From Chloroflexota bacterium (GTDB lineage: Bacteria; Chloroflexota; Anaerolineae; Anaerolineales; VGOW01), in NCBI GenBank assembly GCA_016875735.1, contig VGOW01000013.1:3564-67563 (forward strand): a stretch of DNA of 64,000 nucleotides, given 5' to 3'. The stretch's first letter is position 1. Each line of letters begins with the position of its first letter. This document shows positions 1 through 64,000 of this stretch, in pieces. Made by a program: the position numbers and the translations under genes. The notes beneath the pieces are model-generated. The model did not search any database and was not told the origin of the DNA. It was given only the letters and a program-made list of their open reading frames with translations.

Positions 1-64
1 TGGTTACCGCTTCCATTGCTTTACATCTCCTTATCGAACGGGAATCGTATGACGATTATACCAT

Positions 65-2413
65 TCACTCATACAAAAACTTCTGCATCTCATCCACCGC
101 CCTCAGCAACTGCGCCGCGCCGCCAAACAATTGGTAAATCTCATACGGCGAGCCATACTGGTCGAAGGGTGAAACCTGCAACACGCGCGCCAACTGGTCG
201 AACTCGCCAATGCCATAATCGGCATATTTCTCCAACAACGCGCTCAAAATCTCGCGGGCGGCAGGCGTGAAGGTGTTGAAGAAGTTGGTTTTCTTTTGGC
301 GCAGTTTCTCGGCCCGCTCGCGGCGGGTGACCAGCGGCGCGTTGTAGGCCACGTGCAACAACAAATCCAGCGCGTCGGCTTGCTCGTGATGAGTGACGCG
401 GGCGAGGTGATCGGGATCGATGCCGCGAGCGCGCAATTGATTCAAAATCTCGGCGCGCTGCTCGGGCAACGGCCACGTTTGCCGCAAATGGTCGGCGGTC
501 AAATTCAGGCGGCGGATGTTTTGGGTCACGTAATCGGTAAACTCAACCGTCTTCAACACAGCGCCGTTGGGGTCGAGCTCAAAAGCCTGCTCGCCCACAA
601 TATAAACTTGAACGCCATCCAGGTAATACTTGCGCGGCAGTTCGCCAACATGCGCCCCTTCTCCCTGTGGGAGAGGGCTGGGGTGAGGGCTTTCCAGCGT
701 CCCCTCTTCGCTATCCTGAATCTCCGTCTCCTTTCCGGAATCGTCAATCGTCGTCCTCGTCACCCGCGCCGGGTCGCCGTCGAAGGCCGGATCGTAAAAC
801 AGTTGGGTCGCGCCCACGTAATCGATGATCGTGAACCAGAACTTGCGGCGCTCTTCCGAAACGCGCGTCCCCCGCCCGATAATCTGCTTGAAATCGATCA
901 TCGAGTTGATCGGCTTGAACAAGACGACGTTGCGGCAGGTGGGCGCATCCACGCCGGTGGTCAGCATCTGCGAGGTGGTGAGGATGACGGGCGTCTCCCT
1001 TTCCGGGTCCTGAAAATCGTCCAGATGCCCGCGCCCCGTCGAGCCTTCGTCCGAAACCACGCGCTCCACGTAATGCAAATGGATGCGGGTCAAATCGGCG
1101 TTGGCGTTGTTCAGGGCCAGCCGCATATCCAAGGCGTGTTCCTGATCCACGCAGAAGACTATCGTCTTGTCGAAGCGATGGGTTCGTTTGAGATACTCGG
1201 TGAGATGGCGGGCCACAACTTCCGTGCGCGAGAGCAACGCCACCAGCCGCTCGAAATCTTTCGTGCCATACAGCCCCGGCGGAATCTCGCGCCCGAAGCG
1301 ATCCAGCACGCCGGGATCGATTTGTAGTCCGCTCGCGTCCACGTCGGGAATGACGCGATACACGCGATACGGCGCGAGGAAACCGTCGTCGATGCCCTGC
1401 CGCAAACTGTAGGTGTAAATCGGGTCGCCGAAATAGTCGTAGGTGTCAACATTGTCGTCGCGCTTGGGCGTGGCCGTCATGCCGATTTGCGCCGCCGAGT
1501 CGAAGTAATCCAGAATCTCTCGCCACCTGCCGTATTCATTGGCCGACCCGCGATGGCACTCGTCCACGATGATCAAGTCAAAGAAATCTCTTGGATACTT
1601 CTCATACAGGTTTTCGCCAGTGGCCGGGTTAGCCAATGCCTGATACAACGCAAAATACACCTCGCGGCTCTTCAGAGCCTCGCCTTGAATTTTGTGCAGG
1701 GCTTGCCCCATCGGCGAGAAGGTGCGGTCTTTCGCTTGATCGATCAGCACATTGCGGTCGGCCAGATACAGAATGCGTTTCTTGCGCTTCGACTTCCACA
1801 GCCGCCACGCGATCTGAAAGGCGACGAAAGTTTTTCCCGTGCCCGTTGCCATGGTGAGCAAGATTCGATCTTGACCTTCGATCACGGCGTTCACTGCTCT
1901 ATTGATGGCCGCCTGCTGATAGTAGCGCGGCGCTTTCCCGCCAATTTCTTGCCAATAGGCAAACAGCGAATCGGCTTCATCCCTTTCGGCAGGAAACTTG
2001 AACGTGCCTTTCAGTCTCCCCCACAATTCATCGGGCGGCGGAAACGAATCAACCTCTCGCTCCAGGCCGGTAATGAAGTCATGCTCCACAATTCCTTTGC
2101 CGTTGCTCGAAAAGGCAAACTTCACCTGCAACATCTCGGCGTATCGGATCGCTTGTTGCAATCCCGCCGCAGGCTCGCGATAGTCTGCTTTGGCTTCCAC
2201 GACGGCAATGGGAATATTCTGCCGGATGAACAGCACGTAATCAGGGCGCAATCCTTCCTTGCGCGTGTGCCTGTCGCCTATGGGCACTATGCGCCCGGGC
2301 GTCAAGACCATCTGCTCGGTGATGGTCTCATCCTCCCAGCCGGCAGACTTGAGTTTTGGCAAGATATAAGTTCGGCAAGTGTCGGCTTCGTTCATAGCGC
2401 CCCATTGTTTCAC
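65..2413 (-). CDS. hsdR: Type I restriction enzyme R subunit (HsdR, EcoEI/type IB-like)
   Basis: 782-aa ORF. HsdR_N-like N-terminus 'CRTYILPKLKSAGW', helicase motif I 'MATGTGKT', 'VDECHRG', helicase-C 'TTGVDAPTC..QIIGRGTR', and a C-terminal region resembling the EcoEI R C-terminal domain. No hsdM/hsdS to the right; the left side is off-window. Confidence 0.85.
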   Translation of the reverse strand: MKQWGAMNEADTCRTYILPKLKSAGWEDETITEQMVLTPGRIVPIGDRHTRKEGLRPDYVLFIRQNIPIAVVEAKADYREPAAGLQQAIRYAEMLQVKFAFSSNGKGIVEHDFITGLEREVDSFPPPDELWGRLKGTFKFPAERDEADSLFAYWQEIGGKAPRYYQQAAINRAVNAVIEGQDRILLTMATGTGKTFVAFQIAWRLWKSKRKKRILYLADRNVLIDQAKDRTFSPMGQALHKIQGEALKSREVYFALYQALANPATGENLYEKYPRDFFDLIIVDECHRGSANEYGRWREILDYFDSAAQIGMTATPKRDDNVDTYDYFGDPIYTYSLRQGIDDGFLAPYRVYRVIPDVDASGLQIDPGVLDRFGREIPPGLYGTKDFERLVALLSRTEVVARHLTEYLKRTHRFDKTIVFCVDQEHALDMRLALNNANADLTRIHLHYVERVVSDEGSTGRGHLDDFQDPERETPVILTTSQMLTTGVDAPTCRNVVLFKPINSMIDFKQIIGRGTRVSEERRKFWFTIIDYVGATQLFYDPAFDGDPARVTRTTIDDSGKETEIQDSEEGTLESPHPSPLPQGEGAHVGELPRKYYLDGVQVYIVGEQAFELDPNGAVLKTVEFTDYVTQNIRRLNLTADHLRQTWPLPEQRAEILNQLRARGIDPDHLARVTHHEQADALDLLLHVAYNAPLVTRRERAEKLRQKKTNFFNTFTPAAREILSALLEKYADYGIGEFDQLARVLQVSPFDQYGSPYEIYQLFGGAAQLLRAVDEMQKFLYE
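654..690. repeat. GC-rich palindromic element, partial copy, in-frame inside hsdR
   Basis: 'gccccttctccctgtgggagagggctggggtgagggc'. Its reverse complement aligns with the left arm and loop of the 17780-17828 element. Read as 'SPHPSPLPQGEGA' in HsdR. Confidence 0.6.
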
Positions 2414-2535
2414 AGCGGCTAAATCATCAACCGCCTAGCGGGGCAAGGCATGGAGATGGAGCGAAGGCTCTTCGGCTGATGACAGTGGACATGAGAGGTT
2501 AAGATAGCACATTCTCATAATTGAGCAAATGCGCA

Positions 2536-2544
2536 TGATAAAAT
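2536..2544 (+). promoter_or_regulatory. Candidate extended -10 box (TGATAAAAT) 9 nt upstream of the pcrA ATG
   Basis: 'tgataaaat' at 2536-2544, ATG at 2554. The same 9-mer recurs at 23030-23038. Confidence 0.35.
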
Positions 2545-2553
2545 CAACGCGCA

Positions 2554-4758
2554 ATGCCCGACCTCCTCTCCGGCCTCAACCCCCAACAACTCAACGCGGT
2601 CACCGCCGATCCCGGCCCCACCCTCATCGTGGCCGGCCCCGGCTCCGGCAAGACCCGCGTGCTCACCCACCGCATCGCCTATCTTGTGCAGGAGGGCACG
2701 CCGCCGTTTCGCATCATGGCCGTCACCTTCACCAACAAAGCCGCCCGCGAAATGCGCGAGCGCGTGGAGCGATTGCTCGGCGGCGCGCTCGGCGGACTCG
2801 CCATCGGCACCTTTCACGCCATCTGCGCCCGCTTCCTCCGCCGCGAGGCCGAACACACCCATGTCACCCGCGACTTCGTCATCTTCGACGACACCGATCA
2901 ACTCGCCCTCGTGAAACAGGCAATGGAGCGATTGCAGCTCGACGAGAAGCAATACCGCCCGCAGACTCTGCTCGGCGCGATCTCCAAAGCCAAAAACGAA
3001 CTCATCCCGCCCGATGAATATCAGGCCGGCACCTATTTTGCCGAGATCGCCGGGCGCGTTTACCTCGAATATCAAAAACTCTTGCGGGAGAACAACGCCT
3101 TCGACTTCGACGATCTGTTGGCTGAAGCGGTGTATCTCTTCCGCCATCACCCCGACGTGCTGACGAAGTATCAGCGCTCATACGATCACGTTCTCGTTGA
3201 CGAATTTCAAGACACGAACACCGCGCAATATGTGTTGCTCAAACTGCTCACGACCACGACGAGAAACCTGTACGTCGTGGGCGACCCCGATCAGTCGATT
3301 TACAAATGGCGCGGGGCCGACTATCGCAACGTCCGCCGCTTTCAGGACGACAACCCCGACGCGCAAACCATCCTCCTCGAACAGAACTACCGCTCCACTC
3401 AACTCATTCTCGACGCGGCCACCGCCGTGATCGACCGCAACAAGAATCGCACGCGCAAGCAGCTTTTCACCGAGCGCGGCGGCGGCGCGAAGATTCAGTT
3501 TCACGAAGCCTACAACGAGGAAGACGAAGCGCAGTACGTCATCCAAACCATCGCCGCGCTCGCCCGGCGCGACGATCTGAATCCCAGCGACGCGGCGATC
3601 ATGTACCGCACCAACGCGCAGTCGCGCGCCATCGAAGACGCCTTCGTGCGCGCCGGTCTGCCCTATCGCATCGTCGGCGCGCAGCGCTTTTATGGCCGCC
3701 GCGAAGTGAAAGACATCATCGCCTTCCTTCGCCTCACTCACAACCCCGCCGACAGCGTCAGCCTTCTGCGCGTGATCAATGTGCCCCCACGCGGCATCGG
3801 CGGCAAAACCATCGAAACCCTTCAAGCCGCCGCCGAACGGGCCGAGATTCCTATGTCGGTCATCGTCCGCGATCTCGGTTTGAATCGGCTCAACAGCAAA
3901 TATGCGGGCGAGTTCAAGGGAAAGGCCGGGGCGGCGCTCAGTGAGTTCGGAGAGATGCTCAATGGCTGGGTGGCGATTCGAGAGTCGGCGCCCGTCGCTA
4001 AATTGATCGATCAGATTCTCTCCGACACCGAATACCGCCGCTACATCAACGACGGCACTGAAGAGGGCGAAGACCGTTTAGAAAACGTGATGGAACTGCG
4101 CGGCGCCGCCGCCGAAGATGAAACCGTTTCGCTCTCGGCCTTCCTCGAGCAGGTGGCCCTCGTGGCCGACGCCGACACGAACACCGGCGCCAGCGGCCCC
4201 ACCCTGCTCACCCTGCACGCGGCCAAAGGGCTTGAGTTTCCGGTCGTGTTCATCACCGGCCTCGACGACGGCGTGCTTCCGCACCAACGCTCGTTCGAGG
4301 ACGCCGAAGAGATGGCCGAAGAGCGGCGGCTGATGTACGTGGGCATCACTCGCGCAAAGGATCGACTCTTCCTCACCCGCGCTCATCGCCGCGCGCTCTA
4401 CGGCAACTACGATGTGAGCAACCCTTCGAGATTTCTCGACGACATTCCCCGCCATTTGCTCACCGGGCAGATTGCGAAAAAGAAAAGCGGCGCCGAGTCT
4501 GCTTACGCCCGAATGATCTCGTGGGACGCCGATACACGATCCGGCAGGAGCGAGACCCGCTCCCCCAACCGCGAATCGATCCAAGCCGACTCTCGTTATC
4601 GAACCGGCCAACGAGTCAAACATTCCATGTTTGGCGAGGGCCTGATTATCGAAAGCAAAGGCGCGGGCGACGATGAAATCCTCGTCATCGCTTTCGAGGG
4701 CACGGGCATCAAACGTCTTGCAGCCAACATGGCAAACCTCACCCTGCTGAAAGGATAG
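2554..4758 (+). CDS. pcrA: UvrD/PcrA-family ATP-dependent DNA helicase
   Basis: 734 aa. Motifs 'AGPGSGKT', 'DEFQDTN', 'QNYRST', 'TLHAAKGLEF', 'YVGITRAK'. Confidence 0.9.
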   Translation: MPDLLSGLNPQQLNAVTADPGPTLIVAGPGSGKTRVLTHRIAYLVQEGTPPFRIMAVTFTNKAAREMRERVERLLGGALGGLAIGTFHAICARFLRREAEHTHVTRDFVIFDDTDQLALVKQAMERLQLDEKQYRPQTLLGAISKAKNELIPPDEYQAGTYFAEIAGRVYLEYQKLLRENNAFDFDDLLAEAVYLFRHHPDVLTKYQRSYDHVLVDEFQDTNTAQYVLLKLLTTTTRNLYVVGDPDQSIYKWRGADYRNVRRFQDDNPDAQTILLEQNYRSTQLILDAATAVIDRNKNRTRKQLFTERGGGAKIQFHEAYNEEDEAQYVIQTIAALARRDDLNPSDAAIMYRTNAQSRAIEDAFVRAGLPYRIVGAQRFYGRREVKDIIAFLRLTHNPADSVSLLRVINVPPRGIGGKTIETLQAAAERAEIPMSVIVRDLGLNRLNSKYAGEFKGKAGAALSEFGEMLNGWVAIRESAPVAKLIDQILSDTEYRRYINDGTEEGEDRLENVMELRGAAAEDETVSLSAFLEQVALVADADTNTGASGPTLLTLHAAKGLEFPVVFITGLDDGVLPHQRSFEDAEEMAEERRLMYVGITRAKDRLFLTRAHRRALYGNYDVSNPSRFLDDIPRHLLTGQIAKKKSGAESAYARMISWDADTRSGRSETRSPNRESIQADSRYRTGQRVKHSMFGEGLIIESKGAGDDEILVIAFEGTGIKRLAANMANLTLLKG

Positions 4759-4761
4759 ATA

Positions 4762-4853
4762 TCGGAAGTCAGAAGATAGAAGTCAGAAATCGGAAGTCAG
4801 AAGAGTCTTTCTGGCTTCTGACCTCTGACTTCCGACTTCTGACCTCTGACCTC
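4762..4853. repeat. Heptamer-word hairpin (word 'gaagtca/gaagata') between pcrA and galE
   Basis: Left arm 'tcggaag|tcagaag|atagaag|tcagaaa|tcggaag|tcagaag'. Right arm is its imperfect reverse complement 'cttctgacctctgacttccgacttctgacctctgacc'. Confidence 0.85.
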
Positions 4854-4855
4854 TC

Positions 4856-5863
4856 ATGAATCTCCTCGTCACCGGCGGCGCGGGCTACATTGGCTCGGCC
4901 ACCGCCGCCGAACTCATCGCCGCCGGGCACACCGTCACCGTCTTCGACAACCTCTCGCGCGGCCACCGCGCCGCCATCCCGCCCGAAGCCTGCTTCGTTC
5001 ACGGCGACATTGGCGACCGAATGGCGCTGGCCAAAGTGTTTGCCTCCGGCAACTTCGACGCCGTCCTCCATTTCGCCGCGCTCATCGAAGCCGGAGAATC
5101 GATGAAAGACCCCGGCCTCTTTTTTCGCAACAACGTGGCCTATTCGAACAACGTCATCGAGGCTGCCGTGAAAGCGGGCTGTCTCAAATTCGTGCTCTCC
5201 TCCACGGCCGCCATCTTTGCCGCCAGCGACGAGCCTCTGCGCGAAGACTCGACCATCGCCCCCGTCAACACCTATGGCGAAACCAAATTGATGATCGAGA
5301 CCATGCTCAAATGGTACGGCCAGGTTCACGGGTTGCGATACGCCTGCCTTCGCTACTTCAACGCCGCCGGAGCGGCTCCGAATCGCGGCGAGGCCCACCA
5401 CCCCGAAAGCCACCTCGTCCCGCGCGTCCTCCATGTGGCGCTCGGCCAAGCCGAGTCCGCCGCCATTTTCGGCGCAGATTATCCGACCCCCGACGGCACG
5501 TGCATCCGCGATTACATTCACATTGTTGATCTCGCGCAAGCGCATGTGCTGGCTGTGGAAGCGTTGAATGAAAAACCGACTCTCATTTACAATCTTGGCA
5601 ACGGGCAGGGCTATTCGGTGCGCGAAGTGATCGAGGCCGCGCGCGCCGTCACCGGCCACCCGCTCCCTGTCGTCGAACAGCCGCGCCGCCCCGGCGACGC
5701 GCCGCGCCTCGTCGCCTCCTCCGAAAAAATCCGCCGCGAACTCGGCTGGACTCCACGCCACCCCTCGCTTCACGACATCATCGCCAGCGCGTGGGAGTGG
5801 CATCGGGGGCACCCCAACGGCTATGAGCCTTCAGCGATCAGCACTCAGTCGTTAGGCCGCTGA
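4856..5863 (+). CDS. galE: UDP-glucose 4-epimerase
   Basis: 335 aa. 'VTGGAGYIGS' Rossmann motif, 'YGETK' catalytic YxxxK, full-length GalE-like. Confidence 0.9.
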   Translation: MNLLVTGGAGYIGSATAAELIAAGHTVTVFDNLSRGHRAAIPPEACFVHGDIGDRMALAKVFASGNFDAVLHFAALIEAGESMKDPGLFFRNNVAYSNNVIEAAVKAGCLKFVLSSTAAIFAASDEPLREDSTIAPVNTYGETKLMIETMLKWYGQVHGLRYACLRYFNAAGAAPNRGEAHHPESHLVPRVLHVALGQAESAAIFGADYPTPDGTCIRDYIHIVDLAQAHVLAVEALNEKPTLIYNLGNGQGYSVREVIEAARAVTGHPLPVVEQPRRPGDAPRLVASSEKIRRELGWTPRHPSLHDIIASAWEWHRGHPNGYEPSAISTQSLGR

Positions 5864-5889
5864 ACACTGATCGCTGATTGCTGACCGCT
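5829..5889. repeat. Word hairpin ('gatcagc' family) overlapping the galE 3' end
   Basis: 'cttcagcgatcagcactcagtc ... ctgaacactgatcgctgattgctgaccgct'. It encodes the last galE residues (..SAISTQSLGR). Confidence 0.7.
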
Positions 5890-7044
5890 ATGAAACTCGC
5901 CCTCAACGGCTGGTTCTACGATCAACCGCACACCGGCAGCGGCCAATATCTGCGCGGCCTGCTCGATCACCTCCCCCTCGCCGCGCCCGATATTGAGATC
6001 ACACTCATCGCGCCTCGGCCCATTCAACTCGAATCCAATCACGCCTCCCGCCTCCCGCTCCACGCCTCCCGCTCCACGCCCGACGCCGCGCGCTCGAACC
6101 TCTCCAAACTTAAATTCGAGCAGCTCGACTTCCCCGCCGCTTGCAAACGCATCAACGCCGATCTCGCCCACATCCCGTATTGGGCGCCGCCCCTCGCCTC
6201 CCCCGTTCCGTTCGTCGCCACCATTCACGATCTCATCCCCCTCCTCATCCCCGAATACAATCGCGCCCTCAAAGCCCGCTTCTACAACGCCCTCGTGTCG
6301 GCGGCCACACCCGGCGCGGCTCACCTCATCGCCGATTCCGACTCCTCGCGCAATGACATCATCCAGCGCCTCCGCGTTCCGCCGGAAAAAGTGACTGCCA
6401 TTCACCTCGCCGTCGGCCCCGAATACAAGCCCGCGCCCGACTCTCCCCGCGACGCCGTCATTCGACAAAAATACAATCTGCCCGACTCATACGTCCTCTA
6501 CCTCGGCGGATTCCAGCCGCACAAAAACGCGCGCAGCCTCCTCGCCGCGTGGACGTGGTGCGACGGCTCCATCGGCGAGCAATATCCGCTCGTCATCGCC
6601 GGAAAACTTCCCGCGCGCGGCGATCGTTTCCACGACGATCTTCCGGCTTACGCGAAACAACTCGGCATCGCCGAGAGTGTCCGCTTCATCGGCCCCGTCG
6701 CCGAAGAGGACAAGCCCGCGCTCTATCGCGGCGCGGCCTGTTTCGTTTTCCCGTCTCGATACGAAGGCTTCGGCCTTCCGCCGCTCGAAGCCCTTGCCTG
6801 CGGAGCGCCCGTTGTCACCACCGCTTTCGCTTCCATCCCCGAAGTGGTGGGCGAGGCCGCTTACCTCGTCCGCGATCCCGACGACACGCGCTCGCTCGGC
6901 GCGGCCATCCTCGCCGTCGTCGTCAACCCCGATGTGGTGGATCGACTCGCCACAGCCGCGCGCGCGCAAGCTCAAAAGTTCAGTTGGCAAAGGACTGCGG
7001 AAGAAACTGCCGCTGTTTACCGAAAAGCATTGCGGCGCGGATAG
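5890..7044 (+). CDS. Glycosyltransferase family 4 (GT-B)
   Basis: ATG at 5890; the track start at 5878 is a TTG inside the repeat. 'SRYEGFGLPPLEALACGAPVV' EX7E motif. Confidence 0.8.
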   Translation: MKLALNGWFYDQPHTGSGQYLRGLLDHLPLAAPDIEITLIAPRPIQLESNHASRLPLHASRSTPDAARSNLSKLKFEQLDFPAACKRINADLAHIPYWAPPLASPVPFVATIHDLIPLLIPEYNRALKARFYNALVSAATPGAAHLIADSDSSRNDIIQRLRVPPEKVTAIHLAVGPEYKPAPDSPRDAVIRQKYNLPDSYVLYLGGFQPHKNARSLLAAWTWCDGSIGEQYPLVIAGKLPARGDRFHDDLPAYAKQLGIAESVRFIGPVAEEDKPALYRGAACFVFPSRYEGFGLPPLEALACGAPVVTTAFASIPEVVGEAAYLVRDPDDTRSLGAAILAVVVNPDVVDRLATAARAQAQKFSWQRTAEETAAVYRKALRRG

Positions 7045-7082
7045 ATCGACACGGCCAAGCGAATCCGTGTACCATTGACTCA

Positions 7083-9692
7083 ATGTCTCCCGCCGCAAAC
7101 CCCACGCCGAAGATGGCAGATCGCTTTCTTTCCTTCATCACTCATCGCTCACGGCAAAGCCGTCCTTTAGGATCGCTCATCGTTACATTTCTCGCCTTCT
7201 TCGCCCTCTACGCCTTCACCCTCTCGCCCGGCCTCCTCCCCGCCGACTCTGGCGAGTTCCAAACCGTCGTTCCATTGCTCGGCGTCGCCCACCCGCCGGG
7301 CTTCTCGCTCTACATTCTGCTCGGCAAACTCTTCACCGGCCTCGTCCGCATTGGCAGCTACGCTTATCGCCTCAACCTCTTCTCTGCGTTCACCTCAGCC
7401 ATCACCCTCGCCCTCGTCACCCTCGTCGTCCAACGCCTCACTCGCCCCACTCCTCACGCCCCACTCCTCACGAATCTGCCCGGCTTCCTCGCCGCCTTCA
7501 TACTCGGCGTCTCCACCACCTTTTGGTCGCAAGCCACCACCGCCAACATTCGCAGTCTCATGGCCCTGCTCACCGCGCTGGCCGTGTGCGCCCTCATCGA
7601 ATACCAACTCAACCCCACCATCAACCGACTCGCCTTTCTCGCCTTCACCCTCTCCCTCGCCGTCGTTCATCACCTCTCCATTGCCTTCATCGCCATCACT
7701 CTCGCCGCCGCCGCCATCGTGTTCACCCCCTCACCCCGTCATCTTGTCACCCCAAAGATTCTCCTCAAACTCAGTGTGTCTATTGTTGCCCCTCTCGCCG
7801 TTCTCCTCTACCTCCCCATTCGCGGCGCGGCGGGCGCCTACCTTGCCCCGCCCGGCCTCAACACCCTCAACGGATTCCTGCAACACGCGCTCGGCCTCGG
7901 CTTCGGCGGCGACTTCTTTTACTTCGCCAACCTCTCCGCCCTCCCCGATCGCCTCGCCATCCTCCTCAACATCTTCCTCTTTCAATTCAACGCGCCGACT
8001 CTGATCCTCCTCGCCATCGGCCTCCTCCTCTTTTTCTTCCGCGATCCGAAACTTGCCGCCGCTCTCACCCTCGCTTTCGCCGTTCACTGCGTTGTCGCCA
8101 TCACCTACCGCGCCCCGCAAACCGTCGAATACCTTTTGCCCGCCTACGTCATCCTCGTCATCACCGCCCTCAGCGGTTGGCAATTCATCTTTGACCGTTG
8201 GCCTTCCCGCTTTGAAGTTTGGACTTTGAAGTTTGCCCTTTATTGTTCATTCTTCATTTCCTCATTGCTCATTCTGTTTCGCAACTACCCCGCCTACAAA
8301 ACCCTCTCCCACGACGACTCCACTCGCGCCCACGCCGAAGGCCTCCTCCTCGCCGCGCACCCCAACGCCCTCATCCTTGCCAACTGGCACTACGCCACGC
8401 CGCTCTGGTATCTGCAGCGCATCGAAGGCGTCCGCCCCGATGTCACCGTCGAATACGTTTTTCCGCAGGGCGCATCGCTCACCCAAAACTGGGTGGATCA
8501 GATCAACGCCAACGCCGCCGACCGCCCAACCATCGTCACCAATTTTTATCCGACAGAATACGCTTCACTGCCCCATCGCTTCCTCCCCATCCTCACCGCA
8601 TTGCCCGCATGGCAAGCCGCCACCGACCCCCTCACCGATCCGATCCCCGCCGCGCCCACTCACGAGGGTGGTTGGGCCTTTCTCAGCGGCGGCCCCATTT
8701 CACAGAGCCCGCTCACACAAAACGAATCCTTCACCGTCCAAATCTTTTGGCAAGCGCCCGAGTCACCCACCGATATTAACTTCTTCGTGCAGCTCATCGG
8801 CCCCGATGGATTGCTCTACGGCCAAGCCGACGTGTTCCACCCGGCGGGCAAACTCACGCCGCATGAAATCATTTCAGATCGACTCGCCCTCGCCGTCAAC
8901 GCCGATGCGCCCCTCGCCGACGGCTACTCGCTGGTCACCGGCGCGTATCTCCCCGATGGCCGCCGCCTCGCCCCCGACTTCACCGAGATCGCCGCACTCG
9001 CCGTCATCCCCTCGACCTCGGCTCCCTCCACCCTCCACCCTTCACTTCTCCCCAACCTCATCGCCGGATACGATTACGATCTCTCCATTCCCGACTCTCC
9101 CCGCCTCTACCTCCACTGGCGACTCGATGGGCAATCGCACAACCTCACCCTCGCCGATTCAACCGGCGCATTCACCCAGCCCATCGCCCTCCCGCCTCTC
9201 ACCGGTTATATCACCACCTCTCACGACCTCCCTCCCGGCTGGCAGACTACCACCCTCACCGCTGACGGCTTCTCATTCCGCATTCCGCATTCCGCATTCC
9301 GCATTACAGATCGCCGCCTCTCCTTCGGCCCGCTCACCCTCGTCGGCGCGGCCATCACCAAAGAAAGCGACGGCTCGTATCGGGTTGACCTCGACTGGAT
9401 GGCGAACGAGCCGATCATCAATGATCACATCGTCAAAGTTGATCTCGTCGGCGAAAATTATTCGTGGCGCGATCAGTCGGACTCCGTCCCCGCGGGTGGC
9501 GCAATCCCCACCCTCAAATGGATCCCCGGCATCCTCATTCACGACCGCCACCGATTGAGAATGCTTCAGCCCACGCTTGCCGCTTTTCAACTCGCCGTGT
9601 ACGATCACTTCACCCAACGCAACCTCCCCCTCCTCGATTCCCGCCTCGCCCTCCTCGGCCCCACTGTTCCCCTCGGCGTCGTTCAGCCATAA
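7083..9692 (+). CDS. DUF2723-type polytopic membrane protein (GT-C-like, putative glycosyltransferase) with C-terminal beta-rich modules
   Basis: In-frame ATG at 7083. The track ORF from 6549 is an Arg-rich read-through overlapping the GT4 gene. 'LLPADSGEFQ..GVAHPPGFSLY' and many TM segments. Confidence 0.7.
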   Translation: MSPAANPTPKMADRFLSFITHRSRQSRPLGSLIVTFLAFFALYAFTLSPGLLPADSGEFQTVVPLLGVAHPPGFSLYILLGKLFTGLVRIGSYAYRLNLFSAFTSAITLALVTLVVQRLTRPTPHAPLLTNLPGFLAAFILGVSTTFWSQATTANIRSLMALLTALAVCALIEYQLNPTINRLAFLAFTLSLAVVHHLSIAFIAITLAAAAIVFTPSPRHLVTPKILLKLSVSIVAPLAVLLYLPIRGAAGAYLAPPGLNTLNGFLQHALGLGFGGDFFYFANLSALPDRLAILLNIFLFQFNAPTLILLAIGLLLFFFRDPKLAAALTLAFAVHCVVAITYRAPQTVEYLLPAYVILVITALSGWQFIFDRWPSRFEVWTLKFALYCSFFISSLLILFRNYPAYKTLSHDDSTRAHAEGLLLAAHPNALILANWHYATPLWYLQRIEGVRPDVTVEYVFPQGASLTQNWVDQINANAADRPTIVTNFYPTEYASLPHRFLPILTALPAWQAATDPLTDPIPAAPTHEGGWAFLSGGPISQSPLTQNESFTVQIFWQAPESPTDINFFVQLIGPDGLLYGQADVFHPAGKLTPHEIISDRLALAVNADAPLADGYSLVTGAYLPDGRRLAPDFTEIAALAVIPSTSAPSTLHPSLLPNLIAGYDYDLSIPDSPRLYLHWRLDGQSHNLTLADSTGAFTQPIALPPLTGYITTSHDLPPGWQTTTLTADGFSFRIPHSAFRITDRRLSFGPLTLVGAAITKESDGSYRVDLDWMANEPIINDHIVKVDLVGENYSWRDQSDSVPAGGAIPTLKWIPGILIHDRHRLRMLQPTLAAFQLAVYDHFTQRNLPLLDSRLALLGPTVPLGVVQP
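7133..7185. repeat. Intragenic repeat with 34-nt core shared with 10393-10456
   Basis: 'tcacggcaaagccgtcctttaggatcgctcatcg' flanked by 'ctcatcg' words. Translated 'HRSRQSRPLGSLIV'. Confidence 0.75.
8211..8276. repeat. Intragenic heptamer words ('tttgaag/tttggac', then 'ttcattg' type)
   Basis: 'tttgaagtttggactttgaagtttg' shares 18 nt with the reverse complement of hairpin 28146-28200. Followed by 'ttattgttcattcttcatttcctcattgctcattctg'. Confidence 0.7.
9273..9307. repeat. Intragenic tandem heptamers 'gcattcc' x5
   Basis: 'tcattcc gcattcc gcattcc gcattcc gcattac', translated 'SFRIPHSAFRIT'. The same word occurs at 43568-43595. Confidence 0.85.
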
Positions 9693-9698
9693 CTTGCC

Positions 9699-12600
9699 AT
9701 GCGCGCCGCCTTTCGTCATTCGTCATTCGTCATTCGCCATTTGCCTCTCCTCGCTCTCGCCCTTCTCGCCATCTACCCTATCCTCGCCTCCGGCCTCCCC
9801 ACCACTGGCGACGGCCTAATTCACTACTATCGTTTCGCCGAACTCGATTGGCACATCCGCCATGGCGATCTCTACCCGCGCTGGTTCGACAACATGGGCT
9901 ACGGTTTCGGAATGCCCGTGCTCAACTTTTACGCGCCGCTCTCTTATTACATCCCCCTCCTCTTCCGACTCTTCAACCTATCCCTCGCCACATCACTGCA
10001 ACTCGGTTATGCCCTCGCCCTCGCCCTCGCCCTCCTCGGCGCGCACCAATGGGCCTCCGCCCTAACCACCCAACCACCGAACCACCGAACCACCCAACCA
10101 CCCAGCCACCTAACTGCCCTCCTCGCCGCCGCCGCGTACGGTCTCGCCCCCTACTTCTACTTCAACATCTTTCATCGCGGCGCATACCCCGAGACATGGG
10201 CGCTCGCCCTCGCCCCATGGCTCCTCTGGTCAGCGCACAAACTCGCCGAACAGCCGACCGCTCTTCGCTCCTCCCTCTTCACCGTTCTCCTCTCCGCCCT
10301 CATCCTCACCCATACCCTCTCTGCCCTCATCTTCATCCCGATCATCTCCGTTTACCTCATCGCCCTTTCCATCACTCATAACCTTGTTGCCCGTCGTTTG
10401 TCGTTCACGGCGAAGCCGTCCTTTAGGATCGTTCATCGCTCATCGCTCATCGTTTATCCCTTCGCCCTCTCCGCCTTCTTCATCCTCCCCCTCGCCTTCG
10501 AGTCGCAGTTCATCCAACTCTCTCGCGCCTTCTCCACCGGCGATCTCGATTACCATCGCAACTTCCTCAAACTCGCCGCCCTCCTCTCCTCGCCCCCCAA
10601 CTTCGATCCCCGCCTCGTCTTCAATGCCATACCCCCCAGCCTCGGTTGGCCGCAACTCCTGTTGGCGCTGTCAGCGGTTGGCGGTTGGCTGTTCGCCGCT
10701 CGCCGCAAATCACCGCTCGCCTCCCGCTCTCTCTTCATTGTTCATTGTTCATTGTTCATTCTTCTTTCCCTCCTCGCCCTCTCTATCACCGAGCCCCTCT
10801 GGAATCTTTTTCCCTTCGCCCGCTTCATCCAATTCCCATGGCGGCTCATCGGCCCCGCCTCCCTCTTCCTGGCCGCCCTCGCCAGCAATTCTCCAATCTC
10901 CAATCTCAACTCTCAAACATCAAAAACCCTCTTTCTCTCCGCCTCTATTGCCGCCTTCTTTTTCTTTTCCCTCCCTTGGACATATCACGCCGACTTCGCC
11001 CTCCACGCCCCACCCTCCACGCCCCACGCTCCAACCGACACCATCCGCTACGAAACCACCTCCGGCCAACTCGGCGCCGCCTCCACCGCCGAATACCTCC
11101 CCCGCTGGGTCGCCGCGATTCCCGATCCCAATACCCTCCTCCCACAATTCGCCGCCACCGAGACTCCCTCTCGACTCGCCCCGCTCCCCGAATCCGTTTC
11201 GCTCCACGCTTCACGCTTCACGCTTCACGCTCAAGAAATCATTTATGACTCCGCGTCCTCCTTCACCGCCGCCTTCAACCTCTTCTACTTTCCCGGCTGG
11301 GCGGCGACTCTCGACGGCGACCCGATCGGCATTCAACCCTCCTCGCCGCATGGGCTGATCACCGTTGCCCTGCCTGCCGGAACGCACACCCTGCGCCTCT
11401 CGCTCCAACCCACCGCGCCACAACGTATCGGCGTCCTTGTCTCCCTCGCCGCGCTGCTCATACTCATCCTTCGCCTCGTCCGCCGCCCCTCATCCACTGC
11501 TCACCGTTCACCGCCCGCCAATCGCCAATCACCAATCACCAATTACCAGCCACCGATCATTGTGTCATTGTTCATTGCCTCATTGCTCCTCGCCCGCGCC
11601 CTCTACTTCGACCGCGCCGAAACCATCTTCCACCACACCGACGTTATCCCCAATCCGCTCTCCGTCAACATCGAAGATCAACTCGAACTCCTCGGCTACG
11701 AATTTCCAAAAGGGACTCAATTCGCATCCGACTCCCAACTACCAATCACCCTCTACTGGCGGGCGCTCGCGCCGCTCACCACCGATTACTCCACCACCGT
11801 CCAACTCGCCGATCGCTTCGGCAACCGCTTCGGCCAATCCGACAGCCAGCATCCCAACGGCGTCCCCACCTCCCGCTGGGCGCTCAATCAATACGCTCGC
11901 GACTCGCACACACTCGTTCCCCTCATCGGCGCGCCCCCCGGCGTTTACAAATTACTGATCACCGTTTACGCCTCGCGCCCCCTCAGCATCCTTCAAGATT
12001 CTGCGCCCGCCGGAATCGAATATGAACTCGGCGCGGTGACCATCACTCGCGGCCAGCCCCAGCCGCCCGGCCCCCTCACGCTGACCGACTCTGATCTGGC
12101 AACCGACTCCGTTTCCGTCGGCGATCAGCTGGCCTTCACCCTCTTGTGGAACTCCGGCGACAAGCCCCTGCCCGTTCTCACCGCGCGAGTGTTGCTGGCC
12201 GACTCCGCCGATCAAACGATCTTCTCTGCCGACCTTCCTCCTTCCGGAGAAGATTACCCGACGAGCCAATGGGCGCTCAACGAACTCGTCCGCTTCCCAT
12301 TCAGTGTCGGCCTCCCGCCCGATCTGCCCGGCGGAGCGGCGCGAGTCCGCATCCTTCTGCTCGACGCCAACGGCATGATCTGGGCCGGGCCATTCGACAT
12401 CGGCATGATCACCATCGCCGTGCCGGAGCGCTCGTATATCATTCCGCCGATGCAGGTTCGAGTCGATCACGATTTTGCGAAAGCGATCCGTTTGCTGGGG
12501 TACGACCTTGCGCCCGACTCGATCACACTCTACTGGCAATCGCTCGCGCCAGTGGCGCAGAGGCTCACGGCCTTCGTGCATCGGCTCGACGACTCGGGCG

Positions 12601-12770
12601 CGTTCGTGGCCGGGCACGATGCCCCGCCGAGTCGGCCTGCCACCGGCTGGCTTCCCGGCGAAGTGGTGGCCGACTCGCATCCCATTTCTGCGGGCGAGCG
12701 TTTCGAAATTGGACTCTATGACCCAATGACAGGGGAAAGATTCGGTGAAGTTTTTGTAACACCCCGTTAA
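9699..12770 (+). CDS. PTPS-related-domain polytopic membrane protein (GT-C-like) with C-terminal beta-rich modules
   Basis: 1023 aa. 'YPRWFDNMGYGFGMPVLNFYAPLSYY'. Clear paralog of 38108-41074. Contains at least 7 word-repeat insertions. Confidence 0.65.
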   Translation: MRAAFRHSSFVIRHLPLLALALLAIYPILASGLPTTGDGLIHYYRFAELDWHIRHGDLYPRWFDNMGYGFGMPVLNFYAPLSYYIPLLFRLFNLSLATSLQLGYALALALALLGAHQWASALTTQPPNHRTTQPPSHLTALLAAAAYGLAPYFYFNIFHRGAYPETWALALAPWLLWSAHKLAEQPTALRSSLFTVLLSALILTHTLSALIFIPIISVYLIALSITHNLVARRLSFTAKPSFRIVHRSSLIVYPFALSAFFILPLAFESQFIQLSRAFSTGDLDYHRNFLKLAALLSSPPNFDPRLVFNAIPPSLGWPQLLLALSAVGGWLFAARRKSPLASRSLFIVHCSLFILLSLLALSITEPLWNLFPFARFIQFPWRLIGPASLFLAALASNSPISNLNSQTSKTLFLSASIAAFFFFSLPWTYHADFALHAPPSTPHAPTDTIRYETTSGQLGAASTAEYLPRWVAAIPDPNTLLPQFAATETPSRLAPLPESVSLHASRFTLHAQEIIYDSASSFTAAFNLFYFPGWAATLDGDPIGIQPSSPHGLITVALPAGTHTLRLSLQPTAPQRIGVLVSLAALLILILRLVRRPSSTAHRSPPANRQSPITNYQPPIIVSLFIASLLLARALYFDRAETIFHHTDVIPNPLSVNIEDQLELLGYEFPKGTQFASDSQLPITLYWRALAPLTTDYSTTVQLADRFGNRFGQSDSQHPNGVPTSRWALNQYARDSHTLVPLIGAPPGVYKLLITVYASRPLSILQDSAPAGIEYELGAVTITRGQPQPPGPLTLTDSDLATDSVSVGDQLAFTLLWNSGDKPLPVLTARVLLADSADQTIFSADLPPSGEDYPTSQWALNELVRFPFSVGLPPDLPGGAARVRILLLDANGMIWAGPFDIGMITIAVPERSYIIPPMQVRVDHDFAKAIRLLGYDLAPDSITLYWQSLAPVAQRLTAFVHRLDDSGAFVAGHDAPPSRPATGWLPGEVVADSHPISAGERFEIGLYDPMTGERFGEVFVTPR
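9714..9741. repeat. Intragenic tandem heptamers 'cgtcatt' x4
   Basis: 'cgtcatt cgtcatt cgtcatt cgccatt' at codons 6-14 (FRHSSFVIRH). Confidence 0.85.
10064..10114. repeat. Intragenic heptamer words ('ccaacca/ccgaacc' family)
   Basis: 'aaccacccaaccaccgaaccaccgaaccacccaaccacccagccacctaac' encodes 'TTQPPNHRTTQPPSHL', which is absent from the paralog. Confidence 0.8.
10393..10456. repeat. Intragenic repeat with 34-nt core shared with 7133-7185
   Basis: 'tcacggcgaagccgtcctttaggatcgttcatcg' plus 'ctcatcg' words. Translated in a different frame from the 7133 copy ('SFTAKPSFRIVHRSSLIV'). Confidence 0.75.
10733..10764. repeat. Intragenic tandem heptamers 'gttcatt' x4
   Basis: 'cttcatt gttcatt gttcatt gttcatt cttc' (SLFIVHCSLFIL). 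Confidence 0.85.
10886..10928. repeat. Intragenic heptamer words ('ccaatct' family)
   Basis: 'caattctccaatctccaatctcaactctcaaacatcaaaaacc'. The same word occurs in the 44999 hairpin and in acnA at 50133. Confidence 0.75.
11204..11233. repeat. Intragenic tandem heptamers 'acgcttc' x4
   Basis: 'ccacgcttcacgcttcacgcttcacgctca' (HASRFTLHAQ). The same word occurs in hairpin 26668-26750. Confidence 0.85.
11498..11588. repeat. Intragenic run of heptamer words ('caatcac' then 'cattgtt')
   Basis: 'ccaatcgccaatcaccaatcaccaattaccagccaccgatcattgtgtcattgttcattgcctcattgctc' with period 7 throughout. Confidence 0.8.
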
Positions 12771-12781
12771 TCTTCGCCGCC

Positions 12782-12787
12782 TATAAT
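12782..12787 (+). promoter_or_regulatory. Candidate -10 box TATAAT upstream of the CBM48 gene
   Basis: 'ctataatggagcgggagggcgcgATG'. A GGAG-rich stretch lies between the box and the ATG at 12804. Confidence 0.3.
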
Positions 12788-12803
12788 GGAGCGGGAGGGC
12801 GCG

Positions 12804-13151
12804 ATGATCAAAAAACGCAAGATGACCAACAACAAATACAGGGTGACGTTTTCGATGCCTGCGCTGGAAGGCGTGACGCAGCTGCACCTTGTCGGCGAGT
12901 TCAACGATTGGAGCGAAACCGCCACGCCGATGCAGAAGGCCGACGACGGCTCGTGGAGCGCGAAACTGACTCTGGAAGGCAACCGCGAGTATCAGTATCG
13001 CTACCTCGCCGACAACGGCCAATGGCACAACGATTGGGCCGCCGATGCCTATGTGCGTAACGAATTCGGGGCCGATAATTCGGTTGTGAGTCTGATCGCG
13101 GGAGAATCGCCGAGAAAGAAAATCGCGGCGAGGAAGAAGCTGTTGCTGTAG
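12804..13151 (+). CDS. Glycogen-binding / CBM48 (AMPK-beta-like early-set) domain protein
   Basis: 'LVGEFNDWS...MQKADDGSWSAKL...YQYRYL'. The ATG at 12804 follows a GGAG-rich stretch; an alternative ATG is at 12786. Confidence 0.7.
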   Translation: MIKKRKMTNNKYRVTFSMPALEGVTQLHLVGEFNDWSETATPMQKADDGSWSAKLTLEGNREYQYRYLADNGQWHNDWAADAYVRNEFGADNSVVSLIAGESPRKKIAARKKLLL

Positions 13152-13208
13152 CCGTCAGCGATCAGCAAAAGCACTTCACCGATGGCTGACTGCTGATCGC
13201 TGATCGCT
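13151..13208. repeat. Word hairpin ('gatcagc' family) between convergent genes
   Basis: 'gccgtcagcgatcagc ... gctgactgctgatcgctgatcgct'. Confidence 0.75.
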
Positions 13209-14496
13209 ACACTATCACCATTTGCTCGCGTTCCGGGCCGACGGAGACCATGCTGATTTTGAGCCCGGCGAGCGCCTCGATGCGGCTGAGGTAGTGGCGG
13301 GCCGCTTCCGGCAGATCGCTCAACGCGCGCGCGCCGCGCACATCTTCATCCCAACCCGGCGCGTCTTCGTAGATCGCTTCGAAGCCTTCGAGATGCGAAG
13401 GGCCGAGCGGTAGTTCGTTGAATTCTTTGCCCTCTTTGCGATAGCCCACACACAGCCGCACCCGACCCAACCCGGAGAGCACATCGAGTTTAGTGATGGC
13501 CAATTCGGTGAGGCCGTTGATGCGCGCCGAGTAGCGCAGCAGCACCAGATCGAGCCAGCCGCAGCGACGGGGCCGCCCGGTGGTGGTGCCGAATTCGTCC
13601 CACGGATTTTGGCCCGTGCCGCGCAGACACTCGGCCTCCGCGCCGAAGGTTTCGGTGGGGAAGGGGCCTTCGCCCACGCGAGTCTGAAAGGCTTTGGTCA
13701 CGCCGATGATGCGGCCCGCAAATTGCGGCCCGACTCCCAGCCCGGTGAACGCGCCGCCGCTGACGGGCGACGAGCTGGTGACGTAGGGGTACGTGCCGTG
13801 ATCAATATCGAGCAGGCCGCCCTGCGCGCCTTCGGCCAGCACCGTCATCCCCGCCTTCAACACTTGATGCAGATACATGCTTGTGTCGGCGATGTGAGGC
13901 GCGATGCGTTCGGCGTATGCGGCGAACTCGGCGGCGACCGCCTCCGCATCGAGCGGGGGCTGGCCATACACCCCTTGCAGAGAGGCGTTGGCTCGCGCGA
14001 TGTGCGCCTTCACCGAGTCAGCGGCCACGCGCGCATCGGCCAATGACTCGGCGCGCAAACCGCGCCGCGCAACTTTATCGGTGTACGCCGGGCCGATGCC
14101 CCGCCCGGTGGTGCCGATCTTCCCGCGCCCCAACGCGGCCTCGCTGGCTTTGTCCAGCGCGATGTGCGCGGGCGTGATCAGATGCGCCGCATACGAAATC
14201 TTCACCCGCTCCGACGACACATTCACGCCGCGCGCCGCAAGTTTATCCATCTCCTCGATGAAGCGCTGAGGGTTGATCACCATGCCGTTGCCCAGCACGC
14301 CCACCACGCCCGGATGAATGAGCCCCGAGGGGAGCAAATGCAGTTTGAAGATTTCACTGCCGACGGTGACGGTGTGCCCGGCGTTGTCGCCGCCGGAATA
14401 GCGGGCGGTCACCGCCGCCCGCTCGGCCAGCCGATCGGTGATGCGGCCTTTGCCTTCGTCTCCCCACTGCGCGCCGATGATAATGTCGAGGGGCAT
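13207..14496 (-). CDS. purA: Adenylosuccinate synthase
   Basis: 429 aa. 'GAQWGDEGKGRITD', 'GTTGRGIGPAY', full-length PurA. Confidence 0.95.
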   Translation of the reverse strand: MPLDIIIGAQWGDEGKGRITDRLAERAAVTARYSGGDNAGHTVTVGSEIFKLHLLPSGLIHPGVVGVLGNGMVINPQRFIEEMDKLAARGVNVSSERVKISYAAHLITPAHIALDKASEAALGRGKIGTTGRGIGPAYTDKVARRGLRAESLADARVAADSVKAHIARANASLQGVYGQPPLDAEAVAAEFAAYAERIAPHIADTSMYLHQVLKAGMTVLAEGAQGGLLDIDHGTYPYVTSSSPVSGGAFTGLGVGPQFAGRIIGVTKAFQTRVGEGPFPTETFGAEAECLRGTGQNPWDEFGTTTGRPRRCGWLDLVLLRYSARINGLTELAITKLDVLSGLGRVRLCVGYRKEGKEFNELPLGPSHLEGFEAIYEDAPGWDEDVRGARALSDLPEAARHYLSRIEALAGLKISMVSVGPEREQMVIV

Positions 14497-14571
14497 CGTT
14501 TGAAACGATGAACGATGAGCGATGAATGATGAACGACGAATTCATCGTTCATCGTTCCGCCTTCATCGTTC
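14497..14571. repeat. Heptamer-word hairpin ('gatgaac' family) filling the whole purA / sugar-transferase intergenic gap
   Basis: 'cgtttga|aacgatg|aacgatg|agcgatg|aatgatg|aacgacg|aattcat|cgttcat|cgttccg|ccttcat|cgttcc'. Confidence 0.85.
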
Positions 14572-14572
14572 C

Positions 14573-15988
14573 TCAATAGGCTCCATTCCCGAACAGCACG
14601 TGCGGGATCGTTCTCAGAATGATCGTCAAATCGAGCGAGAGCGACCAGTTTTCGATGTAGTAAATATCCAGCAAGCACATTTCGTCGAAGGTGAGATCGC
14701 TGCGGCCCGATATTTGCGGCAGGCCGGTGATGCCCTGCGGCGCGGACAGCCGCTCGCGCTGCCACGCTTCATACTTCTCCACTTCCGAAGGCAGAGCCGG
14801 GCGCGGCCCCACCAAACTCATTTCGCCGCGCAGAACGTTAATGAACTGCGGCAGTTCGTCGATGCTCGTGCGGCGGATGAAACGGCCCACCCGCGTGCGG
14901 CGCGGATCGTTTTTGATTTTAAACAGCGGGCCGCTGGCTTCGTTCATATCGCTCACTTCCGCCAGCGCTTCTTCCGCGCCCTGCTTCATCGAGCGAAACT
15001 TGATCACCTCGAACGGCTTGCGGTGCTGGCCGATGCGCCTCTGCCGGAAAAACACCGGGCCCGGCGAATCGAGTTTAATGGCGGCGGCCACCACGAGGAA
15101 TAACGGCCACAACACGGCGAACAGAACTGCCGTTAGAACCACGTCCATCGCGCGCTTCGTCAATCGAGCCGAGCCGGGCAGGGTGTGTTCCTTCACGCCA
15201 ATGAGCGGGATGCCGCCCAGATCGTCCACATCCACCCGGCTGAGGCTCAACTGAAAGATATCGGGCACCACGCGGGGGCGCACGCCCAATCGCTCGCATG
15301 CGCTCACCAGTCCCACAATTTTGCGCTGATACATCCATGGCAGGGTGACGAACACCTCATCCACGCGCTCGGTTTTGATGATCGACTCCACGCAATCCAA
15401 TCCGCCGAGAGCGCGGAAGCGGCCAATATCGGTTGCGCCTTTCACCGGGTCGTCGTCCACGAAGCCGACGACCGAATAGCCGAGATCGGGGCGGGCGACC
15501 ATCGTGCGCATCACCGTGCGCCCCACCTCGCCGGCCCCCACGATGAGCACGCGTTGGACGCCGACTCCGCGCTTCCGCAGCCGGGCCTCCACTTGCCGAC
15601 GAACGGCCCGCGCCGCGCCGAGCAATAGCACAATGAGCACGCCGTCGTAAAAGAATAGAAGGCGCGAATAGGCCAGCGGCCTGAGCCCGAAGGTGATGGC
15701 GACGACGATGACGATGCTGATGAGCGCGGCGTTGCCCACGCGCACGATCTCGGAGATGAGCGAACTGCCGCGCCGGGCGGTGTATCCGCCGTTGGCGGCG
15801 AAGGCGGCAAGGAAGATGGCGGTGAGCGCAGAGAACAGACTGAAGTATGACGAGAGCGGGTTGTAAAAGCCCGGCTCCACACTGCGGAAGAGTTCGGCCT
15901 CGTAACGCAGATACCACGCCAGCGCCGAGGCCAGCAGAATGAGCAGCGCATCCAACGCGGGCGAGGCCCAGCGCAGCGCGTGTTTCAT
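14573..15988 (-). CDS. Polyprenyl-phosphate glycosylphosphotransferase (bacterial sugar transferase, WbaP/EpsL-like)
   Basis: 'FFRQRRIG..FEVIKFRSM', 'DELPQFINVLRGEMSLVGPRP'. Start at 'MKHALRW' (15988), forming an ATGA overlap with the upstream GT4 stop. Confidence 0.85.
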   Translation of the reverse strand: MKHALRWASPALDALLILLASALAWYLRYEAELFRSVEPGFYNPLSSYFSLFSALTAIFLAAFAANGGYTARRGSSLISEIVRVGNAALISIVIVVAITFGLRPLAYSRLLFFYDGVLIVLLLGAARAVRRQVEARLRKRGVGVQRVLIVGAGEVGRTVMRTMVARPDLGYSVVGFVDDDPVKGATDIGRFRALGGLDCVESIIKTERVDEVFVTLPWMYQRKIVGLVSACERLGVRPRVVPDIFQLSLSRVDVDDLGGIPLIGVKEHTLPGSARLTKRAMDVVLTAVLFAVLWPLFLVVAAAIKLDSPGPVFFRQRRIGQHRKPFEVIKFRSMKQGAEEALAEVSDMNEASGPLFKIKNDPRRTRVGRFIRRTSIDELPQFINVLRGEMSLVGPRPALPSEVEKYEAWQRERLSAPQGITGLPQISGRSDLTFDEMCLLDIYYIENWSLSLDLTIILRTIPHVLFGNGAY

Positions 15989-17127
15989 GCCGACAGCCCC
16001 AGTGCGTGAGCGTACACGTTGGCCGTGCGCCTCGCCGCATCGGCCCAACTGAACCGCGCGGCCTGCGCCGGGCCGCGCGCGGCGAGGTCGGATTGCAGGG
16101 AGGGGTCGCCGAGCAGGCGGGCCAATGTGTCGGCCAGCGCCGCAGAGTCGTCGGGCGGGACGAGGAGGCCGGCCTCACCGGCGGCTTCGGGCAGGGAGGA
16201 GGCGTTGGTGGTGATCGTCGGCGCCCCGCAGGCCATGGCTTCGATCACCGGCAGTCCGAATCCCTCATACGCCGAGGGATACACAAACACGTCCGCCGCC
16301 GAATACCACAGCGGCAGATCGTCATCGGGCAAGAAGCCGGGAAAGATCACCTCGCGGCTGAGGCGCAGTTCTTCGACGGTCTGAAAGACATCTTGATACA
16401 TCCAGCCGCGGCCTCCGGCGCACACGAGTTTGATTCCGGCAGGGCGCACTTTGGCGTAAGCGCGGATGAGTGTGGAAAGATTTTTGCGCGGCTCGATGGT
16501 GCCGAGATAGAGGATGAATCGATCGGGCAGGCCGCGCGCTTCGCGGAACTCTTCGATGGCCTGCCGGCCGGGGCGTCGAAACTGCGGGTCGAGGCCGGAG
16601 TACACTACCTCCACTTTCTCTGCCGGGAGGCCATACACCGTCATCACATCTTCTTTGGTGTTCTGCGAGACGGCGATGACGCGGCTGGCTCGCCGCGTCG
16701 AAAGAGCGGTGAACAGTCGCAGGTAGGTTCGGTTGGCGAAGCGGAATCGTTCGGGGTTGCGGAGGAACGAAAGATCGTGCACGGTGACGACGGCGGGCTT
16801 GCGAGTGAGGATAGGTGAAACATAAGCCAGCCCGTGAAGCGCATGGCAGTGGCGAGCGACGGAGGGTTGAACGATTTGCTCCCAAAGGATTCGGATGAGC
16901 GAGCGCTCGGTGGCGAGGCTGGTGCGCTCCACTCGAAAAGACCGATCGGGCAGGGGCGCGGTTTCGCTGGTGAACACGGTGTACTCGAAGCGAGGGTCGG
17001 CGTCGGGAAGGTGCGCGAGGAGGCCGAGGATGTGCCGGTGGATTCCGGCGGAGCGGTACGAACGTTGGCCGGAGAGGAGCTGCGCGTTGAGGCCGACGCA
17101 ATAGGTTTTGGTTGAGGCGGACTGCAC
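15985..17127 (-). CDS. Glycosyltransferase family 4
   Basis: 'SAYEGFGLPVIEAMACGAPTITT'. The first 36 codons of the track ORF lie in the repeat. GTG at 17127 sits 7 nt after a TATAAT box. Confidence 0.75.
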   Translation of the reverse strand: MQSASTKTYCVGLNAQLLSGQRSYRSAGIHRHILGLLAHLPDADPRFEYTVFTSETAPLPDRSFRVERTSLATERSLIRILWEQIVQPSVARHCHALHGLAYVSPILTRKPAVVTVHDLSFLRNPERFRFANRTYLRLFTALSTRRASRVIAVSQNTKEDVMTVYGLPAEKVEVVYSGLDPQFRRPGRQAIEEFREARGLPDRFILYLGTIEPRKNLSTLIRAYAKVRPAGIKLVCAGGRGWMYQDVFQTVEELRLSREVIFPGFLPDDDLPLWYSAADVFVYPSAYEGFGLPVIEAMACGAPTITTNASSLPEAAGEAGLLVPPDDSAALADTLARLLGDPSLQSDLAARGPAQAARFSWADAARRTANVYAHALGLSA

Positions 17128-17140
17128 GGAGGGGATTATA
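17128..17140 (-). promoter_or_regulatory. TATAAT-N7-GTG: candidate leaderless promoter of the GT4 gene
   Basis: Minus strand reads 'tataat cccctcc GTG'. Confidence 0.4.
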
Positions 17141-17142
17141 CC

Positions 17143-17250
17143 GTGACAAGATGAAAGGATGACAAGATGACAGCATGGCACGATGACAGGATGCTCGAAG
17201 TGGTAGCCGATACAACCTGTCATCCTGTCACCCACTCATCGTGCCATCAT
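17143..17250. repeat. Octamer-word hairpin ('gacaagat' family)
   Basis: 'gacaagat|gaaaggat|gacaagat|gacagcat|ggcacgat|gacaggat' pairs with 'catcctgtcacccactcatcgtgccatcatg'. Related to 30815-30901. Confidence 0.8.
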
Positions 17251-18357
17251 GTTTCGATACACTTTCACTGTCTCATCGGCCACACGCTTTTGGGTGAACA
17301 GCGCCAGCATCCGCTCGCGGCCTTTGGCTCGCAGGTCGGCGCGGAGGGAGTCGCTCGATTGCAATTGGCGCAGGGCATCGGCGAGGGCGGGCGCGTTACC
17401 TTCGGGGACGATCAGCCCGGCATCGCCGATCACGTTCGGGATCTCACCGCAGGTGGAGCCGACGACAGGGACGCCGCAGGCCATCGCTTCGACGAGCACG
17501 CGGCCAAATTGCTCTTTCCAGTTCGGTTGAGTGATCGAAGGGAGAACGAGCGCGTCGATGGAGTGAAGGAAGTTTGGGAATTCGGTGGAGGGCATCCACG
17601 CGCGAACGCTGAGGCGGCTTCCCATGCCGCAATCGTTCGCGAGTTGGATCAAAGCCTCACGCCGGGGCCCACTGCCTACGAGAACGAGTCGAGCATGGTT
17701 GTCGAGTCCGGCAACGGCGCGAATCAAAATGTCCGCCCCTTTTTCGGGGACGAAGCGACCAGCGTAGGCGATGGTGAAACCCTCACCCCTTTCCCCTCTC
17801 CCAAAGGGAGAGGGGGACAGGGGGTGAGAGTACAAGTTTTCGTCCACGCCGAATTGCGGGATGACGGCGACCGGCCCGCGATAGCCTTTGGCCCGCCAAA
17901 CTTTTTCGGAATCGTGATTGCCGCAGATGGCGTAATCGGCGCGGCGGAGAACGCGCGACTCGATGGCGTTGAAGGGAAAGGGGTAGCGGCGGTTGAGGTT
18001 CTGCCACGAGAAGAAGAGGGCGCGGGCGCTGTGCTTGCGCGCCAGCCGAAGCGCGTGCCACGTGGCGAGGTTATACGGCTCTTCGTCGATGTGGGCAATG
18101 TCGGGTTGCACTTCAGCGAAACGCTTGGCGAGTCGCGGGTAGAAGTGAAGATGAAAGTTCCCATTGAGCGCCATCGGCTCCACGACGAGTCGGTAGCCCT
18201 TCGTGTACGAGCGTTCCAGTTTGAGTGCGCCGCGCTCGTCGCGCCATTCGGGCGGCACGATCACCGTCAGTTCGACATCCTCGTGGGCGGCCATCTCTTC
18301 CAGCTTGCGCTGGTACGCGCCGACGACGCAGGCTTTGGAAATCATAAGCACACGCAT
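17236..18357 (-). CDS. Glycosyltransferase family 4
   Basis: Start at 'MRVLMISKACVVGAY' (18357). 'EQFGRVLVEAMACGVPVVGS'. Contains an in-frame palindromic element. Confidence 0.8.
   Translation of the reverse strand: MRVLMISKACVVGAYQRKLEEMAAHEDVELTVIVPPEWRDERGALKLERSYTKGYRLVVEPMALNGNFHLHFYPRLAKRFAEVQPDIAHIDEEPYNLATWHALRLARKHSARALFFSWQNLNRRYPFPFNAIESRVLRRADYAICGNHDSEKVWRAKGYRGPVAVIPQFGVDENLYSHPLSPSPFGRGERGEGFTIAYAGRFVPEKGADILIRAVAGLDNHARLVLVGSGPRREALIQLANDCGMGSRLSVRAWMPSTEFPNFLHSIDALVLPSITQPNWKEQFGRVLVEAMACGVPVVGSTCGEIPNVIGDAGLIVPEGNAPALADALRQLQSSDSLRADLRAKGRERMLALFTQKRVADETVKVYRNMMAR
17780..17828. repeat. GC-rich palindromic element, full copy, in-frame inside the GT4 gene
   Basis: 'ccctcacccctttcccctctccc aaa gggagagggggacagggggtgag', translated 'HPLSPSPFGRGERGEG'. 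Confidence 0.8.
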
Positions 18358-18370
18358 GAGCAGGATTATA
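18358..18370 (-). promoter_or_regulatory. TATAAT-N7-ATG: candidate leaderless promoter of the GT4 gene
   Basis: Minus strand reads 'tataat cctgctc ATG'. Confidence 0.4.
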
Positions 18371-18372
18371 AA

Positions 18373-18440
18373 GTTCAAACTCCAAACTTCAAACTCCAAA
18401 CTTCAAACTCCCAATTTGAGGTTTGAAGTTTGGAGTTTGT
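18373..18440. repeat. Heptamer-word hairpin ('caaactc/caaactt' family) in a divergent promoter region
   Basis: 'gttcaaa|ctccaaa|cttcaaa|ctccaaa|cttcaaa|ctcccaa|tttgagg|tttgaag|tttggag|tttg'. Thirty-five nt are identical to the reverse complement of 28146-28200. Confidence 0.9.
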
Positions 18441-18452
18441 TGTTTTCGAGTC

Positions 18453-18458
18453 TATAAT
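18453..18458 (+). promoter_or_regulatory. Candidate -10 box TATAAT for the glycoside hydrolase gene (leadered, with SD)
   Basis: 'tctataatcctctgcaattcacaccGGAGGaaacccATG'. Confidence 0.4.
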
Positions 18459-18486
18459 CCTCTGCAATTCACACCGGAGGAAACCC

Positions 18487-20844
18487 ATGCCCAGCAAACT
18501 CGGCCCGCATTGTTTGAGACCCACGCGCTCGGCGCGCGAGATGATCGACGCCGGATGCCGGATCGTGAAATTAGTGGACGACTTTGGCCTTGCGCCGGAA
18601 TTGGCGAGCAAACCCGGCCTGACCCTCATTGGCCGAGTGTATGCTCATGACCCGCGCACCGCCGAAGAGCAGCGCGGCGAGGACCCTGAAGCCGCCGCCC
18701 GCCGCTTCGTCGATTCGCAAAAGGAAAAGTATCGGCTCAATCCGGCCATCAAAATTTGGGAAGGGCACAACGAGCCGGTGTGGGGAAGCCGCGAGGATAT
18801 GGAATGGTATGCGCGATTCGAAATCGCCCGGCTCAAAATTCTGGCCGACATGGGCCTGCGCGGAGTGATCGCCTGCTTTGCCACCGGCAGCCCGGGCGAC
18901 ATCGAACTGTGGAAGTGGTTCACCCCTGCCGTGCAGGCGGCCAAACAACAAAAGGGCATTCTGGGCCTGCACGAGTATTCCTCGCCGTGGGTGTGGTGGA
19001 TGTCCGGCAAGTTTCAAATGAATCCCAACGAAGACGCCCGCGATGAAGGCTGGACGACTCTGCGCTACCGCAAAATCATGCGCAACTACCTCAAGCCCGC
19101 CGGATGCGACGACGTGCCCATCGCCATCACCGAGTTCGGCCTCGACCGAGTCAGCCCGGTGCCGCAGGGCGCCTCCACCGGCAACTGGCGCACCAACGCC
19201 GATTGGTGGGGACAGTGGGACGGCTCGCGCGATCCGATTGACTATTGGCGCGGCGGCGGGCGCGACGCCGAGCAGTATTACGCCGAACAAATGATCTGGT
19301 ACGACAAAGAAATACGCAAAGACCCCAACGTGGTCGGCGCAACCATCTTCACCTTCGGATGGACAAACGATGCGTGGCGCGATTACGACATCGACGACAC
19401 GCGAGTCGCCTCGCACCTCAACGATTACATCCGCCGTGAAGCTAACGTGGCCGATAAAGCCGCCGCCGCGCCGACCCCGCCCGTCACCCAACCAACGAAC
19501 AACCAAATCACCCAACCACCCATCACCCCCCCCCAGCCCGTCATCATCGTCACCCCTCCGCCATCGGGGAGCGCCACCGTGGGCGGCAACCTCCTGCGCA
19601 ACGCAAACTTTGACGAAGGTCACTATCGCTGGCACGGCGTTCCCGAAATCGTCATCCCCAACGAATGGGATTTCTGGCACGCCGTCCATACCACCCCGCG
19701 CCTCGAACGGCAAGATCAAAACTTCGACCCGCCCGAATGCGTGGTGTGGCAGATCGCCGGAGCGCCCGCCGAAGAACGCTCACTCTTTTTCCTCAGCGGC
19801 GACTACTGCCTCAAAATCTTCAAAGGCTGGGGCGTAATCTGGTGGCGGCTCTTCCAAACCGTCAACGGCCTCACGCCCGGTCAACGCTACCGTTTCACCG
19901 CGCCCATCTATCCTGATCTGGTGATGGCCTATGAAGAGGGCAAAGGCAAAGTCTTCGCTGATGACCCGTTGGCCGGAGAAGTTCGATTGAGCGCGAAGAG
20001 CGGCGGCAAAGAAGTGGAGACGGGCTGGCTCGACGGAGCGAAATTCCCCTTCGGCAAATACACTCACTTCACCCTCGACTTCGTCGCCCAGAACGCCTCG
20101 GCCGAAGTCTCGCTCGAATGTCGGGGACGGTGGGGATTGATCAACAACGGCTGGTTCTGCGACTCGATGAAACTGGAAGCCATCGGCGCGGCCTCAACCC
20201 TTCAACCCGCCGGGACGCCGACACCACCGCGCTCCGGCAACCTTCTGCAAAACCCCGACTTCAGCGGCGGCACATTCCAGCCCAACTCGGCCATCCGCAA
20301 CATGGAAGCGCCCAACGGTTGGACGTTTTGGAACGCTACCGAGAACACGGCCAAAGTGGCCAAGCAAACCGAATCGTTCCGACCGCCGCGCGCCGGAGTG
20401 ATCACCCCGGCCAACGCGCAGGCCGACGATAAAGATGGACTCGTCGGCGGCATCCCGCGCGCCTATCGAGTCGTGGGCAATTGGCGCGCAGTGTGGTTCA
20501 GCCTCAGCCAAAAAGTGAGCGGGCTTGCGCCGGGCAAACGTTATCGCTTCACCGCGCAGATGATGCCCGACCCGGTGGAAAAATACGCGCCGCCGAACAA
20601 CGCCAAACAATTCGTGGCCGACCCCGACGGCGGCGAAGTGTGGCTTAAATCGCAGAGCAGTGGGCAGAAGACTGAAACGCACAAACGAGTCAACGCCGAC
20701 TTCAAGCCCGGCGGCTACGTCGCTTTCACTCACGAGTTCACTGCCGCCGCCGCCGAAGCCACCGTCACCCTCGAAGTCCGCGCCCGCTACGCCCTGACGC
20801 AGAACGCATGGTACATCGCCGAGGCAAGGGTGGAGGCGGTGTAG
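18487..20844 (+). CDS. Clan GH-A-like TIM-barrel glycoside hydrolase with Pro/Thr linker and two CBM4/9-like modules
   Basis: ATG at 18487 after GGAGG. 'WEGHNEP' and 'IAITEFG' resemble the clan GH-A acid/base and nucleophile motifs. Two roughly 190-aa modules start 'GNLLRNANFD' and 'GNLLQNPDFS'. No obvious signal peptide. Confidence 0.55.
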   Translation: MPSKLGPHCLRPTRSAREMIDAGCRIVKLVDDFGLAPELASKPGLTLIGRVYAHDPRTAEEQRGEDPEAAARRFVDSQKEKYRLNPAIKIWEGHNEPVWGSREDMEWYARFEIARLKILADMGLRGVIACFATGSPGDIELWKWFTPAVQAAKQQKGILGLHEYSSPWVWWMSGKFQMNPNEDARDEGWTTLRYRKIMRNYLKPAGCDDVPIAITEFGLDRVSPVPQGASTGNWRTNADWWGQWDGSRDPIDYWRGGGRDAEQYYAEQMIWYDKEIRKDPNVVGATIFTFGWTNDAWRDYDIDDTRVASHLNDYIRREANVADKAAAAPTPPVTQPTNNQITQPPITPPQPVIIVTPPPSGSATVGGNLLRNANFDEGHYRWHGVPEIVIPNEWDFWHAVHTTPRLERQDQNFDPPECVVWQIAGAPAEERSLFFLSGDYCLKIFKGWGVIWWRLFQTVNGLTPGQRYRFTAPIYPDLVMAYEEGKGKVFADDPLAGEVRLSAKSGGKEVETGWLDGAKFPFGKYTHFTLDFVAQNASAEVSLECRGRWGLINNGWFCDSMKLEAIGAASTLQPAGTPTPPRSGNLLQNPDFSGGTFQPNSAIRNMEAPNGWTFWNATENTAKVAKQTESFRPPRAGVITPANAQADDKDGLVGGIPRAYRVVGNWRAVWFSLSQKVSGLAPGKRYRFTAQMMPDPVEKYAPPNNAKQFVADPDGGEVWLKSQSSGQKTETHKRVNADFKPGGYVAFTHEFTAAAAEATVTLEVRARYALTQNAWYIAEARVEAV
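19485..19526. repeat. Heptamer-like words ('ccaacca' family) encoding the P/T/Q linker
   Basis: 'cacccaaccaacgaacaaccaaatcacccaaccacccatcac' (PVTQPTNNQITQPPIT). Confidence 0.5.
20778..20844 (+). repeat. 67-bp direct repeat, copy A (functional 3' end of the GH gene)
   Basis: 60/67 identity to 21443-21509. The first 34 nt are identical. Both copies end in TAG. Confidence 0.9.
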
Positions 20845-20890
20845 TTGCGACATCCCAACGCTCGAAGGCATTCGAGATATTAAGATTGCT

Positions 20891-21151
20891 ATGCCAACTA
20901 TCTGCATCTTTGACGGCATCAAAATCCTGATGTATTATCGTGATCACCTGCCGCCGCACTTTCACGCCGAGCGCGCAGACGAAGCCGCCGAAATCGGGAT
21001 CGACCCGATCATGATTTTGGAGGGCGAACTCGGGCGGGTCACTCGCGCAAAAGTGTTCGAGTGGGCGGCCATCCATCAGCCCGAGCTTCGCGCCAATTGG
21101 GAACTTGCCCGCGCTGGTTTACCGTTGCGACAAATCGAGCCGCTGGACTGA
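20891..21151 (+). CDS. DUF4160 family protein
   Basis: 86 aa. 'MPTICIFDGIKILMYYRDHLPPHFHAE...ELRANWELA' is a typical DUF4160 pattern. Confidence 0.8.
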   Translation: MPTICIFDGIKILMYYRDHLPPHFHAERADEAAEIGIDPIMILEGELGRVTRAKVFEWAAIHQPELRANWELARAGLPLRQIEPLD

Positions 21152-21165
21152 AGGGAATTGCTGCC

Positions 21166-21432
21166 ATGATCATTCACATCACCGAAGTCAAGGTCGTTGG
21201 CCCGTATTCGCTCGATTTGGCATTCGACAATGGCCTGCGTAGGCGAGTCAATCTGCGCCGAGAATTGTATGGCCCGATCTTTGAGCCTCTGCGCGACCCG
21301 GCTTACTTTGCTCAAGTGTTCGTTGACCCGACCTCGCGCACGATCTCTTGGCCCAACGGCGCGGACTTCGCCCCAGACTTTCTGAGTCAGATGGAGCCAG
21401 AGGAAACCTCTGCGGAGACGATTGCCCAATAA
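21166..21432 (+). CDS. DUF2442 family protein
   Basis: 88 aa from 'MIIHITEVKVVGPYSLDLAFDNG...ISWPNGADFAPDFL'. Usual partner of DUF4160. Confidence 0.8.
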   Translation: MIIHITEVKVVGPYSLDLAFDNGLRRRVNLRRELYGPIFEPLRDPAYFAQVFVDPTSRTISWPNGADFAPDFLSQMEPEETSAETIAQ

Positions 21433-21442
21433 CCACTGCACG

Positions 21443-21509
21443 CCGCGCCCGCTACGCCCTGACGCAGAACGCATGGCACATCGCCGAAGCGAGAGTGGAA
21501 GCGATCTAG
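21443..21509 (+). repeat. 67-bp direct repeat, copy B (orphan copy of the GH gene 3' end)
   Basis: Encodes 'ARYALTQNAWHIAEARVEAI*' versus the functional 'ARYALTQNAWYIAEARVEAV*'. Followed by a typical gene-end hairpin. Confidence 0.9.
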
Positions 21510-21521
21510 CGCATCGGAATG

Positions 21522-21592
21522 TTCTCACCGCAGAGACACAGAGAATGCAGAGAAAAATAGAATCTCTGTGGGCTCCGTGTCTCCGCGGTTAA
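21522..21592. repeat. Word hairpin ('gcagaga' family)
   Basis: 'ttctcaccgcagagacacagagaatgcagag ... ctctgtgggctccgtgtctccgcggttaa'. Confidence 0.75.
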
Positions 21593-21608
21593 TGTCCTCC
21601 CTTCAATC

Positions 21609-22961
21609 ATGATCACGATCAATCGCTCCCGCCTCCAAACTCTCCTCGCCCGCGAAAACGATCTCTTCACTCAGCAACATCCCAAATCGAAAGCCCTCTT
21701 CGAGCGCGCAACGGCCAGCCTGCTCAACGGCGTGCCCATGAATTGGATGGTGCGCTGGGCCGGGCCGTTCCCGGTGTTCGTCGACTCGGCATCGGGCGCG
21801 CACTTCACCGACGTGGACGGCAATCGTTATCTCGATCTGTGTCTCGGCGACACGGGGGCGATGACCGGCCACGCGCCGCCAGCCACAGTGGACGCCGTCA
21901 CTGCGCAAGCGCGCAACGGCCTCACGTACATGCTCCCCACCGAAGATGCGATCTGGGTGGGCGAAGAACTCAAGCGCCGCTTCGGCTTGCCGTATTGGCA
22001 GATTGCGATGACCGCCACCGACGCCAATCGTTTTTCGATCCGGCTCGCGCGGCAGATCACCGGGCGCAAATTGATCCTCGTTTACAACTGGTGTTATCAC
22101 GGCACGGTGGATGAAACTTTCGTCACGTTGAACGACGGCGTACCCGGCCCGCGCCCCGGCAACATCGGCCCGGCAGTGAACCCGGCGACGACGACGCGGG
22201 TGATCGAGTTCAACGACATCGCCGCCCTCGAAGCCGCGCTCGAACCGTGTGATGTGGCGTGCGTGCTGGCCGAACCGGCCATGACCAACATCGGCATCAT
22301 CCACCCTGACCCCGGCTATCACGAGGCCCTGCGCGAGATCACCCGGCGCACCGGCACATTGCTCATCATCGACGAGACGCACACCATTTGCGCCGGGCCG
22401 GGCGGCTACACCCGCGCCCACACCCTCCAGCCCGATATGCTCACCATCGGCAAGCCCATCGCGGGCGGCTTCCCGGCGGCGGCCTACGGCTTCAGCGACT
22501 CGGTGGCCGAACGCATCCGCGCCAACGAAGATCGCGAAAACGCCGACGTGGGCGGCATCGGCGGCACGCTGTCGGCGAATGCGCTGGCTCTGGCCGCCAT
22601 CCGCGCTACGCTCGGCAACGTCCTCACCGAGTCGGCTTACGAGAAAATGATCCCGCTCGCCGAGCGATTCGAATCAGGCGTGCAATCGGTGATTGACGAA
22701 TTTCAACTGCCATGGATCGTCAAACGACTTGGATGTCGGGCCGAATACTGGTTTCGTCCCGCGCCCCCGCGCAACGGCGGAGAGGCGGCCGCCGCCGCCG
22801 ATCCCGAACTCGACCGCTACATGCACCTCTTCGCTTTGAATCGCGGCATCCTCATGACCCCATTCCATAACATGGCCCTCATCGCCCCCGACACGACGGA
22901 CGCCGACATTGATTGCCACACCAGCGTGTTCCGCGCCGCGGTCCAAACCTTGATCGATTGA
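21609..22961 (+). CDS. Class III (GSA-aminomutase-like) PLP-dependent aminotransferase
   Basis: 450 aa. 'IIDETHT', 'TIGKPIAGGFP' (PLP lysine context). Confidence 0.8.
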   Translation: MITINRSRLQTLLARENDLFTQQHPKSKALFERATASLLNGVPMNWMVRWAGPFPVFVDSASGAHFTDVDGNRYLDLCLGDTGAMTGHAPPATVDAVTAQARNGLTYMLPTEDAIWVGEELKRRFGLPYWQIAMTATDANRFSIRLARQITGRKLILVYNWCYHGTVDETFVTLNDGVPGPRPGNIGPAVNPATTTRVIEFNDIAALEAALEPCDVACVLAEPAMTNIGIIHPDPGYHEALREITRRTGTLLIIDETHTICAGPGGYTRAHTLQPDMLTIGKPIAGGFPAAAYGFSDSVAERIRANEDRENADVGGIGGTLSANALALAAIRATLGNVLTESAYEKMIPLAERFESGVQSVIDEFQLPWIVKRLGCRAEYWFRPAPPRNGGEAAAAADPELDRYMHLFALNRGILMTPFHNMALIAPDTTDADIDCHTSVFRAAVQTLID

Positions 22962-22962
22962 T

Positions 22963-23033
22963 TTCACCGCAGAGATCGCCGAGCACGCAGAGATTCAAAT
23001 CACCTCCGCGATCTCTGCGCGCCCTGCGGTGAT
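22963..23033. repeat. Word hairpin ('gcagaga' family)
   Basis: 'ttcaccgcagagatcgccgagcacgcagagat ... gcgatctctgcgcgccctgcggtga'. Confidence 0.75.
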
Positions 23034-23038
23034 AAAAT
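23030..23038 (+). promoter_or_regulatory. Extended -10 (TGATAAAAT) 6 nt upstream of ATG: candidate leaderless promoter
   Basis: 'tgataaaat gttgcc ATG' with ATG at 23045. Confidence 0.4.
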
Positions 23039-23044
23039 GTTGCC

Positions 23045-23950
23045 ATGCCCTCGAAGCAACGCACCCCCAAACAGTTCCGCGAACGCGGCGTCGAGATACC
23101 GCTCGCGCCCATTTATGAAAAACTAGAACGCGACACGATCGACTCCATCGAGCCGCTGTGGAAGAAATACCCCAAAGCGTCAACGATGTGGGATTTGCTC
23201 GCCACTGATCCGGAGACTCGCGCCAACTTGGATATGGCGAACTACCTCACCGTGAGCAAGATGGCCTACAACGATCACGGCGAGACTCATGCGCGCATCG
23301 TGGCCGCCAACGGCTTGCTCATCTACGATTTGCTAGTCAGCGCGCGCATCGCCCCCGATGTGGCGCGTTCGGGCGCGGGCGACGAAGACGACGCTTGCGC
23401 GGTGATCGTGGCCGCCTGCTTTTTGCACGACATCGGCAATCAAGTGAACCGGCAGGGGCACGAACTGATGGGCGCAGTGATGGCCCGCCCCGTGCTCGAC
23501 CGCCTCATGCCGCAGCTCTACCCCGATGTGGAGCGCCGGGTCGAACTGCGGGCGTTCATTCTGCACGCCATCCACTCGCACGACCTCAACCCGCCGCCGC
23601 TCACCTTCGAGGGCGCGGTGGTGGCCCTCGCCGACGGCACCGACGTGACCAAAGGCCGCGGACGCGCCTCGTTCGATCTCGGCAAAGTGGACATTCATTC
23701 CGTGTCGGCGCTGGCCATTGACGAAGTGAAGATCGCTCGCGGCGAAAAGCGCCCGGTGGAGATCATCGTGACGCTGAACAACTCGGCCGGCATCTTTCAG
23801 ATCGAAGACACCCTCACCCGCCGGTTGCGGAACAGCCCCCTCGCCCCGCACGTCACCGTCGTCGCCGTCACCCACCCGGTGGAGGCCGACACCGACACGC
23901 GCATCCTCAAACGACTCTACTTCGAGAACGGCGAATTCCAGAATGAATAG
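23045..23950 (+). CDS. HD-domain phosphohydrolase
   Basis: 301 aa. 'HGETHARIV' ... 'ACFLHDIGN' HD signature. Confidence 0.7.
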   Translation: MPSKQRTPKQFRERGVEIPLAPIYEKLERDTIDSIEPLWKKYPKASTMWDLLATDPETRANLDMANYLTVSKMAYNDHGETHARIVAANGLLIYDLLVSARIAPDVARSGAGDEDDACAVIVAACFLHDIGNQVNRQGHELMGAVMARPVLDRLMPQLYPDVERRVELRAFILHAIHSHDLNPPPLTFEGAVVALADGTDVTKGRGRASFDLGKVDIHSVSALAIDEVKIARGEKRPVEIIVTLNNSAGIFQIEDTLTRRLRNSPLAPHVTVVAVTHPVEADTDTRILKRLYFENGEFQNE

Positions 23951-23990
23951 CGTTCAGCCGCTGAGTGCTGATGGCTGAACGCTGAACGCT
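23949..23990. repeat. Word hairpin ('gttcagc' type)
   Basis: 'agcgttcagcc gctgagtgctgat ggctgaacgctgaacgct'. Confidence 0.7.
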
Positions 23991-23993
23991 TCC

Positions 23994-24914
23994 ATGTTTG
24001 AAATCCTCTTCCTCGGCACCTCGGCCTCCGCGCCCTCCGTTCATCGCGGACTCTCGTCGCAAGTGATCATGCACAACGAGCACCGGTTCCTCGTGGATTG
24101 CGGCGAAGGCACCCAGCGGCAGATTCTCCAAAGTGGGGTGGGCTTCAAACGCCTCAACCGAATCCTGCTCACGCACGGGCATCTCGATCACATTCTCGGC
24201 CTCGCCGGATTGCTATCCACCTTCATGCGCTGGGAGACGATTGACTATCTGCAAATCTATGCTGGCAAGTCGGCGCTGGAACGCGTGCGCGATCTGTTGC
24301 ACAACATCGTTCTGCGCGGAGCCAAAGCGCCCATGCCCATCGAGTTTGTGGAACTGAAGCCCGGCCTGCTTTTCGACGAAGACGACTTCACCGTCACCGC
24401 CTTCCCCGTTCAGCATCGCGGCTCCGATTGCTACGGCTTCGCCTTCGAGGAAAAATCGCGCCGCCCGTTTCTCAACGATCGGGCCACGGAACTCGGCGTC
24501 CCTTTCGGCCCGGAGCGCAAACAGCTCGTTGGCGGCGGCTCGATCACGCTGGCTGATGGCCGCATCATTCACCCCGACGATGTGTTGGGCGAGACTCAGC
24601 GCGGTGTCAAGTTTGTCTTCATTGCCGACGCGGGGCGCACACACGATCTGTTGAGTGTGTGCCGCGACGCGGATGCGATGGTGATCGAGGCCACTTACCT
24701 CGACATGGAAGCCGACATGGCTCGCCAGTTTGGGCATCTCACTGCCAAACAAGCGGCCACGCTCGCTCGCGATGCCGGGGTGGGACACCTCTACCTGACC
24801 CATATCTCGCGGCGCTATCGTGAGCGCGATGTGATTGACGAAGCCCGCGCCGTGTTCCCCAACACCACCGTCGTGCGTGACTTCGACCATCACACTATTT
24901 CACGACAAAAGTAG
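23994..24914 (+). CDS. rnz: Ribonuclease Z
   Basis: 306 aa. 'MFEILFLGTSASAP', 'LTHGHLDHILGL' metallo-beta-lactamase motif. Confidence 0.9.
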   Translation: MFEILFLGTSASAPSVHRGLSSQVIMHNEHRFLVDCGEGTQRQILQSGVGFKRLNRILLTHGHLDHILGLAGLLSTFMRWETIDYLQIYAGKSALERVRDLLHNIVLRGAKAPMPIEFVELKPGLLFDEDDFTVTAFPVQHRGSDCYGFAFEEKSRRPFLNDRATELGVPFGPERKQLVGGGSITLADGRIIHPDDVLGETQRGVKFVFIADAGRTHDLLSVCRDADAMVIEATYLDMEADMARQFGHLTAKQAATLARDAGVGHLYLTHISRRYRERDVIDEARAVFPNTTVVRDFDHHTISRQK

Positions 24915-24989
24915 GCGCAATCGCGGGCAAGTTGCTATTCGATACATTTGCCTATTTACCCCTCGCCAAAAACAGCGTAAAGTGTTCGC

Positions 24990-25382
24990 ATGGCGCGACG
25001 GATATTGTTGGTGGACGATGAACCGGAAATGCTCATTTTGCTGGAACTGACTCTGAGCATTGCGGGATACGAGATCGCCAAAACTGACAAGGGAACGAAG
25101 ACCTGCGATCTCATTGCCGAGTTTGATCCTCACATCGTCATTCTCGACCTCATGATGCCCGACCTCTCTGGCATCGAAGTTCTGCGCGGCATCAAACAGC
25201 GTTTTGCCAACCCGCCGGAAGTGATCATCCTCTCGGCGCGCACCGGCTTCAGCGATATTGTGGCCGGCAGAGAGGCAGGCGCATTCACTTACATTTTCAA
25301 GCCAGTGACGCGGGGCAAACTGTTGGATGCCATCGAGTCGGCGATGATATACCGCTCACAGCAAGAGCAGAATGGCAAATGA
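24990..25382 (+). CDS. Stand-alone response-regulator receiver domain (CheY-like)
   Basis: 130 aa. 'ILLVDDEPE', 'ILDLMMPDLSG', 'IFKP'. Confidence 0.85.
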   Translation: MARRILLVDDEPEMLILLELTLSIAGYEIAKTDKGTKTCDLIAEFDPHIVILDLMMPDLSGIEVLRGIKQRFANPPEVIILSARTGFSDIVAGREAGAFTYIFKPVTRGKLLDAIESAMIYRSQQEQNGK

Positions 25383-25420
25383 AAGACGCTCCCACGGGAG
25401 CGTCTTTTCGTTCGACCCGG

Positions 25421-26650
25421 TCACCAACCTTTGCTCTTCAGCAGCCTTTCGATTCGCTCGCACACCGACTCGGCCACTTCGGCTTTGCTCATCAGCGGCA
25501 GTTCGCTTGCGCCCCCGCCCGCATCCACAATCGTCACCCGGTTCGTGTCCACAAAAAAACCGGCGTCGGCCGCCGACACATCGTTGGCGACAATGAGAGA
25601 GAGTTTCTTCTTGAAAACTTTCTCGCGCGCATTCTCGATCAAGCTTTGAGTCTCGGCGGCGAAGCCCACCGTGAGAGTCGGCTTCCCCGTGCGCTCTTTC
25701 TGCTCGGCCACCGCCATCAAAATATCCACCGTCTTCGTCAATCGCAAATCGTAGCCGTTCGACGCGCCGCGTTTGATCTTCTGCTCCGATTCGCTTTCGG
25801 GCTTAAAGTCGGCCACCGCCGCAGCCATGATCAGCGCATCGGCGTCGGCGCACGCTTTCAGCACCGCCTCGGCCATCTCGGCCGCGCTGCGCACATTCAC
25901 CGCCACTGCGCCCACCACCGGCGGCAGGCTGTTCGGCCCGGCGATCAATGTGACCTCTGCGCCGCGATCCAGCGCCGCTTGCGCGATGGCATACCCCTGC
26001 TTGCCCGATGAATGATTCGAGATGAAGCGCACCGGGTCGAGCGCCTCTTGCGTTCCCCCGGCGGTGACGACGACTCTGCGCCCGGCCAGCGGGCCGCCTC
26101 GGCCCAACGCCAACCGGATGTGCCCCAGCAGTTCATTCGGCTCCACCATCCGGCCTTTGCCCATCAGCCCGCTCGCCATTCGGCCCTCCGCCGGCCCGAT
26201 CACTGTCACGTCTCTTTCGATCAGCGTTCGCAGATTCGCTTGCGTGGCCGAATGCTCGAACATGCCGCCATCCATTGCCGGCGCGACGAGGATGGGGCAT
26301 CGCGCCGCCAGCGCGGTGAGCGTGAGCAGATCGTTCGCCAGCCCGTGCGCCATTTTGGCGATGGCGTCAGCAGTGGCTGGAGCGATCACCAGCAGTTCTG
26401 CCGACTCGCCCAGCCCAACGTGAATCACGTGCGCGTCGTCGCCCCACAGATCGGTGTGCGCCTTGCGCCCGGTGACGGATTGAAAGGTGAGGGGCGCGAT
26501 GAATTTCGTGGCCGACTCGGTGAGGATGACATCGACGTGCGCTCCGGCCTGCGCGAGTTTGCTGGCAAGGTCGGCGGCTTTGTAGGCGGCAATGGAGCCG
26601 GTAACGCCGAGCAGGAGTCGTTTGCCGCGAAGAATGGGGGCGGGGGTCAT
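25421..26650 (-). CDS. coaBC: Bifunctional phosphopantothenoylcysteine decarboxylase / phosphopantothenate-cysteine ligase
   Basis: 409 aa. 'GVTGSIAAYKA', 'ISNHSSGKQG'. Confidence 0.92.
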   Translation of the reverse strand: MTPAPILRGKRLLLGVTGSIAAYKAADLASKLAQAGAHVDVILTESATKFIAPLTFQSVTGRKAHTDLWGDDAHVIHVGLGESAELLVIAPATADAIAKMAHGLANDLLTLTALAARCPILVAPAMDGGMFEHSATQANLRTLIERDVTVIGPAEGRMASGLMGKGRMVEPNELLGHIRLALGRGGPLAGRRVVVTAGGTQEALDPVRFISNHSSGKQGYAIAQAALDRGAEVTLIAGPNSLPPVVGAVAVNVRSAAEMAEAVLKACADADALIMAAAVADFKPESESEQKIKRGASNGYDLRLTKTVDILMAVAEQKERTGKPTLTVGFAAETQSLIENAREKVFKKKLSLIVANDVSAADAGFFVDTNRVTIVDAGGGASELPLMSKAEVAESVCERIERLLKSKGW

Positions 26651-26667
26651 GTCGTAATGAGAAGAGC

Positions 26668-26750
26668 GTGGAGGGTGAGGCGTGGGGCGTGAAGCGAATC
26701 TATCGGGTTTCGCCCCACACCCGACGCTTCACGCATTACGCTTCACGCCT
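26668..26750. repeat. Word hairpin ('gcgtgaa' family) overlapping the methyltransferase stop
   Basis: 'gtgaggcgtggggcgtgaagcg ... cgccccacacccgacgcttcacgcattacgcttcacgcc'. Confidence 0.75.
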
Positions 26751-27373
26751 TTCGCCAACAGCGCCAGCCCGCCGCCAACTTTTTCCACGCACTCGAACTG
26801 AGTGAGCCCGGCGGCGGCGAACAATGCGCGCGCATCATCGGCGCTGAGGCGGCGATGCGATTCGGCGGCGCGCGCCCAATTGACGAGCGACACGCGGGCC
26901 ACGCCGTCGAGTTGGCGCTCATCGGCCAGCGACTCGGCGGCGGCGAGAGTGAGGTTCGGCGAAGGGTTGAGCATGACGACAATGCCGCCCGGTTTGATCA
27001 CGCGGGCCATTTCGCGCAGGCCCACCGCCGGATCGTGAATGAGGAAAAGGACGTTGGTCGCCAACGCCGCATCGAACGATCCATCCTCGAAGCGCAGTTT
27101 TTGGACGTTGCCGATCTCGAAAGTGACGCCGCCGATTCCGGTGGCGAGATACTGAGCGCGATCCACCATCAGCGGGTCGGCGTCAACGCCGATCACCGTG
27201 TGCCCGTCGCGCGCCAAGTGGCGGGCCAACGCGCCGGGGCCGCAACCCACATCGAGCGCGCGCGAATGCGGCGGCAGGGCGGCGAACCGGGCAAAGGATT
27301 GGAGAATGGCCTCCCAACCCGGAGTCGATTGCACTTGAGAGAAATAGTCGGCGAAGGATGGTTCACTGTTCAT
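26729..27373 (-). CDS. Class I SAM-dependent methyltransferase
   Basis: Start at 'MNSEPSF' (27373), forming an ATGA overlap with the coaX stop. 'ALDVGCGPGAL'. The track's 345-aa form overlaps coaX and is rejected. Confidence 0.75.
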   Translation of the reverse strand: MNSEPSFADYFSQVQSTPGWEAILQSFARFAALPPHSRALDVGCGPGALARHLARDGHTVIGVDADPLMVDRAQYLATGIGGVTFEIGNVQKLRFEDGSFDAALATNVLFLIHDPAVGLREMARVIKPGGIVVMLNPSPNLTLAAAESLADERQLDGVARVSLVNWARAAESHRRLSADDARALFAAAGLTQFECVEKVGGGLALLAKGVKRNA

Positions 27374-28140
27374 GGGTCGTTGTTCATTTCGTAAACGATT
27401 CTCAATCCGTCCAACGTGAGCCACGGGGCGATGATTTGAATCACGTCGGTTTCTTTGGCGATGAGTTCGGCCAGCCCGCCGGTGCCGATCACTTTCATGT
27501 TGGGACCGAGTTCGGCGCGGAAGCGGGCAACCATTCCTTCGACCAGCCCGACATAGCCGAACAGCAATCCGGATTGCATCGAGTGGACGGTGTTGCGCCC
27601 GATGGCCGTGGGCGGTCGGGCGAGATCGACGCGGGGAAGTTTGGAGGCGCGGTGGAAGAGGGCGTCGGCGGCGATGCCGATGCCGGGCGCGATGGCCCCG
27701 CCGAGGTATTCGCCCGTTTCGGAAATGGCGTCGAACGTGGTGGCGGTGCCAAAATCCACACTGCACGCCGGGCCGCCGTAAAGTTTGCAGATCGCCGCCG
27801 CGTCCACGATCCGATCCGCGCCGACTTGTTTGGGATCATCGTAGCGAACGCGCACGCCGGTTTTGACTCCGGCTTCGACGACGAGCGGGTCGCATTGGAG
27901 ATACTGTTTGCACACTTGCGCCCACGTTCCGGTGAGCGGCGGCACGACGGAGGCCATAGCGATGGCGGTCACGTCGCCGGATTGGAAGCCGCTGTGATTG
28001 AGCAGGCCGATGAGTTGGATGCCGTATTCGTCGGGCATGCGTTCGTGCACGGTGGCCAGCCGCCAGCGCGGCCCGAGCCGCTCGCCTTCGTAGAGGCCGA
28101 GCGTGATGTTGGTGTTGCCGATGTCGATGGCCAGAAGCAT
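27370..28140 (-). CDS. coaX: Type III pantothenate kinase
   Basis: 'MLLAIDIGNTNITLG', 'DFGTATTFD'. Confidence 0.9.
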   Translation of the reverse strand: MLLAIDIGNTNITLGLYEGERLGPRWRLATVHERMPDEYGIQLIGLLNHSGFQSGDVTAIAMASVVPPLTGTWAQVCKQYLQCDPLVVEAGVKTGVRVRYDDPKQVGADRIVDAAAICKLYGGPACSVDFGTATTFDAISETGEYLGGAIAPGIGIAADALFHRASKLPRVDLARPPTAIGRNTVHSMQSGLLFGYVGLVEGMVARFRAELGPNMKVIGTGGLAELIAKETDVIQIIAPWLTLDGLRIVYEMNNDP

Positions 28141-28145
28141 GATCA

Positions 28146-28200
28146 ACTCCAAACTTCAAAGTCCAAACCTCAAATTGGGAGTTTGAAGTTTGGAGTTTGG
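28146..28200. repeat. Heptamer-word hairpin ('caaactt' family), inverted copy of 18373-18440
   Basis: 'actccaaacttcaaagtccaaacctcaaattgggagtttgaagtttggagtttgg'. It encodes the panC C-terminal tail. Confidence 0.9.
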
Positions 28201-29037
28201 TGTTTCTGTGAGAAGAAAGTTGTCAATCAATCTCGTGTTCCCAATCCTCACCGCCAATGATAACAGCGCGCCGCGTTCGACGGTTTGCAGTTCGGCCAAT
28301 GTGTCGGGGTCGGCGGCGGAGACGTAATCGATTTGGGCCAGCGGCTCGACGGCGATGGCCGAGGCCATGATAGCGCGCAGTGAGTCGCCGCGGCGCTCGC
28401 CGCTGTCGTAAGCATGTTTTGCGGCGCAGAGGGCGCGATACAGCACGGCGGCGGTCTGCCGCTCTTGGGGGTTGAGGTATACGTTGCGGCTGCTCATCGC
28501 CAGCCCATCCGGTTCGCGCACGGTGGGGCAGACGACGATCTCCAGCGGGAAGTTGAGATCGGCGGCCATGCGTTTGACGACGACCACCTGCTGGGCATCT
28601 TTCTGCCCGAAGTAGGCGCGATGGGGCGTGAAGGCATTGAACAGTTTGGCGACGACGGTGGCGACTCCGCGAAAGTGGCCGGGGCGGCGTTCGCCCTCGA
28701 GGGGCCGCGCCACTTCTTCGACCGAAATGTAAGTTTGGTATCCGGGCGGATAGACGATGTCCGGTGTCGGCGTCCACACCAGATGGACGCCTTCGTTGTC
28801 GAGCAATTGCAGATCGCGTTCGAGGGAGTGGGGGTATTTGCTCAAGTCTTCGTTGGGATTGAACTGGGCCGGGTTCACGAAAATGCTCACGCCCACGTGA
28901 TCGTTTTCGGCTTTGGCCCGGCGCACGAGCGAGAGATGCCCCTCGTGAAGCGCGCCCATGGTGGGCACGAGGCCGAGCGTGCCCGATAAGGTTTGGCGTT
29001 CGCGGCGAAGATCGGTGACGGCGGATACGGTTTTCAT
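28156..29037 (-). CDS. panC: Pantoate-beta-alanine ligase
   Basis: 293 aa. 'PTMGALHEGHLSLV'. The C-terminal '..TPNSKLQTPNLRFGL' is encoded by the repeat. Confidence 0.92.
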   Translation of the reverse strand: MKTVSAVTDLRRERQTLSGTLGLVPTMGALHEGHLSLVRRAKAENDHVGVSIFVNPAQFNPNEDLSKYPHSLERDLQLLDNEGVHLVWTPTPDIVYPPGYQTYISVEEVARPLEGERRPGHFRGVATVVAKLFNAFTPHRAYFGQKDAQQVVVVKRMAADLNFPLEIVVCPTVREPDGLAMSSRNVYLNPQERQTAAVLYRALCAAKHAYDSGERRGDSLRAIMASAIAVEPLAQIDYVSAADPDTLAELQTVERGALLSLAVRIGNTRLIDNFLLTETPNSKLQTPNLRFGL

Positions 29038-29859
29038 TATTGGCCGGCAGGATCGATCAGCACCAGCGTCCCCAGTCGAATCGTGTTATCCACAACCGCT
29101 TGGCCGCCGGCGTCCACGACGTTGAGGCGCGCGAGTGACGGCCATTCATACAGGCCGGTGTAAACGTCGTACTGGCCCGGCGGCAAATCGCTGGGTAGTT
29201 CATCCATCAAATCGACTCCGCTCGGCCAATCGGACACGGGGAAGCCGCCGCCGAAGGGTTGCTGATCGTTTGTGTAAACGGCCTGCCCATTGCCAATGAG
29301 GTGCAGGAATTGAATGGGGTCGCTGGCAAATGCGTTGCTCTTGCGCCACCAGAATTTGAGATCCAACTCTCCGCCGGAGGCGGCTTGATTGGGCAATGAA
29401 TGTGCCCGCCGCCAGCATCAATCCCACCGAAGCATAAACTGCTTTGAATTGATCCAACCCTATCGCCACCGCGAGCGATTCGTGAAACATGAAGAAATCG
29501 TCCACGCCCAAGAAAAAGCAGACCGCGGCCAGCGCCCACCAATACGTCCGGTATCTCAACTTATAAGGCGCGCTATGAAAGCCAGCGAGTCCGGCGGCGA
29601 CGCTCAGCGCAATCAACTGGGCCGAAGAAAAGAGGGTCCCGGCGTTCAGTTCACCGTGCGTATAGAAGAACCACCCCCAGAATGCTCCCATGTATATCCG
29701 CCACACATCGCATAGGCCCAGCGCCGCTTCAACGGAAACAAGCGTGAGGAATGCGCGCCGCGCAAACAACGGCAGGGATTTGGAGGCGAACATGGAATTG
29801 GCCGCAAAAAACATTACGAACACGATGGAGGCGGCCACCGTAAATTGGGCGGGAGACAT
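29037..29859 (-). pseudogene. Membrane protein with extracytoplasmic beta-rich module, apparently split by a +1 frameshift near 29388
   Basis: ORF 29200-29859 gives about 155 aa of TM segments. ORF 29037-29396 (TTG start, no signal peptide) carries the module found at the C-termini of the GT-C proteins. Deleting one base would give '..GTFIAQ|QAASGGELDLKFWW..'. Confidence 0.4.
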
Positions 29860-29907
29860 CGGGGAATGGACTCCGGGTTCTCTTTGGGAAGTATGACGCC
29901 GAGTCGC

Positions 29908-30810
29908 TCAGGCCAATGTTGTTCTCAATGCGCGCACCAGCTTCCACAAAGTCTCGTTCACCGGCGCGTTCATTTTCACCGTCTGAGCCTCGCGCACGAC
30001 AGCGCCATTAATGGCATCGATCTCCGTTGGCGCACCGCGCAGTATATCCTGAAACATTGAAGAGCGATTGGAGGCGGTGGCACGGGCTACTTCGCGGGCG
30101 CGCGCCGCCGCATCGGGGAACGGGAGAGCGATACCCTTTGCGGCGGCGACGGCGGCAACTTCGCGCGCGGCGGCATCCATCACCGCCAGCGCATCGGGCC
30201 GGTTGAGCAGTTCGCCGTTGGGCACGCGCAGAATCGCCGTGAGCGGATTGATGGCGGCGTTGATGGCCAGTTTGCCCCACACGAGCGATTGAAGATCAGA
30301 AGGCGGCGAGGAGTGAATGTCAAAATTGGCGGCGCGCAGAAGATCAAACAGCGGCCCGAGTCGCGGATGCTCGGCGATGTGTGTTACCCCGCGACCGCCC
30401 TCGCGCGCGTGGCCGGGGCCAATAAGTGTTGCGCCCTGCGTGGTCACTCCGAGCGCCGCGCGCTCTGCGCCCAACTCGGCGGCCAGCGTTTCGAAATTGC
30501 CCAGCCCATTTTGCAGGGTGAGGGCGACTCCATCGGGCGCGAGAAATGTTTTGATCTGACTCGCCGCCTTCGCCGTCTGCCACGCTTTGACCAGCACAAT
30601 GGCGATACTCGCTCCGGCGCACTCAACGGGATTCGCGGTGGCGGCGACACGCACGGAGTCGGCGCCCGGCCCGGAGTCAACGTGGACGCCGTCTCGGTTG
30701 ATCGCGGTGACGGCGTCCATCCACGAGCCAAGCATCGTGATCGGCGCGAGACGCCCCAGCCGTGCGGCGACCAGAGTCGCCATCGCGCCCGTGCCAACGA
30801 CTGTGATCAT
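29908..30810 (-). CDS. panE: 2-dehydropantoate 2-reductase
   Basis: Start at 'MITVVGTGAMA' (30810). Ketopantoate reductase-like throughout. Confidence 0.85.
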   Translation of the reverse strand: MITVVGTGAMATLVAARLGRLAPITMLGSWMDAVTAINRDGVHVDSGPGADSVRVAATANPVECAGASIAIVLVKAWQTAKAASQIKTFLAPDGVALTLQNGLGNFETLAAELGAERAALGVTTQGATLIGPGHAREGGRGVTHIAEHPRLGPLFDLLRAANFDIHSSPPSDLQSLVWGKLAINAAINPLTAILRVPNGELLNRPDALAVMDAAAREVAAVAAAKGIALPFPDAAARAREVARATASNRSSMFQDILRGAPTEIDAINGAVVREAQTVKMNAPVNETLWKLVRALRTTLA

Positions 30811-30814
30811 GTTC

Positions 30815-30901
30815 CTGACAAGATGGCAGGGTGAGGGGATGACAAGATGATCAGGGTTGAAACGATCATCTTGCCATCGTGTCACCCATTCATCTTGTCA
30901 A
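30815..30901. repeat. Octamer-word hairpin ('gacaagat' family)
   Basis: 'ctgacaagatggcagggtgaggggatgacaagatgatcaggg ttgaaac gatcatcttgccatcgtgtcacccattcatcttgtcaac'. Confidence 0.8.
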
Positions 30902-31783
30902 CGGGAGTTCCATCTCGCCTTCGAGTTCAGCCAGCAACGCTTGCCACTCATCGTCGGGCATCGGGTAAACGTGCGCCTCGGCCGGGAAGCGCCGCGCGAT
31001 GACATCCGCTTTGTATTCGGCGAAGGCGCGCAGCATCTCGCCGTGCATGTCCGCATACTTCTTGACGAACTTCGGCGTGAAGCGGTCGAACAGCCCCAGC
31101 ATATCGTGGCTCACCAGCACCTGCCCATCGCACCCGGCCCCCGCGCCGATGCCGATGGTGGGGATGCTGAGTTTGCGCGAGATCAGCTCGGCCACCCGGT
31201 CGGGAATGGCTTCGAGCACAACGGCAAAGCATCCGGCGTCTTCGAGAATGAGCGCATCGTCGATGAGGCGATGCGCGGCGCGCGCCGTGCGCCCCTGCGC
31301 TTTGTATCCGCCGAGTTTGTGAACCGATTGCGGCGTGAGTCCGATATGGCCGAGCGCCGGGATGCCAACGTTGACGATGGCCTCTGCGGTGGAGGCCGCC
31401 TCGCGGCCCCCTTCCAATTTCACTGCGTCCATCCCGCCTTCAGCCAAGAAGCGCCCCGCGTTGCGAACCGCTTCCTGCGTCGAAACCTGATACGACATGA
31501 AGGGCATATCGCCGATGAGCAGAGGCGCTTTCGCGCCGCGCGCCACCGCTTTGCAGTGATGAAGCATATCCTCCATCGTCACCGACAGCGTGTTCTCGTA
31601 GCCCAGCACAACCATGCCGAGCGAATCGCCCACCAGCAGGCAATCGATCCCGGCGCGGTCGGCGGCCAGCGCGGTGGCATAATCGTAAGCAGTGAGCACC
31701 GTGACCGGCTCGCCCTGCTCTTTGCGCTGGCGAAACGTAAGAGTGGTTATTTTCTTGCGATCAGAAGTGGGTTGGGCAGACAT
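30890..31783 (-). CDS. panB: 3-methyl-2-oxobutanoate hydroxymethyltransferase
   Basis: Start at 'MSAQPTSD' (31783) after 'aaggagaag'. 'LLVGDSLGMVVLGY'. Confidence 0.92.
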   Translation of the reverse strand: MSAQPTSDRKKITTLTFRQRKEQGEPVTVLTAYDYATALAADRAGIDCLLVGDSLGMVVLGYENTLSVTMEDMLHHCKAVARGAKAPLLIGDMPFMSYQVSTQEAVRNAGRFLAEGGMDAVKLEGGREAASTAEAIVNVGIPALGHIGLTPQSVHKLGGYKAQGRTARAAHRLIDDALILEDAGCFAVVLEAIPDRVAELISRKLSIPTIGIGAGAGCDGQVLVSHDMLGLFDRFTPKFVKKYADMHGEMLRAFAEYKADVIARRFPAEAHVYPMPDDEWQALLAELEGEMELPLTR

Positions 31784-31903
31784 GGCTTTCTTCTCCTTTC
31801 GAGTAAGATGCCCGTTCGAGGATGGGTGGTTGAGTGTTGCTGTCGTCTCGTTCGCATGAAGCGATGCGAGCGACGCCCAAATTGTAGCACGAATAGATGC
31901 CTC

Positions 31904-31934
31904 TTGACTCTCCCCCTGCGGGAGGCTGTATAAC
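31904..31934 (+). promoter_or_regulatory. MerR-type promoter: TTGACT, 19-bp spacer with dyad, TATAAC
   Basis: 'ttgact ctccccctgcgggaggctg tataac'. The spacer contains 'ctccc..gggag'. It lies 24 nt upstream of the MerR-family gene. Confidence 0.55.
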
Positions 31935-31958
31935 AAGATCGATCCGCGGAGAACACAC

Positions 31959-32774
31959 ATGATCAGAATTGGAGACTTCTCAAAACTCAGTCAGGTAACG
32001 GTGAAGGCGCTCAGGCTTTACGATGAGAGAGGGTTGCTCAGGCCCGCTCGGGTTGACGACTTCACTGGCTACCGCTACTACTCGGCAGATCAACTGCCCC
32101 GACTCAACCGCATTCTCGCCCTCAAAGATTTGGGCTTCTCGCTGGAGCAGATCGCGCAGCTGCTGAAGGATGATCTGCTCGTTGAACAACTGCGCGGAAT
32201 GCTCAAGATGAAGCGGGCCGAGATCGAACAGCGGCTCGAAGATGAGCAGGAGCGGTTGGCGCGAGTGGAAGCGCGGTTGAGGCAAATAGAAAGAGAGAAC
32301 GAAATGTCCAACTATGAGATCGTCATCAAGAAAATCGAGCCGGTGCGGGTCGCCGCCGTCCGCGACACGATTCCCGCATACAGCCAGCAAGGCGGCCTGT
32401 GGAACGAACTTTACGCGCAAGTCGGCCAATACGGCGCCCAATTTGCCGGGCCGGCCCTCACCGTCTACTACGATGAAGAGTACAAGGAGCGCGATGTGGA
32501 TGTCGAAGTGTGCCAGCCCATTCACGGCTCAACGCCTGCGCACGGGCGGGTGAAGGTGCACGATCTGCCCGGCGGCGCGATGGCGTCCGCGGTGCACAAT
32601 GGAGCGTACAACCGCATCGGTCAGGCCTACGAAGCGATAACCCGCTGGGTCGAAGCCAACGGCTACAAGATCGCTGGCCCTATCCGCGAGCTATACCTGC
32701 GCGCCAGCCAGCCCGTTCGCCAAGACGACGAATCGTGCGTAACCGAGATCCAATTCCCGGTAGAGAAGGTGTGA
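31959..32774 (+). CDS. MerR-family transcriptional regulator with GyrI-like effector-binding domain
   Basis: 271 aa. HTH 'IGDFSKLSQVTVKALRLYDERGLL', a coiled-coil, and a GyrI-like C-terminus. Confidence 0.85.
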   Translation: MIRIGDFSKLSQVTVKALRLYDERGLLRPARVDDFTGYRYYSADQLPRLNRILALKDLGFSLEQIAQLLKDDLLVEQLRGMLKMKRAEIEQRLEDEQERLARVEARLRQIERENEMSNYEIVIKKIEPVRVAAVRDTIPAYSQQGGLWNELYAQVGQYGAQFAGPALTVYYDEEYKERDVDVEVCQPIHGSTPAHGRVKVHDLPGGAMASAVHNGAYNRIGQAYEAITRWVEANGYKIAGPIRELYLRASQPVRQDDESCVTEIQFPVEKV

Positions 32775-32850
32775 TTGCCCTGCAGGCTCTCCATGCAGTT
32801 TGGAAAGCCCGCATCGTGGAAGTGGGCAACAGCCTAAAAAGGATCAGGCC

Positions 32851-33075
32851 ATGAGCAGAAGAATAAAGATCACACTCGGCGCCATCGCTATTGGAGTTGT
32901 TCTGATCGCCGCTGCCGCTGGCGTTCTCTGGTATGTGATGGGGCAGCCGTTGTACAAGCCGGGCATGGTGCGCGCCGGAGAAAACCTGAGTGCGCCGTTG
33001 GCCCCGCCGCCGCAGTCATCCAGCGAATCGCTCTGGATAGTGGAAAGCGGCATCCAATTGCATCATTGTCTGTAA
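32851..33075 (+). pseudogene. N-terminal fragment of a membrane-anchored protein, cut off at the IS200 insertion
   Basis: 74-aa ORF with a TM anchor that ends 5 nt before the IS left-end hairpin. Identity of the original gene is not established. Confidence 0.35.
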
Positions 33076-33077
33076 AT

Positions 33078-33640
33078 TGGGTTGAAACCCCTGCCTTTAG
33101 GCAGGCCGTTTTCAACCCCCCGCTGGGCTTCGGTTAGAATTCTGGCATGAGTTATCGAAAAACTTCCCATGCCGTCTATGACTTGAAGTATCACGTGGTC
33201 TGGATTACCAAGTATCGCAAACCAGTCTTGCGAGGCGCGATCGGCAAACGCCTGCGCGAATTGATTCGCCAGACGTGTGACTCGCTGGAGGTCTACATTG
33301 AGAAAGGCCACATCGCCACTGACCATATTCACCTGTTGGTCTCGGTTCCGCCGCAGATTTCGGTCAGCGACCTGATGCAGCGCTTGAAGGGTCGCAGTAG
33401 TCGGCGGATGCTGGATGAGTTTGGCGAACTGAAGAAACAGTTTTGGGGTCAGCATCTGTGGGCGCGGGGCTACTTTGCGGCCAGTTCGGGGAACGTGACC
33501 GATGAGATTATCCGGCAGCACATTGAGTCGCAAGGTGAAACATTCCTTCGGATGACAGCGATTTTCGGGTTGGCGAACTTTAGGCGCGTTTCACGCGCAG
33601 TTTGAAGCCACCCGCTTTAGTGGGTGGTCCGTTGACTTTG
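33078..33640 (+). mobile_element. IS200/IS605-family insertion sequence (tnpA only)
   Basis: Y1 transposase flanked by subterminal hairpins 'gttgaaacccctgcctttaggcaggccgttttcaac' (33081-33117) and 'ccacccgctttagtgggtgg' (33608-33628). Exact ends are not determined. Confidence 0.8.
33147..33605 (+). CDS. tnpA: IS200-type HUH/Y1 transposase
   Basis: 152 aa. 'YDLKYHVVWITKYR', HUH 'HIHLLVSVPP', catalytic Tyr context 'RGYFAASSG'. Confidence 0.9.
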   Translation: MSYRKTSHAVYDLKYHVVWITKYRKPVLRGAIGKRLRELIRQTCDSLEVYIEKGHIATDHIHLLVSVPPQISVSDLMQRLKGRSSRRMLDEFGELKKQFWGQHLWARGYFAASSGNVTDEIIRQHIESQGETFLRMTAIFGLANFRRVSRAV

Positions 33641-33699
33641 TCATTCCGCATCGCGGGTTGCGTCAACGGCTTGAACAACCGCAACCGACGAACGGACCC

Positions 33700-33819
33700 A
33701 AAGGTTCACCGAAAAAGTGGATTGAACGGACACCCGCGATGGCCGCCGGTCTCACCGACCACATTTGGACGATGGATGAGTTGTTGAGTTTTCGTGTGCC
33801 GCCCAAATCCATGTGGTGA
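33700..33819 (+). pseudogene. C-terminal remnant of a second, unrelated transposase
   Basis: The frame ending at 33819 reads '..PKKWIERTPAMAAGLTDHIWTMDELLSFRVPPKSMW*'. This tail motif is common to several DDE transposase families. No upstream ORF. Confidence 0.5.
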
Positions 33820-33912
33820 AATCACTGAAATGTTCTCCGACCCGTTATAGGGACACTACCGTCACGCCGTTCATCCGGCAATTCTTCCGGAGATGCAAGT
33901 GTTCAACGCGCT

Positions 33913-34190
33913 GAGCGCCGGGAGTGATTCTGATGGACGAGCCGTGTTCGGCGCTCGATCCCATCGCCACGCTGAAGATCGAAGATTTGATGCGCGAGTT
34001 GAAAGAGCGTTACACGATCATCATCGTCACTCACAACATGCAGCAGGCCGCGCGCGTGTCCGATCTCACGGCCATGATGATGCTCACCGAAGATCGCAAG
34101 TCCGGAACGATCATCGAAGTGGGAGACACCCATGCCATGTTTACCCGGCCCAAAAACAAGCGAACGGAAGATTACGTGACCGATGCGTGA
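33913..34190 (+). pseudogene. pstB: pstB remnant (C-terminal third of the phosphate ABC ATPase)
   Basis: '[47 protein letters not shown]..' contains Walker B, D-loop and H-loop only. Walker A and the signature motif are missing. Confidence 0.8.
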
Positions 34191-34669
34191 AGGTTATCGC
34201 TACCCAACAACCGATGGCCACCGACCTGCGCACCATCGTCGCCGCGATGAACATTGTGAGCGACATCGAACGCATGGCCGATCACGCCGCCGGGATCGCC
34301 AAAGTGGTGGTGAAAATGGGCGGCGAGCCGCTGTTGAAGCCGCTCATCGACATCCCGCGCATGGCCGACGAATGCCGGGTGATGATCACCCGCGCTCTCG
34401 ACGCCTATGTTGCGCGGGACGCCGACTCGGCTCACGACGTTGCCGCCCGCGACGATGAGATCGACGAGCTGTATCAGCAGATATTCCGCGAACTGGTCAC
34501 CTTCATGCTCGAAGATCCGCGCGCGGTGTCGCGCGCGCTGTATTTGCTGTTCGCCGCGCACAACCTCGAGCGCATCGGCGACCGGGCGGTGAACATTGCC
34601 GAGCGGGTGATCTTCCTCACCAGCGGGGAGATGAAGGAACTCAATGCCGGGCCATTCGCGCCCATGTAA
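34187..34669 (+). pseudogene. phoU: phoU remnant lacking about the first 65 codons
   Basis: Homology begins at '[18 protein letters not shown]', which corresponds to about residue 65 of E. coli PhoU. It is joined out of frame to the pstB 3' end at 'gaccg'. Confidence 0.7.
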
Positions 34670-34719
34670 CTTTGCAACCCCACTGGCGCGCGCGCCGTAT
34701 TCAAGGTAAAGTATCCGGC

Positions 34720-36501
34720 ATGAGCGCGCAAACCCGCAATCGCATCCTCTTCACCGTTTACACGCTGTTCAGCGTCTGCGTTTTTGTGGCCGCGCTGGCC
34801 TATCCGCCCGTGCGCCCGCTGGCCCCTGCGCCCCTGCGCGACTGGCTCGGCGCGCAAACCTCCGCGCTCGTCAGTTCGTTCAATCTTCCCGCCGTGTTCG
34901 CCGGAAGGGTGACGATTGAAATCTCGTCGTCGAACACAAAAGAAGATTGGATGAACGCCGTCGCCGAGAAGTTCAACGCCGAACAGCACGCCATCGCTTC
35001 GGGCCAAATCATCGAAGTGAAAGTGGCGCACGTCACCTCGGGCGGATCGCAGAAGGCTATCCTCGACGGCAAGAGCACTCCCACCGTGTGGAGTCCGGGC
35101 GACCAGAGTTGGGTGGATGGCGCGAATGAAGTGTGGGTGGATCGAACCGGCCGCCCCCTCGTGCCCGATCTGTGCCCGCCCACCGTGCTGGCCCCCATCG
35201 GATTCTCCATGTGGAGGCCGATGGCCGAAACACTCGGCTGGCCCGATACCCCGATCAGTTGGGATGACATCGCCCGACTCTCCGCCGACCCCGAAGGCTG
35301 GGCGGCGCTCGGCCACCCCGAATGGGGCACGTTCAAGTTCGGCCATACCCATCCCGATTATTCCAACGTGGGCTTGCTGATGATGACCGCCCTCGCCTAT
35401 TCCATCGAGGGCAAAACCAGCGGCCTCACCGCCGACGAAGTCTATTCCGCCGATGTCACCGAAGCCTTCGCGGCAGTTGAGCTCAACACCTATCACTACG
35501 GCGTCCAAAACCGGCCGCTCATGCAAGTGCTGGCCCAGCGCGGGCCGCAATACCTGCATGCCGTCACCAGCAGCGAAGCCGAAACGCTAAAGACCAACGC
35601 TGAATTCGCCGACACAATGCGCTTCCCGCTCGTCTTCATTTTCCCCGCCAAAGGCACGTATTGGAGCGAACAGCCCTATTGCCTCCTCGACGCTGATTGG
35701 GTGACGCCCGAGCAACGGGAAGCCGCCGCCATCTTCCGCGACTATTTGCTCGCGCCCGATCAACAATCGTTGGCGGTTGACAATTATGTGCGCCCCATCG
35801 ATCAGAGCATTTCACTGCGCGCCCCGCTTTCGTTGGAGAACGGCGCCGATCCCCGTGTCACGCGCGACAGCGTGCCCGCCCTCGCAAGCCCCACTGCCGA
35901 AGTGGCCTCGGCGGTGAAAGACGTTTTCCATCAAACGAAAAGGAAGGCCACCGTGATGCTGGTGATCGACACCTCGGGAAGTATGGAAGGCGAGAAGATC
36001 AGAAACGCCATTACCAGTTCGGTGAACTTTGTGAAGCGGCTGCATCCCGACGACGAGATTTACGCCTTCGGATTCGGCTTTCCCGAATTTGTGGATTTGG
36101 GCGGCGGGCGCGCGGGTGACATCAGCGAAGGGCTGATCGACTCGCTCAACGGCATGTTCGCCAACGGCAACACGCCGCTGTACGATGCCGTGTGCGAGGC
36201 CACCAGCCGCATGAATCAACTGAAGGCCGACGACGAGGCCGATGGCGAGCGGCGGCTGTACGGCATCGTCCTGCTCTCCGATGGCGCCGACACCTCCAGC
36301 GCGCGTTCCGAGAATCAAATGTTCGATTGTTTGCCCAGCGGCGAAGACGCGGCCGGGATCAAAATCTTCACCATTGCCTACGGCGACGACGCCAACAAAG
36401 ACGTGCTCCTGCGCATCGCCAACCGCACCAACGGCAAAAACTTTGCCGGAGACCCGGAGACCATCGAGAGCGTTTACAATTCCATCTCGGCAGAACAGTG
36501 A
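34720..36501 (+). CDS. Membrane-anchored solute-binding-like domain plus von Willebrand factor A domain protein
   Basis: Start at 'MSAQTRNRILF'. C-terminal MIDAS 'VMLVIDTSGSMEG'. Confidence 0.7.
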   Translation: MSAQTRNRILFTVYTLFSVCVFVAALAYPPVRPLAPAPLRDWLGAQTSALVSSFNLPAVFAGRVTIEISSSNTKEDWMNAVAEKFNAEQHAIASGQIIEVKVAHVTSGGSQKAILDGKSTPTVWSPGDQSWVDGANEVWVDRTGRPLVPDLCPPTVLAPIGFSMWRPMAETLGWPDTPISWDDIARLSADPEGWAALGHPEWGTFKFGHTHPDYSNVGLLMMTALAYSIEGKTSGLTADEVYSADVTEAFAAVELNTYHYGVQNRPLMQVLAQRGPQYLHAVTSSEAETLKTNAEFADTMRFPLVFIFPAKGTYWSEQPYCLLDADWVTPEQREAAAIFRDYLLAPDQQSLAVDNYVRPIDQSISLRAPLSLENGADPRVTRDSVPALASPTAEVASAVKDVFHQTKRKATVMLVIDTSGSMEGEKIRNAITSSVNFVKRLHPDDEIYAFGFGFPEFVDLGGGRAGDISEGLIDSLNGMFANGNTPLYDAVCEATSRMNQLKADDEADGERRLYGIVLLSDGADTSSARSENQMFDCLPSGEDAAGIKIFTIAYGDDANKDVLLRIANRTNGKNFAGDPETIESVYNSISAEQ

Positions 36502-36504
36502 TGC

Positions 36505-36553
36505 AGTTTGAGTTTGAGTTATCAACTCAAACTCAAACCCCCAACTCCAACTC
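36505..36553. repeat. Heptamer-word hairpin ('caaactc' family)
   Basis: 'agtttgagtttgagttatcaactcaaactcaaacccccaactccaactc'. Confidence 0.8.
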
Positions 36554-36554
36554 T

Positions 36555-37280
36555 ATGCGCTCACCATACCTCACGGCCCTCTTCAACCCGCTCAACATTG
36601 CTACGCTCATGCTCGCTGTCGCCGCCGGGTTGTGCGCCGCGTGGTGGCTCTTCCCCCTCGGGCTGATCGTTTGGGGGGTGATGGTGTACGGCATCGCCTC
36701 CGATCCTTCTCTGCGGCGGATGCAAATGATGCAGGCCCGCGCGCCGATGGCCCAACGCTTCCAACCGCTCTTCGACCGCATCGAGCGGGCGCAGGCTTCC
36801 ATTTACAACACCGTCTCCGATTCGCACCGCCGTGTGCAGCCGATATTGGAGCCATTGCGCGACGAAGTAGATGCGCTGGTGGAGCGCGCATATCAACTGT
36901 GTCAGCGGATGACGGTGCTGGAAAACTACCGCTCGGTGCAGGCCGTCAACGACAACTCGCAAGCGGAACTCTTTCGCATTGACACCCAACTGGCCGAAGC
37001 CACCGACCCGCTGGTGAAACGCGAATACGAAGAGGCGCGGAGGGCAGTGCAAAAACGCATCGACGCTCTACAGGCCATCGGCACGCAATCGGCTCGTGTG
37101 GAAGCGCAGTTGTCGAGCATGATCGCCGCCCTGTCGGGTGTGCAAGCAGAGCTGGTGCGCCTGCACGCGCTGGGCCCCGAACTTGCCGGGCAGCTCGTGC
37201 CCGCGCAGCAGCGCGTCCTGCGCGAACTCTCCTCTCAACTCTCACAGTTCGAGCAGGAAGTTGCGCGGCTGTCGTTGTAG
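36555..37280 (+). CDS. Hypothetical membrane / coiled-coil protein
   Basis: Start at 'MRSPYLTALF'; the earlier ATG at 36501 lies in the hairpin. Two TM segments, then a long helical region. Directly follows the VWA gene. Confidence 0.5.
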   Translation: MRSPYLTALFNPLNIATLMLAVAAGLCAAWWLFPLGLIVWGVMVYGIASDPSLRRMQMMQARAPMAQRFQPLFDRIERAQASIYNTVSDSHRRVQPILEPLRDEVDALVERAYQLCQRMTVLENYRSVQAVNDNSQAELFRIDTQLAEATDPLVKREYEEARRAVQKRIDALQAIGTQSARVEAQLSSMIAALSGVQAELVRLHALGPELAGQLVPAQQRVLRELSSQLSQFEQEVARLSL

Positions 37281-37348
37281 AGTCGGCGCCCCTTCAACGG
37301 CCTCGCCAATCCGGCGAGGCTGTTTTATTTTCCTCGCCGCCCCCGTTG

Positions 37349-37354
37349 TATAAT
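37349..37354 (+). promoter_or_regulatory. Candidate -10 box TATAAT with a heptamer-word 5' leader
   Basis: 'gttgtataatcccccc', followed by the 37367-37404 word array and the ATG at 37405. Confidence 0.3.
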
Positions 37355-37366
37355 CCCCCCGTTCCC

Positions 37367-37404
37367 CAACCACCCAACCACCTAACCACCTAACTACCTA
37401 ACCA
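37367..37404. repeat. Tandem heptamer words ('ccaacca/cctaacc'), no inverted partner
   Basis: 'ccccaaccacccaaccacctaaccacctaactacctaacca', immediately before the ATG. Confidence 0.8.
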
Positions 37405-38106
37405 ATGCTCTCTTCCCTCCGATTCTCTCGCATTGTCTTCATCGCCTCCTTCGCCGCCGCCGCAACAAACATTGCCTCATACGCTCTGTGGATCAACGCC
37501 GGAGTGACTCTCAGCATCAGCATTCGCGCCTCGCTCATGCTGGCCGCCGATCATCCCGGCCTGTGGGGCGTCGGCTATCTTTTGCAGGCATTCGCTTTCA
37601 TTCTGTGGGCGCTCATCCCCTTTGCCATCGGCAACAAGTTTCGCGGCCTCGCGCCCGGCCTCAGCCAACTCGTTGTCGTCGTCGGCGGGTTTGGGTTTGC
37701 GTGGCGCGCGCTCACCGACTTTGCCCGCGCCGGAAGCATCGAATATCTTGGGCAAATGTACGCCTCGAACGATCCGTTGCTGCGCGCGCTGGCCGAACAA
37801 ATGGCCGCGTGGACTCAGTTGTGGACGTTTGGCGCGGTGTGGGAATTCATGGGCAACGGACTCGCCTTCGGCGCCTTTCCGCTCATCGTCGGACTCTTGT
37901 TCGTTGCGGCGCGCAAACGCGCGCTCGGCTGGACCGTGGCCCTGCTCGGCGGGCTGTCCATGCTCAGTTTCGTCGGCACGGCGTTCTATTACATCTCCGG
38001 CATCCGCTCCGGCATCGATCTGATTCTCACTCCCGGCATCGTCGCCATCGCCGCCGCGCCGTTGTGGCTGGCGTTGTTCGCGTGGCTGGCCGATCGGGAA
38101 TCGTGA
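37405..38106 (+). CDS. Hypothetical polytopic membrane protein
   Basis: 233 aa with about 6 predicted hydrophobic segments. No family recognised. Confidence 0.55.
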   Translation: MLSSLRFSRIVFIASFAAAATNIASYALWINAGVTLSISIRASLMLAADHPGLWGVGYLLQAFAFILWALIPFAIGNKFRGLAPGLSQLVVVVGGFGFAWRALTDFARAGSIEYLGQMYASNDPLLRALAEQMAAWTQLWTFGAVWEFMGNGLAFGAFPLIVGLLFVAARKRALGWTVALLGGLSMLSFVGTAFYYISGIRSGIDLILTPGIVAIAAAPLWLALFAWLADRES

Positions 38107-38107
38107 T

Positions 38108-41074
38108 TCATCGATTCGCCGCGAACGGTTCGCCGACTCTGTCACCTGTGGCGGGGTCATAGAGTCCGACCTCGAAACGCTCGCCAACTGCATACTGTCG
38201 AACGTCCGCGATGACCTCACCGGGTAGCCAACTGGTGGTGGGGCGGGGCGGCGGCGCATCCTGCCCGCCGACGAAGTTGCCCCCCTCGTCGAAAGTGTGA
38301 AGGAACACCGTGTAGCGCACCGCCACCGGCTGAAGCGATTGCCAATAGAGCGTGATTGCCTCCGACCCCACCTCGTAGCCCAACAACCGAATGACCCCGC
38401 CGAAATCGTGGTTCACGCGATGCGCCATCGGCGGAACGTCGAAAGAACGCTCCGGCACGGTGATGGTCACCTCTCCCAACGCGAACGTCTCTGATGCGGG
38501 CGAGCCATCGGCGCGAGAGAAGGTGAGCGCGAGCCGCGCCGGGCCTGCGGGCAAGTCGGGCGGCAAGTCGAGGCGGTGAGGATAACGAATCAATTCGTTG
38601 GCTGACCACAGCGACGACGGATAATCGGGGCCCGCAGGTGGGAACGATTGACTCAATAGCACATCGCCATGGGCCGATGTGAGGGTGACGGAGGCGGCCA
38701 ATCCGTCAATTGGCTCGTTGCCCGATGACCACAGCAGGGTGAAGGGGAGCGGGTCACCCACAGAGAATGCGCCCCCCGCGATGTCGGAATCAATGAGCCG
38801 GAGCGGGCCCGGGGGCAGGGGCTGACCGCGCGAGAGAGTGACCGTGCCCAACTCGAACTCGACACCGGAAGGGACGCCGTCACTCATCACACTGAGGGGC
38901 GAGTCGGCATAGACGATGAGAAGCACTCGATACGCGCCGGGGGGCGTGCCGGGCAGAGCGGGGAGGAGATGAGCATCGCGGGCGTATTGGTCGGTGCGCC
39001 AGCGGGGGGTGGGGATGCCCGCGGGGTGTTGGTGGTCGGACTGGCCGAAGCGCTGGCCGAGGGGGTTGGCGAGTTGGATAGAGGTGTGATACTCGACGGT
39101 GAGAGGTGTGACGGCTTGCCAAAAGAGCGTGACGGGGAGCGATGAACCGGAAGAGAGAGACGTACCGCGTGGGAAATCGAAGCCGAGGAGGCGGAGATGG
39201 TTGCCGAAGTGGGTGGCGGAGGGGTTGGGGAGATGGTCGATGAGGGAGCGGTTGAAGGGCGACTGGATGAAGTCGAGAGCGATGCGAGTGATGAGCAGGC
39301 TGATGAGTAGGAGAGGGAAGGCGAGCGGGAGTGCGGGCGAGGGGAGGATAGGAGGATTGAAGGAGCGCGAGGCGAGAGGGAGGGGGATGAGTAGGGCCAG
39401 GAGGGCGACAATCGAGATGAGGGTGCCGACGATTTGAGGGGGGGTGGGCTGGAGGGAGAGGTGCAGGGTGTGCCGTCCGGGGGGGAGGGGGAGGGTGATG
39501 AGGCCGTGGGGCGATGACACGGTGATGGGCAGGGGCTCCCCATCCAGTCTCGCTTCCCAGCCCGGAAAGTAAAAGATGTTGTAGGTGGCTGTGAATGAGT
39601 CGAAGGACTCATAGGTGAGAGTATGAGCGGTGAGCGAAGTTCGTTCTTCGATGAGCGTGACATTGGAATCAAGCGGAGCGAGGCGCGAGGGGATGTCGCT
39701 CTTGGCGTAACGAGGCAGAGTCGTGTCCGGCGAGGGGAGTTCGGCTACCCAACGGGGCAAAAACTCCTGTAAGTTGGTTGTGCCCAGCCGAGTCGGGTGA
39801 GCGATTTCATCGCGGATAATGTCCGGCGGGCGAATGATATCCGGGAAGTGGTCGAACGGCGCGTGGAATGTCCAGGTGAGAGTAAAGAAAAAGATGGAGG
39901 CGACCGAAGCGAGCGCAACAAATCGATGGCGCGATGGTGCGGCGAAGAGGCTGATGCACGCCCCGCACAGCCAGGCAAGGAGAAGCATAGCCGGGCCAAG
40001 CAAACGAAACGGGAATTGTATTTGCTTCGCGATTGGCAGAACATTCCACAACGGCAGTGAGGCGCGCAGGTTCATGAAGATCAGCAAACTGGCGAGCAAA
40101 AGAAAGGCAATAGCGGCGGGCCGCCACTCGCGGCGCAAGCGGCGGAAGAAAATAGCAACGGTGGTCGCGAAGGCCAATGCCAGTTGCGGCCATGGCACAC
40201 TGATGGGGCGGATGTTGACGACGTGGTGCGGGTCGAACGGCACGGGGGCAGAGAAAAGATCGGCGGCTGTGCCGAAGTTGGCGGCGTAATCGTAGGCGCT
40301 GGTGCGTTCAAGTTGAATGTTCGGCGACTCGGCGATGAAGGGGATCAAAAAGAATGCGGCGATGCCGACGGCTTGCGCGAAACTCCCGCCGAGGGGGATG
40401 AGCCTCTGCAATCTGTTTGCGCCGCGCTCTGCCGGGGCGATCAGCGCGCCGTAGAGGAGCAGGATAGGCGTGAGAAGGAGAGCCGAAAGGTTATGAGTGA
40501 GAAGGAAGGCGGCGCACATCAATGTGAAAGCGATACGCGCCGCGCGCGACGGCTGACGGATCAATCGCAGAGCCAGCCAGAAAAGCCAAGGGGCCAGCGC
40601 CAGGCCCCACATCTCCGGGTATGCGCTCCGATCCAAGATGCTGAAATATACGTACGGCGTGAGTGTGTAAGCCGCGCCGGCAACCATCCCGGCGGTGGGC
40701 GATTCGAATTGATCGCGCGCCCAAAGGAACATGCCGACGACAGCGACGGGCATGGAGAGGGCGAATCCCCACATGAACGCCAGCGGGAACGAGGGCACGA
40801 ATGTGTGGACGGCAAGCAAAATGTAATATGACAGCGGCGCGTAAAAGTTGAGCACCGGAGCGCCGAAGCCGAAGTGAAGATCGGCGAACCAACGCGGAAA
40901 GAGATCGCCGTGCCGCATATGCCAATCGAGCAAAGCGAATCGGTAGAGATGATTGGGGCCGTCGGTGATGGCTTCGGCCTGTAGCGGCGGGCCGTAACGC
41001 AATAGCGGCCACGCGGCGATGAGCGAGAGCGCGGCGAGCGCGGCGAGGGTTGTAAGTCGGTTTCGCAGTGGCAC
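38108..41074 (-). CDS. PTPS-related-domain polytopic membrane protein (GT-C-like), paralog of 9699-12770
   Basis: 988 aa. 'FPRWFADLHFGFGAPVLNFYAPLSYY'. Colinear with 9699-12770, including the C-terminal modules. Confidence 0.65.
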   Translation of the reverse strand: MPLRNRLTTLAALAALSLIAAWPLLRYGPPLQAEAITDGPNHLYRFALLDWHMRHGDLFPRWFADLHFGFGAPVLNFYAPLSYYILLAVHTFVPSFPLAFMWGFALSMPVAVVGMFLWARDQFESPTAGMVAGAAYTLTPYVYFSILDRSAYPEMWGLALAPWLFWLALRLIRQPSRAARIAFTLMCAAFLLTHNLSALLLTPILLLYGALIAPAERGANRLQRLIPLGGSFAQAVGIAAFFLIPFIAESPNIQLERTSAYDYAANFGTAADLFSAPVPFDPHHVVNIRPISVPWPQLALAFATTVAIFFRRLRREWRPAAIAFLLLASLLIFMNLRASLPLWNVLPIAKQIQFPFRLLGPAMLLLAWLCGACISLFAAPSRHRFVALASVASIFFFTLTWTFHAPFDHFPDIIRPPDIIRDEIAHPTRLGTTNLQEFLPRWVAELPSPDTTLPRYAKSDIPSRLAPLDSNVTLIEERTSLTAHTLTYESFDSFTATYNIFYFPGWEARLDGEPLPITVSSPHGLITLPLPPGRHTLHLSLQPTPPQIVGTLISIVALLALLIPLPLASRSFNPPILPSPALPLAFPLLLISLLITRIALDFIQSPFNRSLIDHLPNPSATHFGNHLRLLGFDFPRGTSLSSGSSLPVTLFWQAVTPLTVEYHTSIQLANPLGQRFGQSDHQHPAGIPTPRWRTDQYARDAHLLPALPGTPPGAYRVLLIVYADSPLSVMSDGVPSGVEFELGTVTLSRGQPLPPGPLRLIDSDIAGGAFSVGDPLPFTLLWSSGNEPIDGLAASVTLTSAHGDVLLSQSFPPAGPDYPSSLWSANELIRYPHRLDLPPDLPAGPARLALTFSRADGSPASETFALGEVTITVPERSFDVPPMAHRVNHDFGGVIRLLGYEVGSEAITLYWQSLQPVAVRYTVFLHTFDEGGNFVGGQDAPPPRPTTSWLPGEVIADVRQYAVGERFEVGLYDPATGDRVGEPFAANR

Positions 41075-41133
41075 AGGATGCTGAGAAGGAATGATGGCTT
41101 GATTATATCTGACTCGTCTGCCAAAATAGCCGC

Positions 41134-43098
41134 ATGAAATTGATTCGCGGCGAGTTTGCGGTTCGCGCTATTGCCGGTGTGGCTGTGTTCGCCGTGTGCC
41201 TCTTGGTCGGCGGTGGGCACTTCCACACCATTGACGAAGTCTCGATGTTCGTCACCGCCGCCAATGTTGTCAATCGCGGCGAACTGCACACCAATCAATT
41301 GGGCTGGGCGCAGTGGGCCAACCGCCCCGGCGAAGAGCAAGGCTTGCTCTCCGAAAGCGGCGACCTTTATTCCAAAAAGAGTCCGGCTGTGATCGCGCTC
41401 ATGATTCCGCTGGCGGTCATTGGGCGGATCATCCCATCGCTCGGCATGATCGGCGGCGTGCTGTTGCTTGGGCCGATCCGCACGGCGCTCACCGCCGTGC
41501 TTCTGTTTTCCACAGCGCGCGATCTGGGATACAACCGCGCCATCGCCGCGCTCGCTACTGCCGCATTCGCGCTGGGCACAATGGCACTGCCGTATTCGCG
41601 GCTGGCCATGGGCGAGCCGGTGGCGAGTCTGGGGTTGGTGCTTTCGCTGTGGGCATGGCAAAAACCAACTCAACTGCACACCACCGTTCTCTGCGGCGCG
41701 GGACTCGCGCTCGCCATCGGCGCCAACGCCGTGTACGCCGGATTCGTTTTCATCTTTGCCATCGCCCTCATTCTGCCCCAATGGAAAAGCAAATCACTGC
41801 GCGAACACGCCTCTCAACTTTCGCTCTTCGCCTTGCCCATTGCCGCCATCGGCGCGGCGCTGGCTGCATATAACTTCGCTCGCTTCGGCAGTGTTCTGCA
41901 AACAGGCTATCACTTTGCAGCCGGGCAAGAGGGGTTCAGCACACCGCTGTGGTGGGGCGCTCTCGGCCTCACCATCAGCCCGGCGCGCGGATTGCTTTGG
42001 TACAGTCCGCCCGCACTCCTCACCCTCGTCGCATGGCCGCGCTTTCTCTTGCCCATCACCGCGCCGCTTCTCATTGTGTGCCTTCCACTTTTTGAATCCA
42101 AAACGATGCGTTCGCGCATTGGAGTCGGCGCAATTCTGTGCGCGGGCTTCGCCGTGCAAATCGTCGGCCTCGCAACCGATTTCAACATCTACGAGGGCGA
42201 ACTCGAAAGCCAATTCCCGGTGGACAAATCGAAACCGCTTCTCTATCATCACGATCCGTCGTTGGTGTACGACGCGCGTCGGTCACCGATAGTCATCCAT
42301 TTCCAACGAGTGGCGGCTTCCCGGCCGGACATCGCTTGGTGGCCGGGGGGCCGACAACCAACACCCATCCCCGAAATCCTGTCGACGATTCAGACTCAGC
42401 AGACTGCGGACGATGCCCTCGTGTATCTCGTCCCCGAAATCATCGACCCGTTGGTGGAAACCGCCAACCTGCCGCCGACCTTTGGCCTGCCGGTGAACGT
42501 GCGCCCCGACGATGCGCTCGCCAACCGACTCTTCGACCGCACGCGGCGCGACGCGATACGCGTGTGGATGATCACGTGGTACGGCGCGAGCGACCCCGGC
42601 AACTGGTACGAGGCGCGATTGCGAGAGCATTGGGCAAGCGTGAGCGAGCAAGCCCTCGACGGCTATCGCGTGATTCTGTTTGCGCGCCCGCCGATGGAGT
42701 CGGTCACAGTACCCGCAGACGCAACCTTCGGCTCTCTGCGATTGATCGCTTACGCGACTGACATTGACTCCGCAACGCTGTTCGTCGAATTGCATTGGGG
42801 CGCAACCGAGCTGCCTGCCGGAGATTACACCGCATTCGTTCACGTCGTCGGCGCGGATGGCGCATTGATCGCCGGGCAAGATCGCCAGCCGCTCGGCGGC
42901 TACCGGCGCACGAGCATGTGGCGACTCGGCGAAACCGTTGTGGATCGATTTGCGTTCGCGCTCGCGCCCGACCAACTCGACGACGCGCATGTCGAAGTCG
43001 GCTGGTATTCGTGGCCCTCACTGCAACGCCTGCCCCTCACCGACTCGTCGGGGAGCCGAGTCGAAACCGACAGCCTCACCCTTCCAATCAACCGTTAA
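41134..43098 (+). CDS. GT-C-fold membrane glycosyltransferase-like protein (ArnT/PMT-like) with C-terminal beta-rich module
   Basis: 654 aa, multi-TM. C-terminus 'LHWGATELPAGDYTAFVHVVGADGALIAGQD..' is the same module as in the other GT-C proteins. Confidence 0.6.
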   Translation: MKLIRGEFAVRAIAGVAVFAVCLLVGGGHFHTIDEVSMFVTAANVVNRGELHTNQLGWAQWANRPGEEQGLLSESGDLYSKKSPAVIALMIPLAVIGRIIPSLGMIGGVLLLGPIRTALTAVLLFSTARDLGYNRAIAALATAAFALGTMALPYSRLAMGEPVASLGLVLSLWAWQKPTQLHTTVLCGAGLALAIGANAVYAGFVFIFAIALILPQWKSKSLREHASQLSLFALPIAAIGAALAAYNFARFGSVLQTGYHFAAGQEGFSTPLWWGALGLTISPARGLLWYSPPALLTLVAWPRFLLPITAPLLIVCLPLFESKTMRSRIGVGAILCAGFAVQIVGLATDFNIYEGELESQFPVDKSKPLLYHHDPSLVYDARRSPIVIHFQRVAASRPDIAWWPGGRQPTPIPEILSTIQTQQTADDALVYLVPEIIDPLVETANLPPTFGLPVNVRPDDALANRLFDRTRRDAIRVWMITWYGASDPGNWYEARLREHWASVSEQALDGYRVILFARPPMESVTVPADATFGSLRLIAYATDIDSATLFVELHWGATELPAGDYTAFVHVVGADGALIAGQDRQPLGGYRRTSMWRLGETVVDRFAFALAPDQLDDAHVEVGWYSWPSLQRLPLTDSSGSRVETDSLTLPINR

Positions 43099-43112
43099 TC
43101 GTCAACCCTGTC

Positions 43113-43943
43113 ATGCAAACCACAAACCCCTTTCGCCCGCTCGTCACCCTCATGGCAAAAACGCTCGGCTGGACTCCTTCGAGCTACTTCATGCTCAGCG
43201 TGTTCTTCATTCTGCTGTTTGTCATCGGCGTAGTGTGGTGGCCATTGGTGGAGGCCAACCTGGCCATCATCGACTGGAGCCAGCCGTTGTGGATCGAAAT
43301 CATTCGCAAGATGGATTGGTTGCTGCTGTTCGACTTCGTAGTGATGACTCTGCTGATCATGGCTCGCGCCGATCTCAAATCCGATGCGCTCATTGTCGCC
43401 GTCGGCTTCGCGGGCGGCCTCGTCATCGAATCGTGGGGGACGCAGACTCACCTGTGGAACTATTTCACTCTCGAGCGCCCGCCGCTGTGGATTATTCCGG
43501 CGTGGCCCATCGCCAGCCTCTCCATTGATCGCCTCTACCGCTTCCTCGACCGACTCCGCATATTCAACATTCCGTATTCCGCATTCCGCATTCTCTATTG
43601 GCTTCTCTTCCTTTCCTTCTACGCCCTCATGCTTCGTTTCGTGTGGCCCACGCTCGACAAGTCGCTCACCCTCGCCGCGCTCGCCCTCTGCGCTCTGCTC
43701 ATCCTCAGCCCCACCGATCACCGCGCCGCCGTGCTCACCTTCGTTGCCGGTTCGAGTCTCGGCTACTTTCTCGAACTGTGGGGCACCACTCGCGCTTGCT
43801 GGATCTATTACACCTTCGAGACTCCGCCGCTGTTCGCCGTGCTCGCACACGGCATGGCCGCCGTCGCCTTTTGGAGAGTGGTGTTGTTGACGAAGGCGTG
43901 GACGCAACGAATTGTGAATCCGCCTTCCACCTCTCGTTCATAA
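43113..43943 (+). CDS. Hypothetical polytopic membrane protein
   Basis: Start at 'MQTTNPFRPL' (43113). The track ORF from 42795 overlaps the previous gene. About 8 hydrophobic segments. Confidence 0.5.
   Translation: MQTTNPFRPLVTLMAKTLGWTPSSYFMLSVFFILLFVIGVVWWPLVEANLAIIDWSQPLWIEIIRKMDWLLLFDFVVMTLLIMARADLKSDALIVAVGFAGGLVIESWGTQTHLWNYFTLERPPLWIIPAWPIASLSIDRLYRFLDRLRIFNIPYSAFRILYWLLFLSFYALMLRFVWPTLDKSLTLAALALCALLILSPTDHRAAVLTFVAGSSLGYFLELWGTTRACWIYYTFETPPLFAVLAHGMAAVAFWRVVLLTKAWTQRIVNPPSTSRS
43568..43595. repeat. Intragenic tandem heptamers 'gcattcc'
   Basis: 'cattccgtattccgcattccgcattctc' (IPYSAFRIL). Same word as 9273-9307. Confidence 0.8.
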
Positions 43944-43993
43944 TTCATTCACAATCTTTTCGCATACTCCTGTTCAATAAAGGAGAAAACGTC

Positions 43994-44170
43994 ATGAACA
44001 GGAATATCATCGTTTCAATACTTGTGGCGCTTGCGCTGATTGCCGGCGTGGCCGGCGTCGGCGCGGTTGCCTTTCGAGCCGGAGTCACTTACGGCATTGC
44101 CCAGAGCGGCGAAGTGGCCGCCGCCATCGAAAACGGCAAACCGTTTGCCGACGGCATCCCCTATGGTTGA
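43994..44170 (+). CDS. Small membrane-anchored protein
   Basis: 58 aa. Strong SD 'aaaggagaaaacgtcATG'. One TM segment. Confidence 0.45.
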   Translation: MNRNIIVSILVALALIAGVAGVGAVAFRAGVTYGIAQSGEVAAAIENGKPFADGIPYG

Positions 44171-44312
44171 GGAATGGCACAAACGGATGCACGGCGAGAC
44201 TCCGACTCCGCAATCCGACAATCCGCCACCGAGCAACGGGTAACGCTCACGAGGCCGCAACCGGGGGATGCGGCCTTTTCGATTCGACCGTTTGCGGTTA
44301 AACTCTCTGGCA

Positions 44313-44996
44313 ATGAAAACCATTCTCGTCGTTGACGACGAGCCGCAGATCACCCAACTCGCTCGGGCTTACCTTGAGCAAGCGGGCTACCGTGTGCTCA
44401 TTGCCCGCGACGGCAAAGCCGCGCTGGCCAATGTTCGCGCCGAGAAGCCCGACCTCATCGTGCTCGATCTCGGCCTGCCGGGATTGGACGGCCTCGACGT
44501 GACTCGCGCCGTGCGCAAAGAGTCGAACGTGCCCATTGTCATGCTCACTGCGCGCGGAGACGAAAGCGACAAACTGATCGGACTCGAACTCGGCGCGGAC
44601 GATTACATCGTCAAACCGTTCAGCCCGAAAGAACTGGTGGCGCGTGTGCGCGCTGTCCTCCGCCGCGCCGAGTCCGGTTCCCAACCCAACGCCGAGATCA
44701 TCCGCGCCGCTGACCTCACACTCGACACGGCGCGGTTGCGTGTGACAGCGGGCGGCGCGGCGGTGGAAGTGACGGCGACCGAGTTTCAACTCCTCGCCAC
44801 CCTCGCCGCCCAGCCGCGCCGTATTTTCACTCGCGCCCAACTGCTCGACGCGGCACACGGAGTTGCCTTCGAGTCGTACGAGCGCGCGATAGACGCGCAC
44901 ATCAAAAACATCCGCCGCAAAATCGAACCCAACCCGCGCCAGCCCAAATACATCCTCACTGTGTATAGAGTGGGGTATATGTTTGCGGATGAGTAA
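44313..44996 (+). CDS. OmpR-family response regulator
   Basis: 227 aa. 'ILVVDDEPQI', 'LDLGLPGLDG', winged-helix C-terminus. Confidence 0.9.
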   Translation: MKTILVVDDEPQITQLARAYLEQAGYRVLIARDGKAALANVRAEKPDLIVLDLGLPGLDGLDVTRAVRKESNVPIVMLTARGDESDKLIGLELGADDYIVKPFSPKELVARVRAVLRRAESGSQPNAEIIRAADLTLDTARLRVTAGGAAVEVTATEFQLLATLAAQPRRIFTRAQLLDAAHGVAFESYERAIDAHIKNIRRKIEPNPRQPKYILTVYRVGYMFADE

Positions 44997-44998
44997 TT

Positions 44999-45050
44999 CT
45001 CCAATTCTCTGATCCTCTAATCTCAGAATTAGAGGATCAGAGAATTGGAG
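44999..45050. repeat. Perfect 23-bp-stem hairpin ('ccaattc/ccaatct' family) between the response-regulator and kinase genes
   Basis: 'ctccaattctctgatcctctaat ctcaga attagaggatcagagaattggag'. Confidence 0.9.
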
Positions 45051-45061
45051 ATTTGAGATCG

Positions 45062-46156
45062 ATGCCCCCTCCCCATCGCCCCCCCTGGTGGCCCGCCAAC
45101 GAACCCTGGCCCCCGGCCCGCCCGCCGTGGCGGCGCGGCTGGCGGAACGGCCATCGATTCTTTTTTTGGCGCGTCGCCGCCATGTTCGCGCTCATGACTC
45201 TCTTCATGATGAGCGGATGCGCGTTGGCGATGTGGCTGGCGCTCATCGGGTTCTCGAATCTACCTTCGGGGGCGATGCCCTTTTTGTTGTTCAGTGGATT
45301 CGTGATTGCGGTGGTAGGGATGATGCTCATCGGGCGCGCGTTCCGGCGCATCGCCGCGCCGATGGGCGATTTGATGGAGGCCGCCTCTCGCGTGGAACGC
45401 GGCGACTATTCGGCGCGAGTGATCGAGCGCGGCCCGCGCGAGGTGCGCGATCTCGCCCGCGCTTTCAACGCCATGGCCGGGCGTTTGCAAAAAGATGAGG
45501 AACAGCGGCGCAAGTTACTGGCCGATGTGACTCACGAATTGCGCACGCCGCTGACGGTGATGCAGGGAAACATCGAAGCTCTGCTCGACGGTGTGTACCC
45601 GCGCGACGATGATCACCTCGCGCCGATGCTCGAAGAGACGCGCGTCCTCTCGCGGCTCGTCGAAGACCTGCGCACGATGGCCCTCGCCGAGAGCGGCGCG
45701 TTGAAACTGCACCGCGAGCCCACCGATCTTGGCGTGCTGATCGAGGAAACGCTGGCCTCGTTCCACGCTCAAAGCGACTCGGCAGGGGTGGCGCTGGCCG
45801 CGCGCATCCCGAACGACGTTCCATTGATGGACATCGATCCCGTTCGCATCCGCGAGGTGTTGGCGAATCTACTTGCCAATGCTTTGCGGCACACGCCGCG
45901 CGGCGGCGCGGTGGAAGTAGCCGTTTCGATTGGCGGCCGCGCCGTGACTGTTTCGGTGGCGGACACCGGGATCGGCATTCCGCCGGAAGACTTGCCGCGT
46001 GTCTTCGACCGTTTTTACAAATCGGAGCAGAGTCGGGGGACGGGACTCGGGCTGGCGATTGCCAAAAATCTGGTGGCGGCGCACGGCGGGGAGATCGTGG
46101 CCGAGAGTCCGCCGGGCGGCGGCGCGACGATTCGATTTGCCCTGCCAATAGTATGA
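45062..46156 (+). CDS. Sensor histidine kinase (HAMP-HisKA-HATPase)
   Basis: 'ADVTHELRTPLT', 'DTGIGIP', 'GTGLGLAIAK'. Pro/Trp-rich N-terminus. An alternative TTG start is at 45053. Confidence 0.88.
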   Translation: MPPPHRPPWWPANEPWPPARPPWRRGWRNGHRFFFWRVAAMFALMTLFMMSGCALAMWLALIGFSNLPSGAMPFLLFSGFVIAVVGMMLIGRAFRRIAAPMGDLMEAASRVERGDYSARVIERGPREVRDLARAFNAMAGRLQKDEEQRRKLLADVTHELRTPLTVMQGNIEALLDGVYPRDDDHLAPMLEETRVLSRLVEDLRTMALAESGALKLHREPTDLGVLIEETLASFHAQSDSAGVALAARIPNDVPLMDIDPVRIREVLANLLANALRHTPRGGAVEVAVSIGGRAVTVSVADTGIGIPPEDLPRVFDRFYKSEQSRGTGLGLAIAKNLVAAHGGEIVAESPPGGGATIRFALPIV

Positions 46157-46209
46157 AACCCTCGGCATCGTTTGGTAAAATTTACGGCGCACACCCAAGG
46201 AGGAGAGTC

Positions 46210-47490
46210 ATGTCACAAACAAAAAGCACCATCACTTGCGATCTCGAAGGCCGCATCGAGACGTACAATCAAGGCGCGGAAGAAATTTTCGGCTACCGGC
46301 CCGAGGAGGTCATCGGCAAGAAGCGCGTGTCGCTTTTTTCGCCGGGGCTGATCGTGCTGGGGCACGTCGGCGCGTGGCTGAAGACGGCGCGCGAGCAGGG
46401 CGAGTACGAAGGCCGCACAGTGTTTGTGGGCAAAGATGGCAAACCCTTCGCCGCTGAGATTCGAATCACGCCGACGTTCAGAGACGGGCAGCAGATCGGT
46501 TATTGCGGGGTGACGACGCCGCTGGATGCGCCAGCGGAAAGCGTGATGCCGGAAAGCAGCTTCATGACCCAAGTGTTTGCGTGGCTGGTGATCATGCGCC
46601 TGCCGTTCCTCACGGCGACTTTGGTGCCGGTGCTCATCGGCGCGGCGTGGGTGGCGGCCAAAGGACTCGCGTCGCCGTTCCCGTGGCTGCTGTTCGCGCT
46701 CACGATGGTGGGCGCGTGCGCTCTGCACGTTGCGGCCAACACATTCAACGATTACTTCGATTGGACGAGCGGCACAGACAAAGTGAACAACGCTTACTTC
46801 CAGCCCTATTCGGGCGGCAGCCGCTCAATGGAACTGGGCTTGATTTCCGAGCGAGGGATGCTGACCGTGGGGCTGGTGTCGCTGGCGATTGCCAGCGCGA
46901 TGGGGCTGGTGGTGATGTCCCTCATCCGCCAACCGGCGCTCGTGCTGTTCGGCGCGGCGGGCGCGTTCTCGGCCTTCTTTTACACTGCGCCTCCTCTGCG
47001 ATTGGCCGCGCGCAAAGGTTTGGGTGAGTTGTTCATCGGGCTGAACTTTGGGCCGTTGATCACGGCAGGCACGGTGATGGCGCTGACGGGGCGCGTGGCG
47101 TGGCAGGATTTTGTGATCGGCCTGCCGGTGGGACTCCTCACTACCGCCATTCTGTGGATCAACCAATTCCCCGATGAGGACTCGGATCGGGTGAGCGGCA
47201 AGCATAATTTGGTGGTGGTGCTGGGCAAAGAACGGGCGCGGTGGGGGTATGTGGCGCTGATGGCCGCCGCCTTCGGAATCGGCGCGGCGGGCGCGGTGAT
47301 GGGCGTGTTCCCGTTGGGAGCGCTGGCAATTTTGGGCGGCCTGCCTTTGGCCGTCTCGGCTTCGCGCACCCTCTTCCGCCATTACGCCGATCGCGAATTG
47401 GTGTCGGCCAACGCCGCGACGATCAATCTGCAGCTTGTCGCCGGAATGCTGATGGCGGCGGGGATTCTTGCGAGCAAGTGGGCGGGGTAA
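46210..47490 (+). CDS. PAS domain fused to a UbiA-superfamily (MenA-like) prenyltransferase
   Basis: ATG after 'aaggaggagagtc'. Residues 1-105 are PAS-like ('ITCDLEGRIETYNQGAEEIFGYRPEEVIGK'). These are followed by 8-9 TM segments with 'NTFNDYFDWTSGTD'. Confidence 0.75.
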   Translation: MSQTKSTITCDLEGRIETYNQGAEEIFGYRPEEVIGKKRVSLFSPGLIVLGHVGAWLKTAREQGEYEGRTVFVGKDGKPFAAEIRITPTFRDGQQIGYCGVTTPLDAPAESVMPESSFMTQVFAWLVIMRLPFLTATLVPVLIGAAWVAAKGLASPFPWLLFALTMVGACALHVAANTFNDYFDWTSGTDKVNNAYFQPYSGGSRSMELGLISERGMLTVGLVSLAIASAMGLVVMSLIRQPALVLFGAAGAFSAFFYTAPPLRLAARKGLGELFIGLNFGPLITAGTVMALTGRVAWQDFVIGLPVGLLTTAILWINQFPDEDSDRVSGKHNLVVVLGKERARWGYVALMAAAFGIGAAGAVMGVFPLGALAILGGLPLAVSASRTLFRHYADRELVSANAATINLQLVAGMLMAAGILASKWAG

Positions 47491-47520
47491 AGATTCGGCT
47501 CGCTGATGGGGAAAATCAAC

Positions 47521-47555
47521 CGCGCCGACTCAACCGAGTCGGCGAGATCGTTTTG
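47521..47555 (+). terminator. Possible intrinsic terminator after the PAS-prenyltransferase gene
   Basis: 'cgccgactc aacc gagtcggcg', followed after 7 nt by 'gtttt'. Confidence 0.35.
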
Positions 47556-47564
47556 CCGATTGAC

Positions 47565-48308
47565 TCACCGTGCCGCAGTGAAATCGGCGAACGTTTTGCC
47601 TTGGAGAAAATCGGGAAAAGTGTAAATGCCGTTGAGTTGCAGAAAACATCTGCCGGGAAATTTGGCCCAGCCGCGAGAGAGGCCGATGCGCAGATAAACG
47701 TCTTTGCGCTTGAGCAGTTTGGTCAGGTCGGCGGCAATTTGTGGCGGGGTGCGCTCCTCGGTGCGTTGCGAAGAACAGAAATAGTTCCATGTAAGGTCGG
47801 TGATTTTCAGCCGATAGTATTGGTCTTCGCTGTCGAAGAACCCGAGTCGATAGTTCCATGCATTGTCTTCGCCCTGCTCGTAGAATACTTGACGGATCGC
47901 TTTGGGCCGAATGGCGCCAACCGAGCGCGGACCCTCGCCGTCGTTGACGTAGAAGCCGGGGTTGCGCTGAATGGGCTGCTCGAAGATTTCGGCCACGCTG
48001 CCGAAGCATGATCTGTCGAGTAGACGGCGTTTCTGTTCATCATTGAGCGCGCGCACGAACCGAACCGACGCGGGATCGTAAACATGATCCTCCGAATGCG
48101 GCGGTTTGGGGGTGTGCCGAATCAACTCAAACTCAACAGCCGCGAATGGAAAAATGATCGCTTTGCCGCCCGCTTTCAGCGCGCGCTCGGGGATGCCGGG
48201 CGGAGGCAGAACCGGGCGGATGCAATTCCCTTCGCCGTCGTATCCGGCGATGCACACTGCGCCGCGCTGCATCCGAGTCAGATCGGTGATGGCCAGCAGT
48301 TTCTTCAT
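47565..48308 (-). CDS. Hypothetical protein, third gene of the DUF488 operon
   Basis: 247 aa from 'MKKLLAITDLTRMQRGAVCIAGYDGEGNCIRPVLPP'. ATGA overlap with the upstream DUF488 stop. I could not place it in any family. Confidence 0.6.
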   Translation of the reverse strand: MKKLLAITDLTRMQRGAVCIAGYDGEGNCIRPVLPPPGIPERALKAGGKAIIFPFAAVEFELIRHTPKPPHSEDHVYDPASVRFVRALNDEQKRRLLDRSCFGSVAEIFEQPIQRNPGFYVNDGEGPRSVGAIRPKAIRQVFYEQGEDNAWNYRLGFFDSEDQYYRLKITDLTWNYFCSSQRTEERTPPQIAADLTKLLKRKDVYLRIGLSRGWAKFPGRCFLQLNGIYTFPDFLQGKTFADFTAAR

Positions 48309-48745
48309 AGATGAAAGATTTCCACATTCGGCCAATGAGTTGCAATACGCTCGGCGACCAGTCGGCGGTGGCACTGTTCGGGCGTGGCTTCACTGCACAG
48401 CAGGCACGACGGCATCGATTCGAAGCGGGAGCGATCCAGCGAGTCGGGCATGCCGCGCTCATCCATCAACTGCTCAAACCGCATCACGTAACGCGGCCAG
48501 TCGCCGTCGGCGCGATAATCTTTGAGAATCTCTTTTGTTGGGGCGAGGAGGGGGAGATGGATATACTCGCAACGGTCAGCCAACTCCCGAAGCAAGTAGG
48601 GCAGATCATCCTGCTTGGCAAAACCGGAGAGCTGTCCGCCAGGATTGACGCGAATATCCACCAACCGCCGGACGCCATTCCGGTGCAACAACGTAAAGAA
48701 TGACTCGGCTGTTTTCTGAGTGAAACCTATCGTGTAGAGTTTCAT
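48305..48745 (-). CDS. DUF488 family protein
   Basis: 146 aa. 'MKLYTIGFT', 'LVDIRVNP', 'CSEATPEQCHRRLVAERI'. Confidence 0.8.
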   Translation of the reverse strand: MKLYTIGFTQKTAESFFTLLHRNGVRRLVDIRVNPGGQLSGFAKQDDLPYLLRELADRCEYIHLPLLAPTKEILKDYRADGDWPRYVMRFEQLMDERGMPDSLDRSRFESMPSCLLCSEATPEQCHRRLVAERIATHWPNVEIFHL

Positions 48746-48754
48746 CGCGCCCCG

Positions 48755-49300
48755 CTAAAACAACGATGGCTGTTCTGCCTCTTCCTGTCTGTCCACCGAA
48801 TCGAGAATAGATGCCGATCCAATGACATTGCCGTCGCCTCGGATGTGCCGAACATTCACGTCGGGGTGCTCCCGCATAATGTGCTTGGCAATGAGGTGAT
48901 GTCGGTGGCATTGAGCCGGGTTCTCCTCACTGCACATGATCGCCGTCGTCTGCTCGTCCGCCATTTCAATCAAGCGCTGAACACCCTTGATAAACCATTC
49001 GCGCTTCATCACTTCGGAGTAATCCACCTCATGGAGGTAATCTGCGCCTTCAGGGGGCAGCGCCCGGCTCTTGTAACAGCTGGGGTCGGGGGGACGCCCG
49101 CCGAGAAACTTTCCGGCGAACGCGTATTGAATGCCGCGCTGGGACAATGCTTGCTCAACATTCTCTTTATTGAACTGCGGATTGTGGCGGCTGAAGGGCG
49201 CGGTGCGCACGTCCACCAATGTCATCACGCCGTTGTCCTCAAGCAGGCGTATGAACTTCTCGATTGAGTGATTGCTATGGCCAATGGTGAGAAGTTTCAT
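48755..49300 (-). CDS. DUF488 family protein
   Basis: Start at 'MKLLTIGHSNHS' (49300). 'LVDVRTAPFSRHNPQF', 'CSEENPAQCHRHHLIAKHI'. Confidence 0.8.
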   Translation of the reverse strand: MKLLTIGHSNHSIEKFIRLLEDNGVMTLVDVRTAPFSRHNPQFNKENVEQALSQRGIQYAFAGKFLGGRPPDPSCYKSRALPPEGADYLHEVDYSEVMKREWFIKGVQRLIEMADEQTTAIMCSEENPAQCHRHHLIAKHIMREHPDVNVRHIRGDGNVIGSASILDSVDRQEEAEQPSLF

Positions 49301-49312
49301 GCGGGCATTGTA
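49301..49312 (-). promoter_or_regulatory. TACAAT-N6-ATG: candidate leaderless promoter of the DUF488 operon
   Basis: Minus strand reads 'ttggat tacaat gcccgc ATG'. Confidence 0.35.
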
Positions 49313-49342
49313 ATCCAACAAGACCGAAACACACAACGCCAA

Positions 49343-49376
49343 AGACCGACGCGATCTTTGAAAACCGCGCCGGTCT
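49343..49376 (-). terminator. Possible terminator hairpin downstream of acnA
   Basis: 'agaccgacgcg atctttgaaaac cgcgccggtct'. Eleven-bp stem with one mismatch and a weak U-tract. Confidence 0.35.
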
Positions 49377-49388
49377 CTCTTTGCGCCC

Positions 49389-52142
<2,754 letters not shown>

Positions 52143-52222
52143 GGGGATTATCCTTTCGAGCCACACAGGGGCCCTTGAGATATGAGTGGCGAGATTATAG
52201 CACTCATCGGAGATCGCTTGGC

Positions 52223-52606
52223 GTGACGAAATTCATTCTCATCGGCGTCGGCGGATTTGTCGGCGCATTGCTTCGCTATTACGTCAGCGGCTGGATTCAG
52301 CAAATGGCGAAGGATGTCGGTTTCCTGTGGGGCACGTTGATCGTCAACCTCAGCGGGTGCCTCGCCATCGGCCTCTTCTCGTATTTGGCCGACGCGCGCG
52401 GCGTGTTCACCGCCGAGTCTCGCGCCTTTGTTTTCATCGGCGTCATGGGCGCATACACAACCTTCTCGACTTTCGGCAACGAGACGATGGCGCTGTTCCG
52501 CGACGGCGAAAACGGGTTGGCGCTGGCGAATGCGGGCGCGCATGTGCTGTTGGGGTTGGGCGCGGTGTGGGCCGGGCGCGCGTTGGCAAATCTGATCTGG
52601 AGTTGA
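52223..52606 (+). CDS. crcB: Fluoride channel CrcB
   Basis: GTG at 52223. '[12 protein letters not shown]', 'GAYTTFSTF'. Confidence 0.85.
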
Positions 52607-52610
52607 GGCA

Positions 52611-52949
52611 ATGGTGCTACCCGAAGAAAGTTATCTTTTGCGAATCTTCATCGGCGACAGTGACCGGCACGAAGGGCGGCCCCTGTACGAGTGGATTGTG
52701 ATGGAGGCTCGCCGGAGCGGGCTGGCCGGAGCCACCGTGTTGAGGGGCATGATGGGCTTCGGCGCGCACAGCCGCATCCACACGGCCAAGATCGAACGAC
52801 TCTCGGATGATCTGCCCGTCGTCGTCGAAATCGTGGACGCGCGCGAGAAACTAGAAGCCTTCCTCGACGGAATCGACGGCGCGATTCACGAAGGCGTGGC
52901 GACGATGGAAAAAGCGCAAGTGAAGTTCTATCGAAGCGGGAAGAAGTGA
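52611..52949 (+). CDS. DUF190 family protein (frequent crcB neighbour)
   Basis: 112 aa. 'LLRIFIGDSDRHEGRPLYEWIV..ARRSGLAGATVLRGMMGFG'. Confidence 0.8.
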   Translation: MVLPEESYLLRIFIGDSDRHEGRPLYEWIVMEARRSGLAGATVLRGMMGFGAHSRIHTAKIERLSDDLPVVVEIVDAREKLEAFLDGIDGAIHEGVATMEKAQVKFYRSGKK

Positions 52950-53447
52950 ATGACTCGCAAAATCAGCATGGCCGAGGGGTCAAAGGTTGCCGAACGCGCT
53001 TCCATCGAGATCGAGGCGTGGTTGCGCGAGTGGCCCGGCACGGTGAACGTGGAAAACGTGGAAGGCGACCCGGAGTATCAAGCCAAAGACATTGATTTGC
53101 TGTGGGCGACGGTCAGCCGTGATTACACCATCGAGATCAAAGCCGACCGCTGGCACGGCACGGGCAACTTTTTCTTCGAGACGATGAGCAACAAAGAGAA
53201 GGGCACGCCCGGCTGTTTTCTGTACACTGAAGCCGATTTTCTTTTCTACTATTTCACCGAGCCGCGCACGCTCTACATCCTGCCCATGCCTCGCGCCCGG
53301 CAGTGGTTTGAGGCGAACATCGAGCGGTTTGCCGAACGGGAGACGACCACGCCCGCTGGCAGTGAGCATTACACGACGGTGGGGCGGCTGGTGCCGATTG
53401 AGACAGTGCTGAAAGAGGTAAGAGGGGTGAAGGTGAAGCAGTTGTAA
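52950..53447 (+). CDS. Hypothetical protein with a PD-(D/E)xK-like nuclease motif
   Basis: 165 aa. 'KDIDLLW...YTIEIKADRW' fits D..(E)xK. The start abuts the DUF190 stop (TGAATG). Confidence 0.45.
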   Translation: MTRKISMAEGSKVAERASIEIEAWLREWPGTVNVENVEGDPEYQAKDIDLLWATVSRDYTIEIKADRWHGTGNFFFETMSNKEKGTPGCFLYTEADFLFYYFTEPRTLYILPMPRARQWFEANIERFAERETTTPAGSEHYTTVGRLVPIETVLKEVRGVKVKQL

Positions 53448-53626
53448 TGACGGCGGGGTGGGAAGGTCGCAAGGATGTTGTACAAAACAGTCGAAGAGCA
53501 ATTACGGTCGTCGTTGTACGCAACCCTTCTGTAACAAGATGGATGAATTGTATATTTTGTATCTTGCCAAACGGAGAACTCTCAGCTACACTGTAGCCAC
53601 ATTACCTTCAACATGAGGCCTGCCCC

Positions 53627-54604
53627 ATGAACCAGATTTACCATCACTCGTGCGAAAATATGCGCGAGGTAAAAAATGACTCTGTTGCGTTGACTGTCAC
53701 CTCGCCGCCGTACTGGAATGCGATAGATTACGATATTCATGCTTCGGACAAGAGTCAATACTACCGGACTCGGAATTATGCCAGCGGCTACTCAGAATAC
53801 TCCGAGTATCTTTCGTGGTTGGAGAAGGTTTTTGGAGAAGTCCATCGCGTCACCGTGCCGGGCGGTTTCTGCGCAATCGTCATAGGAACAGTGTTATTGG
53901 ACGGCGCACATCACCCCGTTCCATTCGACGTCACCTCTCGACTGTCCCAAAAGGGCTGGGTATTTCATCAAGACATTATTTGGCACAAATGCACGGCTGG
54001 CGTAAAGCGGGCGGGGGTCACTATCCAGAAGCCGTATCCTGGCTACTACTACCCCAACATCATGACCGAGTACATTCTGGTCTTTCGAAAGCCGGGAGCG
54101 CCCATTTACAAAGATCGTTCAGCAGAGGAGAAAGACGCGGCAGCCTATCCCATCAATCACCTATTTACGATGGACACCGCCAACAACATCTGGCATATAG
54201 CCCCGGTGCCTCCCGACGTGATTGACCACCCTTGTCCCTTCCCCGAGGAAATACCCTATCGCCTCGTTCAAATGTACTCTTACCCCGGCGATGTCGTTCT
54301 TGATCCGTTCGCGGGTTCGGGCCAAACGACTAAAGTAGCCAAACACCTTCACAGGAAATTTGTGGGGTACGAGACAATAGCAAAGTACGTGACGCTGGCA
54401 GAGAAGCGTCTCAAGGAGCCGCTCTCGATACGTCCCAAACAGTTGATCGCGACTTTCGAGAAAATCGCCTTTGACGAGCCTTCAGGAGCGGAAAGCAAAA
54501 CCGAAGGCGCAGCCCGCAAAAACGGCAAGAAGCGCAGTGCTGAAGAACCCGCGCAAGGCCGCTTATTCGAGAGAAGAGCTATTTATACGAAGACAAAATC
54601 TTGA
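53627..54604 (+). CDS. Beta-class amino DNA methyltransferase (N6_N4_Mtase family; SPPY motif suggests m4C)
   Basis: 325 aa. Motif IV 'TSPPYW' near the N-terminus and motif I 'DPFAGSGQT' near the C-terminus. Basic C-terminal tail. Confidence 0.85.
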   Translation: MNQIYHHSCENMREVKNDSVALTVTSPPYWNAIDYDIHASDKSQYYRTRNYASGYSEYSEYLSWLEKVFGEVHRVTVPGGFCAIVIGTVLLDGAHHPVPFDVTSRLSQKGWVFHQDIIWHKCTAGVKRAGVTIQKPYPGYYYPNIMTEYILVFRKPGAPIYKDRSAEEKDAAAYPINHLFTMDTANNIWHIAPVPPDVIDHPCPFPEEIPYRLVQMYSYPGDVVLDPFAGSGQTTKVAKHLHRKFVGYETIAKYVTLAEKRLKEPLSIRPKQLIATFEKIAFDEPSGAESKTEGAARKNGKKRSAEEPAQGRLFERRAIYTKTKS

Positions 54605-55217
54605 ATTCCGGGCGGCTCAGAATTTCCGATGCGATGAGCGCGCTCGCCACCTTTGTCTTTACCAAATCGCCGGACTTGTGAGGAATAGCGAGCGATATAA
54701 AGTAATGAGGCTGTTTCTTTCGCAGTGAGTTAAGCGGCCCCCATTGCAGAACGAGGGCGTCGCCGCTCGACTTGGTTGCATTGGGCAACAAATCAGGATC
54801 AGCGTAGACAATACCGATTCCCGACAATACGAACAGCGTCGCCTCGTTCCAACCCCGCTTGTCAGCACTACCCAGCGAATTAATCAATCTGATCTGTCCC
54901 TTTTTCTCCGCGAATACACCCTTCACGGAAAATCCGTCGCAGCCGGGCAGTTGAATATCAATCCGGCGGTTTACTGCTCCAGTGTTTTTTGCGGGGAACC
55001 TCAATGCCCGAAAAGCGGCGCCCAAGATGTATTCGCTCACCCCGCCGACAACAAACCTGTTTTCGTAAACAGTCGTGTTGTACTCGTCCAACAGCAGGCC
55101 AAAGGCTCGCTCGATCTCCAGCCTGACATCTGGCGTGCTATCCATCTTCTCTTTGAGTGAAAAGAAAATCTGTCTTTGCTGTTCGAAGTGGCTTTTGGGC
55201 ACAATACCGTCCTCCAT
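54579..55217 (-). CDS. Putative type II restriction endonuclease, cognate to the adjacent methyltransferase
   Basis: 212 aa from 'MEDGIVPKSHF'. The longer track form runs antisense into gatC. Possible 'IDIQL..FSVKG' nuclease core. Convergent with the methyltransferase, with a 26-bp 3' overlap. Confidence 0.45.
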   Translation of the reverse strand: MEDGIVPKSHFEQQRQIFFSLKEKMDSTPDVRLEIERAFGLLLDEYNTTVYENRFVVGGVSEYILGAAFRALRFPAKNTGAVNRRIDIQLPGCDGFSVKGVFAEKKGQIRLINSLGSADKRGWNEATLFVLSGIGIVYADPDLLPNATKSSGDALVLQWGPLNSLRKKQPHYFISLAIPHKSGDLVKTKVASALIASEILSRPEFKILSSYK

Positions 55218-55252
55218 GCTTGCGTCGCGAGTTCCCGCTATCGGTTGTAGAT

Positions 55253-55258
55253 TATAAT
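55253..55258 (+). promoter_or_regulatory. TATAAT-N7-GTG: candidate leaderless promoter of gatC
   Basis: 'gattataat tccattc GTG' with GTG at 55266. Confidence 0.4.
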
Positions 55259-55265
55259 TCCATTC

Positions 55266-55553
55266 GTGCCCCTCACCCTCGCCGAAGTCCAACATATTGC
55301 CGAGCTGGCGCGGCTCGAACTTGCCGAAGAAGAACTGACTCATTTCCGCGAGCAATTGTCGTCGGTGCTCGATTACGCGGCGCAGCTGCGCGCGGTGGAC
55401 ACCTCGGCTATTCCGCCCACGGCCACCGTCCTGCCGCTTCGCACCGTTCTGCGCGAAGATGCGGCCCAGCCCTCACTGCCGCGCGAGGCGCTGTTGGCGA
55501 ACGCCGCCGAATCGGAAGCGGGGTGCTTCAAAGTGCCTCCAGTGCTGGATTGA
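55266..55553 (+). CDS. gatC: Glu/Asp-tRNA amidotransferase subunit C
   Basis: 95 aa. 'VQHIAELARLELAEEEL..F..QL..VLDY'. Confidence 0.9.
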   Translation: MPLTLAEVQHIAELARLELAEEELTHFREQLSSVLDYAAQLRAVDTSAIPPTATVLPLRTVLREDAAQPSLPREALLANAAESEAGCFKVPPVLD

Positions 55554-55560
55554 AAATCTG

Positions 55561-55606
55561 CTGACCACCGATCACCGATCACTGACTACTGACCACTGGC
55601 TACTCT
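55561..55606. repeat. Tandem heptamer words ('ctgacca/ccgatca') between gatC and gatA
   Basis: 'ctgacca ccgatca ccgatca ctgacta ctgacca ctggcta'. Confidence 0.8.
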
Positions 55607-57070
55607 TTGGAACTCCACACCCTCACCCTCACCGAAGCCGCCGCGAAATTGCACAGCGGCGAAGTCACCAGCGTGGCGCTCACCGAAGCCATGCTCCAAC
55701 GCATCGAAGCGCATAACCCGGCGCTCAACGCTTTCCTCAGCGTGACCGCCGACGCCGCGCTCGAATCGGCGAGGCAGGCCGATGCGCGGATCCGATCAGG
55801 GGCGGCGTCACCGTTGACGGGTGTGCCCATCGCCCTCAAAGATGTCATCTGCGTGAAAGGCCTGCCCACCACCGCCGGGTCGCTCATCCTCAAAGGCTAC
55901 CGCCCGCCATACAACGCCGCCGTCGTCGAAAAACTTTCGTCGGCGGGCGCAGTGATTCTCGGCAAGACAAACCTCGATGAATTTGCGATGGGCTCATCCA
56001 CCGAGAACTCGGCCTACGGCCCGACCCGCAATCCGTGGGACATGAGCCGGGTGCCCGGCGGATCGTCGGGCGGGAGCGCGGCGGCGGTGGCGGCGCGTTT
56101 GGCGTTCGGCGCATTGGGCACCGACACCGGCGGCAGTGTTCGGCAGCCAGCGGCGCTGTGCGGAGTCGTCGGCCTCAAACCCTCGTATGGCCGCGTGTCG
56201 CGTTATGGATTGATCGCCTTCGGATCATCGCTCGATCAGATCGGAGTCTTCGGGCGCACGGCTGAAGATGCGGCGGTGCTGATCGAAACGATTGCCGGAC
56301 ACGATCCGCGCGACGGCACGAGCATGCCGACTCCGGTTCCGAACTATCGCGCCGTATTGAGCCGCCCTCTGCATGGACTCCGAGTCGGCTTGCCCAAAGA
56401 ATACTTTGTGAGCGGTGTGCAGGCCGACGTGAGCGCGGGGGTGAACGCGGCGGTGAAGGTGTTGGAGAGTCTCGGCGCGACGGCGCGCGAAGTGACTCTG
56501 CCGCACACCGATCTCGCGCTCTCGACATACTACATCATTGCGCCCGCCGAGGCCTCGGCCAACTTGGCGCGGTTCGACGGGGTGCGGTTCGGCCCACGCG
56601 CCGAAGCCGACTCGATGTGGGATGAATATCGGCGCACTCGCGGCGCGGGCTTCGGCCCGGAAGTGAAACGGCGGATCATGCTCGGCGCGTATGCGCTCTC
56701 CACTGGCTACTACGATGCGTACTACTTGCAAGCGCAAAAGGTGCGCACGCTGATCAAAGCCGACTTCGATGCGGCGTTCAACGATGTGGATGTGATCGCC
56801 TGCCCCACTTCGCCGACGACCGCTTTCAAGATTGGCGAGAAGGTGGATGACCCGCTGGCGATGTATTTGGCCGACGTGTTCACCCTGCCCGGAAGTTTGG
56901 CGGGCATCGCCGGTCTCTCGGTCAATTGCGGCTTCGACGGCGATGGCCTGCCCATTGGCCTGCAACTGCTCGGCCCGGCCTTCACCGAAGAGCGATTACT
57001 GCGCGTAGCGCATCAATATCAGCAGGCCACCGAGTGGCATAAGAGACAGCCGCCAGCCTTTAGCCATTAG
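55607..57070 (+). CDS. gatA: Glu/Asp-tRNA amidotransferase subunit A
   Basis: 487 aa (TTG start). Amidase signature 'GGSSGGSAAAVA'. Confidence 0.93.
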   Translation: MELHTLTLTEAAAKLHSGEVTSVALTEAMLQRIEAHNPALNAFLSVTADAALESARQADARIRSGAASPLTGVPIALKDVICVKGLPTTAGSLILKGYRPPYNAAVVEKLSSAGAVILGKTNLDEFAMGSSTENSAYGPTRNPWDMSRVPGGSSGGSAAAVAARLAFGALGTDTGGSVRQPAALCGVVGLKPSYGRVSRYGLIAFGSSLDQIGVFGRTAEDAAVLIETIAGHDPRDGTSMPTPVPNYRAVLSRPLHGLRVGLPKEYFVSGVQADVSAGVNAAVKVLESLGATAREVTLPHTDLALSTYYIIAPAEASANLARFDGVRFGPRAEADSMWDEYRRTRGAGFGPEVKRRIMLGAYALSTGYYDAYYLQAQKVRTLIKADFDAAFNDVDVIACPTSPTTAFKIGEKVDDPLAMYLADVFTLPGSLAGIAGLSVNCGFDGDGLPIGLQLLGPAFTEERLLRVAHQYQQATEWHKRQPPAFSH

Positions 57071-57114
57071 CCCGACACACAGACTCCGCTAATCGCTAAT
57101 CGCTTATCGTTAGG
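57058..57114. repeat. Heptamer-word hairpin ('gctaatc') overlapping the gatA stop
   Basis: 'ctttagccattagcc ... gctaatcgctaatcgcttatcgttagg'. Confidence 0.7.
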
Positions 57115-57121
57115 AGCATTC

Positions 57122-58111
57122 ATGAAAGTCGTCATCCCTCTCGCCGGGTTCGGCACACGATTGCGCCCGCACACCTTCACCAAACCCAAACCGCTGATCA
57201 ATGTCGCCGGCAAGCCGGTGCTCGGCCACGTGCTCGATATGTTCAAGAGCCTCGACGTGGACGAATTCATTTTTATCGTCGGCTATTTGGGCGATCAGAT
57301 CGAGCAGTACGTGGGCAAGCATTATCCTCACCTCAAGGCCTCGTATTTCGAGCAAAAGGAGTTGAACGGCCAATCCACCGCTGTCTATCTGGCGAAGGAT
57401 CGGTTGAGCGGCCCAATGCTGATTGTCTTTGTGGACACGATTGTGGAAGCCGATCTCTCGGGGCTGGCGAATGAGAAGGCGGACGCGGTGGCGTGGGTGA
57501 AGCAGGTGGAAGACCCGCGCCGGTTTGGGGTGGCGATTGTGGGTTCGGACGGCTACGTGACGAAACTGATCGAGAAGCCGACGGATGTAAAAGATAATCT
57601 CGTGGTTGTCGGCTTTTATTATCTCAAAGACTCGCAGGCATTCATTCGCGCCATCGAGGAGCAACTGGCCAAAAACATCAAAACAAAGAACGAGTATTTT
57701 CTCGCCGACGCATTGCAGTTGATGCTCGACAGGGGCATGAAGATGCGCGTACAGCCGGTGGAGGTGTGGGAGGACTGCGGCAAGCCGGAAACGGTTCTGC
57801 ACACCAATCGGTATTTGCTCGATCACGGCCACGACAACAGCGCCGACGTGAAGGCCGACGGCAACATCATCATCCCGCCGGTGCATATCGACCCCACTGC
57901 CAAACTCAGTCACTCGGTCATCGGCCCGCACGTGACCATTGCCGCCGGGTGCAAAGTGGAGAACTCCATTCTGCGAGACTCGATCATTGACGAAGGCGCG
58001 ACGATTCAGAATGCGATGCTGGCGCAGTCGCTCATCGGCAAAGATGCCCGCGTGGGCGGAAAGTTCCGCACCTTCAATGTGGGCGATTCGAGCGAGGTGG
58101 GTTTCGAGTAA
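57122..58111 (+). CDS. Sugar-phosphate nucleotidyltransferase with C-terminal left-handed beta-helix
   Basis: 329 aa. 'VIPLAGFGTRLRPHTFTKPKPL'. Confidence 0.8.
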   Translation: MKVVIPLAGFGTRLRPHTFTKPKPLINVAGKPVLGHVLDMFKSLDVDEFIFIVGYLGDQIEQYVGKHYPHLKASYFEQKELNGQSTAVYLAKDRLSGPMLIVFVDTIVEADLSGLANEKADAVAWVKQVEDPRRFGVAIVGSDGYVTKLIEKPTDVKDNLVVVGFYYLKDSQAFIRAIEEQLAKNIKTKNEYFLADALQLMLDRGMKMRVQPVEVWEDCGKPETVLHTNRYLLDHGHDNSADVKADGNIIIPPVHIDPTAKLSHSVIGPHVTIAAGCKVENSILRDSIIDEGATIQNAMLAQSLIGKDARVGGKFRTFNVGDSSEVGFE

Positions 58112-58183
58112 GCTGTTAGCGCTCAGCGATCAGCGGGTTGCTGGCGTTGCGCTGAGGGCTAATTGCTGATCGTTGATGGCTGA
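58112..58183. repeat. Imperfect word hairpin ('gatcagc' family)
   Basis: 'gctgttagcgctcagcgatcagc ... gcgctgagggctaattgctgatcgttgatggctga'. Confidence 0.6.
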
Positions 58184-58403
58184 AATCGTTAAATGCCACT
58201 CCGGGCACGAATATGCCGAGCGCCCCACCGCGCTGTTTTGGGAAGAGGCATGGCTGGAGATCGAGGCGGTCGAAAAGCAGTGGCGTATTCCCGGCGGCAA
58301 ATGTTTTCGCGTGCGAACAACAAGCGGGCTTGTGTTCGAGTTGATGTACGGCGAGTTATACGATGAATGGAGAATCAATCCATCAGCGGATGAAACGGAT
58401 TGA
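58176..58403 (+). CDS. Small hypothetical protein
   Basis: 75 aa, 'MAEIVKCHSGHEYAERPTALFWEE..'. No family recognised. Confidence 0.4.
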   Translation: MAEIVKCHSGHEYAERPTALFWEEAWLEIEAVEKQWRIPGGKCFRVRTTSGLVFELMYGELYDEWRINPSADETD

Positions 58404-58447
58404 ACGGATTTCGATTTGCATCCGATCCATCCGTTCAATCCGTTGAC
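58386..58447. repeat. Word hairpin ('aacggat')
   Basis: 'gcggatgaaacggattgaacggatt tcgatttgc atccgatccatccgttcaatccgttgac'. Confidence 0.75.
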
Positions 58448-58464
58448 GACAAAGAGAGAAACCC

Positions 58465-59622
58465 ATGCGCAAATTTGTCTCCCAACGAGTCGACTCTGTC
58501 CCTCCCTCCGGCATCCGCCGATTCTTCGACATTGCCGCGACGATGAAAAATGTGATCTCGCTCGGCATCGGCGAGCCGGACTTCGTGACGCCGGAACGAA
58601 TCCTCAACGCCGGTGTGGCCTCGCTTCAGCGCGGCGAAACGCAGTACACATCCAACTCCGGCGTTCTGCAGTTGCGGCAGAGCATTGCCGCGCACCTCGC
58701 CAAACTTTACGGCGTGACATACGACCCCGAAGAGCTGCTGATCACCGTCGGCGTGTCGGAGGCGTTGTATCTCGCCCTCACCGCCGTGCTCGATCCGGGC
58801 GATGAAGTGATCGTGCCTCAGCCGTGCTTCGTGGCTTACACGCCCGAAGTGACGTTCGCCGGAGGGAATCCGGTGACTATTGGCACATCGGTCGAAAACG
58901 ATTTTCAAGTGACGGCTTCCGAGATCGAGGCGGCCATCACGCCGAAGACCAAAGCCCTGCTCATCGGTTACCCCAACAATCCCACCGGGGCGGTCGTCAC
59001 TCGCGAACGGCTGATCGAGATCGCGCAGGTGGCCGAGACATATGATCTGCTGGTGATCTCCGATGAGATTTATGATCGGCTTGTGTACGGCTTTGAGCAT
59101 GTGTGCTTTGCTTCATTGCCGAAGATGCGCGAGCGCACAATCACATTGGGCGGCTTCTCGAAAGATTACGCGATGACCGGCTGGCGCATTGGGTATGCGG
59201 GCGGGCCGGCGGAGATTATCGGGGCGATGCGGAAGATACATCAGTACACGATCATGTCGGCGCCCACCACCGCGCAGATGGCCGCATTGGAGGCGGTGTC
59301 CACCGGAGAAGAATATGTTCAACAGATGGTGGGCGAATACAATCGGCGGCGGCAGTTGATCGTCGGCGGGTTGAATACGCTCGGGCTGGACTGCTTCGAG
59401 CCGCGCGGCGCGTTCTATGCCTTTCCGTCGGTGGCGCGCAGTGGGATGGGCGACAACGAATTTGCCGAGCGGCTTTTGCAGGAGGAGCAGGTGGCCGTCG
59501 TTCCGGGCCATGCTTTCGGCGAGAGCGGCAAAGGGTTTGTGCGCATGTGTTATGCGACGGCGCACGAAAAGATCGAAGAGGCGTTGAATCGAATGGAGCG
59601 ATTCATGCGCCGCCACGGATGA
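58465..59622 (+). CDS. Class I/II PLP-dependent aminotransferase (aspartate aminotransferase-like)
   Basis: 385 aa. 'GYPNNPTG', 'FSKDYAMTGWRIGY'. Confidence 0.88.
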   Translation: MRKFVSQRVDSVPPSGIRRFFDIAATMKNVISLGIGEPDFVTPERILNAGVASLQRGETQYTSNSGVLQLRQSIAAHLAKLYGVTYDPEELLITVGVSEALYLALTAVLDPGDEVIVPQPCFVAYTPEVTFAGGNPVTIGTSVENDFQVTASEIEAAITPKTKALLIGYPNNPTGAVVTRERLIEIAQVAETYDLLVISDEIYDRLVYGFEHVCFASLPKMRERTITLGGFSKDYAMTGWRIGYAGGPAEIIGAMRKIHQYTIMSAPTTAQMAALEAVSTGEEYVQQMVGEYNRRRQLIVGGLNTLGLDCFEPRGAFYAFPSVARSGMGDNEFAERLLQEEQVAVVPGHAFGESGKGFVRMCYATAHEKIEEALNRMERFMRRHG

Positions 59623-59712
59623 AACGCACGATGGCCGTGTGAGACTCGGCACTAGCCACGCCGATTTGGGCGTGGAAAAATGAGGGCGCAACCCAAATCA
59701 TAGGAGACTTAT

Positions 59713-61002
59713 ATGCCTGTCAACTATCTCAATGCGTTCGAAATGGCCCAGCATCAGTTCGATGCGATTGCGGCGAAAACCAATATCGATTCAGAAGTTC
59801 GAGAGGTGCTTCGTTATCCGGAGCGAGAATTCCGATTCCAAATCCCTGTCCGAATGGACAACGGCAAAATCAGAGTCTTCTTTGGCTTTCGCGTTCAGCA
59901 CAACGACGCCCGCGGCCCGGCCAAAGGCGGCATTCGTTTTGCGGCGAACGAAACGCTCGACACGGTGCGGGCGCTGGCGATGTGGATGACGTGGAAAACG
60001 GCGGTGGCCGACATTCCGCTCGGCGGCGGCAAAGGCGGGGTGGTGGTCGATCCGTCCACGCTATCGGTTGGCGAGAAGGAGCGCTTGTGTCGGGGTTGGA
60101 TCGATCAGGTGTGGCACGACATCGGCCCGCGCGTGGATGTGCCCGCGCCCGATGTGGGCACGACTCCGCAGATGATGGCTTGGATGATGGACGAGTATTC
60201 TAAACTTGCCGGGCACTACAGCCCCAGCGCCATCACCGGCAAACCGCTGGGCGTGGGCGGCTCGTTGGGCCGCACCGAAGCCACCGGCTACGGCGTGGTG
60301 GATTGCATCCGCGAAGCGATGAGACACTTGCGCCTCAAACCCGAAAACAGCACGGCGGCCATTCAAGGCTTTGGCAACGTGGCGCAGTATGCGGCTATCG
60401 CCTTCAAGAAGAATCTGGGCGGCAAAGTGATTTGCGTATCATGTTACGACGGCAACGACAAAGAGTCGCACACCTTCTCGCGCAAAGAGGGCATCGACGC
60501 CGAGTTCCTCCAAAGCATCACCGATCAATATGGCGCCATCGACAAAACCGAAGCCAAAGAGGCCGGATACGCCATTGAAGATGGCAACGCCTGGCTCGCC
60601 AAAAAAGTGGACGTGCTGATCCCGGCGGCATTGGAGGGGCAGATCACCGGCGACAACGCCCACAACATTGATCCGCAAGTGCGGATCATCGCCGAGGGCG
60701 CCAACGGCCCCACCACGCCCGAAGCCGACGCCGTGCTCATGCAGCGCGGCATCTTCAACATCCCCGACTTTCTGTGCAACTCCGGCGGCGTGATCTGTTC
60801 GTACTTCGAAGGCGTGCAGAACGATATGAACTACTATTGGGATCACGATGCCGTGCTTCGCCGCCTCGACCAGAAAATCACCAAAGCCTTTCACGGCGTA
60901 TTGGAAACCGCCACTAAAAAAGACATGCACATGCGCGACGCCGCTTACACCATCGCCATTGGGCGCGTGGTGGAGGCGATGGAACTGCGCGGCTGGATAT
61001 AG
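59713..61002 (+). CDS. gdhA: Glutamate dehydrogenase (Glu/Leu/Phe/Val dehydrogenase family)
   Basis: 429 aa. 'PLGGGKGGV', SD 'aggag'. Confidence 0.92.
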
Positions 61003-61018
61003 CGCGCCCCGGCCCCCT

Positions 61019-62470
61019 ATGCCTTTCGAATCCGTCATCGGCCTCGAGGTCCACGCCGAGCTGCTCACGCAGTCCAAAATGTTCTGCGGCTGCGCCGTCG
61101 TCGATTCGACTACCGCCGAACCGAACCGGCATGTTTGCCCGGTGTGCACCGGCCAGCCGGGCGCGCTCCCCGTCGTCAACAAACGCGCCGTCGAATTCGC
61201 TATCCGAGTCGGCCTCGCGTTGAATTGCGCGGTGAACCGTGTCAGCGTCTTCGCCCGCAAAAACTATTTCTATCCCGATCTCCCGAAGGGCTATCAGATC
61301 TCACAATACGAACTGCCGCTCGCCTCGAACGGCTGGATTCTGATCGACACACCCGACGGCGCGAAAAAGATTCGCGTGCGCCGCGTGCATCTCGAAGAGG
61401 ACACCGGCAAACTCACTCACGCCGACGGCTACTCCCTCGTTGACCTCAACCGCGCCGGAGTGCCTCTGCTCGAAATTGTCAGCGAGCCGGACTTGCGCTC
61501 GGTGGAGGACGTGAAAGCCTACGCCGCCAAACTGCGAACCATTCTGCGCTATCTCGGCGTGAACAACGGCGATATGGAAAAGGGCGTCATCCGGTTCGAG
61601 GCCAACGTGTCGGTGCGCGAAACGGGAACCGAGGCCCTCAACACCCGAACCGAGATCAAGAATCTCAATTCGTTCCGCGCGCTGGTCAACGCCAGCGCGT
61701 ACGAGATTGCTCGGCAGATCAAAGTGTACGAACGCGGCGGCGCGGTGGCGCAAGAGACGCTGGGCTGGAATGAGGCAAGCGGAAAGACCGTGTCTCAGCG
61801 AAGCAAAGAGCACGCCCACGACTATCGCTATTTTCCGGAGCCGGACATTCCGCCGCTCGAACTCGATCCGGCATGGGTGGAAGAAATTCGCTCCAACCTC
61901 GCCGAACTGCCCGACGCGAAGCGCGAGCGGTTTCTCGCCTTCGGCCTCACGCCGTACGATGCGGGCGTGATGGTGGCCGAGAGCCATGTGGCCGACTATT
62001 TCGACGAGGCGGCCAAGTTCGCGCAGTCGTTGAAGATCGAGCCGAAGGCAGTGGCGAACTGGATCCTCTCGCAGTTGTTCGGGCTGTTGAACGAATCGGG
62101 GCAGGAGATCGATCAGTGCCGGGCGACGCCGGAGCGATTGGTTGGGCTGATCAAAATGGTGGCCGACGGCGTGATCAATATCAACACCGGCAAGAGTGTG
62201 CTGTCCGAGATGTTCGTCGGCGGGCAATCGGCGGAGGAGATTGTGCGAGCCAAAGGGCTGGCGCAGGTGAGCGACGAGAGCGCGATTGTGGCGGCCATTG
62301 AAAAAGCCATCGCCGATAACCCCGATCAACTCGCGGCCTATCTCGGCGGCAAAGAGACGCTGGCGAAATGGTTCTTCGGGCAGGTGATGAGGGCGATGGG
62401 CGGCAAGGCCAACCCGGCGGTGATTCAGAAAAAGCTGGATGAGAAGTTTGTGGAGTTGAAGCGGGGATAA
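61019..62470 (+). CDS. gatB: Glu/Asp-tRNA amidotransferase subunit B
   Basis: Start at '[15 protein letters not shown]' (61019). The track ORF from 60848 overlaps gdh. Confidence 0.93.
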
Positions 62471-62489
62471 CGGGAGCGGCGGACAAAAC

Positions 62490-62527
62490 AAAAGACGGAG
62501 GCTTCTGCGAGAGGCCTCCGTCTTTTT
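62490..62527. terminator. Bidirectional intrinsic terminator
   Basis: 'aaaagacggaggc ttctgcgaga gcctccgtcttttt', flanked by A/T runs, between convergent genes. Confidence 0.7.
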
Positions 62528-62540
62528 GTTCGAGTCGGCG

Positions 62541-63518
62541 TTACCACCAGGGGAGGAACGACGTTCGCGTGCGGGCGGTGATGCCTCCGTAGGTCACCAG
62601 CACGTCTATGGCCACAAAACTGCCCGCGTGGGTCTGCCCGCCGAGAAGGTTGAATTTGGTGATGCCGCGCGGGTCGGTGTTGGGCAGGGGGATGGTTTGA
62701 TTGCCCGACGAATACTTGATGGTGATGGTGACGACTGCGCCATCGAGGGCGTTGTTGTGCTGATCTTTGACAACGACGAAAACGGTTTGCGGGCTCGCGC
62801 GGCCAGTGACTGGGGTGGACACCGAGGCGCGCACGTTGAGCCGGGTGACGACGCGCGGCTGGCCGGGCTGAGGCTTAGGATCCTTGAGAGAGGAGTCGAG
62901 GCCGAGCGCGTTGAAGGCGGGTTCGCCTACGAGCGTGAGCTGCACTTTTTGGCTGGCCGGTTTTTCGGAATGCCACTCCATCCGCCCGTTCTCGAAAGCC
63001 TGCACCATCCGATCCTTTTCGATGTAGATTTCGCTGATCGGGTAGCCGAAAACGTCAACGCCGCCGCGAGCGCGGAAGTAGTCGAGGAAAGCGTAGCACA
63101 CCGCATGGCCGGTTTCCGAAAAGTAAGCGCAGTAGGGGTTGCCGGCGGCGGGTATTTGATCGGAGGAGATGGAGGGTTGAGTGTAACCGAGTTCGACGCC
63201 GAGTCGCCCGAGCTGCACTTGCGAGCCTTCCGGGTTCTCCGGATGCCATTCGAAGCGCGCATACTGGAAGTATTGCACGACCAGCCCGGTGCTTTCGTCT
63301 CTGAAGTCGTCGGTGATGGGGTAACCGAAAACGGCGAGGCCGCCGTGAGAATCGAAATACGCCAAGAGCGCTCCGCGCACCGTGTGGCCGGTGTCGTCAA
63401 AGTAGCGTTCCGTTTCGCTCTGCGCCGAAGCCGCGCCGACGGCGACAACGACTGCCACGATCGCCAATGTGAGCATCGCGGCTTGCAGTGTCGATTTTGA
63501 GTTGCTTTCCTGTTTCAT
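62541..63518 (-). CDS. Secreted/anchored protein with two tandem repeat domains and a C-terminal Ig-like region
   Basis: 325 aa. N-terminal TM/signal segment. The repeat 'F..TGH.V...F..YF...GG....GYPI' occurs twice. Confidence 0.55.
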   Translation of the reverse strand: MKQESNSKSTLQAAMLTLAIVAVVVAVGAASAQSETERYFDDTGHTVRGALLAYFDSHGGLAVFGYPITDDFRDESTGLVVQYFQYARFEWHPENPEGSQVQLGRLGVELGYTQPSISSDQIPAAGNPYCAYFSETGHAVCYAFLDYFRARGGVDVFGYPISEIYIEKDRMVQAFENGRMEWHSEKPASQKVQLTLVGEPAFNALGLDSSLKDPKPQPGQPRVVTRLNVRASVSTPVTGRASPQTVFVVVKDQHNNALDGAVVTITIKYSSGNQTIPLPNTDPRGITKFNLLGGQTHAGSFVAIDVLVTYGGITARTRTSFLPWW

Positions 63519-63608
63519 GCGCCTCCCAACCCAACGCTTGCATTATAAGCGCAATGGCTTTGCGGCACAAGCGCCCCCTGAACTTTCCACAGATGTTTGT
63601 CGTGAATC

Positions 63609-64000
63609 TTATGCTGCTTGCCCCAGCCGAATGTTAGTGTAACTCTCGTATCGCCGCCGGTTGACGGCTCCGCGATCCACCGCCTTGCGCACGGCGCACC
63701 CGCTTTCGACGGTGTGCGTGCAGTCACTAAAGTTGCACTGATCCACAAATGGGCGAATGTCGGGGAAATAGCCATCCAATTCATAGGGGTCGATGTCGTG
63801 CAGAGCGAGGGCGCGAATTCCGGGGGTGTCGGCCACCCACCCGCCGCCGTCGAGGGGGATGAGTTCGGGATGCACGGTGGTGTGCCGTCCCTTTTGTGTT
63901 GCGCCGCTCACCGAACGCACGGCAATCCCCAAGCCCGGCTGAATGGCGTTGAGCAGCGATGATTTGCCCACGCCGCTGGGGCCGGCCAGCGCCGAGAGCC
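63609..64000 (-). CDS. rsgA: Ribosome small-subunit-dependent GTPase A (C-terminal part; gene continues off-window)
   Basis: 'GPSGVGKSSLLNA', 'DTPGIRAL', zinc knuckle 'CNFSDCTHTVESGCAV'. Confidence 0.85.
   Translation of the reverse strand, partial: LSALAGPSGVGKSSLLNAIQPGLGIAVRSVSGATQKGRHTTVHPELIPLDGGGWVADTPGIRALALHDIDPYELDGYFPDIRPFVDQCNFSDCTHTVESGCAVRKAVDRGAVNRRRYESYTNIRLGQAA

Follow-up and report, generated by a model that had tools for sequence, protein, structure and literature searches.

DUF488 is a large protein family without an assigned activity, and E. coli YeaO is one of its members. Searches of the literature on DUF488, DUF4326, PDC-M45 and YeaO revealed no functional study, and a text search for 'DuOB' returned unrelated words only. 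A CRISPR-adaptation phenotype of yeaO was, according to its authors, not reproducible. [quoted passage not shown] The combination of DuOB and DUF488 is also listed as a defence candidate by PADLOC. PDC-M45 (cassette CAS_00153) is one of 145 phage defence candidates, put forward for their embedding in loci of BREX, DISARM or type I RM (Payne et al., bioRxiv 10.1101/2024.01.29.577857), and it consists of DuOB (M45A), DUF488 (M45B) and DUF488-N3a (M45C), tightly linked on one strand with DuOB first. Two links equate M45A with DuOB: the M45A protein of Rhodovastum is a Pfam DuOB (4.8e-65; 1.3e-78 to M45A), and the DuOB of one related locus (L060) matches M45A weakly. A related cassette is found on plasmids of Enterobacteriaceae and Acinetobacter and in E. 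coli genomic islands. It encodes DuOB, then an N3a-type DUF488 and then DUF4326, also an enzyme of this clade, for which processing of the ribose-linked phosphates of ADP-ribose derivatives has been proposed (PMC9503650).

The locus described here lies in a 64,000-nt stretch of Chloroflexota DNA, analysed as a whole (the window), and consists of three minus-strand genes, A, B and C (Table 1). The triad is a divergent form of PDC-M45 with a permuted gene order, and its kind is already catalogued. Its order is A-B-C (DUF488, N3a, DuOB) instead of DuOB first, gene A carries a clamp-binding motif that the canonical members are without, and it is located among chromosomal housekeeping genes, while canonical PDC-M45 occurs in islands or on plasmids. 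The DUF4326 cassettes likewise differ in their second enzyme, which is a DUF488 in the window, in the lack of the clamp motif and in their location on small plasmids or integrase-bounded islands; their DuOB shares only about 19-20% identity with gene C.

The close packing reported in the preliminary description was reproduced in the sequence: A and B are spaced by 9 nt, the stop of B and the start of C overlap in ATGA, and the flanking genes are acnA and a PAS-UbiA prenyltransferase. The TACAAT-N6-ATG arrangement is present. In 12 of 38 orthologous loci a TANNNT hexamer precedes the start of A by 5-10 nt, whereas shuffling gave 3.0 +/- 1.6 and control offsets gave 1-3. No good -35 element was seen upstream of gene A, and a consensus promoter scan called no promoter. 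TACAAT is a candidate promoter, from which a leaderless or very short-leader transcript of the triad may start, and the hairpin beyond gene C is likely a bidirectional terminator. An Rfam scan of the whole window yielded zero RNA families, and no NCBIfam family was matched by A, B or C.

Table 1. Features of the triad and its borders, with positions in the window.
Feature	Position	Strand	Basis or remark
Gene A, DUF488 enzyme, 181 aa	48755..49300	-	Pfam DUF488 and PDC-M45B profile matches
Gene B, DUF488-N3a enzyme, 146 aa	48305..48745	-	Pfam DUF488, DUF488-N3a and PDC-M45C profile matches
Gene C, DuOB, predicted tandem-OB ssDNA-binding protein, 247 aa	47565..48308	-	Pfam DuOB, AF2, Foldseek
-10-like hexamer TACAAT	49307..49312	-	separated from the gene A ATG by 6 nt
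Terminator-like hairpin	49339..49361	-	3' of the acnA stop codon, parting acnA from the triad
G+C-rich hairpin	47523..47544	.	T runs on both strands; between convergent gene C and PAS-UbiA
Predicted active-site loop of A, CSEENPAQCHR	48902..48934	-	residues 123-133
Predicted active-site segment of B, CLLCSEATPEQCHR	48365..48406	-	residues 114-127
C-terminal pentapeptide of A, QPSLF	48758..48772	-	predicted beta-sliding-clamp-binding motif (QxxLF)
DuOB conserved motif PPH[ST]ED	48087..48104	-	residues 69-74

Both enzymes scored well above the Pfam DUF488 (PF04343) cut-off of 22.2, gene A with 88.8 bits (5.5e-25) and gene B with 75.6 bits (6.8e-21), and they matched PDC-M45B (1.9e-49) and PDC-M45C (9e-53), respectively. 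In terms of the DUF488-N3 / DuOB system, DUF488-N3a (PF22751, 'Active DUF488-N3 subclade') was matched by gene B with 40.4 bits, above the cut-off of 27. Gene A lies outside this subclade because its 17.9 bits fall below that gathering score, yet its catalytic motif is complete. As had been proposed, A and B are divergent paralogues (27% identity, E 4e-13) that share a signature and a strand, CSEENPAQCHR and LVDVR in A, CSEATPEQCHR and LVDIR in B. The Cys...Glu...Cys-His-Arg site is retained in both: across 58 orthologues of A, C..EE.P..CHR and D.R do not vary, and C114, C117, E119, C125, H126 and R127 are the invariant residues of B.

The predicted arrangement resembles that of the Cys-based PTP/DSP phosphatases (CX5R), with a Rossmann-like alpha/beta fold in which a strand ends in a Cys and a loop leads on to an Arg at a helix N-terminus; the DUF488 loop is longer (C-x9-R) and has an embedded E and C-H. 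The AF2 model of B (pLDDT 86.5) found nothing significant among PDB folds with Foldseek, where the PTP, DSP and DUF442 matches all had E > 0.1, and sequence and profile searches of the PDB gave no match for B or C. Membership of the Rhodanese-phosphatase superfamily thus found no structural confirmation in the Foldseek comparison of B. More than 7,800 matches were obtained in the homology search with B, and the 120 best of its homologues share 70-84% identity with it. Because A and B are fused into one gene in some genomes (two loci), the two proteins may act as a heterodimer.

The most informative feature of gene A, absent from the preliminary description, is its clamp-binding tail. [quoted passage not shown] Qxx[LMI][FLIM]-COOH was found in 110 of 120 A homologues and in 0/120 of the B and 0/120 of the C homologues used as controls, with a mean of 0.17 for shuffled tails. 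At the single positions, Q occupied -5 in 115, L occupied -2 in 101, and F or L occupied -1 in 117 of the 120 A homologues. Sliding-clamp clients such as PolC (C-terminal QLSLF) and Pol IV share a short terminal QxxL[FL] after a flexible linker. A differs from them in that a DUF488 takes the place of a polymerase or known repair enzyme as the catalytic domain, and in that position 2 of the motif is Pro or Leu and position 3 is Ser or Pro, the frequent Pro at position 3 being unusual; its binding to the clamp is only predicted.

In the three archaeal-type A orthologues, two of which are closely related, the protein ends in QKSLFDFV (L057), QYRLGDYAVTV (L073) or QYKLEDYGVAV (L095). These tails may be called PIP-box-like, with a Qxx-L-xx-aromatic [FY] spacing: against the PIP box Qxx(M/L/I)xxF(Y/F), the Q, the L and the first aromatic fit and the last position is off in this small set (n=3), and the canonical second aromatic is missing in two of the three. 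No significant Pfam match was obtained for the archaeal C-terminal tails, and a metagenome scan for further archaeal orthologues recovered a single locus. The QxxLF tail could alternatively be an SSB-Ct-like peptide with DuOB, not the clamp, as its docking partner, but this is less likely because the archaeal-type orthologues shift to PIP-like spacing. Since clamp-binding motifs are also present in transposases (PMC4549789), the motif in A is no proof of repair.

Gene C had been regarded as an orphan without a family, possibly with OB-like nucleic-acid-binding folds. The first view has to be abandoned, and the second was borne out. The protein matches Pfam DuOB (PF22557, 'Dual OB-containing domain'), the other family of the DUF488-N3 / DuOB system, with 51 bits (E 2.5e-13, cut-off 27), the alignment covering residues 14-228 and profile positions 11-210 of 210. 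Homologues numbered 330 in a word-indexed search and 1,237 as representatives at 50% identity; PF22557 is present in all but one of the 120 homologues listed, and RefSeq lists relatives as 'dual OB domain-containing protein'. The AF2 model (pLDDT 92.1, pTM 0.90) has two beta-rich halves, and an internal repeat, ITDLT[RW], is seen at residues 7-13 and 169-175. The best Foldseek PDB matches of the model are the tandem-OB DNA binders RPA, POT1, TEBP, Teb1 and HIN; as E is about 3e-3 with low TM, the likeness to RPA/POT1-type proteins is at the fold level only. The prediction of C as a tandem-OB protein of the ssDNA-binder type is thereby directly supported by the model.

DuOB shares with SSB/RPA the two-OB architecture and a partnership with RecQ. 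It is fused to a full RecQ in three of the related proteins and to RQC/HRDC modules in seven, further fusion partners being HEAT repeats, Myb/HTH and VOC domains. Unlike SSB, it is without an acidic tail, and its sequence similarity to SSB/RPA is undetectable. The invariant polar residues (C19, R31, H71, E73, D74, R154 and D171) are more numerous than plain ssDNA binding would need, and E73 is invariant even when distant proteobacterial DuOBs are included. Some DuOBs have an N-terminal extension of ~140 aa, for which no significant Pfam match was found. A Sipho_Gp157 match at E 0.056, from the scan of these extensions and of the archaeal C-terminal tails, was dismissed.

About 60 independent genomes, mostly of Chloroflexota, with some of Bacillota and Methanotrichaceae, have the three families side by side. 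Among 79 related loci, about 58 have the order A-B-C, and permuted (C-A-B) and divergent arrangements still hold all three genes. That A, B and C are inherited together is directly supported; because they are so strongly co-conserved, the objection of a lack of co-conservation fails, and the autonomous three-gene module of the preliminary description stands. No conserved fourth gene was found in the 79 loci, the commonest flanking family being a generic ABC ATPase (11/79). AlkD-like 'DNA_alkylation' genes adjoin the triad in several loci, but the links to RecQ, VOC and AlkD are each seen in a minority of loci. The nearest solo relatives of B (~47-52% identity, PDC-M45C-type) adjoin uvrB or a uvrA paralogue, in clusters for formaldehyde detoxification that are carried by plasmids of Citrobacter, Aeromonas, Comamonas and Acinetobacter.

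Chloroflexota-type triads had 108 immediate neighbours belonging to 106 Pfam families, mostly housekeeping. Defence genes were not enriched among these 108, where PADLOC matches were scattered, so that the envisaged enrichment near defence islands was not seen. DndA/SspA matches of PADLOC among the neighbours turned out to be generic cysteine desulfurases. The earlier suggestion of a nucleic-acid modification, repair or defence system was in the right neighbourhood of ideas, but the Chloroflexota clade is without a defence-island context. The cassette stays syntenic with acnA in relatives and diverges about as much as its flanking genes: against one relative (L094), identity was 81% for acnA, 75% for A, 79% for B and 66% for C, and against another (L092), 82% for UbiA and 82-84% for A, B and C. 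Across Chloroflexota it is patchy and found in many different contexts, like accessory genes. By tblastn, the DuOB of the window had no match in plasmids, phages and IMG/VR, and a Dehalococcoidia DuOB had none in plasmids.

Because A ends in a sliding-clamp-binding peptide, a complex acting on DNA at replication forks is suggested. In the reading that we prefer, with a probability of roughly 45%, the triad encodes a clamp-tethered, DuOB-guided and DNA-directed complex, whose role in Chloroflexota would be more one of genome maintenance than of island-borne phage restriction. A, B and C would form one independent transcription unit. A and B would pair up as a heterodimer, DuOB would bring the complex to single-stranded DNA where there is a gap, a fork or an end, and the QPSLF tail of A would dock on the beta clamp that stays behind at a primer-template junction. 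A DNA terminus or a lesion that blocks replication would then be the target of the two DUF488 enzymes, through cysteine-dependent phosphoester or sugar-phosphate chemistry. The role in the Chloroflexota lineage would be replication-coupled repair or processing. The clamp motif, the fusions to RecQ modules and the linkage to uvrA/uvrB are evidence from the present analysis.

Anti-phage defence, as implied by the PDC-M45 label, is a doubtful but serious alternative. DuOB would be a sensor of replication intermediates or phage ssDNA, the two DUF488 enzymes would modify or process the ends of phage DNA, or host DNA in an abortive response, and the clamp motif would give access to replicating phage DNA. 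The matches of A and B to PDC-M45B and PDC-M45C fit this explanation, and canonical triads could be verified as DuOB + DUF488 + DUF488-N3a; in Agrobacterium such a triad adjoins CBASS, TcmP/DUF5131 and an integrase. The E. coli members, found in 12 of 5,426 genomes, are located in integrase-bounded islands or hotspots, and phage DUF488 proteins of similar fold exist, e.g. PhiPA3 gp174 (TM 0.60). The patchy distribution, a putative type II R-M pair (type II MTase) ~3.7 kb from the triad in the window and the DNA-end processing in conflicts reportedly predicted by Burroughs & Aravind point the same way. The embedding behind the PDC nomination also speaks for defence, but PDC systems are candidates only, and the Chloroflexota clade lies outside defence islands and off mobile elements, syntenic with acnA and diverging like its neighbours. 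None of the four PDC-M45A models matched the window DuOB in a PADLOC scan at E <= 1; a weak match (E 0.001) was obtained for the DuOB of one related locus (L060). Moreover, the clamp motif and RecQ fusions are clade-specific and typical of replication/repair clients, and uvrA and uvrB accompany the solo B-type genes. The matches to PDC-M45 need not all mean immunity.

It is quite improbable that the substrate is a nucleotide-derived small molecule or an RNA terminus instead of DNA, with DuOB binding RNA or serving as a scaffold. NAD/ADP-ribose derivatives and 2',3'-cyclic or 3'-phosphate RNA ends would be examples, as proposed for other RapZ-C/DUF488/DUF4326 members; DUF4326 indeed stands in for the second DUF488 in the enterobacterial and Acinetobacter variants, and RNA is also bound by OB folds. 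The partners and neighbours are DNA-specific, however (RecQ, RQC, HRDC, UvrA, UvrB and AlkD-like), the structural matches of DuOB are ssDNA binders, and a clamp motif is sensible on DNA only.

A function for mobile elements, i.e. plasmid or island establishment or anti-defence through protection or processing of incoming ssDNA, with the Chloroflexota copies as remnants, is very improbable. It would suit the DuOB-DUF488-DUF4326 cassettes, which occur on small plasmids beside rep, par and TA genes, and the Rhodovastum triad, which adjoins a giant SNF2-related gene in surroundings rich in small hypothetical genes. Around the Chloroflexota cassette, no mobility genes were found, the linkage to acnA is stable, and the identity of B across its 120 best homologues speaks for strong conservation. 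The version of the preliminary description, an undescribed and uncatalogued system of a duplicated DUF488 and a family-less orphan, is hardly tenable: the searchable literature yielded no experimental characterisation, but C is a Pfam DuOB, B is a DUF488-N3a, the triad is the PADLOC candidate PDC-M45 and RefSeq names the relatives.

For the preferred reading of a clamp-tethered complex, the clamp tail, together with the fusions to RecQ modules and the link to uvrA/uvrB, makes the function experimentally addressable. A more far-reaching proposal, which we consider unlikely, is that the Chloroflexota-type triad constitutes an unrecognised replication-coupled repair pathway of common ancestry with PDC-M45, an island-borne defence candidate. 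In it, a clamp-tethered heterodimer of cysteine-dependent DUF488 enzymes and a tandem-OB binder, sometimes fused to RecQ, would remove blocking termini or adducts, and the clamp motif would have switched between the beta-clamp and PCNA types on transfer between bacteria and archaea. If this were true, replication-coupled repair would gain a new enzyme class, and the same module would serve both genome maintenance and conflict systems. Possible targets of such a pathway would be blocked 3' ends or damage of the aldehyde or formaldehyde type.

The three minus-strand ORFs of the triad, the two DUF488 genes (A and B) and the third gene (C), were found on re-reading the sequence where the preliminary description had placed them. 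A and B are separated by 9 nt, the stop codon of B and the start codon of C overlap in ATGA, and a TACAAT hexamer precedes A. The motifs quoted in that description were also recovered, CSEENPAQCHR and LVDVR in A and CSEATPEQCHR and LVDIR in B, and the two proteins are paralogous (27% identity, E 4e-13). Because terminator-like hairpins lie on both sides, the triad looks like a transcription unit of its own; its GC content (0.56-0.58) is slightly lower than that of the flanks (0.60-0.64). TANNNT was found 5-10 nt 5' of the start of A at 12 of 38 orthologous loci, compared with 3.0 +/- 1.6 in shuffles and 1-3 at shifted positions. Since this element recurs across orthologous loci, the suggested leaderless or short-leader promoter gains comparative support, although a consensus scan called no sigma-70 promoter upstream of the triad. 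The downstream neighbour encodes a protein that joins a PAS sensor domain to a membrane prenyltransferase of the UbiA family. Such an architecture is unusual and suggests prenylation under the control of a signal; the gene is kept at 82% identity in the related contig L092. A gene pair of crcB (fluoride channel) and DUF190 is situated upstream of acnA; neither a fluoride riboswitch nor any other Rfam family reached the gathering score across the 64-kb window.

Coordinates of the triad, its surroundings and related loci
Feature	Sequence	Coordinates	Strand	Remark
Gene A	window	48755-49300	minus	181 aa, DUF488
Gene B	window	48305-48745	minus	146 aa, DUF488
Gene C	window	47565-48308	minus	247 aa, DuOB
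C-terminal extension of C	window	47565-47620		'TFPDYLxGKTFADF'
TACAAT hexamer	window	49307-49312		6 nt ahead of ATG of A
Terminator-like hairpin	window	49339-49361		after acnA, the upstream gene
Terminator-like hairpin	window	47523-47544		after C, common to convergent PAS-UbiA gene
PAS-UbiA gene	window	46153-47490	plus	
crcB and DUF190 gene pair	window	52175-52949	plus	
165-aa ORF	window	52950-53447	plus	
Type II DNA methyltransferase	window	53627-54604	plus	PADLOC MTase_II 2.3e-67; Pfam N6_N4_Mtase
DuOB-RecQ core fusion	L033	9902-13588		
DuOB-DUF488-DUF4326 cassette	L090	7557-9270		E. coli chromosome
DuOB-DUF488-DUF4326 cassette	L091	7588-9271		E. coli chromosome
Solo DUF488-N3a gene	L084	7001-7432		
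Solo DUF488-N3a gene	L086	6001-6432		
Solo DUF488-N3a gene	L096	6001-6432		
Solo DUF488-N3a gene	L097	6001-6441		

Both A and B passed the Pfam DUF488 cut-off, and B also passed that of PF22751, 'Active DUF488-N3 subclade'. The third protein, previously regarded as an orphan without a family, was assigned to Pfam PF22557, 'Dual OB-containing domain' (DuOB), scoring 51 bits where the cut-off is 27; its relatives are already called 'dual OB domain-containing protein' in RefSeq. In PADLOC, A corresponded to PDC-M45B (1.9e-49) and B to PDC-M45C (9e-53), two components of a phage-defence candidate, while C matched no model. PDC-M45A was identified as DuOB by an indirect route, via a Rhodovastum plasmid with the gene order hypothetical-DUF488-DUF488, of which the first gene matched both PDC-M45A (1.3e-78) and Pfam DuOB (4.8e-65). 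PDC-M45 therefore consists of DuOB, DUF488 and DUF488-N3a, and the window triad, from a Chloroflexi MAG, is a divergent member, differing from the canonical form in its permuted gene order and in a DuOB that the PADLOC models fail to detect. The cassette is entered as 'Assign as candidate PDC-M45' in the supplement of Payne et al., whose set holds 145 untested candidates; these were picked up within BREX, DISARM and type I RM loci by 'guilt-by-embedding'. The proposal of a nucleic-acid modification, repair or defence system pointed in the right direction, but for a system already catalogued by Pfam (DuOB / DUF488-N3a) and PADLOC. Both A and B also matched the C-terminal half of PDC-M19A (PDLC04504/PDLC04505), a second PADLOC candidate in which a DUF488 domain is fused C-terminally to a region of about 90-150 aa; DUF488 enzymes are therefore part of at least two candidate systems.

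A word-indexed search returned 330 matches of the DuOB clade, and a profile search 1,237 representatives at 50% identity. Scanning of species-representative genomes gave 79 loci, the majority from Anaerolineae and other Chloroflexota and a minority from Bacillota, Methanotrichaceae, Bathyarchaeia, Acetothermia and one Planctomycetaceae bin. The three genes proved to be inherited together, with an A-type and a B-type DUF488 accompanying DuOB at every locus where upstream DNA was present; no conserved fourth gene was found beside the Chloroflexota-clade triads. The order is A-B-C at about 58 loci and C-A-B in Bacillota, while A-B is divergent from C in some Thermomicrobiales. The C...E...CHR segment and the D.R strand are invariant in both paralogues, and therefore neither is a dead copy; natural fusions of A and B as a single protein, found in two genomes, argue for a heterodimer.

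The predicted structure of DuOB (pLDDT 92.1, pTM 0.90) shows a tandem-OB fold, with tandem-OB ssDNA/DNA binders (RPA, POT1, TEBP-alpha, Teb1, CST, HIN) as best PDB matches. The matches scored modestly, with E about 3e-3 and low TM, as would be expected of paired domains that differ in relative orientation. Even proteobacterial DuOBs of 19-20% identity retain C19, R31, E73, S129 and R154, and numerous polar residues are invariant within the clade, which hints at a role beyond passive binding. The Chloroflexota-type C-terminal extension is clade-specific, like the terminal motif of A described below, is lacking in canonical proteobacterial DuOBs and might contact a partner. Some DuOBs have a further domain of ~140 aa that is rich in coiled coil and lacks a significant match in Pfam; it was seen at the N-terminus of four homologues (P0308, P0309, P0321, P0343) and in the C-terminal tails at L050 and L057; a '...YRVxRxxISWDExxLK...' motif recurs in N-terminal extensions, and one plain DuOB carries the JGI name 'phage host-nuclease inhibitor protein Gam'. 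For B, an alpha/beta domain was modelled (pLDDT 86.5) that resembles DUF488 proteins of phages, PhiPA3 gp174 (TM 0.60) among them. Burroughs and Aravind are reported to have placed enzymes of the DUF488 type in the Rhodanese-phosphatase superfamily in 2023; a PDB fold search with the B model gave no significant match, the weak ones being PTP, DSP and DUF442 phosphatases. Sequence and profile searches returned no solved structure for relatives of B or C.

Protein A ends in ...EEAEQPSLF. Among its 58 genome orthologues (E)Q[LP][ST]L[FL] is nearly always terminal, and the terminus is Qxx[LMI][FLIM]-COOH in 110 of the 120 best homologues from metagenomes (Q at -5 in 115, L at -2 in 101, F/L at -1 in 117). 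The corresponding counts were 0/120 for B and 0/120 for C, and shuffling of the tails gave 0.17 on average. The bacterial sliding-clamp-binding motif is given as 'QL[S/D]LF or more generally QxxLF', and PolC ends in QLSLF (PMC12309361); judged by sequence, the terminal QPSLF of A is a predicted motif of this kind. Three archaeal-type orthologues end in QKSLFDFV, QYRLGDYAVTV and QYKLEDYGVAV, with the Qxx-L-xx-aromatic spacing of the PCNA PIP box, Qxx(M/L/I)xxF(Y/F) (PMC1636371), and a non-canonical last position (n=3). The putative clamp-binding tail, PIP-like in archaea, is specific to the clade, whereas canonical proteobacterial PDC-M45 proteins carry no clamp-type motif. To our knowledge, no such tail has been reported on an A-type DUF488.

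The window-type clade is further distinguished from canonical PDC-M45 by recurrent fusions to RecQ modules. DuOB is fused to a complete RecQ (DEAD, Helicase_C, RecQ_Zn_bind, RQC, HRDC) in P0284 and to the RecQ core in P0272 and at L033; at L033, A (tail QQSLF) and B are retained upstream. Seven further long homologues carry RQC and/or HRDC (P0321, P0245, P0296, P0374, P0352, P0288, P0318), three have HEAT repeats, and others a Myb/HTH or VOC/glyoxalase domain; TPR or HEAT repeats are sometimes present in the RecQ, RQC or HRDC fusions. AlkD-like 'DNA_alkylation' genes adjoin the triad at a few loci. The closest solo relatives of B (about 47-52% identity, PDC-M45C/N3a-type) are encoded on plasmids of Citrobacter, Aeromonas, Comamonas and Acinetobacter. 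They adjoin a uvrA paralogue on IncHI2 plasmids and lie immediately 5' of a plasmid uvrB in the latter three genera, surrounded by formaldehyde-detoxification genes (frmR, fghA, formaldehyde dehydrogenases, VOC, DUF3422). This pairing on resistance plasmids resembles an accessory module of NER type that has gone unrecognised. Together, the tail, the RecQ fusions and the uvrA/uvrB linkage are new leads that make the function directly testable.

Our tentative reading, with a probability of roughly 0.45, is a clamp-tethered mechanism with a genome-maintenance role in the Chloroflexota lineage. The A-B pair would act as a heterodimer. DuOB would bind ssDNA where there is a gap, a fork or an end, and the tail of A would dock to the beta clamp at the junction of primer and template; the Cys-His-Arg sites might act on a DNA terminus or a lesion by chemistry of the phosphoester or sugar-phosphate type. 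Unlike canonical PDC-M45, the window-type clade occupies a non-island, vertically stable context. Among the 108 immediate neighbours of its triads, 106 Pfam families are represented, most of them housekeeping (including gatA/gatB, iscS-like, glnA, ruvB, dnaA and tatC), with only scattered PADLOC matches. Linkage to acnA holds down to 66% DuOB identity, and the triad has diverged to a similar extent as its flanking genes, both towards L094 (acnA 81%, A 75%, B 79%, C 66%) and towards L092 (UbiA 82%, A/B/C 82-84%). A purely housekeeping interpretation is opposed by the patchy occurrence of the cassette in many different contexts and by what is probably a type II R-M pair, situated within the window about 3.7 kb away from the triad.

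A primary anti-phage role, possibly exerted through the same mechanism, is the second, less likely reading for this lineage. Canonical PDC-M45 members do have the appearance of genes with accessory or conflict functions. In Agrobacterium the triad adjoins CBASS, TcmP/DUF5131, ImmA/HTH and an integrase, and a variant with DUF4326 in place of the second DUF488 occurs, rarely (12 of 5,426 complete E. coli genomes), in integrase-bounded islands. These E. coli islands occupy the ffs/ybaA site and the icd/e14 site beside mcrA. Non-DNA substrates are improbable for a cassette with recurrent RecQ-module fusions. A role in mobile-element establishment is still less probable, and a small remainder of the probability goes to other readings. 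The DUF4326 variant is also carried by small plasmids of 10-36 kb (L087, L088); the Chloroflexota clade gave no matches on plasmids, phages or IMG/VR contigs.

Within the window, the 165-aa ORF preceding the methyltransferase has no family match; within it, the D...E-I-K stretch 'DIDLLW...YTIEIKAD' is suggestive of PD-(D/E)xK nucleases. The two genes may form a small, horizontally acquired R-M pair, and the GC content dips to 0.49-0.53 in the methyltransferase region, compared with about 0.60.
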